DNA of 47,628 nt, from positions 1 to 47,628 of the forward strand of contig JAZUAQ010000049.1 in NCBI GenBank assembly GCA_045638085.1, in the 5' to 3' direction. Shown here one piece after another: positions 1-47,628 of the stretch. A program made the position numbers and the translations under genes. Position 1 is the stretch's first letter; each line of letters opens with the position of its first letter. The notes beneath the pieces were generated by a model. That model saw only the letters and a list, made by a program, of their open reading frames with translations, searched no databases and was not told the origin of the DNA. This DNA comes from Oscillospiraceae bacterium. Lineage in GTDB: Bacteria > Bacillota > Clostridia > Oscillospirales > Oscillospiraceae.

Positions 1-1202
1 TCAAGAGCGGTCATATCCTTCTGACGGCGTCTGTAAACGCAGGAGACCTTCTCTGCGCCGAGACGGATTGCACTTCTTACGCAGTCCATGGCAACGTTGC
101 CACCGCCGATGACAACAACCTTCTTGCCGCTGAAATCGGGCATTTCGCCATCACCGATGCCGCGCAGAAGCATAACAGCGGAGATGACGCCTTCGCTGTC
201 CTCACCCTCGATGCCCACTTTCTTGTCGGTATGGGCGCCGATGGAGATATAAACACTGTCGAACTGCTTTCTCAGATCGTCATAGCGGATGTCCTTACCA
301 ACATCAACCTCGGTTTTCACCTCAATGGGATGAGCGCCAACGGAGAGTATATAGGCAATTTCTTTGTCCAGAGTTTCTCTGGGAAGTCGATAATTGGGAA
401 TGCCGTAACGAAGCATACCGCCAAGCTGCTTTCTCTTCTCGAAAACGGTCACCTTATGACCCATAATGGCGAGATAGAAGGCTGCGGAAAGACCGCCGGG
501 ACCACCGCCGACAACAGCAACGCGCTTTCCGGTTGCAGGAAAATGTCTCTTAGAGGCATTATTATAATCCTGATTATCAACGGCATAGCGCTTGAGAGCG
601 CGGATATTGATAGCGTTATCAACCATATTTCTGCGGCAGCGTGCCTCGCAGGGATGCTCGCAGATATATGCGCAGGCAGAGGGGAACGGATTGTCCTTAC
701 GAATAAGATTGACAGCATCGTCAAATCTTCCATCGTGTACAAGGGCGATGTAACCCGGAATATCAACTCCGGCGGGACAAAGAGCAACGCAGGGCACGGG
801 ATTTTCAAGACTGCCAAGGCAGCGCTTGTTCAGAACGTGCTCCATATAGTCATCTCTGAAGCCGCGTACGCCGTTGAGGACTATTCTTGCAGCCTCAATA
901 CCGATGGCGCAGTCTGCGCTGGCAACGATATTTTCGGCAGTTTTTTCGATGAGGGCAACGGTTTCAACGCTTCCCTCTCCGTCCAGCACCTTGGCAATGA
1001 GTGTGCTGAGCTGGCTGAGGCCGATTCGGCAAGGAACGCACTTACCGCAGGTCTGAGCCTGGCACATGGAGAGAAAGCTAAGTGCCATGTCAACAGGGCA
1101 AAGGCCCGGAGGGCTGGCAGCTATACGGCGCTCGATATCGCGGTAAATACCGTCGACAACGCTTTGAGCCCTTGAGGGCGTATTGATATCAAGTCTGCTC
1201 AT
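1..1202 (-). CDS. GltD-family FAD/NAD(P)H oxidoreductase with N-terminal NuoF-type [4Fe-4S] domain (N-terminal part only; gene runs off the window start)
   Basis: Absent from the ORF track because it has no stop inside the window. My minus-strand translation from ATG at 1202 (GAAGGTG about 7 nt upstream) stays open to base 1. It reads MSRLDINTPS...CGKCVPCRIG (NuoF-like Fe-S motif)...CPAGVDIP...CEHPCEARC (GltD-type cysteines)...VAVVGGGPGGLSAA and VVVIGGGNVAMDC (two Rossmann motifs). The + ORF 231..1175 is its antisense shadow. Confidence 0.85.
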   Translation of the reverse strand, partial: MSRLDINTPSRAQSVVDGIYRDIERRIAASPPGLCPVDMALSFLSMCQAQTCGKCVPCRIGLSQLSTLIAKVLDGEGSVETVALIEKTAENIVASADCAIGIEAARIVLNGVRGFRDDYMEHVLNKRCLGSLENPVPCVALCPAGVDIPGYIALVHDGRFDDAVNLIRKDNPFPSACAYICEHPCEARCRRNMVDNAINIRALKRYAVDNQDYNNASKRHFPATGKRVAVVGGGPGGLSAAFYLAIMGHKVTVFEKRKQLGGMLRYGIPNYRLPRETLDKEIAYILSVGAHPIEVKTEVDVGKDIRYDDLRKQFDSVYISIGAHTDKKVGIEGEDSEGVISAVMLLRGIGDGEMPDFSGKKVVVIGGGNVAMDCVRSAIRLGAEKVSCVYRRRQKDMTAL

Positions 1203-1336
1203 AGTAATTCACCTTCAATTTCTTCTTTGTTGCACAAAAATGGAAAAAATGTACATATCTGTGTAAATTTTCTCATAGGCTCATTTCAATGTCAAGCGTT
1301 AAAAAATACACATATTCATCCCCTAAAACGGGATAT

Positions 1337-1383
1337 ACAAAAAATAACGCTGTATCAATGCATTCAGCCGATACAGCGTTATT
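1337..1383 (-). terminator. intrinsic terminator downstream of the DUF554 gene
   Basis: Perfect 14-bp stem AATAACGCTGTATC (1343-1356) / GATACAGCGTTATT (1370-1383). An A-run at 1339-1344 gives a U-tract on the minus-strand transcript. Confidence 0.7.
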
Positions 1384-1391
1384 TATATTTT

Positions 1392-2111
1392 TCAGAAAAG
1401 TTTTCCTATAAGCTCTGCAAGGGGTATGTATGCAATGGGGAGGAAAATTGCGGGAAGCATATTTGCAACCTTGATGCGTTTGGGGCTAAGCTCCAGCATG
1501 TTGATTCCCATGCCGATGAGGATAACTCCGCCAACGGCACTCATTTCGCAAACAACCTCCGGGCTGAGGTAAGGAGAAATTACGCCTGCGAGGAGGGTAA
1601 GGCCTCCCTGAAAAACGAGTATGAAAAGCGCGGAGAAAGGAACACCCAGTCCCATTGCCGCCGCAAACATAATACTCGTTACAAAGTCGAGGGCGCTTTT
1701 TGCATATATTATGCTGTTATTTCCATTTATTCCCGCTTCGAAAGAGCCCATAATTGTCATACTGCCAACGCAGAAAACCACGCAGGCGGTGACGAATCCT
1801 TCCGTGAAGCGGCCTGCTCCCTTCCCTTTCAGAAGCTTTGACTTAATGAACTCCCCTGCCCCTTCTATGCCGTCATCGATGCGGATTATCTCGCCTATCA
1901 AAGTGCCGAGAGCCATGCATATAATGATGCAGAGTATATCCTCCGTTCCTATGGCGCTTGTTATGCCGATAAGCACGGTGACGAGAGCAAGTGCGCTTAT
2001 TACGGCGCTAACGAATTTTTCTTTTATGAAATTTCGGAAAAGGATGCCGATGGCGCTGCCGAGAAGCACCGTCGCCATATTTACAAATACAGCCAACATA
2101 AATAATTCCAT
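1392..2111 (-). CDS. DUF554-family polytopic membrane protein (YdfK-like)
   Basis: 239-aa ORF that is hydrophobic throughout. The N-terminus (FVNMATVLLGSAIGILF) and overall layout match what I recall of DUF554. The start may instead be the ATG at 2099. Confidence 0.75.
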   Translation of the reverse strand: MELFMLAVFVNMATVLLGSAIGILFRNFIKEKFVSAVISALALVTVLIGITSAIGTEDILCIIICMALGTLIGEIIRIDDGIEGAGEFIKSKLLKGKGAGRFTEGFVTACVVFCVGSMTIMGSFEAGINGNNSIIYAKSALDFVTSIMFAAAMGLGVPFSALFILVFQGGLTLLAGVISPYLSPEVVCEMSAVGGVILIGMGINMLELSPKRIKVANMLPAIFLPIAYIPLAELIGKLF

Positions 2112-2173
2112 CTCTTTGCAGGTTTTATGGACTTGATTTTACATTTTGCGTTCTTAAATGTCAATCACGGGAT

Positions 2174-2203
2174 TTGACAAAGGCGGCCTCTCAGTGGTAT
2201 TAT
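2174..2203 (+). promoter_or_regulatory. sigma-A-type promoter for tRNA-Leu
   Basis: TTGACA (2174-2179), 18-nt spacer, TATTAT (2198-2203). It ends about 19 nt before the tRNA 5' end. Confidence 0.5.
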
Positions 2204-2221
2204 ATGCGGGCATTCAAATAT

Positions 2222-2304
2222 GCGGGTATGATGGAATTGGCAGACATGCAGGATTTAGGTTCCTGTGCGCAAGCGTTGGGGTTCAAGTCCCCATACCCGT
2301 ACCA
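2222..2304 (+). tRNA. tRNA-Leu (anticodon UAG), long variable arm, CCA encoded
   Basis: Hand-folded cloverleaf. Acceptor GCGGGTA/TACCCGT (1:72 is G-U). Anticodon stem CAGGA/TCCTG with loop TTTAGGT. 11-nt variable arm. T-arm TGGGG-TTCAAGT-CCCCA. Discriminator A plus CCA. Confidence 0.9.
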
Positions 2305-2307
2305 AAA

Positions 2308-2337
2308 AACCTCCGGTGCAATGCATCGGAGGTTTTT
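2308..2337 (+). terminator. intrinsic terminator after tRNA-Leu
   Basis: Stem AACCTCCG (2308-2315) / CGGAGGTT (2327-2334), followed by TTTTT. Confidence 0.75.
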
Positions 2338-2363
2338 CAACGAAATAAACCCCTTTCCAGATT

Positions 2364-2562
2364 TGTGAAATACGCTTCGCGTGTGAAATACACCTATGGT
2401 GTGTGAAATGTGCTGCGGCACATAAGGATTTATTTTATTTCACTTGATGCATCAGCATCAAATTTCACAATTCGCACGGCGAATTATTTCACCGAGAGCG
2501 TAGGCTAGCGATTTCACTTATAAATTTATAGCCCGTAAACACATAAAGACAGGCTGTGAAAT
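2364..2562. repeat. array of eight perfect heptamers interleaved with unrelated short palindromes
   Basis: GTGAAAT starts at 2365, 2383, 2403 and 2556. ATTTCAC starts at 2437, 2462, 2486 and 2511. The intervals carry these palindromes: ACGC-TTC-GCGT (2372-2382), ACACC-TAT-GGTGT (2390-2402), ATGTGC-TGCG-GCACAT (2408-2423), TTGATGC-ATCA-GCATCAA (2444-2461), AATTCGC-ACG-GCGAATT (2469-2485) and TATAAATTTATA (2519-2530). Confidence 0.9.
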
Positions 2563-2577
2563 AACAGCCTGTCTTTT
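2546..2577 (+). terminator. 12-bp hairpin with short U-tract (terminator-like); its loop carries the last heptamer copy
   Basis: AAGACAGGCTGT (2546-2557) pairs perfectly with ACAGCCTGTCTT (2564-2575). Loop is GAAATA. Followed by TT then AAT, so four consecutive T counting the stem end. Confidence 0.4.
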
Positions 2578-2601
2578 AATATCGATAGCAATCAATCCGC
2601 T

Positions 2602-2629
2602 ACATCACAATTGGTAGCAGCTGTGATGT
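2602..2629. promoter_or_regulatory. inverted repeat ACATCACA-N12-TGTGATGT upstream of the 2731 gene promoter (candidate operator)
   Basis: Perfect 8-bp arms at 2602-2609 and 2622-2629. They lie about 40 nt upstream of the -35 at 2666 and share the TGTGA/TCACA core with the heptamer array. Confidence 0.3.
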
Positions 2630-2665
2630 CTTGCGAGATTTCTTCAGTCCATTTGTTCACCAACA

Positions 2666-2694
2666 TTGATTTTTTGTAGTATTTGCCATATAAT
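2666..2694 (+). promoter_or_regulatory. sigma-A-type promoter for CDS 2731..3837
   Basis: TTGATT (2666-2671), 17-nt spacer, TATAAT (2689-2694). Confidence 0.55.
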
Positions 2695-2730
2695 TTGTGT
2701 AAGTTCAAATAAAGGGTCGTAAAGGAGCGT

Positions 2731-3837
2731 GTGAAGTCCGTGATAAACTATAAGAAGTCTGTGTTCTGGGTTGTCGTTCTGTCTATCTCCGCCTGCGTGA
2801 TTATTGCGGTCTGTCTCCTAACATATCCAAAAGGATTCCAATTTGACGAAACATCACACACTATTGTTTCTGCTAACCATCTCGACATACGAACTGCTGA
2901 TGATACGGTATCAGCTGAAATGAATTCTTCCCAAATTAGCGAGTTGAGTTCTCGATTAGCCGGGATCAGGAAAACAAAGAAGAGCGATGAATATAGCGGC
3001 TGTACCCCTGTGTATCAAATCAATGCTCTACTGGAGGATGGCACTTGTATTCATATCAACGGATATGATTTGTCAGACAATGATGTGGTAGACATTGAAT
3101 GGAATGACGAACGCTATGTTATATCTGATGTGGAATTTCAAGACTATCTAAGTCGAATCTGCAGTAGAGCAGATGTTTCATCTGCTGATAATATTATAAT
3201 CTTAGATTATTTTGAAAACCTAGAATCCAATGATACTGGCATTATTGAGGATAACAAAATTCTTTCAGAGGACATTGAGAGCGAAGATATTCCCTTCGTG
3301 CCAACCGAAAAAGATGTGTTAGAATTAAGAGCCATTGTACTGGCGGGTATGAGCGATAGCGAAATTTTTAGACTAACCGATTTTATTAAGGCCGCAAATT
3401 CAAGCTTTGAAAATGCGTGGTTTTATAATGATATTTTTGGTCAACTGAGCGATCCCGAGAATGTTTACTGGACCTATTTTGACAGGACCGGAGAAATACA
3501 GATTGGATGGGCAGAAAGCAACGAAGGCAAAATATCAGCGGTTACCGATTACAATGACTACGATGCGGCTTTCTTTATTAGTACTATATCCGAGCTTAAA
3601 GAAAGCGTTGTAAGCGGTATGTTGGATGACGATATGGACAAACTGATTGACCTTTGTTCAAAAGCACAAAAAGCACACGATGTTGAACATGTGGTCGATA
3701 TGTATCATATGCTCCACGATATGGATTATTTTCTCCTTCGGTATGGTCCTACTGATGTGGGAGAGTATGTTAAGGACGATTCGACAATCTCCAAGTACTA
3801 TGGAAGCTTGAGTATATGGAGGGCTTACGAAAATTGA
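2731..3837 (+). CDS. hypothetical N-terminally membrane-anchored protein (368 aa), no family recognised
   Basis: Long ORF with a GTG start. AAAGGAG lies only 3 nt upstream, and a second GTG at 2740 is also possible. One TM segment (VFWVVVLSISACVIIAVCLL) precedes an acidic soluble region. Codon style is atypical for the window (TTA, CTA, AGA used). Confidence 0.7.
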   Translation: MKSVINYKKSVFWVVVLSISACVIIAVCLLTYPKGFQFDETSHTIVSANHLDIRTADDTVSAEMNSSQISELSSRLAGIRKTKKSDEYSGCTPVYQINALLEDGTCIHINGYDLSDNDVVDIEWNDERYVISDVEFQDYLSRICSRADVSSADNIIILDYFENLESNDTGIIEDNKILSEDIESEDIPFVPTEKDVLELRAIVLAGMSDSEIFRLTDFIKAANSSFENAWFYNDIFGQLSDPENVYWTYFDRTGEIQIGWAESNEGKISAVTDYNDYDAAFFISTISELKESVVSGMLDDDMDKLIDLCSKAQKAHDVEHVVDMYHMLHDMDYFLLRYGPTDVGEYVKDDSTISKYYGSLSIWRAYEN

Positions 3838-3876
3838 CCATAGCAAAAGCGTTCCCCCGTGTTGCCAATGCAGCTA

Positions 3877-3905
3877 ATGACAAAGCGAAAAATTTGTGAT
3901 ATGAT
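3877..3905 (+). promoter_or_regulatory. extended -10 promoter for CDS 3985..4674
   Basis: ATGACA (3877-3882), 17-nt spacer ending TGA, then TATGAT (3900-3905). Confidence 0.4.
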
Positions 3906-3984
3906 TTTTGCAAATAGAGGACGTTTCTATTAAAGCTTTTAAATACACAGAACGGTTAGTCAATCTTGTTATTGAGGCGATTTT

Positions 3985-4674
3985 ATGAAAAAATCTTTTG
4001 CATGGAGTCTGATTCTCATTATTACTCTCATGCTTTGTTCTTGTACAGTGCCCTCCGCAGCCGAGTCAGAGACCGGTAATACACAATCAGCCGCGCAAGA
4101 AACACCGGCAACAGAGCCAACGCAGGTAACTCCTCCCGAAACCACGGCAACACCACAGCTGCAAGACTGGAAACCGGCCTATCTGGAGTTTTTAGAAAAC
4201 GCAAAGGATTATCATGTGGGCTTTGCACTGGTTTACATCGATGGGGATGATATTCCGGAGCTTTACCTGAACGGTGATTGCGAAGCCACAGGCGATGCCC
4301 TGTGCACATATAAAAACGGCAGAGTGATTGAAGAGCCTTTAAGTCGCACTTGGGGCGGCAGTTACATTCCCGGTTCAGGACTGGTAAAAAACACCAACGG
4401 CAATATGGGATATTACACCACAGATATTTACAGCCTCACAGACACAGGTTTTGTAAACATTTGGAGCGGCCTTGAAGTGCAGGAGATTATTCCTCCGGCA
4501 AACGAAGACGAAGAGCCAACCATGGCCATTTCCTTCTCCATAGGTGACCAAACCGTTAGCGAAGAAGAATACTATGCAGCCATCGAGGCGGTTTTCAATA
4601 CATCGCAGGCTGTGCCTCTCCACGAAAACACTCTGTCTTATGACGCTGTGCGGCAGCTGATTCAGGATAGCTGA
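3985..4674 (+). CDS. hypothetical secreted protein / probable lipoprotein (229 aa)
   Basis: Signal peptide MKKSFAWSLILIITLMLCSC with a lipobox-like LCSC, followed by a T/P/E/Q-rich linker. GAGG RBS 7 nt upstream. No family recognised. Confidence 0.75.
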   Translation: MKKSFAWSLILIITLMLCSCTVPSAAESETGNTQSAAQETPATEPTQVTPPETTATPQLQDWKPAYLEFLENAKDYHVGFALVYIDGDDIPELYLNGDCEATGDALCTYKNGRVIEEPLSRTWGGSYIPGSGLVKNTNGNMGYYTTDIYSLTDTGFVNIWSGLEVQEIIPPANEDEEPTMAISFSIGDQTVSEEEYYAAIEAVFNTSQAVPLHENTLSYDAVRQLIQDS

Positions 4675-4776
4675 CAAACGAAAATGCCGCTATGGCCATT
4701 TCCGGAGCATAGCGGATGCTTCAGCTGGTATTAAAATAGCTCACTAATTTCAGATAAACATTTGCTAAATCATTCC

Positions 4777-4813
4777 AAAGACCGACTCCCACAATCGGGA
4801 ATCGGTCTTTTTT
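4777..4813 (+). terminator. intrinsic terminator after CDS 3985..4674
   Basis: AAAGACCGA (4777-4785) / TCGGTCTTT (4802-4810) with inner TCCC/GGGA pairs, followed by a T-run to 4813. Confidence 0.75.
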
Positions 4814-4825
4814 GTTGCGCTCAAA

Positions 4826-4854
4826 TTGACTTGAAATGCAAGTTGTGATATACC
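4826..4854 (+). promoter_or_regulatory. promoter for the 4892-8397 operon
   Basis: TTGACT (4826-4831), 17-nt spacer ending TGA (extended -10), then TATACC (4849-4854). Confidence 0.45.
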
Positions 4855-4891
4855 TTATACATAAACATATACATAATTTGGAGAGTGCCCT

Positions 4892-6454
4892 GTGAAGAAA
4901 AAGATATTAAAATTCATAAGAAAATGCTTTGACAGCACCCTTGCCAAGATCCTTGCATATATTGTTCTCATCTTCGTTATTTTCTGCTTTTTCGGAGTTT
5001 TCAAGACCCTAGATGGCTCTTTTTCCAAGATATTTAGCAGAATATTTGCAATATTCACCAGTGAAAGCACGCTCTCTGTTTTTCTTGCAGGTATTTTTTC
5101 TATCTTTATTGCAATAATCGTCAAGCTGTTTGACGCTTATCTGGAAGAATCCAGCAAGATTAGCGATAACCACCACAAGGTTATCTCCTCCTATAGCGCC
5201 CATCCCAAAACCGATAAATCCGAAATACTCAAAAATAATAATAACTTCTGCGACAAAGACGGCGGATTTATGGCTCTCCACTCCGAACACATCACTGTTT
5301 TCGGAGAAGGCGAACTGAAAAACGATGTTAAAGACAAATATTCCAAGGAATACAGCGTTGTTCAGAAGGACATAGAGGCCTTTGACCACGGCAAGGGCAA
5401 ACTATACCTCCCCTCGCTGAACGTTTTCTCCAATGTTTGCGGCAACACCAAGATCATTTTTGACGACAGCAAGGAGGCTCATCAGCTTCCCGATTTCGTT
5501 ATGCAAAACGCGCTCAAGCTTCTTGCCGCACACAAAAGTTCCAAGCGCTCCAACAATGGAACTGTCCGCCTCAACGATTTCTTCTTTAATCCCCACGAGA
5601 ACACCCTCACGCTGAACACTCAGCGCAGTATGTACTTCCACATGCTCATTACGAACCGATGCATGGACTATGAGTTTGACGACGGATTGACCATCAGAAA
5701 TGTCTATGAATACCGCAATAAAATATCCCCCCTCAACAAATCTGTTTTCGGTAATCAGATCGGCATAAACGGTCTTATCCTCACAAGCGACGGCTATGTC
5801 CTTGTTGAAAAGCGCGACCAAAAGAAAATCACATGGAAAAACAAGTTCGCCCAGTCCATATCCCTCGCCCTCAAGGTATCCGACCTTAACCTTGGAAACA
5901 ACGAAACAATAAAGCCCACCACTCTCGAGGCAAGCAAGCAGTTTAAGGGCATCATAGAAAAGACCGTTAAGGATAATTTTGGCCTCATTCCCGAAGACTA
6001 CAACGAATTTTCCATAGAGGACAACTTCCTCGGCATCGCCCGCGACCTTCTTGAAGGTGGCAAGCCGAACATGTATTTTTACCTTACAACCAAGCTCAAC
6101 GCTCAGGAGCTAAGAGAGCTTCTTGAGAAAAACGCCGCGAGAACCGAAACCGAAAAGGGCATAAAGCCTCTCCAGACCTCCAAGCTCTCTTCCGACTATT
6201 ACCTCATCCCCTACAACGACCTCCGCGTGAACTTTAACTACTCGATGAAGGTTGACCGCCGCACTTCCTACTGGATTCGCAGACGCATTCACCCCCGCGA
6301 CAGCCGTTTCCACGCTTTTAAGGAAAAATTCCGCCACACTTTCGGTACAGCTTTCAACCCCATACTTAAGCGCGAATGCGGCGAAGCGCTGCTGGTAACT
6401 GTGGCATTTCTTGAGCTTTGCAAAGAGCGCATAGATGCCATCAAGAACAAATAA
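4892..6454 (+). CDS. orphan membrane protein: two N-terminal TM helices plus about 430-aa soluble region with a possible degenerate Nudix-like fold
   Basis: 520-aa ORF with GTG start and GGAGAG RBS. TM helices are ILAYIVLIFVIFCFFGVF and LSVFLAGIFSIFIAIIVKLF. The C-terminal part contains GINGLILTSDGYVLVEKRDQKK and ...GIIEKTVKDNFGL, which resemble a Nudix beta-strand and a Nudix box lacking the REXXEE glutamates. This is my pattern recognition only. Confidence 0.8.
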   Translation: MKKKILKFIRKCFDSTLAKILAYIVLIFVIFCFFGVFKTLDGSFSKIFSRIFAIFTSESTLSVFLAGIFSIFIAIIVKLFDAYLEESSKISDNHHKVISSYSAHPKTDKSEILKNNNNFCDKDGGFMALHSEHITVFGEGELKNDVKDKYSKEYSVVQKDIEAFDHGKGKLYLPSLNVFSNVCGNTKIIFDDSKEAHQLPDFVMQNALKLLAAHKSSKRSNNGTVRLNDFFFNPHENTLTLNTQRSMYFHMLITNRCMDYEFDDGLTIRNVYEYRNKISPLNKSVFGNQIGINGLILTSDGYVLVEKRDQKKITWKNKFAQSISLALKVSDLNLGNNETIKPTTLEASKQFKGIIEKTVKDNFGLIPEDYNEFSIEDNFLGIARDLLEGGKPNMYFYLTTKLNAQELRELLEKNAARTETEKGIKPLQTSKLSSDYYLIPYNDLRVNFNYSMKVDRRTSYWIRRRIHPRDSRFHAFKEKFRHTFGTAFNPILKRECGEALLVTVAFLELCKERIDAIKNK

Positions 6455-6464
6455 AGGTGATATA

Positions 6465-7445
6465 ATGAACGATAAAATTCTCTCCTTCGGAGAAATTATG
6501 CTCCGCCTCACCCCTCCTTCCCACGGCCTTATAAGTGAGGCACGCGCATTTGATGCCTGCTATGGCGGAACAGAATCCAATGTTCTGGTCTGCCTCTCCT
6601 GCCTTGGCCACAACACTGAATACCTCACCGCTCTCCCCGCCGACGATCTGGGCGACGCTACCGTGAGACATCTTCGCTCTTACGGAGTTCAGACAGAGCA
6701 TATAATCCGCAGCGGAGACCGCATTGGTCTTTACTTCCTCGAGGAGGGTCAGGGAGATCGCACAACCAAAGTTGTCTATATGCGCAAAGGCTCTGAAGCT
6801 TCCAAGCTTGACGAAAACGCATTCAATCTTGACGAGGTTTTTGAGAGCTGTTCCCTTTTCCATATAAGCGGAATTTCCTTTGCCATTTCCGAAGGCGCCC
6901 GCCGCCTCAGCTTTCAGTTCCTGAAGGAGGCAAAGCGCCGTGGCATCCCCGTAAGCTTTGACTTCAACTACCGTGGTAAGCTTTGGACAATCGAGGAAGC
7001 TGCAGAGGTTTATAAAGAGATAATCAAGTATGTGGACATAGTTTTCTGCGCAGAGAAAGACCTCAGCACCTTCCTTGGCACAAGCAGAGAACATTTCCAC
7101 AGTGAATTTGGCTGCCCCATGCTCATCGTCCGCGAAAGACAGTGGCTTTCTGACAGCAAATGCTCCGTTTCCCTCTATGCCTCCCATAAGACCGAAGAGG
7201 GCATTAAAAGCTCTTGCATTGAAAACACCCAGTTTTCCGCTTACGAAAAAATTGGCTCCGGCGATGCATTTGCTGCAGGTGTTCTCCATATTCTATCCAG
7301 GGATACAGACAATATTGAAGACGCTCTTCGCTGGGGTCTCGGCTGCTTCGTCCTCAAACACACTCAGCGCGGTGACGTGCTGAGCCAGAGCAAGAGCGCC
7401 ATCGAAGCCTATATCAACAATTTTTCAAAGGATGTGAGCAGATAA
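6465..7445 (+). CDS. kdgK: PfkB-family sugar kinase, 2-dehydro-3-deoxygluconokinase-like
   Basis: MNDKILSFGEIMLRL N-terminus and GSGDAFAAG PfkB signature. ATG at 6465 has AAAGGTGA 5 nt upstream and lies 10 nt after the preceding stop. The track start at 6435 would overlap the upstream gene and lacks an RBS. Confidence 0.85.
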   Translation: MNDKILSFGEIMLRLTPPSHGLISEARAFDACYGGTESNVLVCLSCLGHNTEYLTALPADDLGDATVRHLRSYGVQTEHIIRSGDRIGLYFLEEGQGDRTTKVVYMRKGSEASKLDENAFNLDEVFESCSLFHISGISFAISEGARRLSFQFLKEAKRRGIPVSFDFNYRGKLWTIEEAAEVYKEIIKYVDIVFCAEKDLSTFLGTSREHFHSEFGCPMLIVRERQWLSDSKCSVSLYASHKTEEGIKSSCIENTQFSAYEKIGSGDAFAAGVLHILSRDTDNIEDALRWGLGCFVLKHTQRGDVLSQSKSAIEAYINNFSKDVSR

Positions 7446-7446
7446 G

Positions 7447-8397
7447 ATGAAAGCGAAAATTTGCCTCAGCGTTTCCAAGCTGGACTCCGCTTTTGAAAAA
7501 ATGTATGAAGAGCTCAAAAAGTATGCAGATATTGATGTTGTGGGACTTGATGGCTTTTCCCTTGAGGGCTATGACATTTTTATCGGCAAGAAGTTGAGCG
7601 CCGAAACTCTTGCCACCGCCGATCGCCTCAAGGCCGTTTTTGCATACAAAACAGGCGTTGACGACTTCCCCCTCTCCGCCATGGATGAAATGGGTATCAC
7701 TCTCGTCAATTCCCATGTTGACGCCAAATATATTGCCGAATATTCCATCAGCCTCGGCATGAGCCTTCTCAACCGCATAACCGAAAGCGACAAAAAACTC
7801 CGCAAGGGCATCTGGCGCGACAGCAAGAATCCCTATTGGACCAGTATATTTGATGTTAAAATCGGTCTCCTCGGCTACGGTCATATTGGCAGGAGCATCA
7901 ACAAGGTCCTCCGACATAACTTCATTGAGACATACACCATTGACCGCGGCAAGGAATATGACGATATCCAGCTCGTTTCCTCTCTTGACGAGCTTTGCGA
8001 AAAGACAGACCTCATCGTTATCTCTCTGCCCAAAACCCCGGAGACGAACTGTCTTTTCGACGAGCGCAGGCTCAGACTTATGAAGGACAAATATATCGTC
8101 AATGTGGGAAGAAGCAACTGCATTGATCAGAAGGCTCTTTACGATGCCCTCAGCAGCGGCAATCTTGCAGGCGCGGCCATCGACACATGGGACTCCAAGC
8201 CCAAGGATATGAACGAACGTCTTATCCCCTATGAATACCCCTTTGAAACTCTCGATAATATCGTTCTCTCCCCCCATCAGGCAATGCAGGTTGAAGACGG
8301 ACACGTGAGATATGTTTTCGACATTATTCTGAAGGTTATTGCCTACATCACCGACGGAAGTCTCACCGATGTTGTTGACCTCAAAAAAGGATATTAA
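7447..8397 (+). CDS. D-isomer-specific 2-hydroxyacid dehydrogenase family protein
   Basis: NAD-binding motif GLLGYGHIGRS. Catalytic-region motifs VNVGRSNCID, AAIDTW and SPHQA. The start lies 1 nt after the kdgK stop (translational coupling). Confidence 0.85.
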   Translation: MKAKICLSVSKLDSAFEKMYEELKKYADIDVVGLDGFSLEGYDIFIGKKLSAETLATADRLKAVFAYKTGVDDFPLSAMDEMGITLVNSHVDAKYIAEYSISLGMSLLNRITESDKKLRKGIWRDSKNPYWTSIFDVKIGLLGYGHIGRSINKVLRHNFIETYTIDRGKEYDDIQLVSSLDELCEKTDLIVISLPKTPETNCLFDERRLRLMKDKYIVNVGRSNCIDQKALYDALSSGNLAGAAIDTWDSKPKDMNERLIPYEYPFETLDNIVLSPHQAMQVEDGHVRYVFDIILKVIAYITDGSLTDVVDLKKGY

Positions 8398-8431
8398 GAA
8401 AAGAACCCTCCTTGCGGAGGGTTCTTTTCTT
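8396..8431. terminator. bidirectional terminator between convergent genes
   Basis: Perfect 16-bp stem AAGAAAAGAACCCTCC / GGAGGGTTCTTTTCTT with a TTGC loop. The A/T-rich stem ends serve both strands. Confidence 0.85.
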
Positions 8432-8432
8432 A

Positions 8433-9620
8433 TCAGAAGTAAAGCATGGGGTCTACGCAGCCGCCGTTTACCCTTATCTCAAAATGAATGTGTGGTCCGT
8501 TGGATGCGCCCGTCGATCCAACATAGCCAATGACCTGCCCCCTGCTCACCTGCTGCCCCGTTGTCACCGCAAGGGAACTCATATGTCCGTACAACGTAGT
8601 TGTGCCGTTAGGGTGGTATATGGCCACATAGGTTCCGTAGCCGGTAGAGCCGTAGTCCAGCACCGCAATGCTCACAGTACCATCGGCTGCAGCCGTTATT
8701 GCGCTGCCATAGCTTGCTCCTATATCAACTCCTGTATGAGGCTTAAGTTCTCCATAAATGGGATGGATGCGGGGTCCGAAGGGGGAGGTTATATAGCTTG
8801 TGTAGCTGGGCCAACTGTAATAGCCAGTGGAGGGTACTCCGCCCCAACCCCACTGATTTTTTGCAGCCTCCTCCGCCTCCTGCTGTTTCCGAAGCTCCTC
8901 GGCCTTTTCGTCAATGAGCTTCTGTACCGAGGCCATTTCCGCGTCCACAGCTTCAAGATAGGAGTTATAGCTTTCTATGTCCTGCTCAAGAGCGCTGATT
9001 ATTTTTGCGGAGGCTTCTATTTTTTCCGCAAGAGCGCTTTCCCGCTCGCGAAGCTCCGCCTGCTTTTCGATAAGCCTCCCCTGAAGGGCTATATATTCAA
9101 GGAGAGCCGCTTCCGCCTTCTCACGGGAGGCAATATATTCCTCACGCAAATCGCCGTCAAAACGCATTATATCCGATATATCAGAAAGGCGAGAAAGAAA
9201 GCCTGATATGCTGTCAGCACCAAAGATATAGTTTACATAATTCCATTTGCTATGCTCTTCCATATCTCTCACGCGGGAAAGATAGAGTTCATAATGGCTC
9301 TCTTCCTGACGTTTTGCCTCCTCCGCCACCTCTTTCTTATCAGCTACAAGGCTATTATAAATTGCTATTTCCTCTTCAAGAAGCAAAATATCCTGACGGA
9401 GGATGGCGCTCTGTTCATCCAAAGCAGCCTTCCTTTCAAGGGCGGCATCCAAGCTGTCTTCAAGAGCCTTCAGCTGCTCATCTATGTTCTCTTCGCTTTC
9501 TTTCAGCGCATCGCGCTGCTGCTCAAGAGCGTCTATCTCCGCCTGCGTTACAGCAAGCGCGGGGAAAGCTGTGAGGCAAAGGCATATGCATAACACGGCA
9601 CACAAAATCTTTTTTCGCAT
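8433..9620 (-). CDS. secreted coiled-coil M23 (LytM-type) peptidoglycan metalloendopeptidase
   Basis: Signal peptide, then about 230 aa of heptad-like E/A/L/K-rich sequence. The C-terminal domain carries HTGVDIGASYGS and GPHIHFEIRVNG (the HxxxD and HxH zinc motifs). Confidence 0.9.
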   Translation of the reverse strand: MRKKILCAVLCICLCLTAFPALAVTQAEIDALEQQRDALKESEENIDEQLKALEDSLDAALERKAALDEQSAILRQDILLLEEEIAIYNSLVADKKEVAEEAKRQEESHYELYLSRVRDMEEHSKWNYVNYIFGADSISGFLSRLSDISDIMRFDGDLREEYIASREKAEAALLEYIALQGRLIEKQAELRERESALAEKIEASAKIISALEQDIESYNSYLEAVDAEMASVQKLIDEKAEELRKQQEAEEAAKNQWGWGGVPSTGYYSWPSYTSYITSPFGPRIHPIYGELKPHTGVDIGASYGSAITAAADGTVSIAVLDYGSTGYGTYVAIYHPNGTTTLYGHMSSLAVTTGQQVSRGQVIGYVGSTGASNGPHIHFEIRVNGGCVDPMLYF

Positions 9621-9734
9621 TTTCTTATCTCCTTAGCTGTCTTATCTACCTTTATTTTCCACCTCCTTTGCATCAAAAGTGATTAAAATATGCATCATAT
9701 ATGTAGCCGAAACAACAGAAAATAAAGTAATTTA

Positions 9735-9763
9735 TTGACGGAAAAAATTTTAGCTGATATACT
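9735..9763 (+). promoter_or_regulatory. sigma-A-type promoter for glnA
   Basis: TTGACG (9735-9740), 17-nt spacer, TATACT (9758-9763). It ends 38 nt before the ATG. Confidence 0.55.
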
Positions 9764-9801
9764 GATTTGTGATTTTTGAAATATAAAAAAGGAGTGTTAT
9801 C

Positions 9802-11226
9802 ATGGCAAAAACCGTACAGGAAATCCTTGATTTCATCAAAGAAAACGACATTAAAATGGTGGACTTCAAAATGGTTGATATTAACGGCCAGTTTCGCCAT
9901 GTCACCATCCCCGCAGTCAGCTTCACCGAGGAACTCATGACCGTCGGCGTAGGCTTCGACGCCTCCAACTACGGCTACGCTGTTGTTGAAAAGAGCGACA
10001 TGGTCTTCATCCCCGACCCTGACACTGCTGCCATCGATCCCTTCTGCGAGATTCCCACCCTCTCCATGACCGGCAACGCCATGATAATCGACTATCCCCA
10101 GAACCGTCCTCTGGCTCAGTACCCGAGAAACATTGTTCTGGCAGCTGAAAAATATATGCGCGAACTGGGCATCGCCGACACCATGTACATTCTCCCCGAG
10201 TTTGAGTTCTATCTCTTCGACCGCGTTGGCTGGGATGTCCGTCCCAATGCAATGGGTATGGAGATCGACGCAAACCAGTCTCACTGGAACACTGCCGTTG
10301 AAGGTCTTGGTGTAACTGTCGCAAAGCAGAAGAACTACCACATTGCAAAGCCCTTTGACACCACCTATGAGTGCCGCAGTGAGATGGTTATGCTTATGGA
10401 AGAAGCAGGCATCCCCATCAAGTACCATCACCCCGAAGTCGGTGCATCCGGTCAGTTCGAAATCGAGCCCATGCTCGGCGTAATGAGCACTATGGCCGAT
10501 GCCACTATGATGATTAAGTACATCATCCACAACACCGCCCTCAAGTATGGCAAGAGCGCAACCTTTATGCCCAAGCCCGTTTACGGCGAGGCCGGCAGCG
10601 GTATGCACGTTCACATGCTCCTCATGAAGGACGGCGAGCCTGTTTTCTCCGATGACAACGGCTACTCCCACCTGAGCAAGGAAGCTCATTGGTTCATGGG
10701 CGGCCTGCTCAAGCACATCAATGCTCTCTGCGCAATCACTAACCCCTCCACCAACTCCTTCAAACGCCTTGTTCCCGGCTTTGAGGCTCCCGTAACCGTT
10801 GGCTATGCAACCAGCAACCGTTCTGCAGTTATCCGCATTCCCGCCTACGCAAAGAGCCCCAAGTCCCGCCGCTTTGAGCTGCCCAACCCCGATGCCACCT
10901 GCAACCCCTACTTCTGCTATGCAGCACTGCTGATGGCAGGTCTTGACGGTATCATCAATCAGATCGATCCTCACGCCAACGGCTGGGGCCCCTACGATAT
11001 GAACCTCTATCACCTCCCCGAGGAGGAAAAGGCAAAGCTTCAGCAGCTGCCCACCTCTCTTGATGCCGCTCTCGATGCTCTCGAGGCTGACCACGACTTC
11101 CTCACCGCAGGCGGGGTATTCCCCGAGGAGCTCATTTCCAACTTTATCAAGACCAAGCGCGCAGAATGCCGCGAGATGGCTGCCATCCCCACTCCCGCTG
11201 AATTCGACAGATACTACAATCTCTAA
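9802..11226 (+). CDS. glnA: glutamine synthetase type I (long, GSI-beta-like form)
   Basis: 474 aa, collinear with enterobacterial GlnA as I recall it. Motifs seen: KPVYGEAGSGMHVHM (ATP-site signature), NSFKRLVPGFEAP, SNRSAVIRIP and NLYHLPEEE (equivalent of the adenylylation loop). Confidence 0.95.
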   Translation: MAKTVQEILDFIKENDIKMVDFKMVDINGQFRHVTIPAVSFTEELMTVGVGFDASNYGYAVVEKSDMVFIPDPDTAAIDPFCEIPTLSMTGNAMIIDYPQNRPLAQYPRNIVLAAEKYMRELGIADTMYILPEFEFYLFDRVGWDVRPNAMGMEIDANQSHWNTAVEGLGVTVAKQKNYHIAKPFDTTYECRSEMVMLMEEAGIPIKYHHPEVGASGQFEIEPMLGVMSTMADATMMIKYIIHNTALKYGKSATFMPKPVYGEAGSGMHVHMLLMKDGEPVFSDDNGYSHLSKEAHWFMGGLLKHINALCAITNPSTNSFKRLVPGFEAPVTVGYATSNRSAVIRIPAYAKSPKSRRFELPNPDATCNPYFCYAALLMAGLDGIINQIDPHANGWGPYDMNLYHLPEEEKAKLQQLPTSLDAALDALEADHDFLTAGGVFPEELISNFIKTKRAECREMAAIPTPAEFDRYYNL

Positions 11227-11233
11227 TATGCAT

Positions 11234-11273
11234 AAAAAAAGCTGAGGATACCTTGCGGTATCCTCAGTTTTTT
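11234..11273. terminator. bidirectional terminator between glnA and the MATE gene
   Basis: CTGAGGATACC (11242-11252) / GGTATCCTCAG (11257-11267) with a TTGC loop, flanked by A7 and T6 runs. Confidence 0.85.
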
Positions 11274-12630
11274 ATGCTTCGGCCTTTATTTCCTTTATCC
11301 ATTTCCATGAGAAATAGCGATACATACAAATCAAGCCTTTAAGGGGAAATTCCATTCGCAACACAAAATATACCCAAACGCTGTTCCAGCCCAGCACCAG
11401 ACCACCCAACGCACCGAGGGGCAATGAAAGTAACCAAAGCAGAGCGCTATCCGCCATAAGGATAAAGCGAGTATCTCCACCTCCGCGAAGAATTCCCTTG
11501 GAGGAAACATAGGCGTTCGTCTGCAAGGGCATGAAGAAGCAGTTAACGAGGAACATACCGTGGCAGAGAGCGAGGGTTTCGGATGAAACATCATAAAAGC
11601 TCAAGTAAGGCTTTTCAAGCAAGAGGAGCACAGGAATAAGCAATGCACCAAAAACAAGGCTTATGAGCATATAACTGTTGCCCTCTCGTTTGGTTTTAGC
11701 AATATCTCCGCTTCCTATTGTGTTGCCGATTGCGATTGCGGAAGCTCCGCCCATTGCCATATTCAGAGAATAGGTTACCTGAACGGCGCTGTTCACTATT
11801 GAGCAGGCAGCAGAGAATTCCGCTCCCATATGACCCACAATGACAAAGGTTACGGTCAGGCTCAGTCCAAGCAGGGTATCGCTGATGAGAACGGGAACGG
11901 AATATTTAACATACTGCTTCCAAAGCGTCTCGGAGCGCTGAAGAAAATGGCGAAGACGGAACGCAAAGCGGTCATCCCTAATCACAAAATAACCGAAGAC
12001 GAAGAGGAATTCAAAGGCTCTTGCTATAAGTGTTCCGACAGCGGCGCCCACAATTTCCATTCTGGGGGCGCCCAATTTTCCGAATATGAAAACCCAGTTG
12101 AAGAAAAGATTCAGCACAAATGCAATTGCAGAGCCTATAAGAGGCACTTTAACGTTTCCAACGCTGCGTAGGAGATAGGTTGCCGTTGAAGAAAGACCCG
12201 CCATTACAAAGGTCATTCCTACAATGCGCATATATCCCGAGCCAACTTTTATAACTTCCGCATCCGGGGTAAAAATGCGGACTATGAGACCGGGAAACGC
12301 AACGGAAAACGCGGTGAAGACTACACAGAACACGATTGACACTCGCAGAGCGATAGCGGCAACGGTGCGCATTGCTTCCCTCTCTCCTCTTCCCCAAAAC
12401 TGGGAGGACATTACAATCGCTCCCGAGCCCAGACCCATACAGATAAACTGGAAAAGAGAATAGAATTGGTTACCGAAGGCTGCAGCGGCTATCTGCGTTT
12501 CTCCGAAGCCGCCAACCATCAGGTTATCCAGAAAGTTTATGCCGATGGTTATCATCTGCTGCAATATTATTGGCAGCATAAGCACTATCGTCTTTTTGAA
12601 AAAGGGTCTTGTCAGTTCAAGATGCTTCAT
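11272..12630 (-). CDS. MATE-family multidrug/toxic-compound efflux transporter
   Basis: 452 aa with about 12 TM segments. The N-terminus (TIVLMLPIILQQMITIGINFLDNLMVGGFG) is typical of MatE repeats. Confidence 0.9.
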   Translation of the reverse strand: MKHLELTRPFFKKTIVLMLPIILQQMITIGINFLDNLMVGGFGETQIAAAAFGNQFYSLFQFICMGLGSGAIVMSSQFWGRGEREAMRTVAAIALRVSIVFCVVFTAFSVAFPGLIVRIFTPDAEVIKVGSGYMRIVGMTFVMAGLSSTATYLLRSVGNVKVPLIGSAIAFVLNLFFNWVFIFGKLGAPRMEIVGAAVGTLIARAFEFLFVFGYFVIRDDRFAFRLRHFLQRSETLWKQYVKYSVPVLISDTLLGLSLTVTFVIVGHMGAEFSAACSIVNSAVQVTYSLNMAMGGASAIAIGNTIGSGDIAKTKREGNSYMLISLVFGALLIPVLLLLEKPYLSFYDVSSETLALCHGMFLVNCFFMPLQTNAYVSSKGILRGGGDTRFILMADSALLWLLSLPLGALGGLVLGWNSVWVYFVLRMEFPLKGLICMYRYFSWKWIKEIKAEA

Positions 12631-12661
12631 TTTTACCCACTCTCAATCAGTTATTAATACT

Positions 12662-12690
12662 ATGATACTACAGCGCTTTCACGGTTTCAA
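12662..12690 (-). promoter_or_regulatory. promoter for the MATE gene
   Basis: On the minus strand: TTGAAA (12690-12685), 17-nt spacer, TATCAT (12667-12662). Confidence 0.5.
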
Positions 12691-12704
12691 TATAAGTATA
12701 TAGC

Positions 12705-12742
12705 CAAAAAAGCACCGCATTTTTTCATTGCGGTGCTTTTTT
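12705..12742 (-). terminator. terminator after engB (usable in both directions)
   Basis: AGCACCGCA (12711-12719) / TGCGGTGCT (12729-12737), flanked by an A-run and a T-run. Confidence 0.75.
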
Positions 12743-12744
12743 AT

Positions 12745-13326
12745 TCAGCAATATTCCATTATCTTGCCGAGAAGCTCGTCTCTGCCGTTGCCTTTTTCTG
12801 CGGAGAAGGGTATCACCTTCACGCTTTCGTCAAGCTGCAGAGTTTCTCTTATGCGCTGCATATTGGGCTCAATCTCGCTCTTTTTAAGCTTATCAATTTT
12901 GTTTGCCACAATAACAAGATTGCACTGAGTGGATTTGAACCACTCGGCCATTGTGCAGTCGTCAGCGGTGGGTTTATGGCGGGAGTCAACAATCATAACA
13001 CCCAAGGTTATAAGCTCAGGCTCCTCGAAAAAACGCTCCATAAGCGCACCCCAACGGTCACGCTCATCCTTGCTGACCTTTGCATAGCCATAGCCGGGGA
13101 GGTCAACAAAGTAAGCAGTTTTATCGATGAGGAAATAATTCACATGGATGGTCTTGCCGGGCTGGGCACCTACGCGGGCAAAGTTCTTGCGGTTCAAGAG
13201 CTTATTTATAACGGAGGACTTGCCTACGTTACTCTTACCGGAAAAAACTATAGTGGGGCGGCTGTCGCGGATAAAGCCTGAAGCAGATGCCGCGGACTTG
13301 ATAAATTCCACATTATGCAGATTCAT
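12745..13326 (-). CDS. engB: ribosome-biogenesis GTPase EngB/YsxC/YihA
   Basis: G1 motif GKSNVGKSS, G3 motif DLPGYG, G4 motif NKIDK. Located 8 nt downstream of lon, the usual Firmicute position. Confidence 0.95.
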   Translation of the reverse strand: MNLHNVEFIKSAASASGFIRDSRPTIVFSGKSNVGKSSVINKLLNRKNFARVGAQPGKTIHVNYFLIDKTAYFVDLPGYGYAKVSKDERDRWGALMERFFEEPELITLGVMIVDSRHKPTADDCTMAEWFKSTQCNLVIVANKIDKLKKSEIEPNMQRIRETLQLDESVKVIPFSAEKGNGRDELLGKIMEYC

Positions 13327-13334
13327 ACTCTCAC

Positions 13335-15761
13335 CTACTGTCTGATGCCGCGACGGGCAGCATCGCTATTTTCGGGAATGGGCATAACGGGAGTCTCCTC
13401 CCCTGCCGCTGCGCTTTCTGCGACAACACTGCGGATAAGTACGGTATCGATTATCTTGTCCACATGGTCGGTGGTAATGAAGTTCAATGCTGCGCGGACT
13501 GTCTTGTCGATTTCCTGCAAATCCTTCTCGTTTTCGGAAGGAATAATGACGGTGTTAATACCGGTGCGGAGGGCAGCCATAGTTTTTTCCTTAAGACCGC
13601 CAATGGCCATAACTCTTCCGCGAAGGCTGATTTCACCGGTCATGGCGATATCTCTGCGTACGGGTGCGCCGGTAAGGGCAGAGATAAGGGCGACGGTGAT
13701 GGTTATACCTGCGGAAGGACCATCCTTGGGTATTGCACCCTCAGGGAAATGGATATGGATATCCTTGGTCTTATAGAAATCGCTCTCAATGCCGAGGGTT
13801 TTGGCGCGGGAGCGTATATAGCTCACTGCAGCCTTGGCACTTTCCTGCATAACCTGACCGATATTGCCGGTAAGCTCAAGCTTGCCGCTGCCTTCCATAA
13901 CGCTTACTTCAACGTCCAAAACCTCACCACCAACAGAGGTCCAGGCGAGACCGCGTACGAGACCAACCTCATCACGGGGATAAAGCTTATCGGCCTTGAA
14001 CTTTGCAACGCCAAGGAAGCTTTCAAGACCACCGGCCTTGATGCTTACACTCTTGCGCTGACCTTCCGCAATAATGCGTGCGGTCTTGCGGCAGACGGCT
14101 GCAATTTCGCGCTCCAGAACGCGGACACCCGACTCACGGGTATAGTCTGCGATTATCTCGCGGATTGCATCATCGCTGAGTTTAAGGTTGCGGGCAGTGA
14201 GACCATGCTTTTTTCTCTGCTTGGGAAGAAGATGGTCCTTTGCTATCTGCAGCTTTTCCTCATCGGTGTAGCTAGAAAGCTCTATAACCTCCATTCTGTC
14301 CAGAAGGGCTCTGGGAATGGTGGAGGTGGTGTTTGCTGTGGTAATAAAGAAAACTTCGCCCAAATCAACAGGGATTTCCAGGAAGTTATCGCGGAAAGAG
14401 CCATTCTGCTCTCCGTCAAGAGCTTCAAGCAGCGCTGCGGAGGGGTCTCCCTTATAGTCGCTGCCCAGCTTATCAATCTCATCCAACACCATGACGGGGT
14501 TCATGCTTCCCGCCTGCTGCAGACCTGAAATGAGGCGTCCGGGCATTGCTCCAACATAGGTTTTTCTGTGGCCGCGGATTTCTGCTTCATCATGTACGCC
14601 GCCGAGAGAAATACGTGCCATCTTTCTGTTGGTTGCGCGGGCGATGCTCATTGCAACGCTGGTTTTACCAACACCGGGAGGGCCTACAAGGCAGAGAACG
14701 CTGCCCTTCAGATTGGGGGCAAGCTGGCGCACTGCAAGATATTCAATAATGCGGTCCTTGACCTTTTCAAGACCGAAATGATCCTCATCAAGGCACTTCT
14801 TTGCCTTTTCGATATCAGTGGTATCCTCGGTGCGGCTATTCCAGGGCATTTCAATGCAAACATCCAGATAAGTGCGAAGCACCGCACCCTCGCTGCTGCC
14901 AAAAGGCTGCTTTGCAAGGCGTCCAAGCTCCTTAAGAAGCTTTGTTTCAGTCTCCTTGGGAAGGGCAAGGGCAAGAATCTTTTCCTTATACTCGCCTATC
15001 TCATCCCCGGACTCTTCAAAGCCTTCGCCTCCCAGCTCACGCTGGATAACTCTCATCTGCTCGCGGAGATAATAGTCTCGCTGAGCGCGGTTCATCTCTT
15101 CCTTGGTTACCTCTTCGATGCTTTTCTCAAGGCTGAGAATATTAATCTCTCTGTTGAGAATGCGATTGAGGGTCTCCACACGGCGGAGAGGACGCAGTTC
15201 ATCCAGAATCTCCTGCTTTTCGCTGTGCTTGAGGAAAACGTTCTGGGCAATATAGTCGGCAACATAGCCGGGGTCATTGCTGTCCACAACGCTGAGGAAA
15301 GTCTCGGGGGGCACAGATCCGACTATCTCAGAATATTCATCGAAAAGATTAATGCAGCTGCGCACAAGAGCCTCAACCTTGGGGGTAACGGAGGCAAGCT
15401 TGGTCTCGGGAAGCTTTTCAACGGTTGCGTTGAAGCAGGGTCTGCTCTCCTCAATGCTCATGGCACGGGCGCGGCATTTGCCCTCTACCATAACTTTGAC
15501 AATATTGCTGCCGGGAATTTTAAGCACCTGATGAATGGTGCAAACGGTGCCGATGTTATAGAGGTCATTTGCCTTGGGCACAGCGGTGGCGATTTCCTTC
15601 TGAGTTACAAGGAAAATCTCCTGCTCGGCACCGATTGCCGCATTCAGTGCGGCAACGGAAAATGCGCGCTCAACATCAAAGTTCACCATCATACCGGGGA
15701 AAACTGTGATTCCGCGGAGGGGCAGCAGGGGCATTGTGGAAATATTTTTATTATAGTCCAT
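13335..15761 (-). CDS. lon: ATP-dependent Lon protease (LonA)
   Basis: 808 aa. Lon N-domain PLLPLRGITVFPGM, Walker A GPPGVGKTS, protease-domain motif PKDGPSAG. Confidence 0.97.
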   Translation of the reverse strand: MDYNKNISTMPLLPLRGITVFPGMMVNFDVERAFSVAALNAAIGAEQEIFLVTQKEIATAVPKANDLYNIGTVCTIHQVLKIPGSNIVKVMVEGKCRARAMSIEESRPCFNATVEKLPETKLASVTPKVEALVRSCINLFDEYSEIVGSVPPETFLSVVDSNDPGYVADYIAQNVFLKHSEKQEILDELRPLRRVETLNRILNREINILSLEKSIEEVTKEEMNRAQRDYYLREQMRVIQRELGGEGFEESGDEIGEYKEKILALALPKETETKLLKELGRLAKQPFGSSEGAVLRTYLDVCIEMPWNSRTEDTTDIEKAKKCLDEDHFGLEKVKDRIIEYLAVRQLAPNLKGSVLCLVGPPGVGKTSVAMSIARATNRKMARISLGGVHDEAEIRGHRKTYVGAMPGRLISGLQQAGSMNPVMVLDEIDKLGSDYKGDPSAALLEALDGEQNGSFRDNFLEIPVDLGEVFFITTANTTSTIPRALLDRMEVIELSSYTDEEKLQIAKDHLLPKQRKKHGLTARNLKLSDDAIREIIADYTRESGVRVLEREIAAVCRKTARIIAEGQRKSVSIKAGGLESFLGVAKFKADKLYPRDEVGLVRGLAWTSVGGEVLDVEVSVMEGSGKLELTGNIGQVMQESAKAAVSYIRSRAKTLGIESDFYKTKDIHIHFPEGAIPKDGPSAGITITVALISALTGAPVRRDIAMTGEISLRGRVMAIGGLKEKTMAALRTGINTVIIPSENEKDLQEIDKTVRAALNFITTDHVDKIIDTVLIRSVVAESAAAGEETPVMPIPENSDAARRGIRQ

Positions 15762-15784
15762 AATATTCCTCCTTCCTGAGGGGT

Positions 15785-15813
15785 AAAAAGGCAGAGCGGG
15801 TTAGCGCTCCGCC
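15785..15813 (-). terminator. hairpin plus U-tract between clpX and lon (terminator/attenuator)
   Basis: Minus-strand RNA forms GGCGGAGCG / CGCUCUGCC (9 bp, one G-U) followed by UUUUU. No promoter motif is seen between it and the lon RBS. Confidence 0.5.
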
Positions 15814-15822
15814 TCAATAGTT

Positions 15823-17079
15823 TCAGTTATCGCTGTTTCTTATTATTTCGGGCTCTGAGCCGTTTTTCACGCAATCGGCGGTTATACGTACGCTTTCGAT
15901 GCTCTCATCGGAGGGCACGTCAAACATCACGCCGGTCATAATGCTCTCCATAACAGAGCGAAGGCCACGGGCGCCTATTTCCTTCTCAATTGCCTTATCG
16001 GCAATTGCGCCGAGAGCCTCATCATCAAAGATAAGTTCAACATCGTCCATTGCCATCAGAGCCTTATACTGGCGGGTGAGGGCATTTCTGGGCTCGGTGA
16101 GAATCCTGACAAGATCCTCCTTGCTCAGAGAGTTAAGGGGCGTGACAACCGGCAGGCGGCCAATAAGCTCGGGGATTATGCCAAATCGGAGAAGATCCTG
16201 CTGCTGGATATGCTGCAGGGTTTCACCCACATTTCTCTCCTTGCTGCTCTTTATATCAGCGCCAAAGCCCATGCTCTTTTTATCCAGACGCTGCTCGATT
16301 ATCTTTTCAATGCCGTCAAAAGCGCCGCCGCAGATAAACATTATGTTGCTTGTGTCAATTGTAATAAACTCCTGATGGGGATGCTTTCTTCCGCCCTGAG
16401 GAGGAACATTGGCAACAGTGCCTTCAAGAATCTTAAGCAGAGCCTGCTGGACACCCTCACCGGAAACATCGCGGGTGATGGAGGTATTCTCGCTCTTGCG
16501 GGAAATTTTGTTCATCTCGTCAATATAGATAATACCGCGCTGAGCTCTCTCAACATCGAAGTCAGCAGCCTGAAGCAAGCGGAGCAGGATATTTTCAACA
16601 TCCTCACCTACATAACCCGCCTCAGTAAGAGTGGTTGCATCGGCTATTGCGAAAGGTACATCAAGCATTTTTGCCATTGTCTGGGCAAAAAGGGTTTTTC
16701 CGCTTCCTGTGGGTCCCACAAGGAGTATGTTGCTCTTCTGAAGCTCAACATCACTGTCCTCAGCACCGTGGAGAATACGCTTATAGTGGTTATAAACCGC
16801 AACGCTAAGAGCAATTTTTGCCTTGTCCTGTCCAATTATATAGTCGTCGAGGGCAGCTTTTATCTGGGCGGGCTTGGGAAGATCATCCATGCTCATGTCT
16901 ATGCTTTCATAGCCCGCATCGTAGCTGTTATCCTCAAAATCGTAATTTTCATCAATAATGCCCATGCACAGACGCACGCACTCATCGCAGATATAGCTGC
17001 CGTTTCCGGCTATCATGCGCTTGGTCTGGTCCTGGGTTCTTCCGCAGAAGGAGCATCTTATGCTGTCATGTCCGGCCAT
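15823..17079 (-). CDS. clpX: ATP-dependent Clp protease ATP-binding subunit ClpX
   Basis: N-terminal zinc finger CSFCGR...CDEC. Walker A GPTGSGKT. 418 aa. Confidence 0.97.
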
Positions 17080-17173
17080 TTGCAGTCTCCTTGAGTTTGA
17101 AAAAATGCTTTTTAAAAAGTCTCCAAAATATGCATTTGGGGGGGTATTGAAAAATACCCCCCAAACACACTAT

Positions 17174-17755
17174 TTATCGTTTGGTGATGACCTTATCGAT
17201 AAGGCCGTATTCAAGAGCCTGCTCAGCGGTCATAAAGTTATCTCGCTCGCAGTCGGCAGTTACCTGCTCAATGCTCTTGCCGCAATTTTCCGCCATAATG
17301 CGGTTCATTCTTTCCTTAATGGATTCCAGTCTCTTCAGGTGGATTGCCATATCGGTAACCTGACCCTGAGTTCCTGCAGAAGGCTGATGAGTCATGATTT
17401 CCGCATTGGGAAGAGCAATGCGCTTACCCTTTGCGCCTGCACTCAGAAGGAAAGCACCCATAGATGCCGCCATACCTACGCAGATGGTGGAAACATCGCA
17501 CTTGATGTACTGCATGGTGTCATAAATAGCCATACCGTCGGTTACGCTGCCGCCGGGGCTATTGATGTAAAACTGGATATCCTTGTCGGGGTCCTGAGCT
17601 TCAAGGAAAAGAAGCTGGGCCACGATAAGGCTTGCGGTGGTGGGGTTGACCTCCTCAGACAGCATAATAATGCGGTCATTGAGAAGTCTGGAAAAGATGT
17701 CATAAGAGCGCTCCCCGCGGGAAGTCTGCTCAACAACATAGGGAATAAAGCTCAT
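17174..17755 (-). CDS. clpP: ATP-dependent Clp protease proteolytic subunit ClpP
   Basis: 193 aa. Motifs [19 protein letters not shown] (catalytic Ser) and IMTHQP (catalytic His). Confidence 0.97.
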
Positions 17756-17833
17756 AACAGTAACTCTCCTTTCAAAAATTATCAGCTTATGCTTTCAGCC
17801 TATCCAAGAGAGCATATCCTTTTCTTCTCTTTG

Positions 17834-19132
17834 TTATTCAGCGTCCTCAGCCTTAACATCGGTAGCGACAGCAGCTTCAGCAACAACATCAGCAGCCTTT
17901 CTCATCTTGAGGTCGCGAGCGATGATCTCGGTGGAGATAGCCTTCTTCAGCTCTTCAACATCCATGCTGTAAGCTTCTGCAGCGGTGGTGTATTCCTTCT
18001 CGATGTCCTCTTCGGAAACAACGATGCCCTCAGCCTCGGCACATGCCTCGAGGAAGATCTGAGTGCGAACTTCGTTTGCTGCGGAGGGACGCATCATGGC
18101 GCGGAAGGTGTTCTCATCCATGCCCATCATGCCAAGGTACTGGCTGAACTCAAAGCCCTGCATTGCGCAGTTGCGGGCATAGTCCTCGCATACTCTGTCA
18201 ACCTGCTCGTCGACCATAGCATCGGGAACTTCAACTTCCATGTTGTCAACAGCCTTCTGGAGAGCAGCTGCCTTGAAATCCTTCTCAGCGCCTTCGCTCT
18301 TGCGGCTTTCGATTTCAGCCTTCAGAGAAGCCTTGTACTCTTCAAGAGTATCGAACTCGGAAACATCCTTTGCGAACTCATCGTCCAGCTCGGGGAGAAC
18401 GTTTTCCTTAACCTCGTTGCACTTTACGTGGAAGACAACAGCTGCGCCTGCAAGCTCAGCGGTGTAGTCCTCGGGGAAGGTGATGTCGATATCCTTCTCC
18501 TCGCCGGCCTTCATGCCAACAACCTGCTCCTCAAAGCCGGGAACAAAGCTGCCGCTGCCGAGGGTGAGGTCAAAGCCTTCGCCCTTGCCGCCTTCAAAAG
18601 CAACGCCATCCTTGAAGCCTTCGAAGTCGATGTTGGCGGTGTCGCCTTCAGCTGCTTCGCGCTCAACGGTAACGATGCGTGCGCCCTTCTTCTGCTCCTT
18701 TGCCAGCTCAGCAGCGATCTCTTCCTCAGAGACCTCTACGGGAGCCTTGTAAGCCTCAATGCCCTTGTACTCGCCGAGCTTAACTTCGGGGTAGAGAGCG
18801 ATTTCGAAATCGATGGTGAGGGTCTTGGTCTCGTCAACATTGAAGTTTACGATTGCGGGGTGACCAACGGTGCGTGCATCGGACTCGGCAATGCCAGCCT
18901 CGAAAGCAGCGGGAGCCAGTTCTTCGATAGCATCCTCATAGAAAACATCGGCGCCGTACATGCCTTCAACGACCATACGGGGTGCCTTGCCCTTGCGGAA
19001 GCCGGGAACATGAATGCTCTTCTTTGCCTTCAGGTATGCGCCGTTGACAGCCTTCTCAAATGCTGCTGCGTCGATTTCTACCTGGAAACCAAGCTTGCCG
19101 TTTTCTTTCTTTTCAAGGTTTTTAACAACCAT
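17834..19132 (-). CDS. tig: trigger factor
   Basis: 432 aa. Ribosome-binding signature PGFRKGKAP near the N-terminus, a central FKBP-like region, and an acidic C-terminus. Confidence 0.95.
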   Translation of the reverse strand: MVVKNLEKKENGKLGFQVEIDAAAFEKAVNGAYLKAKKSIHVPGFRKGKAPRMVVEGMYGADVFYEDAIEELAPAAFEAGIAESDARTVGHPAIVNFNVDETKTLTIDFEIALYPEVKLGEYKGIEAYKAPVEVSEEEIAAELAKEQKKGARIVTVEREAAEGDTANIDFEGFKDGVAFEGGKGEGFDLTLGSGSFVPGFEEQVVGMKAGEEKDIDITFPEDYTAELAGAAVVFHVKCNEVKENVLPELDDEFAKDVSEFDTLEEYKASLKAEIESRKSEGAEKDFKAAALQKAVDNMEVEVPDAMVDEQVDRVCEDYARNCAMQGFEFSQYLGMMGMDENTFRAMMRPSAANEVRTQIFLEACAEAEGIVVSEEDIEKEYTTAAEAYSMDVEELKKAISTEIIARDLKMRKAADVVAEAAVATDVKAEDAE

Positions 19133-19204
19133 GGGGATTTCCTCCTATACATTTATCAGAAAGTTTTTAATTTTTTACTATTTCTTTCCATAAGATAGCA
19201 ATTT

Positions 19205-19233
19205 AGTATAACAGATTGCACAGAAAAAAGCAA
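19205..19233 (-). promoter_or_regulatory. promoter for tig
   Basis: On the minus strand: TTGCTT (19233-19228), 17-nt spacer, TATACT (19210-19205). Confidence 0.45.
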
Positions 19234-19240
19234 TCAATTT

Positions 19241-19927
19241 TTACACTATTTTCAAAGGAATAAACTGAAGATGGTCGGATGAGATGAGGCGCAATCTCAC
19301 TCCGTGGCTCTCGCCTTCAAAGGCGGCAGCTCTGCCCGCACTGTGGAGATGTCCGTAGTAGCATTTCTTCACCCCGTAGCGCTCCATAAGTTCAAGCATG
19401 GGGGTGCATTCGTAGCCATACATCTTGGGCGGATAATGGAGGAAGACGATTTTCTCCTTCTCCCCTGCCGCTTTAAGGCTGGCTTCAAGACGAAGAAGCT
19501 CTCTGTCCGTCATCTTCTTATCGTGCTCACGGCTCACGTTGCCTTCAGCTGCCCAACCGCGTGTGCCGCATATGGCGATGTCCTCATAGAAGAAGCAGTT
19601 ATTATTGAGGATTTCAATTGAGTCGATGCCCTTTTCCTCAAAAAACTTCATAGCCTTGCTGGCAGTTGACCACCAATAATCGTGGTTACCCTTGAGGATG
19701 ATTTTTCTGCCGGGAATGGAGTGGATAAATCTAAAATCCTCCTCCGCCTCCTGCAGAGTCATTCCCCATGTGAGGTCGCCGCAGATAACGGTGGTGTCTC
19801 CCTCTTTGATAAGGGAAAGTCCTTCCTTGAGCTTGTGTATATAATTTTCCCATCTGCCTCCGAAAACGTCCATGGGCTTATCGCAGCCCAAAGAAAGATG
19901 GAGGTCGCCAATAACGAATAATGACAT
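19241..19927 (-). CDS. calcineurin-like metallophosphoesterase
   Basis: Motifs GDLHLS, GDLTW and GNHDYWW in canonical order. 228 aa. Confidence 0.85.
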   Translation of the reverse strand: MSLFVIGDLHLSLGCDKPMDVFGGRWENYIHKLKEGLSLIKEGDTTVICGDLTWGMTLQEAEEDFRFIHSIPGRKIILKGNHDYWWSTASKAMKFFEEKGIDSIEILNNNCFFYEDIAICGTRGWAAEGNVSREHDKKMTDRELLRLEASLKAAGEKEKIVFLHYPPKMYGYECTPMLELMERYGVKKCYYGHLHSAGRAAAFEGESHGVRLRLISSDHLQFIPLKIV

Positions 19928-20015
19928 ATATTACTCCGGGAATAATTGATTTATTTCGGTACAAAATATATTTCGCCGGGTATCACGGCAAAAATACTTC
20001 AGGGAGAGCGGAAGC

Positions 20016-20198
20016 ATGAAGGATAATCACAGCCATTGCGGTAAGCTCGGCGGCGTTGGCTGCAGCGTTTATAACTGCGTCTACAACGACGTTGAGTGCA
20101 AAGCCTGCACCGCTGACCACATCAAAGTGGAAACCAAGTCCGGTGACTGCAAGGCAGAAGCTGCTTGCGGCACCTACACCCCCAGAACCCAGTTCTGA
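20016..20198 (+). CDS. small Cys-rich DUF1540-family protein (60 aa)
   Basis: AGGGAGAG RBS. Two copies of the C-x-V-x-x-C...C pattern (CSVYNCVYN..., CKAC..., CKAEAAC) as I recall for DUF1540. Convergent with thrC and shares its terminator. Confidence 0.65.
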   Translation: MKDNHSHCGKLGGVGCSVYNCVYNDVECKACTADHIKVETKSGDCKAEAACGTYTPRTQF

Positions 20199-20207
20199 GG
20201 AGCCTGG

Positions 20208-20232
20208 GAGGACGGATTGTATATCCGTCCTC
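20208..20232. terminator. bidirectional hairpin between DUF1540 gene and thrC
   Basis: GAGGACGGAT (20208-20217) / ATCCGTCCTC (20223-20232), 10 bp, loop TGTAT. U-tracts are weak. Confidence 0.5.
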
Positions 20233-20239
20233 TTACATA

Positions 20240-21700
20240 TCATTTGAGAAATTCTCCCACAACTTCGATCATATTTTCCTTTTCAGCAAACTCATCAAAG
20301 CGGACGCTGCGCTTATCAAGTCCGGAAAGGGGTGCGGGGATATTGGTGCCGCTCTTTTCAGAGAGGGCGGAGAGAGCATCTTCCCCTGCTTCTGCTCCGA
20401 GAGCATCCAGAACATCAACCGCAAACTTATAGGGGCTTGCGGTGGACACTATAACGGCAGGAGTATTTTCCCGGCGCTGCTCGCAAAGAACTTTGTAGGC
20501 AACGGCGGTATGGGTATCCATAAGATATTCCTTTTCCTCGAAAAGCTGACGGATGGCAGTCTTCGTTGCCTCATCGTCGCAGCAGCCGCAGCCGAAATCG
20601 GCCTTGACTGCGGCGAGGACAGCCTCGTCCACTTTGTAGCAACCCTTTTCACTAAGCTCAGCCATGTATTCCCTTACCTTTTCACTGCCTGCAATGGCAT
20701 AGATAAGTCTTTCCAGATTGCTGGAAACAAGAATATCCATAGAGGGAGAGATGGTGGTGTGGAAGGGGCGGTTTTTATCGTAAACGCCTTTTTCAATGAA
20801 GTCGGTGAGAACGTTGTTCTCGTTGCTGGCGCAGATAAGTCTGCCCACAGGAAGTCCCATCTGCTTTGCATACCAGCCCGCAAGGATATTGCCGAAGTTA
20901 CCTGTAGGCACGCAGTAATCCAGCTTCTCGCCGAGAGCGAGCTTTCCGCTTTTCACGAAATCGCAGTAGGCAGAAAAATAGTAAACAATCTGAGGCAGAA
21001 GTCTTCCCCAGTTTATAGAGTTTGCGGAGGAGAGGAAGAATCCTCTTTCAGCAAGAGAGGCAGCGAAATCGCCGTTGCCGAATATCTTCTTGACGCCGGT
21101 CTGGGCATCATCAAAGTTGCCCACAACAGCGCAAACACCCACATTTTCGCCGCTCTGGGTAACCATCTGCAGGCGCTGGATATCGGAAACTCCGTCCTTG
21201 GGATAGAAGACGAAAATTTTGGTACCTTCAACATCCGCAAAGCCCTCAAGAGCTGCCTTACCGGTATCGCCGGAAGTGGCAACAAGTATGCAGACGGTTT
21301 TGTCCTCACCGGTTTTCTTCAAAGAGGCGGTGAGAAGATGGGGCAGCATCTGCAGCGCCATGTCCTTGAAGGCGCAGGTGGGGCCGTGCCAAAGCTCCAG
21401 AAAAGCGGTGGTGTCATCAACGAAGCTGAGAGGCGCAACAGCTTCGCAGTCGAAGTTATCCCCGTAGGCTGCGGCGGTGAATTTTTCAATTTCCTCAGCG
21501 CTGAAATCCTCAAGGAAAAGGCTCATTATGCTCTTCGCTCTTGCTCTGTAATCGGCATTTATAAGAGAATTTATCTCATCAAGAGTGACTTTGGGAAGAG
21601 TCTCGGGGACAAAAAGTCCTCCGTCGGCAGCGAGACCTTTGGCTATTGCCTGAGCGGCGGAAATTTTAAGGCTCTCATCTCTTGTGCTGTAATACTTCAT
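20240..21700 (-). CDS. thrC: threonine synthase (long form)
   Basis: 486 aa. MKYYSTRD N-terminus, GGLFVP, and PLP-lysine motif PTCAFKDMALQ. Confidence 0.95.
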   Translation of the reverse strand: MKYYSTRDESLKISAAQAIAKGLAADGGLFVPETLPKVTLDEINSLINADYRARAKSIMSLFLEDFSAEEIEKFTAAAYGDNFDCEAVAPLSFVDDTTAFLELWHGPTCAFKDMALQMLPHLLTASLKKTGEDKTVCILVATSGDTGKAALEGFADVEGTKIFVFYPKDGVSDIQRLQMVTQSGENVGVCAVVGNFDDAQTGVKKIFGNGDFAASLAERGFFLSSANSINWGRLLPQIVYYFSAYCDFVKSGKLALGEKLDYCVPTGNFGNILAGWYAKQMGLPVGRLICASNENNVLTDFIEKGVYDKNRPFHTTISPSMDILVSSNLERLIYAIAGSEKVREYMAELSEKGCYKVDEAVLAAVKADFGCGCCDDEATKTAIRQLFEEKEYLMDTHTAVAYKVLCEQRRENTPAVIVSTASPYKFAVDVLDALGAEAGEDALSALSEKSGTNIPAPLSGLDKRSVRFDEFAEKENMIEVVGEFLK

Positions 21701-21709
21701 ATCTTCACC

Positions 21710-22066
21710 TCAAAACGCGTTTTCTATGTGGTTGATCTGAATCTCTCCGGTCTTGCCGTCAGGGGCATAGACCTCGATCACATCAAATCTGGGCTGCTTT
21801 TCCGTGGGATTCTGGCTCAGCCAAAGCTGCGCCGCAGTCATAACTCTCTGCTGTTTTGCAGCAGTTACAAACTCTCTCGCCTGAGCGAATGCAGCATTTT
21901 TTCTCAGCTTGACCTCCACAAAGACCACGAAAAGCTTGTCTTCGGCAATAACATCTATCTCGCCGAAGCGGCAGGAATAATTCATTCCGATTATTTTATA
22001 TTTCTTATTTTTCAGATATTTTGCGGCCTGTTCCTCTCCGAAACGGCCGAGAAGCTTTTTATCCAT
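21710..22066 (-). CDS. yraN: YraN-family (UPF0102) endonuclease-like protein
   Basis: 118 aa. GEEQAAKYL, GEIDVIA and FVEVK motifs of the restriction-endonuclease-like fold. Sits in the conserved position after rnhB. Confidence 0.85.
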   Translation of the reverse strand: MDKKLLGRFGEEQAAKYLKNKKYKIIGMNYSCRFGEIDVIAEDKLFVVFVEVKLRKNAAFAQAREFVTAAKQQRVMTAAQLWLSQNPTEKQPRFDVIEVYAPDGKTGEIQINHIENAF

Positions 22067-22067
22067 A

Positions 22068-22676
22068 TCAGTGCATCTTCTTCAGAAAAGAGGGTCTGTG
22101 GATGGGGCTCATACCATGCTCGCGAATTGCGGCATAGTGAACCTTTGTGCCGTAGCCCTTGTGCTTATCAAAGGAATATTCGGGATATCTCTCCGCCATT
22201 TCAAGCATATAGCGGTCACGGGTTACCTTTGCGAGAATGCTTGCCGCTGCAATGCTGGCGCATTTTGCGTCACCGTGAACCACGGTGCGGCTTTCGCATT
22301 CGATGCCCGTGTTGCGGTTTCCGTCTATCAGCGCCAACGCGGGAGCTTTATCCAGCTTTGCAATGGCTCTGTTCATGGCAAGATAAGTTGCGCCAAGTAT
22401 GTTGAGCTCTTCAATTTCCTCAACGCTTGCAAAGGCTATTCCATAGCTTACGGCAGATTCGATTATCTTATCGAAAAGCTCATCGCGCTTTTTCTCACTG
22501 AGTTTTTTGGAATCGTTAAGTCCTTCTATTTCAAGACCTCTGGGCAATATGACAGCAGCTGCGCAGACGGGACCTGCAAGAGGTCCTCTTCCCGCCTCGT
22601 CAACTCCGCAGATGGGATAAATTCCGCTGTCGAGAAGCTGGCTTTCAAGTTCCCACAAATCAATTTTATCGGACAT
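22068..22676 (-). CDS. rnhB: ribonuclease HII
   Basis: GVDEAGRGPLAGPV catalytic motif and DSKKLS. 202 aa. Confidence 0.95.
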   Translation of the reverse strand: MSDKIDLWELESQLLDSGIYPICGVDEAGRGPLAGPVCAAAVILPRGLEIEGLNDSKKLSEKKRDELFDKIIESAVSYGIAFASVEEIEELNILGATYLAMNRAIAKLDKAPALALIDGNRNTGIECESRTVVHGDAKCASIAAASILAKVTRDRYMLEMAERYPEYSFDKHKGYGTKVHYAAIREHGMSPIHRPSFLKKMH

Positions 22677-22679
22677 ATT

Positions 22680-23558
22680 TTATACCTCCGGAGGTGCTTC
22701 AAGGCTGATGCGTCCCAGCTTTCCGTCGTGATACTCGCTGAGGAGTACATTGGCCATACGCTCAATATCGTATTCTCCCTTGCTTACAAGGAAGCCACGC
22801 TTCTTTGCGGCATCTTCCAAAAGCTCAAAACCGTTCTTATCGGGGTCGGGAGTGAACTTATAGCGCTGCTCGATAGCCTCGGGCTTCAGTGCGCGAAGGC
22901 GGAGCATAAAGTTGGCAGCGAGAGTCTCCTTATCGAGAACATCGGCTTTTATCGCATTGGTGAGGGCGAGGGCTTCGCCCACTTCCTGAGAATCGAACTT
23001 GGGCCAGAGAATACCGGGGGTATCGAGAAGATCCAGACCGTTGCCTATATTTATCCACTGTTTGCCGCGGGTCACACCGGGCTTATCACCGGCAATGGCA
23101 GCCTTGCGACCTGCAACCTTGTTGATGAAGGTGCTTTTACCCACATTGGGAATTCCCAGAATCATAATGCGGAGGGGTCTTGTGCCCTGTCCTTTTGCCT
23201 CGTAGGCAGCTATTTTTTCCTTGAGAACGCTGCGGACGGCAGAAGCGAAGTTATTCACACCCTTGCCGCTTTTTGCATCGGTCTCCAGAACATAAAAGCC
23301 ATTTTTCTGGAAGTAGGCCTTCCATTTGGCGGTTATGGCAGGGTCTGCAAGGTCTGTGCGGTTGAGGATAATAAGTCTGGGTTTATCCCCCGCCAGACGG
23401 TCTATATCGGGATTGCGGCTGGAAAAAGGAATTCTGGCATCCAGAAGTTCACAAACCGCATCCACCATTTTCATATTTTCTTCTATCATTCTCTGGGCCT
23501 TGGTCATATGACCGGGGAACCATTGAATGACCATCTTTTCGTATGCGTTATCGGGCAT
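22680..23558 (-). CDS. rbgA: ribosome-biogenesis GTPase A (YlqF/RbgA), circularly permuted GTPase
   Basis: WFPGHM near the N-terminus. Motif order is G4 (NRTDL), then G1 (GIPNVGKST), then G3 (DTPGIL). Confidence 0.93.
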   Translation of the reverse strand: MPDNAYEKMVIQWFPGHMTKAQRMIEENMKMVDAVCELLDARIPFSSRNPDIDRLAGDKPRLIILNRTDLADPAITAKWKAYFQKNGFYVLETDAKSGKGVNNFASAVRSVLKEKIAAYEAKGQGTRPLRIMILGIPNVGKSTFINKVAGRKAAIAGDKPGVTRGKQWINIGNGLDLLDTPGILWPKFDSQEVGEALALTNAIKADVLDKETLAANFMLRLRALKPEAIEQRYKFTPDPDKNGFELLEDAAKKRGFLVSKGEYDIERMANVLLSEYHDGKLGRISLEAPPEV

Positions 23559-23577
23559 AGCTTAAATCACCTTTTTT

Positions 23578-24171
23578 TCAGGATACAAATCCAAGTTTGT
23601 TGAGGGGGGCAATTCTGAAAATTACCTTGCCGAGGATGTTGCGGGTATCCACGCAGCCTATGCTTTCCGTGCGGCTGTCCGTGGAACCGTTGCGGTTATC
23701 GCCCATGACGAAAACGCAGCCTTCGGGCACGACTATCTCGTAATCAAAATCCTGGGGATCCAGATATTTATAATTGCCGTATTCCTTGGTATAGGGTTCA
23801 TCAAGAGCTTTTCCGTCAACCAAAACAACGCACTTCTTAAAGTCGATATCAACAGTCTGGCCTTCCGTAGCGATAATGCGCTTGACGATAGGCTCTTCTC
23901 TGAAGGAAGGCTGACGAAGGACAACGATGTCTCCGTTATCGGGGGTATAGAAAAGCTTGCTTATTATAAGGCGGTCGCCGTCATTAAGAGTGTTTTCCAT
24001 GCTTCCGCCCACAACACCAACGGTGCGTCCAACAAAGAGGAAAACAAAAATGCAGACAATGAGAGCAAAGACTATGCACTGAATCCAGTCAAAAAGCTCG
24101 CCCGCCTTCGTGGTCTCTTCTACAGGTGCAGCCTCTGCCTTCTTTTTATTTTTTATACGTTTAATATCCAT
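23578..24171 (-). CDS. lepB: signal peptidase I
   Basis: N-terminal TM segment. GGSMENTL (catalytic Ser box), VKRIIA (Lys box), GDNRNGSTDSR. Confidence 0.93.
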   Translation of the reverse strand: MDIKRIKNKKKAEAAPVEETTKAGELFDWIQCIVFALIVCIFVFLFVGRTVGVVGGSMENTLNDGDRLIISKLFYTPDNGDIVVLRQPSFREEPIVKRIIATEGQTVDIDFKKCVVLVDGKALDEPYTKEYGNYKYLDPQDFDYEIVVPEGCVFVMGDNRNGSTDSRTESIGCVDTRNILGKVIFRIAPLNKLGFVS

Positions 24172-24206
24172 AATTTGCCTCCGTTGAGGAAATATTTAAT
24201 CAGTGT

Positions 24207-24236
24207 ATTATATACCCTGAAGCACCATTCTTGCAA
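24207..24236 (-). promoter_or_regulatory. promoter for the lepB-rbgA-rnhB-yraN-thrC operon
   Basis: On the minus strand: TTGCAA (24236-24231), 18-nt spacer, TATAAT (24212-24207). Confidence 0.5.
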
Positions 24237-24307
24237 GGGGAAGTTTGAGGAGCGCGGGTTATTGAAAAGCTCCGCTGGGTCTCATAAACCTTGCGGAGCT
24301 TACTTTT

Positions 24308-25219
24308 TCAATCTATAATCGGATTTTCAATCGTGCCTTGGCTGAGTTCTCTGTTTATCCACACAGCATCTTCATCTTTTATTATATCACCCATCTGCAC
24401 TTCAAGGAACAGGTGCCAATGAGCCATATCATCTGTTACGACTTCCGGAGCAATTGATTTTACTGTTATATTCCATCCCAGTTGAACACCGTTTTCATCG
24501 CGGCGGGCACGAACATCCGTGACTTCGGGGCGAATTGAGCCGCTTCCTTCCTGAAGAACGATAAGCACAAGGTTTTGTCCATCAAAATACCTGTCATCGT
24601 ATTTGTCGCAGGCATCAAGAAAACCCATGGTTGAATCTGAATAAACCGTGTCTCTGCGCTCCAAATCAAAGAGAGTTTTATTGGCTTCATAGTATGCCAT
24701 CAGCTCTTCCTTTGAATCAATGACCGCGTGATAAGGATAATCCCCGTCTGCTGAACAGCCGTCTGTGCGGACATACTGCGCCTCAAACATATATGCTTCA
24801 GCATCCGAAGTTCCTGATTTTGGAACTGTAAAATATTCAATGCCATAATAATCAAGGCTGTCAATCGTAATAAGCCCCTCATTCAGGGCGCTTGCAACAT
24901 CTCTTGTTCTCCCTGTGTTATCCATCACCCAAACATACTCGCTTTTTGTGCAGTCAAAATAATATTCGTTAAGTTCATCTTCATAGAATATTTCTATTGC
25001 ATCTGCGCAATCACAATGTCCCTCCTCCGTTGTATCAACGATATCAACCACATGCAGGGTATATCCCGGAATTTCACTGCCTATCTCGATATTTTGAGAT
25101 ACAACAACATCATCCTCCGATGCCGTATCATCTGCGGCACCATACTGCCGATTATCCGCGCAGCTTGCCATACTGAGAACACAAAGCATTATCAAAACAG
25201 CTGCCAACATCTTTTTCAT
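24308..25219 (-). CDS. hypothetical lipoprotein (about 303 aa)
   Basis: MKKMLAAVLIMLCVLSMASC signal peptide with lipobox. ATG at 25219 lies 8 nt after GAGGGAG; the track's GTG at 25228 overlaps the RBS. No family recognised. Atypical codon style. Confidence 0.75.
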   Translation of the reverse strand: MKKMLAAVLIMLCVLSMASCADNRQYGAADDTASEDDVVVSQNIEIGSEIPGYTLHVVDIVDTTEEGHCDCADAIEIFYEDELNEYYFDCTKSEYVWVMDNTGRTRDVASALNEGLITIDSLDYYGIEYFTVPKSGTSDAEAYMFEAQYVRTDGCSADGDYPYHAVIDSKEELMAYYEANKTLFDLERRDTVYSDSTMGFLDACDKYDDRYFDGQNLVLIVLQEGSGSIRPEVTDVRARRDENGVQLGWNITVKSIAPEVVTDDMAHWHLFLEVQMGDIIKDEDAVWINRELSQGTIENPIID

Positions 25220-25367
25220 AGAAAACACTCCCTCGCAGATTAGTTCCGTTTGTTTTAAAGACGAAAAAAGATTGGAAAAGTTCCCAAATTTAAGATGCTT
25301 TTCAAACTTTTACTTGAATTGTGTCTTTATAAATTGTTATTATTACAGGCAAAGGACGGTGGAAAAA

Positions 25368-25928
25368 ATGGATGAGATAAAAATAAGAGCTGCCGACGTT
25401 TCTGACGCAGAAGCTCTTTTGAAAATATATTCCCACTATGTTGAAAATACAGCGGTTAGCTTTGAATATGAAACTCCCAGTCTTGAGGAGTTTTCTCACA
25501 GAATTATGTCAACCATAGAGAAATACCCCTATATCCTTGCCGAAAGGGATGGCGAGATTCTCGGTTATGCCTATGCAGGGACTTTCAAGCCTAGAAAGGC
25601 ATATGACCGCTGCGTTGAGGTGAGTATATATCTCGCTTTGGACGAGCGCGGAAGAGGAATTGGCAGGAAGCTCTATGAGGAGCTTGAAAGGCTCCTTGCC
25701 GAGATGGGAATTTTGAATCTTTATGCCTGCATAGCCGTTACCGATACGGAGGACGAATACCTCACAAATCAAAGTGCACAGTTTCATGCTCACATAGGTT
25801 ATCGGGAGATCGGAAGATTTCGCAAATGCGGCTATAAATTCTCCCGCTGGTACGACATGATCTGGATGGAGAAAATAATTGGCGAGCACGGAGTCACTCC
25901 GCTAAAAGTGAAATTTCGGGATAAATAA
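25368..25928 (+). CDS. GNAT N-acetyltransferase of the phosphinothricin / methionine-sulfoximine acetyltransferase (PAT) type
   Basis: MDEIKIRAA...YVENTAVSFEYETPSLEEF...YPYILAE...GYAYAG.F..R.AY...VEVSIYL...RGRGIGRKL...KFSRWYDM is collinear with PAT-family proteins as I recall them. The upstream TTG extension from 25272 has no RBS. Confidence 0.8.
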   Translation: MDEIKIRAADVSDAEALLKIYSHYVENTAVSFEYETPSLEEFSHRIMSTIEKYPYILAERDGEILGYAYAGTFKPRKAYDRCVEVSIYLALDERGRGIGRKLYEELERLLAEMGILNLYACIAVTDTEDEYLTNQSAQFHAHIGYREIGRFRKCGYKFSRWYDMIWMEKIIGEHGVTPLKVKFRDK

Positions 25929-26024
25929 ATACACAGAATTTTCAGGTTCCGGGAAACAAATTCCATATTTTTGCGTCAAATATTACGAAACCGCAAAACT
26001 TCATATTTCACAAGGAGGGCAAAA

Positions 26025-26669
26025 ATGAAAAAACTGTTTATTACCATGACAACACTTTTTTGCATGCTTCTTTTGGTTTCCTGCGGTAATGATGGTAACG
26101 CCGATATGCCTGTGTTTGTAGAGGTTGAATGTGCTTTGGAACCGGCGGCACCCAGCTACAGCAGCCTTGAAGAATTTATTGAAGCAGTCAAGACCACAGA
26201 CGAAAGCGACTATGCCTTTTCAAGAGCAAAATTTGAAAAGCTGGACGAACTTATCGTTCCCGCTTCCATGCCCGAAGTCTATAAACTCTACTTTATACAA
26301 GCTGACCGGGACTACATAGCCCTGTGGTACCTCCCGGAGGACTGTCTGTCCGATATAGCTGTATCCGAAATGCGCAATCAGCATTTTTATTTTCAGTATC
26401 ACAGAAGCGGCAATCTGAACAAATTCATAAAGGAGTCCGGCGGCAAAAAATCGGATATGATCGACGACAGGTATTTTATAAAAAATACCGATTATGAACG
26501 CAGCATATACTGGGAGGAAAACGGCAGCCTTCTAAGCCTGTCCCTGCCCGGGAACATGTTCATCGAGGACGGGAATGTTATCTCCACCTTCAACAGCGTG
26601 GAGACCGTGGTGGCCAGCCTTGAGGAGATTTGCAGCGTTGAGTTCATACCGATCGTGCGGGGAAAATGA
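26025..26669 (+). CDS. hypothetical lipoprotein (214 aa)
   Basis: MKKLFITMTTLFCMLLLVSCG with lipobox LVSC. AAGGAGGG RBS 5 nt upstream of the ATG at 26025. No family recognised. Confidence 0.75.
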   Translation: MKKLFITMTTLFCMLLLVSCGNDGNADMPVFVEVECALEPAAPSYSSLEEFIEAVKTTDESDYAFSRAKFEKLDELIVPASMPEVYKLYFIQADRDYIALWYLPEDCLSDIAVSEMRNQHFYFQYHRSGNLNKFIKESGGKKSDMIDDRYFIKNTDYERSIYWEENGSLLSLSLPGNMFIEDGNVISTFNSVETVVASLEEICSVEFIPIVRGK

Positions 26670-26740
26670 GTTGCAATCCCTCCGCCTCCTGCGGAGGCAC
26701 CTCCCTTTGCACAAGGGAGGCTTTAAAATGTGAATAAAAT

Positions 26741-26772
26741 AAAAAAACCGCTGAATACTCAGCGGTTTTTTT
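26741..26772. terminator. bidirectional terminator between lipoprotein gene and rplS
   Basis: AACCGCTGA (26746-26754) / TCAGCGGTT (26759-26767), flanked by A7 and T7 runs. Confidence 0.85.
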
Positions 26773-26785
26773 ATTGGGCTTTAGC

Positions 26786-27130
26786 TTACAGGCGCTCCTT
26801 GACCTTAGCGGCCTTACCCACGCGGTCACGCAGGTAGTAGAGCTTAGCTCTGCGAACCTTACCTCTGCGGACGGTCTCAACGGAGACGATGCTGGGAGAA
26901 TGAACAGGGAAAACCTTCTCGCAGCCGACGTTGTAGGAGACACGACGTACGGTGATGGTCTCATTGATACCGCCGTGCTTCTTGGCGATAATGATGCCTT
27001 CGTAGGCCTGGTTACGCTCACGAGAACCTTCCTTAACGCGAACGGTAACACGGACGGTGTCACCAACGTTCATGGTGGGGAGCTCGGGCTTCATGTACTG
27101 TGCAGTCAGGGTTTTGATGAGATCTGCCAT
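26786..27130 (-). CDS. rplS: 50S ribosomal protein L19
   Basis: 114 aa. ...[32 protein letters not shown]...TVRR...[11 protein letters not shown]-like sequence is unmistakably L19. Confidence 0.97.
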
Positions 27131-27224
27131 TTTTATATTTCCTTCCTTTTATAGACGTTCATACCGGAGGGCTAAAGGCCGCGGAAGCGGACCGTCTTTA
27201 TTCATTCACGCTTGCTTCGCAAGC
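27131..27224 (-). promoter_or_regulatory. structured 5' UTR of rplS (candidate L19 autoregulatory leader)
   Basis: About 90-nt leader between the predicted promoter and the RBS. Contains hairpin GCTTGC-TTC-GCAAGC (27210-27224), a GC-rich hairpin around 27177-27195, and possible long-range AGACG/CGTCT pairing near the RBS. Confidence 0.35.
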
Positions 27225-27230
27225 CGTTAT

Positions 27231-27259
27231 ATGATAACACACTGATTCTGGAAATGCAA
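27231..27259 (-). promoter_or_regulatory. promoter for rplS
   Basis: On the minus strand: TTGCAT (27259-27254), 17-nt spacer, TATCAT (27236-27231). Confidence 0.5.
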
Positions 27260-27266
27260 TACTTTT

Positions 27267-27926
27267 TTAGCGGAAAATCTCCATATTTTCATCAAAAATT
27301 TCCAGTCTTTCAAACTCTGCAAAGTCGGGAGCTATGCTCGCTGCCTTCTGGCGAAGAGCAGACACCAGATGTTCGGGATTGAGGGTGGGTTCCTGTGCGC
27401 TGATGACGGCGCGGAGGGCAACGCAGTCCTCCTCTGCTTCAAAGCTTATCTCACGAATGGCAGGTGCAATATCCGCCTCACCCATTCCTCTTTTGGTCTT
27501 CTTCTCTATAACGATGCTTTCTGCGGAGAAGAAGGTGCGGAGAGCTTCCGCCATCTCTTCGAGAGGGCGCTCGTCATATTCAAAGCGTCCCGCAACAGAA
27601 AGCCACTTCAGCTCCTTGACCTTGCGCTCCGCTTCATATACCTCGATAGCCTCAATTCCCTCGGGCATGGCATCGCTGAGGCGAGCGGGCATTTCTGAAA
27701 GCTCCGCATCGGCGGTAAGCTGGAAATCCATAAGCTCGCAGGAGCTGGAGCAGCCAACGGAGAGGGGCAGCAAAATGGATATCTGAGCGTGGGGATTGAA
27801 GCCCTCGGAATATTTGAGGGGGTAGCCAGCGCGGAGGAAAACTCTCTGCATGGTACGCATAAGGTCAAGATGGGAAATATAAACAGCCTTGCCCTTTTTG
27901 GCAAAACGAAGACGCAGCTTACTCAT
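27267..27926 (-). CDS. radical-SAM-linked protein, DUF2344 (TIGR03936-like)
   Basis: MSKLRLRFAKKGKAVYISHLDLMRTMQRVFLRAGYPLKYSEGFNPH matches my memory of DUF2344. ATG at 27926 lies 7 nt after GGAGGTG and overlaps the upstream stop by 8 nt. Confidence 0.85.
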   Translation of the reverse strand: MSKLRLRFAKKGKAVYISHLDLMRTMQRVFLRAGYPLKYSEGFNPHAQISILLPLSVGCSSSCELMDFQLTADAELSEMPARLSDAMPEGIEAIEVYEAERKVKELKWLSVAGRFEYDERPLEEMAEALRTFFSAESIVIEKKTKRGMGEADIAPAIREISFEAEEDCVALRAVISAQEPTLNPEHLVSALRQKAASIAPDFAEFERLEIFDENMEIFR

Positions 27927-29751
27927 TGCAGACACCTCCTGTCAGTTTGTTAGCGCCGCAGCCGCTGCACTTCACGCTGCAGTCAGGGCTGAGTTCGGCA
28001 GCATAGGCCTTATCTCTTTCACGCCAAAGATGAGCCTTGCGTACACCCATATCGATGTGATCCCAAGGAAGAAGCTCGTCCTTCGCTCTTTCTCTGGTGG
28101 TGTAGAAGTCGGGGTCAATACCGCATTTTTCAAGGGCATCGGTCCAGCGCTTATAGTCGAAGAAATCGCTCCATGCCTCAAGTCTTGCGCCGCTGCGCCA
28201 TACCTCCTCGATAACATCCGCAATGCGGCGGTCACCTCGGGAGAGGATGGCTTCGATAACGCTGGTTTCCGCATCGTGCCAGTTATATGTGACATTTTTT
28301 GCGGTCATATGCTCGCGGAGGAGCTTTACCTTGCGGAGATATTCCTCGGGGCTGACCTGAGCCTCCCACTGGAAGGGACTATGGGGCTTGGGGATAAAGC
28401 AGGAGGTGGAAACGGTGATACGCACTCCCCTGTCCTTATTGGTGGAATGCTGGCGCCACATCCATACAACGCTCTTTGCCATATCAGCTATAGCAAGGAC
28501 GTCCTCGTCGGTCTCGGTGGGCAGACCAAGCATGAAATAGAGCTTAATATTGTTCCAGCCGCCAGAGAAAGCAACCTTGCAGGTTTCCATCAGATCCTCA
28601 TGGCGGACATTTTTGTTTATAGCATCGCGAAGGCGCTGTGAGCCTGCTTCAGGGGCAAAGGTGAGGCCGCTTTTACGCACGCGCTGCACCTTCTGCATGA
28701 GGTCCATGGAGAAGTTATCGGCGCGGAGAGAAGGAAGCGCAAGACCTATGCTGCGGGGCACGCAGTAATCCTGCAGACCGTCGCAAAGAGCCTCAAGACC
28801 GGGATAATCGCTGGAAGAGAGAGAGGAGAGGGTTATCTCCTGATAGCCGGTGTTTTCAAGACTCTCTATTCCCTGCTTTATAAGGCGCTCATAGTTGCGG
28901 GTGCGCACGGGGCGATAGATATGACCGGCCTGGCAGAAGCGGCAGCCGCGGATGCAGCCGCGGAAAAGCTCCACATTAACACGGTCATGAACTATCTCGG
29001 TGGAGGGAACTATCTGGTTTGTGGGGAAATAGCTCTCGTCAAAATTTTTGACTATGCGTTTAGTCACCTTTTCGGGAGCGCCTTCTTTTCGGCGCATCTC
29101 GGCGAGAGTGCCGTCGGCATTATATACGGGCTCATAGAGGGAAGGCACATAAACGCCCTCGATTTTGGCAGCTTCCAGAAGGAAGGCTTCCTTAGTCCAA
29201 GCCTCTTCCTTTGCGCGGATAAGCAGCTCCAGAAGCTCGTTATCCATCTCCTCGCCTTCGCCCACCAGCATCACGTCCATAAAAGGTGCCATGGGCTCGC
29301 TGTTGCAGCAGCTTGTGCCGCCGCAGAAAACGAGTGGCAGAAGGTTCTTTCTGTCCTTGCTGCGGAGGGGGATACCGCCCATATCAAGCATGTTGAGGAC
29401 GGTGGTATATGCCATCTCATAGCCAATGGAAAAGCCGATTGCGTCAAACTCGCTTATGGGGTCGCCGCTTTCAAGGGCATAGAGAGGAAGATTTGCCTTG
29501 CGCATCTCCTCTTCCATATCAGACCAGGGGGCGAAAACGCGCTCGCACCATACATTAGGCATGGAGTTCATAGTGCCGTAAAGAATGCGCATTCCCACAT
29601 TGCTCATACCGATTTCATAGGTATCGGGGAAGCAGAATGCCATTCGCAGGCTGACTGCATTTTTGTCCTTGATTATTTCGTTATATTCGCCGCCGGTATA
29701 GCGGGCAGGTTTCTGCACTTTAGGCAGAATTCTTTTAAGCTTGGAATTCAT
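27919..29751 (-). CDS. B12-binding-domain radical SAM protein (TIGR03960-like, uncharacterised)
   Basis: 610 aa. N-terminus KPARYTGGEYN. Radical SAM cluster CIRGCRFC (CxxxCxxC). Confidence 0.88.
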   Translation of the reverse strand: MNSKLKRILPKVQKPARYTGGEYNEIIKDKNAVSLRMAFCFPDTYEIGMSNVGMRILYGTMNSMPNVWCERVFAPWSDMEEEMRKANLPLYALESGDPISEFDAIGFSIGYEMAYTTVLNMLDMGGIPLRSKDRKNLLPLVFCGGTSCCNSEPMAPFMDVMLVGEGEEMDNELLELLIRAKEEAWTKEAFLLEAAKIEGVYVPSLYEPVYNADGTLAEMRRKEGAPEKVTKRIVKNFDESYFPTNQIVPSTEIVHDRVNVELFRGCIRGCRFCQAGHIYRPVRTRNYERLIKQGIESLENTGYQEITLSSLSSSDYPGLEALCDGLQDYCVPRSIGLALPSLRADNFSMDLMQKVQRVRKSGLTFAPEAGSQRLRDAINKNVRHEDLMETCKVAFSGGWNNIKLYFMLGLPTETDEDVLAIADMAKSVVWMWRQHSTNKDRGVRITVSTSCFIPKPHSPFQWEAQVSPEEYLRKVKLLREHMTAKNVTYNWHDAETSVIEAILSRGDRRIADVIEEVWRSGARLEAWSDFFDYKRWTDALEKCGIDPDFYTTRERAKDELLPWDHIDMGVRKAHLWRERDKAYAAELSPDCSVKCSGCGANKLTGGVCNE

Positions 29752-29851
29752 AGCTCTCTCCTGAAAAAATTGTCATATTATTTTATAACAGTAGTGCAGG
29801 AAAAGCAATAGCGTAAAATTGACAGAGAGGATAAACAGCTTCAGAAGCGGC

Positions 29852-30394
29852 TTATCCCCTGTTTTTATTATTGAACCACACAAGCCACAGAGCTATTGCA
29901 AAAAGAGCAAACCAGCCTTTATAAATCAAAAGCAGCAGCGATCCAAGTCCAAACACAATGCTTATTACCCGGGAAATTTTGCAGAAAGCCTCACCAATCG
30001 CAAGCTGCGCCAGCCTTCCTCCATCCAAAGGCAGCACAGGAATGAGATTGAAGCAAGACAGCGCTAGGCTCATCTCTCCACTGAGTCGGCAATATTCATA
30101 GGGAAAAATCATGCACAACGCAGAATAAATAAGCCCCGCCAAAGGACCTGCAGCCAAGGCGGCAGTGCCCCAGACGCCGCGCAGGCTCCCCCAGTAATCC
30201 ATCTCAAGACCGAAGAAACCGAGACGAAGCGCCCTAAGGCGAAGTCCGCCTATCATCATCACCGAAAAATGCCCCAGCTCATGGACTGCCACCGCAGGCA
30301 TCACAAGGGCAACGAAGCCGCTATCATCAAAAAAATAGATTATAGCAAAAGCCAGAAGCGCTGCCGGCTTTACATCCAGTTCAAGGCTCTTCAT
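29852..30394 (-). CDS. minimal M50-family site-2 metalloprotease (SpoIVFB-like core, no CBS domain)
   Basis: 180 aa and polytopic. HELGH zinc motif and FNLIPVLPLDGG (NxxPxxxLDG) motif. The start abuts the upstream stop (TAAATG). Confidence 0.85.
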   Translation of the reverse strand: MKSLELDVKPAALLAFAIIYFFDDSGFVALVMPAVAVHELGHFSVMMIGGLRLRALRLGFFGLEMDYWGSLRGVWGTAALAAGPLAGLIYSALCMIFPYEYCRLSGEMSLALSCFNLIPVLPLDGGRLAQLAIGEAFCKISRVISIVFGLGSLLLLIYKGWFALFAIALWLVWFNNKNRG

Positions 30395-31195
30395 TTAGTT
30401 GACATAATATTCAGGATTAACATATACACCGTTTTTGCTCAATTCAAAATGGAGATGCGGCCCCGTCACAAGTCCCGTATCTCCGACGAGGGCGATTTTA
30501 TCCCCTGATGACACCTTGTCGCCCTCCTCCACATAGAGAATGCTGCAATGGGCATAAAGGCTTTTCCAGCCGTCGGCGTGCTCTACGGTTATATAGTTTC
30601 CGAAGCTTTCGCAGTAACCTGCAAAACTGACCTCGCCGTCAGCAAAGGCATAAATAGGCTCCCCCGTCCACGCGGCGAAGTCTGTGCCATAGTGGAAGCG
30701 AATGTCACCGTGGATAGGATGTGTGCGGTATCCGAAACCTGATGAGTGCATCCCTTCAACGGGGATTTGGTAATTCTCCTTGAAGACATAGTAGGCGTAG
30801 CTTGCCTTTTCCGGCAGCTCGTATTCCGAATATTCTTCCTGACTTTCCAAAAATGCCGCCACTGCCGCTGGAAGAGGCACCGTCTCCTCCCCCTCGCTTG
30901 TGCCAAACTCTGTGTCAAACTCCGCGGTGCTTGCTTCGGCATGTTCAACGGTCATAAGGGAATACGGCAGAAAGGCATCCTCCGCGGACTCTGCGTGAAG
31001 ACTCTCCTCCACTTCGCCATCGAATAATCCTATATCACTGCCTAACTCACTAAGCGTCTGGCGGTACTCCGCATCCCATTTGAAAACGGCTTTTGTTTTT
31101 GTTATAAGACTGTTCGTAATGCTCGGAAAAAAGGCCTTGAGGGCAAAAAGCGCAGCCAAAATCAATGCCGCGATTACAAGCTTTGTTCTTTTCAT
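30395..31195 (-). CDS. membrane-anchored M23 (LytM-type) peptidase
   Basis: N-terminal TM segment, acidic linker, and a C-terminal domain with HYGTDF (HxxxD) and GPHLHFE (HxH) intact. Confidence 0.88.
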   Translation of the reverse strand: MKRTKLVIAALILAALFALKAFFPSITNSLITKTKAVFKWDAEYRQTLSELGSDIGLFDGEVEESLHAESAEDAFLPYSLMTVEHAEASTAEFDTEFGTSEGEETVPLPAAVAAFLESQEEYSEYELPEKASYAYYVFKENYQIPVEGMHSSGFGYRTHPIHGDIRFHYGTDFAAWTGEPIYAFADGEVSFAGYCESFGNYITVEHADGWKSLYAHCSILYVEEGDKVSSGDKIALVGDTGLVTGPHLHFELSKNGVYVNPEYYVN

Positions 31196-31279
31196 ATCAT
31201 AGCTCCTTTGAAGCGTAGCATAGGTCTTTACATACCTATTCTAACCAAAAGAGAATAAGAACAAGCCCCCTGAAAGTTC

Positions 31280-31308
31280 TTGACAGCCCCTTGAATAAAC
31301 ACTATAAT
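31280..31308 (+). promoter_or_regulatory. consensus sigma-A promoter for tRNA-Pro
   Basis: TTGACA (31280-31285), 17-nt spacer, TATAAT (31303-31308). It ends 14 nt before the tRNA. Confidence 0.7.
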
Positions 31309-31322
31309 GAACAAGCATTTAT

Positions 31323-31398
31323 CGGGGTGTAGCGCAGTTGGTAGCGTGCATGGTTCGGGTCCATGAGGCCGTGGGTTCGACTCCCGCCACTCCGACCA
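31323..31398 (+). tRNA. tRNA-Pro (anticodon CGG), CCA encoded
   Basis: Hand-folded cloverleaf. Acceptor CGGGGTG/CACTCCG. D-arm GCGC-AGTTGGTA-GCGT. Anticodon arm CATGG-TTCGGGT-CCATG. T-arm GTGGG-TTCGACT-CCCGC. A plus CCA. Confidence 0.92.
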
Positions 31399-31406
31399 AA
31401 AACTGA

Positions 31407-31437
31407 AGGCTCGGCATCTGCCGGGCCTTTGGTTTTT
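31407..31437 (+). terminator. intrinsic terminator after tRNA-Pro
   Basis: AGGCTCGGC (31407-31415) / GCCGGGCCT (31420-31428), 9 bp with one G-U, loop ATCT, then TTGGTTTTT. Confidence 0.7.
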
Positions 31438-31477
31438 ATCTGGTTCTGCTGTAGGAAGCCGAACCCACGGACTCATA

Positions 31478-31498
31478 AAACGCCGAAGGCGTTTTTTT
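31478..31498 (+). terminator. second small intrinsic terminator
   Basis: AAACGCC-GAA-GGCGTTT followed by a run of T to 31498. Confidence 0.55.
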
Positions 31499-31543
31499 AT
31501 ATCATGGCCGCATGCGGCCGTCGCGGCGTCTGCGCCGCAAGAC

Positions 31544-31575
31544 GGCCGTGGGTTCGACTCCCGCCACTCCGACCA
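31544..31575 (+). pseudogene. orphan 3' fragment of tRNA-Pro (variable loop, T-arm, 3' acceptor strand, CCA)
   Basis: The 32 nt GGCCGTGGGTTCGACTCCCGCCACTCCGACCA are identical to 31367-31398. No complementary 5' acceptor strand, D-arm or anticodon arm lies upstream. Confidence 0.85.
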
Positions 31576-31576
31576 T

Positions 31577-31609
31577 ACGGGGTTCGTCTTTTGACGGACT
31601 CCGTTTTTT
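31577..31609 (+). terminator. strong intrinsic terminator right after the tRNA-Pro fragment
   Basis: 12-bp stem 31577-31588 / 31593-31604 (two G-U pairs), loop TTTT, T6 tract. Confidence 0.7.
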
Positions 31610-31735
31610 GTTTTGCGCAATCCGCGGGAGGCGGACCCACTTCGTTGGGCTTCGATTTATCTTTCTATAAACTGCGAAAAAGACCCGGCTGGCACCGGGC
31701 CTTTTGTATATTATTATCCTGAACAGCGTTTGATG

Positions 31736-31763
31736 TTGACAGTTCGACATAGTTCAATATAAT
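31736..31763 (+). promoter_or_regulatory. promoter for CDS 31794..33590
   Basis: TTGACA (31736-31741), 16-nt spacer, TATAAT (31758-31763). AAAGGAGG RBS before the ATG. Confidence 0.6.
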
Positions 31764-31793
31764 TGAATTACGAACAATAAAGGAGGCATCATC

Positions 31794-33590
31794 ATGAGGA
31801 AAAAAAGCGCAAAGTTCTGGGTTTGTATAGCTCTTATCATCTGCCTTATCAGTTCTGTAGGCGCCGCGATTTTCCAGACGGATTTCGGCGGTACCGAATA
31901 TCATGACCTCAGCTTTGTTACTGAAAGCGGCCACACACTTGACGCACTTCTCCTTGTCCCCAAAAGCGTCAGCTCCGAAAACAAGGCTCCCGCAATTGTC
32001 GTCAGCCACGGCTGGTTCAATAACCGGGAGATGCAGGACCTCAACTATGTTGAATATGCACGCCGTGGTTATGTTGTTATGGCCATCAGTATGTACGGCC
32101 ACGGAGATTCTCAGGTTATAGAAAGCAACACATGGTGGGACGACAGCAATAATGCCAATGGACTTTATGATGCTGTCAAATATGTTGCCTCCCTCCCCTA
32201 TGTTGACGCAAGCCGCATCGGCGTTACCGGCCATTCTAACGGCGCGCTTGCCTGCCGCGAGGCAGTATTGCAGGATTACGAAGGACTCATAGCCTCTGCC
32301 CTTCTGGTGTCCAACGATGCTGTTTACACTGACGAAAACGGCAATTATTACAATATGTTCGGAAGCAGAGACGCCGCAATTGTCGCCTGCCAATATGACG
32401 AATTTTTCCACCGTGTTGACGGACTGCCCCCCAGAGAATATATCCACCAGGCCACCGCTCAGTCTTTTCTGAATTTCGGTGCTGATCCTGCCGAAGCGGA
32501 AACAAGAAGCGCCGATGTTTTCTACACTCAAACCAATGAAGGCGAAGAAACCATCCGTGCTATCCATAATCCCCCAATCACTCACCCTTGGGCTCATTTT
32601 TCCACCGGTGTTGTTGCCTTCAGCCTTGATTTCTTCGATGCTTCTCTTGGTGCGCCCAAGGCTATGGACAGCAAAAACCAGATTTGGCCCGTGAAGGCCG
32701 CCTTCAACGCCCTTGGAATTATCGGATTTTTCATGTTCACCGTATTTGCTGCAATATCGATGCTGGATCTGCCCTTCTTCGCCGAACTTAAAGCAGCAAA
32801 TCCCGTTCTCCCCCGCCCCGCTTTTGCCGGAAAGGCAAAGAGAAGCTATTTCACGAAGCAGATAATTGCCGCTCTTTTCAGCATAGTGGCTTATCTTGTT
32901 GCCTTTGTAATAGGCTATATTTTGTGGCAGTCCAAATTCTGGAATCAGGGCGCTTCCAGAATAATCGGTCTCTGGTCTGTCTTCTGCGGTCTTTTCGCAG
33001 TTTGGATGTTCCGCATCGGACGCAAAAAGAACCCTATAGACAAGTTCGATCGGGGCGTTAAAATCACATGGCGCAAGCTTTGGAAAAGCCTTGTTCTTGC
33101 CCTTGCCACAGTCTGCGCAGCCTTCGGCATAGTTTATCTCTCCGACTATCTTTTCCTCACCGACTACCGTCTTTGGTGCTTTGCCACCATTCGCGCGTTC
33201 AGCCCCGACCATATAGGTATGCTACTGCGCTTTGTTCCCTTCTGGCTGGTTTATTACATCGCAACCAGTGTTGCCGGAAACTGCTATAACTTCACAGCCA
33301 TCGGCAAAAACGGACGAGGCAGCGTTATCTGGAATATGTTCTTCCTCTTCCTCGGACCTGCAATCATGATCGCCGTTCAGTACATAAAGTTCTTCATAAG
33401 CGGATATATGGTTCTTGACCCGATCAGCGGTATTATGGGAATATGGCTCTTCCCCATTGCCGTTATCCTCCCCCTCTCCGGATGGGTTAGCCACAAGATC
33501 TATATGAAGACTAACAATCCTTATATCGGCGGCATAATAATGGGCTTCATCGCCTGCATACTCACCGTTACCAACACCCTCACCGGCTGA
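31794..33590 (+). CDS. alpha/beta-hydrolase domain fused to a C-terminal domain of about 8 TM segments (598 aa)
   Basis: N-terminal signal/anchor. Hydrolase region has the nucleophile elbow GHSNGA (GxSxG). From about residue 300 onward there are about eight hydrophobic helices. No specific family recognised. Confidence 0.8.
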   Translation: MRKKSAKFWVCIALIICLISSVGAAIFQTDFGGTEYHDLSFVTESGHTLDALLLVPKSVSSENKAPAIVVSHGWFNNREMQDLNYVEYARRGYVVMAISMYGHGDSQVIESNTWWDDSNNANGLYDAVKYVASLPYVDASRIGVTGHSNGALACREAVLQDYEGLIASALLVSNDAVYTDENGNYYNMFGSRDAAIVACQYDEFFHRVDGLPPREYIHQATAQSFLNFGADPAEAETRSADVFYTQTNEGEETIRAIHNPPITHPWAHFSTGVVAFSLDFFDASLGAPKAMDSKNQIWPVKAAFNALGIIGFFMFTVFAAISMLDLPFFAELKAANPVLPRPAFAGKAKRSYFTKQIIAALFSIVAYLVAFVIGYILWQSKFWNQGASRIIGLWSVFCGLFAVWMFRIGRKKNPIDKFDRGVKITWRKLWKSLVLALATVCAAFGIVYLSDYLFLTDYRLWCFATIRAFSPDHIGMLLRFVPFWLVYYIATSVAGNCYNFTAIGKNGRGSVIWNMFFLFLGPAIMIAVQYIKFFISGYMVLDPISGIMGIWLFPIAVILPLSGWVSHKIYMKTNNPYIGGIIMGFIACILTVTNTLTG

Positions 33591-33603
33591 TAATTTTATA
33601 CAT

Positions 33604-33638
33604 AAAAAAGTCCTGAACTTTCGTTCAGGACTTTTTTT
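33604..33638. terminator. bidirectional terminator between hydrolase gene and murF
   Basis: AAAAAAGTCCTGAAC / GTTCAGGACTTTTTT, 15-bp stem including the A and T runs, loop TTTC. Confidence 0.85.
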
Positions 33639-33639
33639 G

Positions 33640-34989
33640 TTACAGTTGATTCAGCGCGGCGGATATATCCTCAAATTTCATGCCTCTGGAGGCTTTCACA
33701 AGGACCGTATCCCCCTCACGTATAAGCGCGGGAAGGATTGCGATAAGCTCTTCCTTGCTCTCGAAATGGCGACCGGCTTCCCCCGCAGCTTCGGCGGTGG
33801 CCGCAGAGAGCTTTCCGCAGCAAAGCACAGCGTCAATACCCAGAGAGGCGGCATAAGAGCCGGACTCAAAGTGAAGTTCTATTTCCTTTTCTCCCAGCTC
33901 CAGCATATCACCTATTATGGCAATTTTTCTGCCCTCTGCCTTGGAAAGAGATCGGAGGGAAGATGCAAGGGATGTGGGGTTGGAGTTATAGCAATCGTCG
34001 ATTATGCTTATTTTATCGGTTTTAATAAGTCTGGCGCGGCTGCCAACAGGCTCATAGGCGGCAATACCCGCTGCGATCTCTTCATCGCTGAGCCCAAGCT
34101 CCATACCGATTGCCGCTCCCGCAAGAGCCGCAGCTATCATATGCTCGCCGTAGGCATTAATGGTAATGGGGAAGTTTCTTTCCCCTGCCACTACCGTGCA
34201 GCAGGTACTGCCGTCGGGAAGCGTGCGCACATCTTCGGCGCGCACAGTGCAGTTTTCACCAAGTCCATAGCAGACCTTTTCTCTACCGAAATCTGCAGCG
34301 GCAAGCATATCGTCATCGCCGCAGCAAAAGACCTTGCCCTTGTGGGGAATCCCCTCAATCATTTCGCCCTTGGCTTTCAGCACACCCGCTCTGTCACCCA
34401 AAAATTCAAGATGGGCATGACCGATGACTGTGAGAAGTCCGTGGTCGGGTTTCACAATTCTTGTAAGCAGGCTCATCTCACCGAAATGGGAAATACCCAT
34501 CTCGATAACCGCAGCACTATGCTCATCACGAAGTCCGAAAAGAGTGAGAGGAACGCCAAGCTCATTATTGAAGTTGCCTGCAGTTTTATGGACATTGAAG
34601 TGCTGAGAAAGCACGCTTGCCACCATTTCCTTGGCGGTTGTCTTTCCTACGGAACCGCTTATGCCGATGAAGGGAATATCAAAGCGGGTGCGGTAAAACT
34701 CCGCTATAAGCTGCAGGGCTTCAACTGTGTTTCTGACCCTTATGAAGGGACGAACATTCTCCTCAGGCAGTTTCTCGCCTATTGCGCAAAGGGCGCCTGC
34801 ATTCATTACTGCAGGGATGAAATCGTGTCCATCCACTCTCTCACCTGCAATGGCGGCGAAAAGGCAGTCGGGCTCTACCTTGCGACTATCAGTGGTTATG
34901 GCGCTGACCTCTCTGCGGAGCAGCTCCATATCGCCGAAATAATCTCCGTGGCAGGCGGCTATTATGTTTTCAAGACTGAGACCTCTCAT
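33640..34989 (-). CDS. murF: UDP-N-acetylmuramoyl-tripeptide--D-alanyl-D-alanine ligase
   Basis: 449 aa. TTDSRKV, P-loop GISGSVGKTT and NFNNELGVPLT. The start overlaps the ddl stop (ATGA). Confidence 0.95.
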   Translation of the reverse strand: MRGLSLENIIAACHGDYFGDMELLRREVSAITTDSRKVEPDCLFAAIAGERVDGHDFIPAVMNAGALCAIGEKLPEENVRPFIRVRNTVEALQLIAEFYRTRFDIPFIGISGSVGKTTAKEMVASVLSQHFNVHKTAGNFNNELGVPLTLFGLRDEHSAAVIEMGISHFGEMSLLTRIVKPDHGLLTVIGHAHLEFLGDRAGVLKAKGEMIEGIPHKGKVFCCGDDDMLAAADFGREKVCYGLGENCTVRAEDVRTLPDGSTCCTVVAGERNFPITINAYGEHMIAAALAGAAIGMELGLSDEEIAAGIAAYEPVGSRARLIKTDKISIIDDCYNSNPTSLASSLRSLSKAEGRKIAIIGDMLELGEKEIELHFESGSYAASLGIDAVLCCGKLSAATAEAAGEAGRHFESKEELIAILPALIREGDTVLVKASRGMKFEDISAALNQL

Positions 34990-36014
34990 CTGTACTTCTC
35001 CAGAGAAACTTCAATTATCTTTTCGCAGAGGCTGCCGTAATCCATACCCTCTTCCCTTGCCATCTGGGGAATAAGGCTTGTGGGGGTCATGCCGGGGAGG
35101 GTATTTGCCTCGAGGCAGTACATCTCTCCGTCAGCGGCATTCCAGAGGAAGTCAACGCGGCAATAGGCATCAACCATCAAAGCCTCGTGTACCTTTTCAG
35201 CAAGGCGCTGAACTTTCTTTGTTGCCTCCTCGCCTATGGGTGCGGGGCAAATTTCCTCGGTTGCGCCTGCCTGATATTTGTTCTTATAGTCATAGAAACC
35301 GCTCTTGGGAATTATCTCGATGGCGGGCATTGCCTTTCCGTTCATGACGCCGACAGTGAGTTCTCTACCCTTTATGTAGCGCTCAACAAGGACAGCCTTT
35401 TCATACTTGAATGCCAGCATAAGTGCGGGGAGATAATCCTTTTCCTCATAGACAACGCTGGTGCCCACGCTGCTGCCGCCTGAGCAAGGCTTAACAACGC
35501 AGGGAAAGCCCACATTCTCATAGCTCTCCTGACCTTTTTCAAGGGTTATGCCTGAGGGCACGGGGATACCCTTGGAGGCGAGAACGGTTTTGGTAAGGCT
35601 CTTGTTCATAGCAAGGGCACTGCCCAGATATCCGGAACCTGTATATTTGATTCCGTGGAGATCAAGAGTAGCCTGAAGCTTGCCGTTTTCTCCCTCTTCT
35701 CCGTGGAGTGCAAGGAAGGTTATATCTGCCTTTTCGCATATCTTCAGAACATTGGGACCGATTGCGCAGGCGCCGCCCATTGCACGGACAGCGTCAAGAT
35801 CTGGAGCCGCCTCGGCAACGGAGAAATCCGCTATACTGCCGCCCCGGGCAAAAACCTCAGCAGGGTCATCAAAGCTCTCGGTATAGCCAAGATAGAGGTC
35901 TATAAGTACCGCATTGTGTCCCTTTTCTCTCAAAGCTCTGGCAACGCCTGTGCCGCTGGATATGGAAACATCGCGCTCGTTGGAAAGGCCTCCGCAAAGA
36001 ACAACTATATTCAT
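34986..36014 (-). CDS. ddl: D-alanine--D-alanine ligase
   Basis: Motifs LCGGLSNERDVS, HGEEGENGKLQ and LEANTLPGMT. ATG at 36014 lies 10 nt after AGGAGG; the track start at 36023 is only 1 nt after it. Confidence 0.95.
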   Translation of the reverse strand: MNIVVLCGGLSNERDVSISSGTGVARALREKGHNAVLIDLYLGYTESFDDPAEVFARGGSIADFSVAEAAPDLDAVRAMGGACAIGPNVLKICEKADITFLALHGEEGENGKLQATLDLHGIKYTGSGYLGSALAMNKSLTKTVLASKGIPVPSGITLEKGQESYENVGFPCVVKPCSGGSSVGTSVVYEEKDYLPALMLAFKYEKAVLVERYIKGRELTVGVMNGKAMPAIEIIPKSGFYDYKNKYQAGATEEICPAPIGEEATKKVQRLAEKVHEALMVDAYCRVDFLWNAADGEMYCLEANTLPGMTPTSLIPQMAREEGMDYGSLCEKIIEVSLEKYR

Positions 36015-36108
36015 AGGATACATTCCTCCTAAATTATTGCAAATATGACTTTACGCCACTGACGGGTTATTATAGCACACTTCTCACGCTTAAACAATGA
36101 AAAAACTG

Positions 36109-36138
36109 TTGTTATATGCCTTTGAGATGTGATATAAT
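36109..36138 (+). promoter_or_regulatory. extended -10 promoter for the exonuclease gene
   Basis: TTGTTA (36109-36114), 18-nt spacer ending TGA, then TATAAT (36133-36138). Confidence 0.45.
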
Positions 36139-36168
36139 GCCGTCTATCAATCGAAAGTGGTGATATTA

Positions 36169-37137
36169 ATGCAGTATGTAGTTCTTGACCTGGAATGGAA
36201 CCAGGCAATGAGCTCCAAATCTCCTATATACAACCGTCTGCCTATCCATCTCCGCGGCGAGATTATCCAGATCGGCGCTTGCAAGCTCAATGAGGATATG
36301 ACCCCCGGCGAGGAGTTCCAGATAGACGTTAAGCCCGTTTATTTCCGCAAGATGCATTATAAGGTGAAAAAGCTCACCGGCATCGACTCCGAGCGTCTCA
36401 GCGATGCATGCGGCTTCAAGGAAGCTATGCGCCAGTTCCGCGAGTTCTGCGGCGACGGCTGCACCTTCCTTACCTGGGGCTATGATGACAAGGGTATTAT
36501 GGAGCAGAACATAATAGTCCATGACCTTGACTGGGACTGGATTGCCGGCTGGGTAAATCTCCAGATTATCTTTAATATGCAGACCGATGGCGACAGAAAC
36601 CAGAAATCCCTTGCCACCGCCATGGAGCATTTCGGCATTGAGCAGACCAGAGTTGCTCACGATGCCCTCGGCGACGCCTACAACACCGCCCTTGTTTGCT
36701 CCCACCTTGACCTCAAGGCAGGTCTTGCAGGCTATGACGAAACTATGCACCAGCTCTCCCTCCGCCGCAAGAAGGCTTCCGAGGACAGCGAGGAAGGCCC
36801 CGAGCCTCTCGAGCATCTCACCTTCAGTGGCTATGCAACCAGAAGCGAAGCATTTGCCGACGAGCGCCTTTCCCTCATTCCCTGCCCCGAATGCCGCAAG
36901 GAAATGAGCAATCAGCGCTGGGTCAATCAGGGTGACAAGCGCTATATGACCCTTGCCGAATGCCCCGATCACGGCAAGTTCCTCACCCGCGTGAAGTTCC
37001 GCCACACTGAGGAGGAGACCTGGACAGCGAACCGCATCATCTATAAGGCTGACGAAGAGATGGAGGCCTACTATAAGCAGAAGGCCATTCAGAACCGCAA
37101 GCGCGTCCGCAAGAGAAAGAAAAGCTCAAACGCTTAA
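36169..37137 (+). CDS. DEDDh 3'-5' exonuclease domain fused to a C-terminal Cys/His zinc-ribbon-like domain and a basic tail
   Basis: ExoI motif VVLDLEWN. ExoIII motif HDALGDAYN (H-x4-D). The C-terminal 110 aa contain CPEC...CPDH and end in KRVRKRKKSSNA. Confidence 0.85.
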   Translation: MQYVVLDLEWNQAMSSKSPIYNRLPIHLRGEIIQIGACKLNEDMTPGEEFQIDVKPVYFRKMHYKVKKLTGIDSERLSDACGFKEAMRQFREFCGDGCTFLTWGYDDKGIMEQNIIVHDLDWDWIAGWVNLQIIFNMQTDGDRNQKSLATAMEHFGIEQTRVAHDALGDAYNTALVCSHLDLKAGLAGYDETMHQLSLRRKKASEDSEEGPEPLEHLTFSGYATRSEAFADERLSLIPCPECRKEMSNQRWVNQGDKRYMTLAECPDHGKFLTRVKFRHTEEETWTANRIIYKADEEMEAYYKQKAIQNRKRVRKRKKSSNA

Positions 37138-37154
37138 AATAAGGAGAGATAAAG

Positions 37155-38432
37155 ATGAAAAAAATTATCATTATTCTTACCATTCTTGCAATGGCAGTCA
37201 GCCTTTTCGCCGGCTGTGGCTCAGGTGACGACAAGGATGTTGGCGGCAACATTTCCAAGCTCCCCGAAGAAAGCTCCTCTCCCGTGCAGGAAGATGAAGC
37301 AGAATTTGACACCGGCTATGTTATCGGCGGCACATACTCCAACGAGTTTCTTGGAATTAACCTCACGCTGGATGACAACTGGGTCTTCTTCAGCGATGAG
37401 CAGATAGCTGAGCTCAACGGTGCAACCGCTGATCTCATCGGAGATGAGGACATCAAGGAAATGCTGGAAACCAGCGGCGTTATCTACGACCTCTATGCCA
37501 CCACCCTTGATACAGAATGCACCATTAGCATCGCAATCGAAAACCTCGGCCTTCTCTACGGCGCAGTTCTCAGCGAGGAAGCTTACGTTGATGCCGCCAT
37601 AGGCAATCTCGGCCTCGCTCTCGAATCCGCCGGTATGCTCAACGTTGTCTGCGAAAAGAGCAGCGTAGAGTTCTGCGGCAAAGAGCACGCCGCCATCGAC
37701 GTTTCCGCCGTTAACCTCTATGGTATAGAACTTTATGAAACTATTGTTTGCTATAAAGTTGGCAGCTACATGGCTTGCGTGACCGTTGTTGCAACCGACA
37801 AGGAAACCAGCCTTGGCCTTCTGGATCTCTTCTACACCGGCGAACCTGTTTACAACAACGCACCCGTCGAGCCTGCTGAGCCCGCTCTCACTGATATATT
37901 CAACATAGGCGAAACAAGCGATTCACGTTATGTAAACCGTTTCTTCGGCTTTGAAGCCAATTTTGACTCTGACTGGAACATTTATACCCCCGCAGATCTC
38001 GCCGCTTATAACGGCATCAGCAGCGACGTTTTCACAACCAAGGAAGCTCTTGATATTATGGCCGTGGGTCAGTCTCCCTACATTATGAGCGCCGTCACCA
38101 GTGATGAGCTTTGCTATGCCGAATTTATTGTTGAAGACCTTACCGACACTTATGCCGACCTGTTTATTGAAGACTATATAGACATCACACTCCCCCAGGT
38201 CAAGGAAAGCTATGCCGGCATACTGGATAACCTCGTATGCGAAGTTGACTACGTTGAGTTCTGCGGTCAGCTTCTCCCCGCAATCGTTGTAAGCGGAAAT
38301 AACGGAGATCTTGACCTTTACCAGTATATGATCTGCCTCAAGTCCGGAAGATATATCGGTTTGGTTAACATAATTTCTTTCTACGACAATGCCTGCGATG
38401 CTATTGCAAGCTGCTTCAGTCCCATTGGCTGA
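37155..38432 (+). CDS. hypothetical lipoprotein (425 aa)
   Basis: MKKIIIILTILAMAVSLFAGCG lipobox. AAGGAGAG RBS. Lies 17 nt after the exonuclease gene. The sequence looks like two related halves (…NWVFFSDEQIAELNG… / …DWNIYTPADLAAYNG…). Confidence 0.8.
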   Translation: MKKIIIILTILAMAVSLFAGCGSGDDKDVGGNISKLPEESSSPVQEDEAEFDTGYVIGGTYSNEFLGINLTLDDNWVFFSDEQIAELNGATADLIGDEDIKEMLETSGVIYDLYATTLDTECTISIAIENLGLLYGAVLSEEAYVDAAIGNLGLALESAGMLNVVCEKSSVEFCGKEHAAIDVSAVNLYGIELYETIVCYKVGSYMACVTVVATDKETSLGLLDLFYTGEPVYNNAPVEPAEPALTDIFNIGETSDSRYVNRFFGFEANFDSDWNIYTPADLAAYNGISSDVFTTKEALDIMAVGQSPYIMSAVTSDELCYAEFIVEDLTDTYADLFIEDYIDITLPQVKESYAGILDNLVCEVDYVEFCGQLLPAIVVSGNNGDLDLYQYMICLKSGRYIGLVNIISFYDNACDAIASCFSPIG

Positions 38433-38444
38433 TTAAATAACAAC

Positions 38445-38482
38445 AAAAAAAAGATGAGTTCCGGAGGAACTCATCTTTTTTT
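38445..38482. terminator. bidirectional terminator between lipoprotein gene and ribF
   Basis: AAAAAAAAGATGAGTTCC / GGAACTCATCTTTTTTTT, 18-bp stem including the A and T runs, loop GGA. Confidence 0.85.
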
Positions 38483-39377
38483 ATTTATCGAAATAATCTC
38501 TTGCGCTTTGGCAATCCCGCTTTATCTGGCTCATAAGAGCCTCGGGAGAGGAAAATTTGCGCTCAGGACGGATGAAGCTATGGAACTCCACGCAGACATT
38601 GGTGCCGTAAAGATAGCCGCTGAAATCGAAAATATTGGTCTCAACGGTGACCTCGTTTCCGCCAAAGGTAGGACGGATGCCAACATTTGTGACTGAAGTA
38701 TATTCCCCCTCGGGCAAAATTGTTCTGGTGGCATAAACTCCGCAGCGTGGCACCAGCACTCCCTCGCCGAAAACCATATTTATGGTAGGCGCGCCGAGAG
38801 TTGTGCCGCCAATCTGAAAGCCGGAGCGTACCGTGTCGGTGAGAATATGGGGATGACCCAGATATTCGTTTGCTTTTTCCGTCTCGCCCTCGGAGAGGAG
38901 ATTGCGAATAAGGGTTGAGCTAATAATCTCTCCGTCGCGCATAACGGGACTTATTATATCGCAGCCCAGACCAAGGCTCTCGCAGTAAGCTTGCAGCACA
39001 TCAGCCTTGCCCTCGCCCTTATAGCCAAAGCAGAAATCGTGACCCACCACAAAATGGACGGCATTATAAGTTTCAATTACACTGTCTATAAAATCCTTCC
39101 AATGCATGCGCATAGTGCGTTCATTGAAGCGGATGAAATAAACATTTTCAATATCGTAAAAGCGCTTGAGGATATAGCTGCGATCAGCTGCGGAGTTGAT
39201 AAGCTCAACCGCAGCACCCTTCACATAGGTATCGGGGTGGCTATCAAAGGTGAGCACGGCACACTCTGTTCCAAGGCTCTCTGCAACAGCTTTGCTGCGC
39301 TCCATAAGAGCCCCATGTCCAATATGAATGCCGTCGAAAAATCCGAGTGCCATTACTTTGGGGCTTGGTTTTTTCAT
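38481..39377 (-). CDS. ribF: bifunctional riboflavin kinase / FMN adenylyltransferase
   Basis: LGFFDGIHIGH nucleotidyltransferase motif and a C-terminal riboflavin-kinase domain (PTIN...GVY...). ATG at 39377 overlaps the truB stop (TAATG). Confidence 0.93.
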   Translation of the reverse strand: MKKPSPKVMALGFFDGIHIGHGALMERSKAVAESLGTECAVLTFDSHPDTYVKGAAVELINSAADRSYILKRFYDIENVYFIRFNERTMRMHWKDFIDSVIETYNAVHFVVGHDFCFGYKGEGKADVLQAYCESLGLGCDIISPVMRDGEIISSTLIRNLLSEGETEKANEYLGHPHILTDTVRSGFQIGGTTLGAPTINMVFGEGVLVPRCGVYATRTILPEGEYTSVTNVGIRPTFGGNEVTVETNIFDFSGYLYGTNVCVEFHSFIRPERKFSSPEALMSQIKRDCQSARDYFDK

Positions 39378-40243
39378 TATTTCACCTCGTAAAAACTCTT
39401 GATGCATACTATTTTGCCCTCTTCAACCGCTGCAAGGGCAAGAAACTCTCCACTTTCGGAGTAAACGCGAAATCGCTCATTTTCGCAGGAATAAGAAAAT
39501 CTCACGCCGTTTCTGAAAAGCTTTTCCTGCTTTGCATTAAGCACAGCGCTGGGCAACGTGGCAAAAAGAGCGTCCACCGGAAGAAGAAGCTCTTCCGCCT
39601 TCTCCCCTGCTGCAATAACGTCCTCAAGGCGGTGGGCTTCAGAAAGAGAGAAAATTCCCGCGGCGCTTCGGCGCAGAGAAGACATACATCCACCGCAGCC
39701 AAGAGCCTCGCCAATATCATTGCAGAGAGTGCGTATATAAGTGCCTTTGCTGCAACGAATACGCAGCAGGGCATCTCCATCCTCCCAACCCAGAAAATCA
39801 AGGCTATGGATGGTAATTTTTCTGCTTTTTCGCTCCACGCTCTCACCCTTACGGGCAATTTCATAAAGCTTTTTTCCGCCTATTTTGATTGCGGAATACA
39901 TGGGAGGGATCTGTTCAATCTCCCCTTTGAATTTTTCAAGTGCGGATAAAAGAAGCTCATCGCTTATATCCGCGCTTTTTTCGGAAAGTACATTTCCGCT
40001 TGTGTCCTGAGTATCCGTTGTGATACCAAGGCGCAGCCTGGCTATATATTCCTTGCTGTCCGCTTCTGCAAATTCAACCGCTCTTGTGGCTCTGCCAAGG
40101 AAAACAACAAGAAGTCCCGTGGCCATGGGGTCAAGGGTGCCGCTGTGGCCGATGCGCTTTTCGTGAAAAACGCCTCTCAGCTTGGCACAGACATCCATAC
40201 TTGTCCAGTCCGTGGGCTTATCTATAAGCAAAATGCCGTTCAT
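39377..40243 (-). CDS. truB: tRNA pseudouridine(55) synthase
   Basis: GILLIDKP and GHSGTLDPMATGLL (catalytic Asp). 288 aa. Confidence 0.95.
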   Translation of the reverse strand: MNGILLIDKPTDWTSMDVCAKLRGVFHEKRIGHSGTLDPMATGLLVVFLGRATRAVEFAEADSKEYIARLRLGITTDTQDTSGNVLSEKSADISDELLLSALEKFKGEIEQIPPMYSAIKIGGKKLYEIARKGESVERKSRKITIHSLDFLGWEDGDALLRIRCSKGTYIRTLCNDIGEALGCGGCMSSLRRSAAGIFSLSEAHRLEDVIAAGEKAEELLLPVDALFATLPSAVLNAKQEKLFRNGVRFSYSCENERFRVYSESGEFLALAAVEEGKIVCIKSFYEVK

Positions 40244-41187
40244 TCCATAACCTCGTAAACAACTTTAAGCAGAGCGTCTGCCAGCTCATAGGGTCCCATA
40301 TTGGCATTGCAGCCTGCGGCCATTGCGTGACCGCCGCCGCCAAAGCGGGCGCAGATTGCGCTTGCATTGACTTGGTCATTGGTGCGGACGGAGGCCTTGC
40401 TGCGTCCGCCGGGAAGCTCTCTTACGGTTACGGACACAACGCTGCCCCTTACCTTTCCCGCAAGGGAGGCAAGGTCATCGCAGTCATCCTCGGTGGCTCC
40501 GGACTCATGCATCATATCCAAAGTTACAACAGCAACATTGATGCTGTTATCCCTGTAAGAGCGCATATTTGCGTAGAGAAGGCCTTCCAGCTTCAACCTG
40601 GGGAAAGACATGCTGCGGAAAAGAAGCTTATTGAGTCTGCCGTTTTCCGCGCCATATTCGATTACCTTCGCTGCTGCGCGAAGAGTATCGGGATTGGTGT
40701 TGCCGTAGCAAAAGCAGCCCGTATCGGTGCTTATCGCCGCGTAAACAAGGTTTGCCTCCTCCTGAGTGAGACCGCCGCAAAGCGCTTCGACAAGCTCCAT
40801 AACAATCTCTCCGCAGGCAGCTTTTTCGCCCATAACAAGGTTTTCCTCTGCATAGCCGCTGTTGGAGGCATGGTGGTCTATTGCCAGGTCAACCTTTCCC
40901 TCAAAGCCGAGGGGAAGCATACGCAAATCAGCAGTATCCACGCTGACCACATAAGCATTTTCTGCGCTCTCAGACCAAATATAATCCTTGACGAAATCCA
41001 TATAGGTTTCGGTTATCTCGGGATTATTATAAAGCCCTGCATTTTTACCAAGCCTTCTCAGGGCAGAGCAAAGAGCTGCGGCTGAGCAAAGCGTGTCTCC
41101 GTCGGGGCGGGTATGGGTAAGGAGAAGGATATTATCCTTTCCCTCAAGAAGAGAGGCGCAATCACATATCCTCATCATTTTCGTCAC
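40240..41187 (-). CDS. DHH/DHHA1 phosphoesterase (NrnA-like oligoribonuclease / pAp phosphatase)
   Basis: Motifs HTRPDGDT, DHH (AIDHHASN) and GGGGHAMAAG. The start may be one of the internal Met codons at 41178/41175. Confidence 0.88.
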   Translation of the reverse strand: MTKMMRICDCASLLEGKDNILLLTHTRPDGDTLCSAAALCSALRRLGKNAGLYNNPEITETYMDFVKDYIWSESAENAYVVSVDTADLRMLPLGFEGKVDLAIDHHASNSGYAEENLVMGEKAACGEIVMELVEALCGGLTQEEANLVYAAISTDTGCFCYGNTNPDTLRAAAKVIEYGAENGRLNKLLFRSMSFPRLKLEGLLYANMRSYRDNSINVAVVTLDMMHESGATEDDCDDLASLAGKVRGSVVSVTVRELPGGRSKASVRTNDQVNASAICARFGGGGHAMAAGCNANMGPYELADALLKVVYEVME

Positions 41188-41533
41188 CGGAAATATTGAG
41201 ACTCTCCATAACGGAATGGATATGGGCGCCGTATTCTATGCTCTTATCCAGTTCAAAAATAAGCTCGGGGGTATAACGAAGGTTGAGGGCTATTCCAAGC
41301 TCACGGCGGAGCCAGGGGGATGCACTCTTTACGCCCTTCTTGAATTCCTTTTCATTGACTTCACCAAGAACGCTCACAAACACCTTGCAGTAGCGCAGGT
41401 CACCGGTGGTGTCAACGCGGGTGATGGAAATCAGGCTTCCCTGATTAACGCGGGGATCTTTCACCTGAGGGAGAAGTCGGGAAAGGACAAACTGAATATC
41501 ATCGTTTGTTCTCTGGAGCTTGTTGCTTGCCAT
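41162..41533 (-). CDS. rbfA: ribosome-binding factor A
   Basis: 123 aa with KH-like RbfA sequence (…DPRV…ITRVDTTGDLRYCKVFVS…LRYTPELIFELD) and an acidic tail. Confidence 0.92.
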   Translation of the reverse strand: MASNKLQRTNDDIQFVLSRLLPQVKDPRVNQGSLISITRVDTTGDLRYCKVFVSVLGEVNEKEFKKGVKSASPWLRRELGIALNLRYTPELIFELDKSIEYGAHIHSVMESLNISGDENDEDM

Positions 41534-41614
41534 TTATTTTTCCTCCTTTAGTAAGGATATAGTTCAAAATAACGGGCAGCCGAGGAGCCGCCCGTTAATC
41601 GTTTTAAATGTGCG

Positions 41615-43990
41615 TTACTGCTTGATTTCTTCCATTACGAAGCACTCGATAACGTCGCCAACTTTGATATCGTTGAACTTTTCAACCTGCATACCGCATT
41701 CAAAGTTAGTGGCAACTTCCTTAACGTCATCCTTGAAACGGCGGAGAGATGCCAGTTCGCCCTCGTGGATAACAATGTTATCGCGGAGAACGCGTACGGA
41801 GCAGCCGCGCTGGATCTTACCGTCGGTAACATAGCAGCCGCAGACAGTGCCGATCTTGCTGACCTTGTAGGTCTCGCGGACTTCGGCGTGACCAATGATA
41901 GCTTCCTGGAACTTGGGAGCGAGCATGCCCTTCATAGCTGCTTCAATCTCGTTGATGCAGTCATAAATGACGCGGTACATGCGGAGATCAACACCGCTTC
42001 TTGCTGCGCTATCACGGGCAGCGTTATCGGGGCGAACGTTGAAGCCGACAATAACGGCGCCGGAGGTTGCTGCAAGCATAACGTCGGACTCATTGATTGC
42101 GCCGACTGCACTGTGGATAACCTTGACGCGTACTTCTTCATTGGTCATCTTCTCAAGAGAAGCCTTAACAGCCTCAGCAGAACCCTGAACGTCGGCCTTA
42201 ACGATGATGTTGAAGTCCTTAAGATCGCCCTGCTTGATCTGAGCAAAGAGGTCATCCAGGCTTACCTTGCGGTTGCCGCCCAGAGCCTGGTTCTTTGCCT
42301 GCTCCTTGCGCTCTTCAACCAGCTCGCGAGCCATACGCTCATCGGCAACAGCGTTGAAGATATCGCCTGCATTGGGAACTTCGCTCATACCGGTGATCTC
42401 AACGGGAACAGAGGGACCTGCGGAAGTTACGCGCTGACCCTTATCATTAGTCATGGTACGAACGCGGCCGACAGCAGTGCCGGCAATGATAATGTCGCCG
42501 GAGCGGAGAGTGCCGTTCTGGACAAGAACGGTCATGATGGGACCGCGGCCTTTATCAAGGCGAGCCTCGATAACAGTACCCTTTGCTGCACGGTTGGGGT
42601 TAGCCTTAAGCTCCTGAACCTCAGCCAGAACAACAAGGTTTTCCAGAAGGTCTTCGATACCGATCTTCTTCTTTGCGGAAATGGGGCAAACAATAGTGTC
42701 GCCGCCCCACTCTTCGGGTACGATGTCATACTCGGTGAGCTGCTGCTTGATACGGTCGGGGTTAGCGCCAACGGTGTCGATCTTGTTGATAGCGACAACG
42801 ATGGGAATACCTGCGGCCTTTGCATGGTTGATGGACTCGATGGTCTGGGGCATGATACCGTCATCAGCTGCAACAACCAGAATTGCAATATCGGTTATCA
42901 TAGCGCCGCGGGCACGCATGGAAGTGAATGCCTCGTGGCCGGGAGTGTCAAGGAAGGTGATGGGGCTGCCGTTGATTTCAACGGTGTATGCACCAATGTG
43001 CTGAGTGATGCCGCCTGCTTCGCCGGATGCGACATTTGCGTGGCGGATGCAGTCCAGAAGAGAGGACTTACCGTGGTCAACGTGACCCATAACAACGACA
43101 ACGGGAGCGCGGGAGATGAGATCCTCTGCCTTATCCTCGCTATCATCGATGAGACGCTCTTCAACAGTAACGATAACTTCCTTCTCTACAACGCAGCCAA
43201 GTTCCATTGCAACAAGGGCTGCGGTATCGTAGTCGATTATCTCGGAAACAGATGCGAAAACGCCAAGCTTGATGAGCTGCTTGATAACCTCTGCAGCGGT
43301 CTTCTTCATGCGGGATGCCAGTTCGCCAACAGCGATTTCATCGGGGATGGAAACCTTGGTGGGCTGCTTCTTGGCAATTTCAAGCTGCAGACGCTGCATC
43401 TTGTCTTTTTCTTCCTGGCGGCGCTTGTTGGAAGGAGCCTGTGCCTGACGCTGCTTATTGCGGTTGGTGAACTTCTCCTTACCGCCGCGCTGCTTTTCGC
43501 CGCGGTCGCCTGCAAGATTATCGAACTTCTCGTCATACTTGCTCAGGTTGGTGTTGGTGTTGCCGCGGGTATCAACAATGCGCTTTTCTGCCACCTGTCT
43601 GGGGACATGGGGCTTCTGCTCAGCCTTGGGCTGGGGAGCGCTCTGCTGGGGAGCGTTCTGTCTGGCCTGCTGATTCTGGGGAGCCTTGCCCTGCTGGGGC
43701 TTAGCCTGCTGATTCTGAGGAGCCTTACCCTGCTGAGGCTTTGCCTGCTGGGGAGCCTTCTGCTCTGCTGCCTTGGGTGCTGCGGGAACTGCAAACACTT
43801 CGGCAATAGACTCCATCTGATTATGCTGAGTGAGATACTCGAAAATGAGGTCAAGCTCATTGGCCTCAAGAACCTGCATATGGTTTTTGGGTGCGGAGGC
43901 ATACTCCGTCAATATCTCGGTGATGACCTTACTGGTAAGGTTAAAGTCCTTTGCCACCTCATGAATTCTGTATTTTTCAAAACTGCTCAT
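41615..43990 (-). CDS. infB: translation initiation factor IF-2
   Basis: 791 aa. G1 motif [10 protein letters not shown]3 motif DTPGHEAF, G4 motif NKID. Q/P/K-rich N-terminal linker. Confidence 0.97.
43665..43742. repeat. two tandem 39-nt units inside infB (encode [13 protein letters not shown] twice)
   Basis: Units 43665-43703 and 43704-43742 differ at 4 positions. A partial third unit follows. Confidence 0.85.
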
Positions 43991-44421
43991 ACGCTTTTCT
44001 TCCTCCTAATACCCGTTTTGCTGCCGCGAGGCCCAGGAGCATTCCCCGCCTTGCGCTTTTCAATCCGCTGCCTCATAGCCTCTACACGCTCATAGGCCCC
44101 GGAATACTTTTCCTCGTTTTCCTGAGCAAGGGCTTTCAGAAAAGCCGCTGCCAGGCCGAGGTCTGTTATTGCGGCCATACTGCAGCCGCTTTTTCCGCTT
44201 ATGGACGATATCTCATCCTTTGTGAAAGGAACTTCAACAAGGACTGTGTTTGTTTCATAAACATAGCCTTCCGCACGGCGCTTAGCACCGTCGGAGGTAT
44301 CGCTTGCAACGATAAGAACTCTGGCCTTTCCGGCTTTTACAAGGCCGGAGGAATTATCCTCGCCCGTTTCCATACCGCCGCTTTTTCTTGCAATTCCAAG
44401 ATAATTAAGTGCCTTACTCAT
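43987..44421 (-). CDS. ylxQ: L7Ae-family RNA-binding protein YlxQ-like, with a basic C-terminal extension of about 40 aa
   Basis: [15 protein letters not shown]...[15 protein letters not shown]...S is the L7Ae/YlxQ core. ATG at 44421 overlaps the ylxR end by 8 nt. The stop overlaps the infB start (ATGA). Confidence 0.85.
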
Positions 44422-44683
44422 TTCCCGCCTCCATCTGCTCCGTAAGCTGAGCGTAGATTTCCTCGGGGATAGAAGTTTCAAAGGCGCGCTCGATTGCCTT
44501 GCTCTTCATAGCCTTTTTCAGGCAGGCCATTTCCGGACAGACATAGGCGCCCCGCCCGTTGGCCTTTCCCTTGAAGTCAAGACTTATTGCCCCTTCGGGA
44601 GACCTTACTACACGGATAAGTTCCCTTTTGGGCTTCATTTCACGGCAGCCAAGGCACTGCCGCATAGGTATTTTCTTCTGCAC
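44414..44683 (-). CDS. ylxR: YlxR/DUF448 RNA-binding protein
   Basis: 89 aa. PMRQCLGCRE...ELIRVV motif. GTG start 8 nt after AAGGAGG. Confidence 0.9.
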   Translation of the reverse strand: MQKKIPMRQCLGCREMKPKRELIRVVRSPEGAISLDFKGKANGRGAYVCPEMACLKKAMKSKAIERAFETSIPEEIYAQLTEQMEAGNE

Positions 44684-44713
44684 GATGACTGCCTCCTTTT
44701 AGGAAAATTAATC

Positions 44714-45766
44714 TTATGCTTCGCTCTCGGGCTTGATGTCGATCTTATAGCCGGTGAGCTTTGCTGCAAGGCGGGCATTCTGGCCTTCCTTGCCGATGGC
44801 GAGGGAAAGCTGAGAATCGGGAACGATTACGCGGCAGCTCTTGCCGTCCTCAAGCTGAGTAACGGAAACGACCTCAGCGGGAGCAAGGGATGCAGCAACA
44901 TATTCCTCGATATACTCGCTGTACTTAACGATGTCTATCTTCTCGCCGCAGAGTTCTTCAACAATGCTGGCAACGCGGCCGCCCTTGGGACCTACACAGG
45001 AACCGATGGGGTCGACTTCCTCAATATTGGACCAAACAGCCATCTTGGTGCGGCTGCCGGCCTCGCGGGCGATGGATTTGATTTCAACAGTGCCGTCAAA
45101 AATCTCGGGAACTTCAAGCTCAAACAGACGCTTTACAAGACCGGGATGGGTACGGGATACAAGAACCTGAGGACCGCGGGTGGAGTTGCGGACTTCAACA
45201 ACATAGACCTTAACTCTGCTGCCTTCCTTCAGTTCCTCGCCCTTGATCTGCTCATTTGCAGGCATAACAGCCTCGGTATACTCGCTGTTGGAGCTGATCT
45301 TGATGGAGAGGCTGCCGTTCTTGGGATCGATGCGGGAGACGGTGCCGGTGAGGATCTCATGCTCTTTGTTGTTGAACTCCTCGTAAACGATGCCACGCTC
45401 TGCCTCGCGGATACCCTGAATGATGACCTGCTTTGCAGCCTGAGCGGCAATGCGGCCGAACTTCTTGGTGTCAACGGGAATCTTTACGATTCCGCCAACC
45501 TTGGCGCGCTTGGAGACGGCCTTTGCAGCATCAAGATTCAGCTGAGTTGCGGGATTTTCAACTTCCTCAACAACTTCCATCTCGATATACATATCGATCT
45601 TTTTCTTTTCTTCGTTCATCTCGATGACAATATTATCAGCAGCTTCGGGGTTATCCTTGCGGAATGCAGCCATCATTGCCTGATGAATCTTGTCATACAT
45701 ATACTGTCTGGAAATGCCCTTTTCCTTTTCGAGAGCTTCAATAGCAACAAAAAATTCAGCGTTCAT
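44714..45766 (-). CDS. nusA: transcription termination/antitermination factor NusA
   Basis: 350 aa with an N-terminal domain, S1 domain and two KH domains (GPKGGRV, IGKEGQNARLA). Confidence 0.97.
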   Translation of the reverse strand: MNAEFFVAIEALEKEKGISRQYMYDKIHQAMMAAFRKDNPEAADNIVIEMNEEKKKIDMYIEMEVVEEVENPATQLNLDAAKAVSKRAKVGGIVKIPVDTKKFGRIAAQAAKQVIIQGIREAERGIVYEEFNNKEHEILTGTVSRIDPKNGSLSIKISSNSEYTEAVMPANEQIKGEELKEGSRVKVYVVEVRNSTRGPQVLVSRTHPGLVKRLFELEVPEIFDGTVEIKSIAREAGSRTKMAVWSNIEEVDPIGSCVGPKGGRVASIVEELCGEKIDIVKYSEYIEEYVAASLAPAEVVSVTQLEDGKSCRVIVPDSQLSLAIGKEGQNARLAAKLTGYKIDIKPESEA

Positions 45767-45798
45767 TTATATATTCTCCTTAAAACTTATATCTCTGA

Positions 45799-46257
45799 TC
45801 AAATCACAACGCGAAGGCGGACAGATGCGACAACTTCCTTTTCGAAGCTCATCTCAATTCCGCCCACATCGACACTTACTTTTCCGTCCTCATAGGCGGA
45901 GAGAGTTCCCTGGTAGCTCTTGCGGCCTTCAACTGCCTTATAAAGCTTGACTTCAACATTGCTTCCCATAAAACGCTCAAAGTCCGAGGGACGCTTGAGC
46001 TGGCGCTCGGCACCTGCAGAGCTGACCTCGAAAACATAGCTTCCGTCAATGGGGTCTGCCTCGTCCAGAATGGGGTCCATCTCGCGGCTGAAAGCTTCGC
46101 AATCATTGATGAAAATTCCACCCTCGAGCTTATCGATATATACTCTCAGATACCACTCTCCTGCTTCCTTCAGGTACTCAACATCCCAGATATCAAGACC
46201 CATTTTTTCGGCAACAGGGAGAGCCAGATCATATACGCGCTGTGCAATTTTATTCAT
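45799..46257 (-). CDS. rimP: ribosome maturation factor RimP
   Basis: 152 aa. First gene of the nusA-infB operon. Contains …LRVYIDK… and …EVSSAG.ERQLK… motifs. Confidence 0.9.
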   Translation of the reverse strand: MNKIAQRVYDLALPVAEKMGLDIWDVEYLKEAGEWYLRVYIDKLEGGIFINDCEAFSREMDPILDEADPIDGSYVFEVSSAGAERQLKRPSDFERFMGSNVEVKLYKAVEGRKSYQGTLSAYEDGKVSVDVGGIEMSFEKEVVASVRLRVVI

Positions 46258-46300
46258 AGTTTACACCATTTCCCAATTTCTTACATTCTATTTTTGCTTG

Positions 46301-46326
46301 CAAAAAAGAGTGGGGGGCGCCCACTC
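46301..46326 (-). terminator. leader hairpin plus U6 between the rimP promoter and rimP (candidate attenuator)
   Basis: Minus-strand RNA forms GAGUGGG-CGCCC-CCCACUC (7-bp stem, 46326-46308) followed by UUUUUU (46307-46302). It lies about 45 nt upstream of the rimP ATG. Confidence 0.45.
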
Positions 46327-46352
46327 AGTCAAACTTCTTATCCAACGCTGAT

Positions 46353-46381
46353 AGTATAACATTCTATATATAAAAAATCAA
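46353..46381 (-). promoter_or_regulatory. promoter for the rimP-nusA-infB operon
   Basis: On the minus strand: TTGATT (46381-46376), 17-nt spacer, TATACT (46358-46353). Confidence 0.55.
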
Positions 46382-46481
46382 GAGCTTTTTTTGTGTATAT
46401 TTCCCTAAAATTCCAAGCTTTTCAAGGAAAACAGCCTATGATAAAATGTTAAAAAAGCCTGTGAAACGGGGGAGGTTTATT

Positions 46482-47123
46482 ATGGCATCGCGAATCATAC
46501 ATCTTGCCGTTGCGGATGCGCTGCTGCGGGAATTTGACATTGATAATCCTGCGCGTTTTCGTCTCGGCTCAATTTTGCCCGACGCAAAAATAGATTCCCA
46601 TCTCCGTGCCGCTCCCCATTTTCAGACAGCGCTGCCAAACGGTCTTACGACCTATAAGCTCAGGGAATTTCTCTCCCTCTACGGAGAGCGGATGCAAGGT
46701 GACAGCCTCTATCTTGGCTACTACCTCCATCTTATTCAGGATATTTTCTACAGAAGATATATGTATGCCCTTCCCCACTGGGATGCAAGAATATGGGAAA
46801 ATGTGATCAAGCTCCATAGCGACTACAGAAAGATAAACCGCTATATAATTGAAAATCACGAACTGGAAAACGGCATTATTCTCCCCTCGGATTTTTCTAA
46901 GGAGGATATAAACCAGCGCTTTGAGTTTGACATGGCAGGCTTTCTCCGTGAGCTTGAGGGTGATTTCGAATGCAGCAGCGAGGGTGAATACCACTACTTC
47001 ACCCCACAAATGGCGGATGAGTATCTCGCAATTGCCATAAATGCCTGCCGCAGCGAACTTATCGCAATAAGGGAAGGTCTTCCGCTTTTGGACGAAGTTG
47101 AAATGGCATGGGGCAAAGAATAA
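46482..47123 (+). CDS. hypothetical protein (213 aa), possibly a zinc-dependent phospholipase-C-like / metal-hydrolase fold
   Basis: ATG at 46482 lies 7 nt after GGGGGAGG. N-terminus MASRIIHLAVADAL plus later H/D-rich motifs (LPDAKIDSH, YYLHLIQD). The family call is tentative. Confidence 0.7.
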   Translation: MASRIIHLAVADALLREFDIDNPARFRLGSILPDAKIDSHLRAAPHFQTALPNGLTTYKLREFLSLYGERMQGDSLYLGYYLHLIQDIFYRRYMYALPHWDARIWENVIKLHSDYRKINRYIIENHELENGIILPSDFSKEDINQRFEFDMAGFLRELEGDFECSSEGEYHYFTPQMADEYLAIAINACRSELIAIREGLPLLDEVEMAWGKE

Positions 47124-47147
47124 AGGGTGTGGAAATCCACACCCTTT
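47122..47147. terminator. bidirectional terminator between convergent genes
   Basis: AAAGGGTGTGG / CCACACCCTTT, 11-bp stem, loop AAAT. Confidence 0.8.
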
Positions 47148-47152
47148 ATTCT

Positions 47153-47611
47153 TTATGTCAGATATGCAAATGTTTTGCCAAGCTGAACATCAAAACCCAG
47201 AGACTTATACATTTCCTCGTCGCAGGGAGCGCAGCAGACACTGAGGCTTGATAATCCTCTCTCTGCGCACCATTTTTGAGCTTCCGCTGCCAGCATGCGG
47301 GCGATACCTTTTCCTCTGAAAGCCGGTTCAATGTAGAAATCTTCAAAAACCGCTGTCTCGGCGCAGGAAAACGTTGACCAACATTCCGCCACAGAGCACA
47401 TACCAACAGCGCGGTATCCTCGCTTTGCAATGAAAAATTTGATCTTTCCTTCCCTTATAGCTTTGGAAAGAGCTTCCTGCTTTTCCTCGCTCAAAGCTTC
47501 TTCACCGATTTCTTTAAGAAATCCGTTCTCAAGCTTTTTAAGCTGCCAGTCAGCAGCATCTTCCAAAAGCTCAATGTTTATGAGAAGTTCGTCCTTTGGC
47601 GGTAAAATCAT
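47153..47611 (-). CDS. GNAT-family N-acetyltransferase
   Basis: Acetyl-CoA-binding motif FRGKGIARML in the usual position. ATG at 47611 lies 6 nt after GGGGAGAG; the track start at 47614 is a TTG. Confidence 0.8.
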   Translation of the reverse strand: MILPPKDELLINIELLEDAADWQLKKLENGFLKEIGEEALSEEKQEALSKAIREGKIKFFIAKRGYRAVGMCSVAECWSTFSCAETAVFEDFYIEPAFRGKGIARMLAAEAQKWCAERGLSSLSVCCAPCDEEMYKSLGFDVQLGKTFAYLT

Positions 47612-47628
47612 CAAAGGCTCTCCCCACT

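Follow-up and report, generated by a model that had tools for sequence, protein, structure and literature searches.

The window analysed here, a stretch of 47,628 nucleotides from an Oscillospiraceae bacterium, carries a tRNA-Leu(TAG) gene at 2222..2304 on the + strand (found by ARAGORN; 48.6 bits with the Rfam tRNA model). This gene is the anchor of the locus, as a composite repeat element begins right after its 3′ CCA. The first module of the element, hp0, is a 16-bp hairpin between an A-tract and a T-tract (2305..2337, inverted-repeat search), which is at the same time the terminator of the tRNA gene. It is followed by a short arm on the + strand (four words and four small hairpins), then by a closing segment, and finally by the long arm, which is inverted and lies on the − strand (four words and three larger hairpins), the word being the heptamer GTGAAAT or, in the other orientation, ATTTCAC.

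The short arm (2338..2414) corresponds to the Rfam motif Gut-1 (RF01706): the covariance model aligns in full length (model positions 1-77) with 2338-2414 on the + strand at 65.6 bits, the curated gathering score being 50 bits. Its words are a degenerate CGAAAT at 2341-2346 and three perfect GTGAAAT copies starting at 2365, 2383, and 2403; the spacers hold a decayed first hairpin (2347-2364) and the hairpins ACGC-TTC-GCGT (2372-2382) and ACACC-TAT-GGTGT (2390-2402). Both the degenerate word and the decayed hairpin, which had been overlooked earlier, are visible in the Rfam alignment. Read on the bottom strand, 2374-2380 is GCGAAGC, which is the canonical DNA mini-hairpin. The central hairpin between the arms (hp4, ATGTGC-TGCG-GCACAT, 2408..2423) has a loop, TGCG, that is common to the Gut-1 seed sequences of 2010. 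The closing segment X′, AGGATTTATTTT (2425..2436), and the 5′ start of the short arm, GAAATAAACC (approximately 2342-2351), are complementary at 9 of 12 positions.

The long arm (2432..2519, − strand) is an inverted Gut-1-like unit that scores 40.1 bits with RF01706 (E 2.5e-6), which is under the gathering score. Its ATTTCAC words start at 2437, 2462, 2486, and 2511 and enclose the hairpins TTGATGC-ATCA-GCATCAA (2444-2461), AATTCGC-ACG-GCGAATT (2469-2485), and CGAGAGC-GTAG-GCTAGCG (2493-2510), the last with a tandem A·G/G·A mismatch that recurs in related loci. This last spacer is also a hairpin unlisted in the first-pass annotation; an inverted-repeat search found at the array all the palindromes that the annotation did list. 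An AT-rich palindrome, TATAAATTTATA (2519..2530, inverted-repeat search), marks the outer end of the long arm, and three related loci (L189, L191, L192) have longer AT-rich hairpins in its place. Further on, the inverted-repeat and terminator scans both pick up a terminator-like hairpin at 2545..2576, which marks the end of the untranscribed gap; the gene after it is co-directional. It had been described as a 12-bp hairpin at 2546-2575 with the eighth word in its loop; the hairpin is there, with arms of 13 bp (2545-2557 and 2564-2576), and the word, GTGAAAT at 2556-2562, does lie within it, overlapping stem and loop rather than the loop alone. It is uncertain whether this hairpin is a part of the element: in many related loci, a terminator-like hairpin stands 10-80 nt past the long arm, with no word in its loop.

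A word search places all eight perfect copies, four on the + strand and four on the − strand, at the positions first reported, and their excess over chance is confirmed as well. The other 47.4 kb of the window hold only 7 more copies of GTGAAAT, which is the chance level: shuffles of the whole window contain 7.2 on average, i.e., about 0.03 expected per 198-bp stretch versus 8 observed. The description of conserved linkers separating variable hairpins, in two inverted blocks with unequal spacing, was likewise accurate and applies to related loci too. The first-pass statement that the array resembles no described motif is wrong, as the array is RF01706. Membership in Gut-1 is defined by an architecture of four (G)UGAAAU words and three variable hairpins, and the window alignment shows it. 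The window array is a Gut-1 family copy in full composite form. The Gut-1 motif itself was already known; its link to a PF05635 protein, to which we come below, appears to be undescribed.

Close-relative loci were gathered via homologues of the DUF554 protein of the window. In the closest relative (L388), 128 bp stand where the window has a lineage-specific segment of 1566 bp (2308..3873, blastn) that contains the array and an ORF (2731-3837) with no match in Pfam or NCBIfam. Homology with this relative reaches through window position 2307 (a few bases beyond the CCA), that with other relatives through 2304-2305; close relatives differ in whether this tRNA-Leu is followed by the array, with the break just past the CCA. 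Such a position directly after a tRNA, with 1.57 kb of lineage-specific DNA downstream, might be expected of the remnant att or arm-type site array of an integrase element, and another relative (L390) does have a phage-type integrase at the same tRNA-Leu. However, the L390 element is devoid of the array, the borders of the 1.57-kb segment show neither an att site nor a target-site duplication, no tRNA 3′ segment is duplicated at its far junction, a scan of ORFs in the first 12.6 kb of the window turned up no integrase, only 2 of the 94 proteins encoded next to related arrays are integrases, and the same architecture is also found away from tRNAs. An att remnant is thus already largely refuted and barely credible. 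The first-pass proposal of protein-binding iterons fared better in one half: protein-binding sites are the best supported reading. As the candidate reader we propose a PF05635 protein of the Avd/S23p-like type and not an integrase, a partition protein, or a classical operator protein; integrases are not enriched among the neighbours.

The comparison set comprises about 200 related loci, with arrays detected by exact words plus a palindromic-spacer filter; of 120 genome loci collected by three occurrences of GTGAAAT, 83 carry genuine arrays. A looser scan of viral contigs (three occurrences of GTGAWAT) gave nearly nothing except tandem repeats and giant-virus noise and was abandoned. The conservation that the first-pass annotation had proposed to look for in relatives is found at the level of architecture, as heptamers and hairpins recur across these loci, and not at the site itself, as the closest relatives lack the array at this tRNA-Leu. 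The composite that recurs runs from a hairpin through a short arm and a closing segment to a long arm in inverted orientation. The arms are convergent in 23 of 23 pairs, each short arm being paired with a long arm, and the flanks of the Gut-1 seeds of Weinberg show the same double arrangement. The closing segment covaries with the 5′ start across loci: within a locus, the two are complementary at 10-12 of 12 positions in 17 of 24 composites, versus 7.1 of 12 between loci. In every composite, a sequence-variable hairpin immediately precedes (C)AACGAAAT, and in L150 and L179 hp0 has been duplicated along with the array. The spacers all differ within one array. Pairing of heptamers between the two blocks, envisaged in the first-pass annotation, is predicted thermodynamically for the window, but it is not generally required because the words of the two arms are non-complementary in L121 and L125.

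Immediately upstream of 26 arrays there is a tRNA gene, in the same orientation each time and never on the opposite strand, with at least 13 isotypes represented. Of the gene pairs that flank arrays, 35 are co-directional, 13 are convergent, and one is divergent. The family is also present in MAGs from ruminant and other animal guts and in some viral contigs; one locus, L410, is almost identical to the Gut-1 seed member BAAZ01025322. Several of the viral-contig matches have tRNA clusters next to them and are possibly host flanks at prophage borders, and only three arrays (L028, L096, L281) are by appearance truly phage-internal. The contig of L233 was considered as a circular replicon and rejected, as only the 80-nt array repeats at both of its ends.

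The spread of the family might suggest a selfish repeat of the REP/BIME or MITE type, mobilised by a single-strand-specific (HUH/RAYT-like) or other transposase that targets 3′-end hairpins, with the PF05635 gene as a passenger. Near-identical copies with different flanks do occur inside one genome (L150 and L179; L189, L191, and L192 in the MAG JAZTZP01), 29 of 114 arrays end up within 150 nt of a contig end, and the presence or absence of the array at one tRNA-Leu, with a break just past the CCA, is in line with such mobility, as are the extragenic 3′-end positions. REP/BIME elements of Enterobacteria and Pseudomonas are likewise multi-copy extragenic palindromes at gene 3′ ends, often in inverted pairs, in which a short conserved single-stranded word beside a hairpin is read as single-stranded DNA. 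Yet the REP hairpin sequence is conserved within a genome, whereas the hairpins of Gut-1 differ even within one array. Moreover, no transposase family, Y1 included, is enriched among the 94 neighbours, which yielded no RAYT or IS200-like transposase at all, the window junctions bear neither a target-site duplication nor terminal inverted repeats, and a tight, oriented link at a fixed distance to PF05635, with words matching protein clades, would not be expected of a passenger. A selfish repeat of this kind is consequently considered unlikely. The first-pass idea of a decayed miniature repeat element is right to the extent that the window copy is an orphan whose first hairpin has decayed, that the closest relatives lack it, and that it belongs to a family that is multi-copy in some genomes.

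The only protein family enriched next to the arrays is PF05635, the Avd/S23p-like four-helix bundle (7 of 94 neighbour proteins). Nine to ten PF05635 genes sit 15-230 bp from arrays; a stand-alone gene of this family follows about 10% of arrays, and none is adjacent in about 89% of the arrays sampled by word. The array-linked genes stand alone, without a reverse transcriptase, and no such gene being downstream of them, their membership in diversity-generating retroelements (DGRs) was rejected. The reciprocal sample was drawn through the protein alone: all 11 loci that encode a close relative of the array-linked protein (at least 61% identity) have an array upstream, in nine of them with Gut-1 above the Rfam threshold and in the remaining two by word detection. 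At 20 loci with a PF05635 protein of 39-47% identity, Gut-1 gave no match at threshold. The clades of the protein match the words GTGAAAT, GTGATAT, GTGAAGT, and GTGATGT. In front of the genes for two distant homologues (L455, L472) there are four contiguous heptads, and another sampled homologue (L470) is located inside a 23S rRNA gene. The PF05635 family forms pentamers (PMC4990558, PMC6182149), and PDB entry 2RLD was deposited with five chains. Nothing usable on a HEPN or nuclease role of PF05635 was found in the literature.

Taken together, these associations make the words candidate sites for the PF05635 protein, with the palindromes acting as DNA hairpins, a proposal based on sequence that we regard as evenly balanced between right and wrong. 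The match between word and protein clade could be co-inheritance of linked sequence. Only the fact that an array has all of its 8-10 words identical in concert points to a common reader. In the window, tblastn with seven array-linked PF05635 proteins gave no match over the whole 47.6 kb, so the window copy is an orphan; it occupies a spot behind tRNA-Leu that varies between strains, and no other feature of the window visibly depends on it. Still, its composite aligns module by module with L126, L158, L173, L185, L240, and L398, and the stem TTGATGC/GCATCAA is common to the window and L173, whose array carries a PF05635 gene. As the window and about 89% of arrays are without such a gene, a trans-acting protein has to be assumed.

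The question of whether the hairpins work as DNA or RNA bears directly on the nature of Gut-1. In arrays of related loci pre-selected for at least four perfect pairs in most spacers, a choice biased against mismatches in which internal G·T pairs were still scored, 1314 of 1320 stem pairs are Watson–Crick and none is G·T. At the stem edges, there are 10 G·T versus 7 A·C wobbles, counts too small to inform. Loops closed by G..A make up 60% on the strand reading ATTTCAC and 2% on the other strand, in both arms, which means that the arms point to opposite DNA strands. The same strand is favoured by C-GNA-G cores (121 versus 11) and by the mini-hairpin GCGAAGC (28 versus 0), and the tandem G·A mismatch is stable solely on it. 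The d(GCGNAGC) mini-hairpins are far stabler than their RNA versions (PMC13037366, PMC3201870). The window loops on this strand are CGCA, ATA, GAA, ATCA, ACG, and GTAG, mostly not G..A. In 216 of 225 hairpins (96%), the stem directly adjoins the words.

The rival view holds that Gut-1 is a small structured ncRNA, made as two convergent copies or as one read-through transcript from tRNA-Leu, whose GUGAAAU linkers bind or titrate an RNA-binding protein, possibly PF05635 itself. Gut-1 was rated a certain RNA on covariation by Weinberg in 2010 (PMC2864571) and has the family type “Gene; sRNA” in Rfam, the Rfam gathering score is passed in the window, the terminator-like hairpin at 2545-2576 follows although the next gene is co-directional, and Avd binds the DGR RNA (PMC6182149). 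The heptamers of the Coxiella intervening sequence (IVS), too, are transcribed (PMC4990558), so that the words may be read at the RNA level. Folding z-scores are extreme, from −9 to −11, but are so on both strands, as DNA or as RNA, and decide neither strand nor molecule; covariation in perfect palindromes equally fits DNA hairpins. Against an RNA, the stems have no G–U pair in 1320, and the asymmetry of loops and tandem G·A favours the strand opposite to the Rfam model in the short arm and opposite DNA strands across the two arms. In the window, a strong terminator hairpin lies directly 5′ of the Gut-1 motif, and no promoter-like site was found on the + strand between 2204 and 2666. In gene-bearing loci, the array is placed between a terminator and the gene's own TGnTATAAT promoter, that is, upstream of the promoter. 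These observations argue against the structured ncRNA put forward in the first-pass annotation, and we consider an RNA gene rather improbable, if the strongest of the rivals.

By inference from the sequence, it is as DNA hairpins rather than RNA helices that the palindromes would act, in DNA that is either single-stranded or extruded. With 4-5 bp, the stems of the short arm are not long enough to form stable cruciforms in duplex DNA, so that single-stranded DNA of some kind has to be postulated. Stable hairpins on opposite strands that diverge from the centre also bring to mind single-strand initiation or promoter signals read by a primase or polymerase, such as ssiA/ssiB of RSF1010, the phage G4 origin, and the phage N4 promoters, for which GNA mini-hairpins are a hallmark (PMC13037366), and the arrays L028, L096, and L281 are in phage contigs. 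Nevertheless, the context is chromosomal and without replication genes, there are many copies per genome, and the words and the PF05635 link would be left unexplained, which makes such signals a very unlikely explanation. DnaA boxes, CRP/Rex half-sites, Chi sites, DNA uptake sequences, type III toxin–antitoxin repeats, and anticodon-loop mimicry were all dropped, as none of them is supported by a result of the analysis and as spacing or the chance-level word frequency outside the array does not fit.

In its most far-reaching version, which is offered tentatively and is more likely wrong than right, the PF05635 explanation would make Gut-1 not an RNA gene but the cis-acting DNA part of a compact, hitherto unrecognised element of about 700 bp that colonises tRNA 3′ flanks. 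The element would comprise, in this order, hp0, the short arm, the long arm, a promoter, a stand-alone Avd/S23p-like gene, and a terminator. In the explanation we prefer, which is as likely as not, the heptamer words would be recognition sites for the small pentameric four-helix-bundle PF05635 protein, and the complete element would encode this protein about 50 bp past the long arm, with a separate promoter in front of the gene; the far-reaching version adds that each subunit reads one word. As no gap separates stems and words, extrusion of the palindromes would turn the words into a contiguous run of heptads, a state resembled by the plain tandem heptads upstream of more distant PF05635 genes. 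Binding would then depend on unwinding of the DNA; in the far-reaching version, in which the palindromes must extrude, it would act as a sensor of DNA that is unwound or single-stranded. The long arm of the complete element would lie against the −35 region of the gene promoter, which makes autoregulation the simplest role there. Most copies would be orphans served in trans, and so would the window copy, if it is served at all. The colonisation of tRNA 3′ flanks would have a parallel in the relatives that colonise 23S rRNA as intervening sequences.

Gut-1 has been in Rfam since 2010 as an orphan “sRNA”, and PF05635 (S23p or stand-alone Avd-like proteins) is widespread, with structures solved and no known function outside DGRs. 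If the link holds, each of these orphans gains a candidate partner, and a motif filed as RNA becomes a candidate structure-dependent DNA binding array. Furthermore, the role of Avd in the recognition of DGR targets, where a G..A-loop DNA hairpin is involved, would be suggested to be ancestral to the family.

Among known systems, Gut-1 as published has the same four (G)UGAAAU words and three variable hairpins and the same habitat of gut Clostridia. It was published in one sentence as a stand-alone sRNA from human gut metagenomes only (PMC2864571). The published description is without the inverted long arm, hp0, the closing segment, and the tRNA 3′ adjacency, and also without the lack of wobble pairs, the opposite-strand loop signature, and the PF05635 gene. 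DGR targets need a DNA hairpin or cruciform whose stem is free in sequence and whose G..A loop is strand-specific, with Avd as a possible contact (PMC3240598). The likeness to the arrays lies in a required structure, a free stem sequence, a strand-specific G..A closure, and an associated protein of the Avd family. The arrays differ in having 7-8 hairpins per element instead of one, stems of 4-8 bp instead of GC-rich ones of 7-10 bp, loops that are mostly GNA triloops or GNNA instead of 4-nt GRNA on the sense strand, and conserved heptamers between the hairpins. Unlike DGRs, array loci have no template repeat, variable repeat, or reverse transcriptase nearby; the last is absent from the 25 commonest Pfam families of the 94 neighbours and from the window ORFs scanned near the array.

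The S23p intervening sequences of Coxiella and Leptospira share with the element a PF05635-type ORF in or beside a stable-RNA gene. In Coxiella, three to four tandem heptamers precede the S23p ORF of what is regarded as a horizontally acquired selfish element, whose protein belongs to the pentameric family (PMC4990558). These heptamers, GACAGAT, are contiguous and differ from the Gut-1 words, and the IVS lacks interleaved hairpins and an inverted second arm and is inside rRNA, not after a tRNA. CRISPR arrays resemble Gut-1 in that conserved segments alternate regularly with variable ones and hairpins can form. The first-pass description of the array as the reverse of CRISPR logic is borne out: the conserved linkers are of 7 nt, where CRISPR repeats have 25-40 nt, and the variable parts are self-complementary in place of unique non-palindromic spacers. 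The units are fixed at 4 + 4, and the neighbouring window ORFs scanned include no cas domain. Finally, the omega repressor of inc18 plasmids is a small oligomeric reader of 7-bp words, WATCACW, in direct and inverted arrays, and the word of one Gut-1 subgroup, ATATCAC, contains TATCAC. The omega heptads are contiguous, duplex, and hairpin-free and are bound by a ribbon-helix-helix dimer with a fold unrelated to PF05635.

The window segment between tRNA-Leu(TAG) (2222–2304) and a co-directional ORF of 368 aa with a hydrophobic N-terminus (2731–3837; no family match in Pfam or NCBIfam) carries an array in which a heptameric word, GTGAAAT or its complement ATTTCAC, alternates with variable palindromes. 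The eight perfect heptamers reported in the first-pass annotation are all present, GTGAAAT at 2365, 2383, 2403, and 2556 and its complement at 2437, 2462, 2486, and 2511, and inspection of the sequence bears out the palindromes listed between them; a degenerate first word, CGAAAT (2341–2346), and a decayed first hairpin had been overlooked. The clustering is far from chance: about 0.03 copies are expected per 198-bp stretch, and the rest of the window (47.4 kb, both strands) holds seven further copies, close to the mean of 7.2 in the shuffled whole window. Around the array lie ordinary chromosomal genes (DUF554, PfkB kinase, 2-hydroxyacid dehydrogenase, M23 peptidase, glutamine synthetase, and MatE). 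The tRNA-Leu gene was missing from a whole-window Rfam run at the gathering threshold, which listed tRNA-Pro, and scored 48.6 bits in a short-region run; the omission reflects a search filter effect and not a property of the gene.

The annotation had not recognized the array as any described motif, but Rfam already contains it. A scan of the window returns a full-length match to Gut-1 (RF01706) at 2338–2414 on the plus strand, scoring 65.6 bits (gathering score 50); under permissive settings a second, Gut-1-like match appears on the minus strand, from 2519 to 2432 (40.1 bits, E 2.5e-6). The family consensus, CAaUGAAAU-hairpin-GUGAAAU-hairpin-GUGUGAAAU-hairpin-UGAAAU, corresponds exactly to the "conserved linker, variable hairpin" logic proposed from the sequence. 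Gut-1 has been in the literature since 2010, as a candidate non-coding RNA, and the array in itself is therefore not new. In the flanks of the original Stockholm file the word is GUGAUAU/AUAUCAC, the inverted second block is already visible, and some seeds have a preceding tRNA or terminator. No paper was found in a literature search on the composite architecture, the DNA-type signature, or the close link to a stand-alone, Avd-like gene described below, and these three features appear to be new.

The family was sampled throughout by exact-word patterns, beginning with one scan of 185,579 species genomes for three copies of GTGAAAT, which gave at least 120 loci. Among the matches listed, 83 of 120 are genuine arrays, in which all spacers differ and nearly all are self-complementary; almost all come from gut Clostridia MAGs (human, ruminant), and a few loci are assigned to Akkermansia or Bacteroidales. 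The genuine arrays that occur, again with GTGAAAT as their word, in contigs assigned to other phyla (L123, L127, and L178 from Akkermansia MAGs, L122 from a Bacteroidaceae MAG) may reflect either horizontal spread or mis-binning. Forty-six of the listed arrays form 23 pairs, all convergent, each consisting of a short arm (stems of about 4–5 bp, spacing 18–20) and a long arm (stems of about 7 bp, spacing about 25), as in the window; many seemingly single arrays have a partner arm with variant words. The complete order is a sequence-variable hairpin, terminator-like when it follows a tRNA (2305–2337 in the window); (C)AACGAAAT; four hairpins separated by three words; GTGNG; a closing segment, X′ (window 2425–2436); and the long arm, with ATTTCAC and a hairpin three times over and a final ATTTCAC-T. 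X′ and the 5′ start of the short arm are complementary and covary across loci, with a mean complementarity of 9.96/12 within a locus versus 7.13/12 between loci (9/12 in the window). The window feature is a Gut-1 composite.

The eighth GTGAAAT (2556–2562) lies beyond the long arm, within the stem and loop of a 13-bp terminator-like hairpin (2545–2576). Related loci often have a terminator at this position, but without a word inside; the chance expectation of one word copy in about 60 bp is below 1%.

Among the matches listed, a tRNA lies directly upstream of 26 of 114 arrays, always on the same strand and facing the short arm, with at least 13 isotypes represented; flanking genes run in the same direction in 35 cases, converge in 13, and diverge in one, and 29 arrays are no more than 150 nt away from the end of a contig. 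Near-identical array copies with different flanks occur in L150, L179, and the MAG JAZTZP01. In the latter genome, three near-identical long-stem arrays at contig ends (L189, L191, L192) bear on their outer side a long AT-rich hairpin (AAATTATAGTTTAT...ATAAACTATAATTT), which has a short counterpart in the window, TATAAATTTATA at 2519–2530. In L179 (5183–5290) the second composite is followed by a segment resembling a tRNA T-arm (GCGGGTTCGAATCCC), with no ARAGORN tRNA call near the array; this may be a tRNA fragment. In L121 and L125 the arms have unlike words, GTGAAAT on one side versus ATATCATCA or (C)ATCAT on the other, and L125 has a terminator hairpin between the arms and two elements in tandem. 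Gut-1-type arrays, mostly with the word GTGATAT, are also found away from tRNAs in phage-like gene clusters (L028, 1478–1557; L096, 3822–3890 and 4303–4353; L281, 1516–1583 and 4307–4354); the L028 array comes after an ORF reading like a putative head-tail connector protein, and a small ORF lies between the two L096 arrays.

The window copy is an orphan, that is, an array without the gene discussed below, and it lies in a lineage-specific segment that starts just past the CCA of tRNA-Leu. Four relatives were traced through flanking DUF554 orthologues (96, 91, 90, and 87% identity). tRNA-Leu(TAG) is retained in each of them, homology to the window breaks off at most a few bases from the CCA, and the array was found at this tRNA in none of the four. 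The closest relative, L388, is homologous up to window position 2307 and again from 3874, so the window has a 1566-bp segment (2308–3873) in place of 128 bp; it comprises the array, the hairpin 2545–2576, and the ORF 2731–3837, and no repeats were found at its junctions. In L389 a different terminator follows the tRNA, in L390 (the 90% relative) an element with a phage-type integrase gene (1531–2667) and no array, and the L391 contig stops at the CCA. The 3′ end of tRNA-Leu(TAG) is a general variable or integration spot.

The palindromes carry a DNA-type signature. Across 109 distinct arrays, Watson–Crick pairs make up 1314 of 1320 stem pairs, with no G.T and three A.C pairs; this sample was pre-selected for perfect stems, in which internal wobble pairs would still have counted. 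Loops closed by G..A make up 60% on the ATTTCAC strand versus 2% on the GTGAAAT strand, C-GNA-G loop cores number 121 versus 11, and literal d(GCGAAGC) 28 versus 0, one of them in the window (bottom strand of 2374–2380); one long-arm hairpin has a tandem G.A/A.G mismatch, conserved and favourable on the ATTTCAC strand only. Mini-hairpins of the GCGAAGC type are extraordinarily stable as DNA and far less so as RNA, and are a mark of single-stranded DNA signals, for example the G4 origin, RSF1010 ssiA, and N4 promoters (PMC13037366; PMC3201870). With the arms inverted relative to each other, the preferred strand differs between them, bottom in the short arm and top in the long arm, and a single RNA cannot fit both. 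The 30-bp centre is too small for divergent promoters, and a promoter scan of window 2204–2666 gave no plus-strand site. Folding of both strands, a check suggested in the annotation, yields energies that are extreme for either strand, as DNA or RNA, and do not discriminate. The reading of the array as RNA, under which Gut-1 was published, is therefore disfavoured, with room left for it chiefly at the level of the words; judging from these sequence signatures, the palindromes may be taken, with moderate confidence, to act as DNA hairpins.

The only Pfam family enriched beside the arrays is PF05635 ("23S rRNA-intervening sequence protein"; 7 of 94 flanking ORFs). By tblastn, 9–10 such genes, a pseudogene and a fragment among them, lie 15–230 bp from arrays, usually about 50 bp past the last long-arm word and reading away from it; in 2.35 Mb of viral loci the sole gene of this type also adjoins an array. 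The same search with the array-linked proteins found no such gene in the window. These proteins are 43–90% identical, though encoded behind different tRNAs; each gene has its own terminator, and none has a reverse transcriptase alongside. L410 is a near-identical match to the 2010 seed BAAZ01025322, and the contig of that seed stopped just short of the PF05635 gene.

A reciprocal sample was taken through the protein. Among the best 80 of 586 relatives from a metagenome scan with the protein alignment, 9 of 11 loci at 61% identity or more have a Gut-1 match that exceeds the Rfam threshold a short way upstream, and word detection reveals arrays in the remaining two; at 50–58% the composite is usually there with other words, and at 39–47% (20 loci) no Gut-1 match was found. 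In some distant homologues the gene is directly preceded by four contiguous heptads (TTGACAA in L455, ~2455–2485; AATGGAN in L472, ~2425–2455). Clades of the protein line up with the words [GA]TGAAAT, GTGATAT, GTGAAGT, and [AG]TGATGT, identity being 0.69 within a word versus 0.54 between words (permutation p ~2e-4). Descent alone could produce this match through linkage, but within any one array all 8–10 words are always alike. An extended −10 element (TGnTATAAT) sits between the last word and the start codon, so the gene has its own promoter downstream of the array. In 24 loci the gene is preceded, at no more than 450 nt, by the end of a co-oriented tRNA; a tRNA on the opposite strand never takes this place. 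Two Gut-1 matches above threshold precede the gene in L404 (1928–2003, 2187–2262), and one lies on each side of it in L398 (2277–2353, 3291–3367).

Taken from sequence, the words are, again with moderate confidence, candidate sites for the PF05635 protein. In 216 of 225 hairpins the stem adjoins the words directly, without an unpaired base, so extrusion would turn the spaced array into contiguous heptads, the form seen upstream of distant family members. With the degenerate end copies counted in, there are about five words per arm; the protein family is pentameric. With the long arm against the −35 region in complete elements, autoregulation would be the simplest role there. One plausible but unproven mode of spread is that of a selfish element for which stable-RNA genes are safe sites.

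PF05635 proteins resemble Avd, the accessory protein of DGRs (PMC10053308). Avd is a highly positively charged pentameric barrel (PMC6182149), Xanthomonas S23p is a homopentameric toroid (PMC4990558), and the closest solved relative of the array-linked proteins, 2RLD, was deposited with five chains. DGR target recognition requires a DNA hairpin or cruciform whose stem sequence is free and whose 4-nt GRNA loop is strand-specific and essential; its authors suggest that Avd or the RT possibly contacts this hairpin (PMC3240598). L470 is a classical case of a 23S intervening sequence, with a PF05635 homologue (41% identity, 2501–2848) inside a match to a bacterial 23S rRNA gene (1094–4358). In Coxiella, the 23S intervening sequence, a selfish element according to its authors, has 3–4 tandem heptamers (GACAGAT) directly before the S23p ORF (PMC4990558). 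The heptads of L455 and L472 recall these repeats, and contiguous heptads upstream of the gene may be a general, undescribed property of the PF05635 family.
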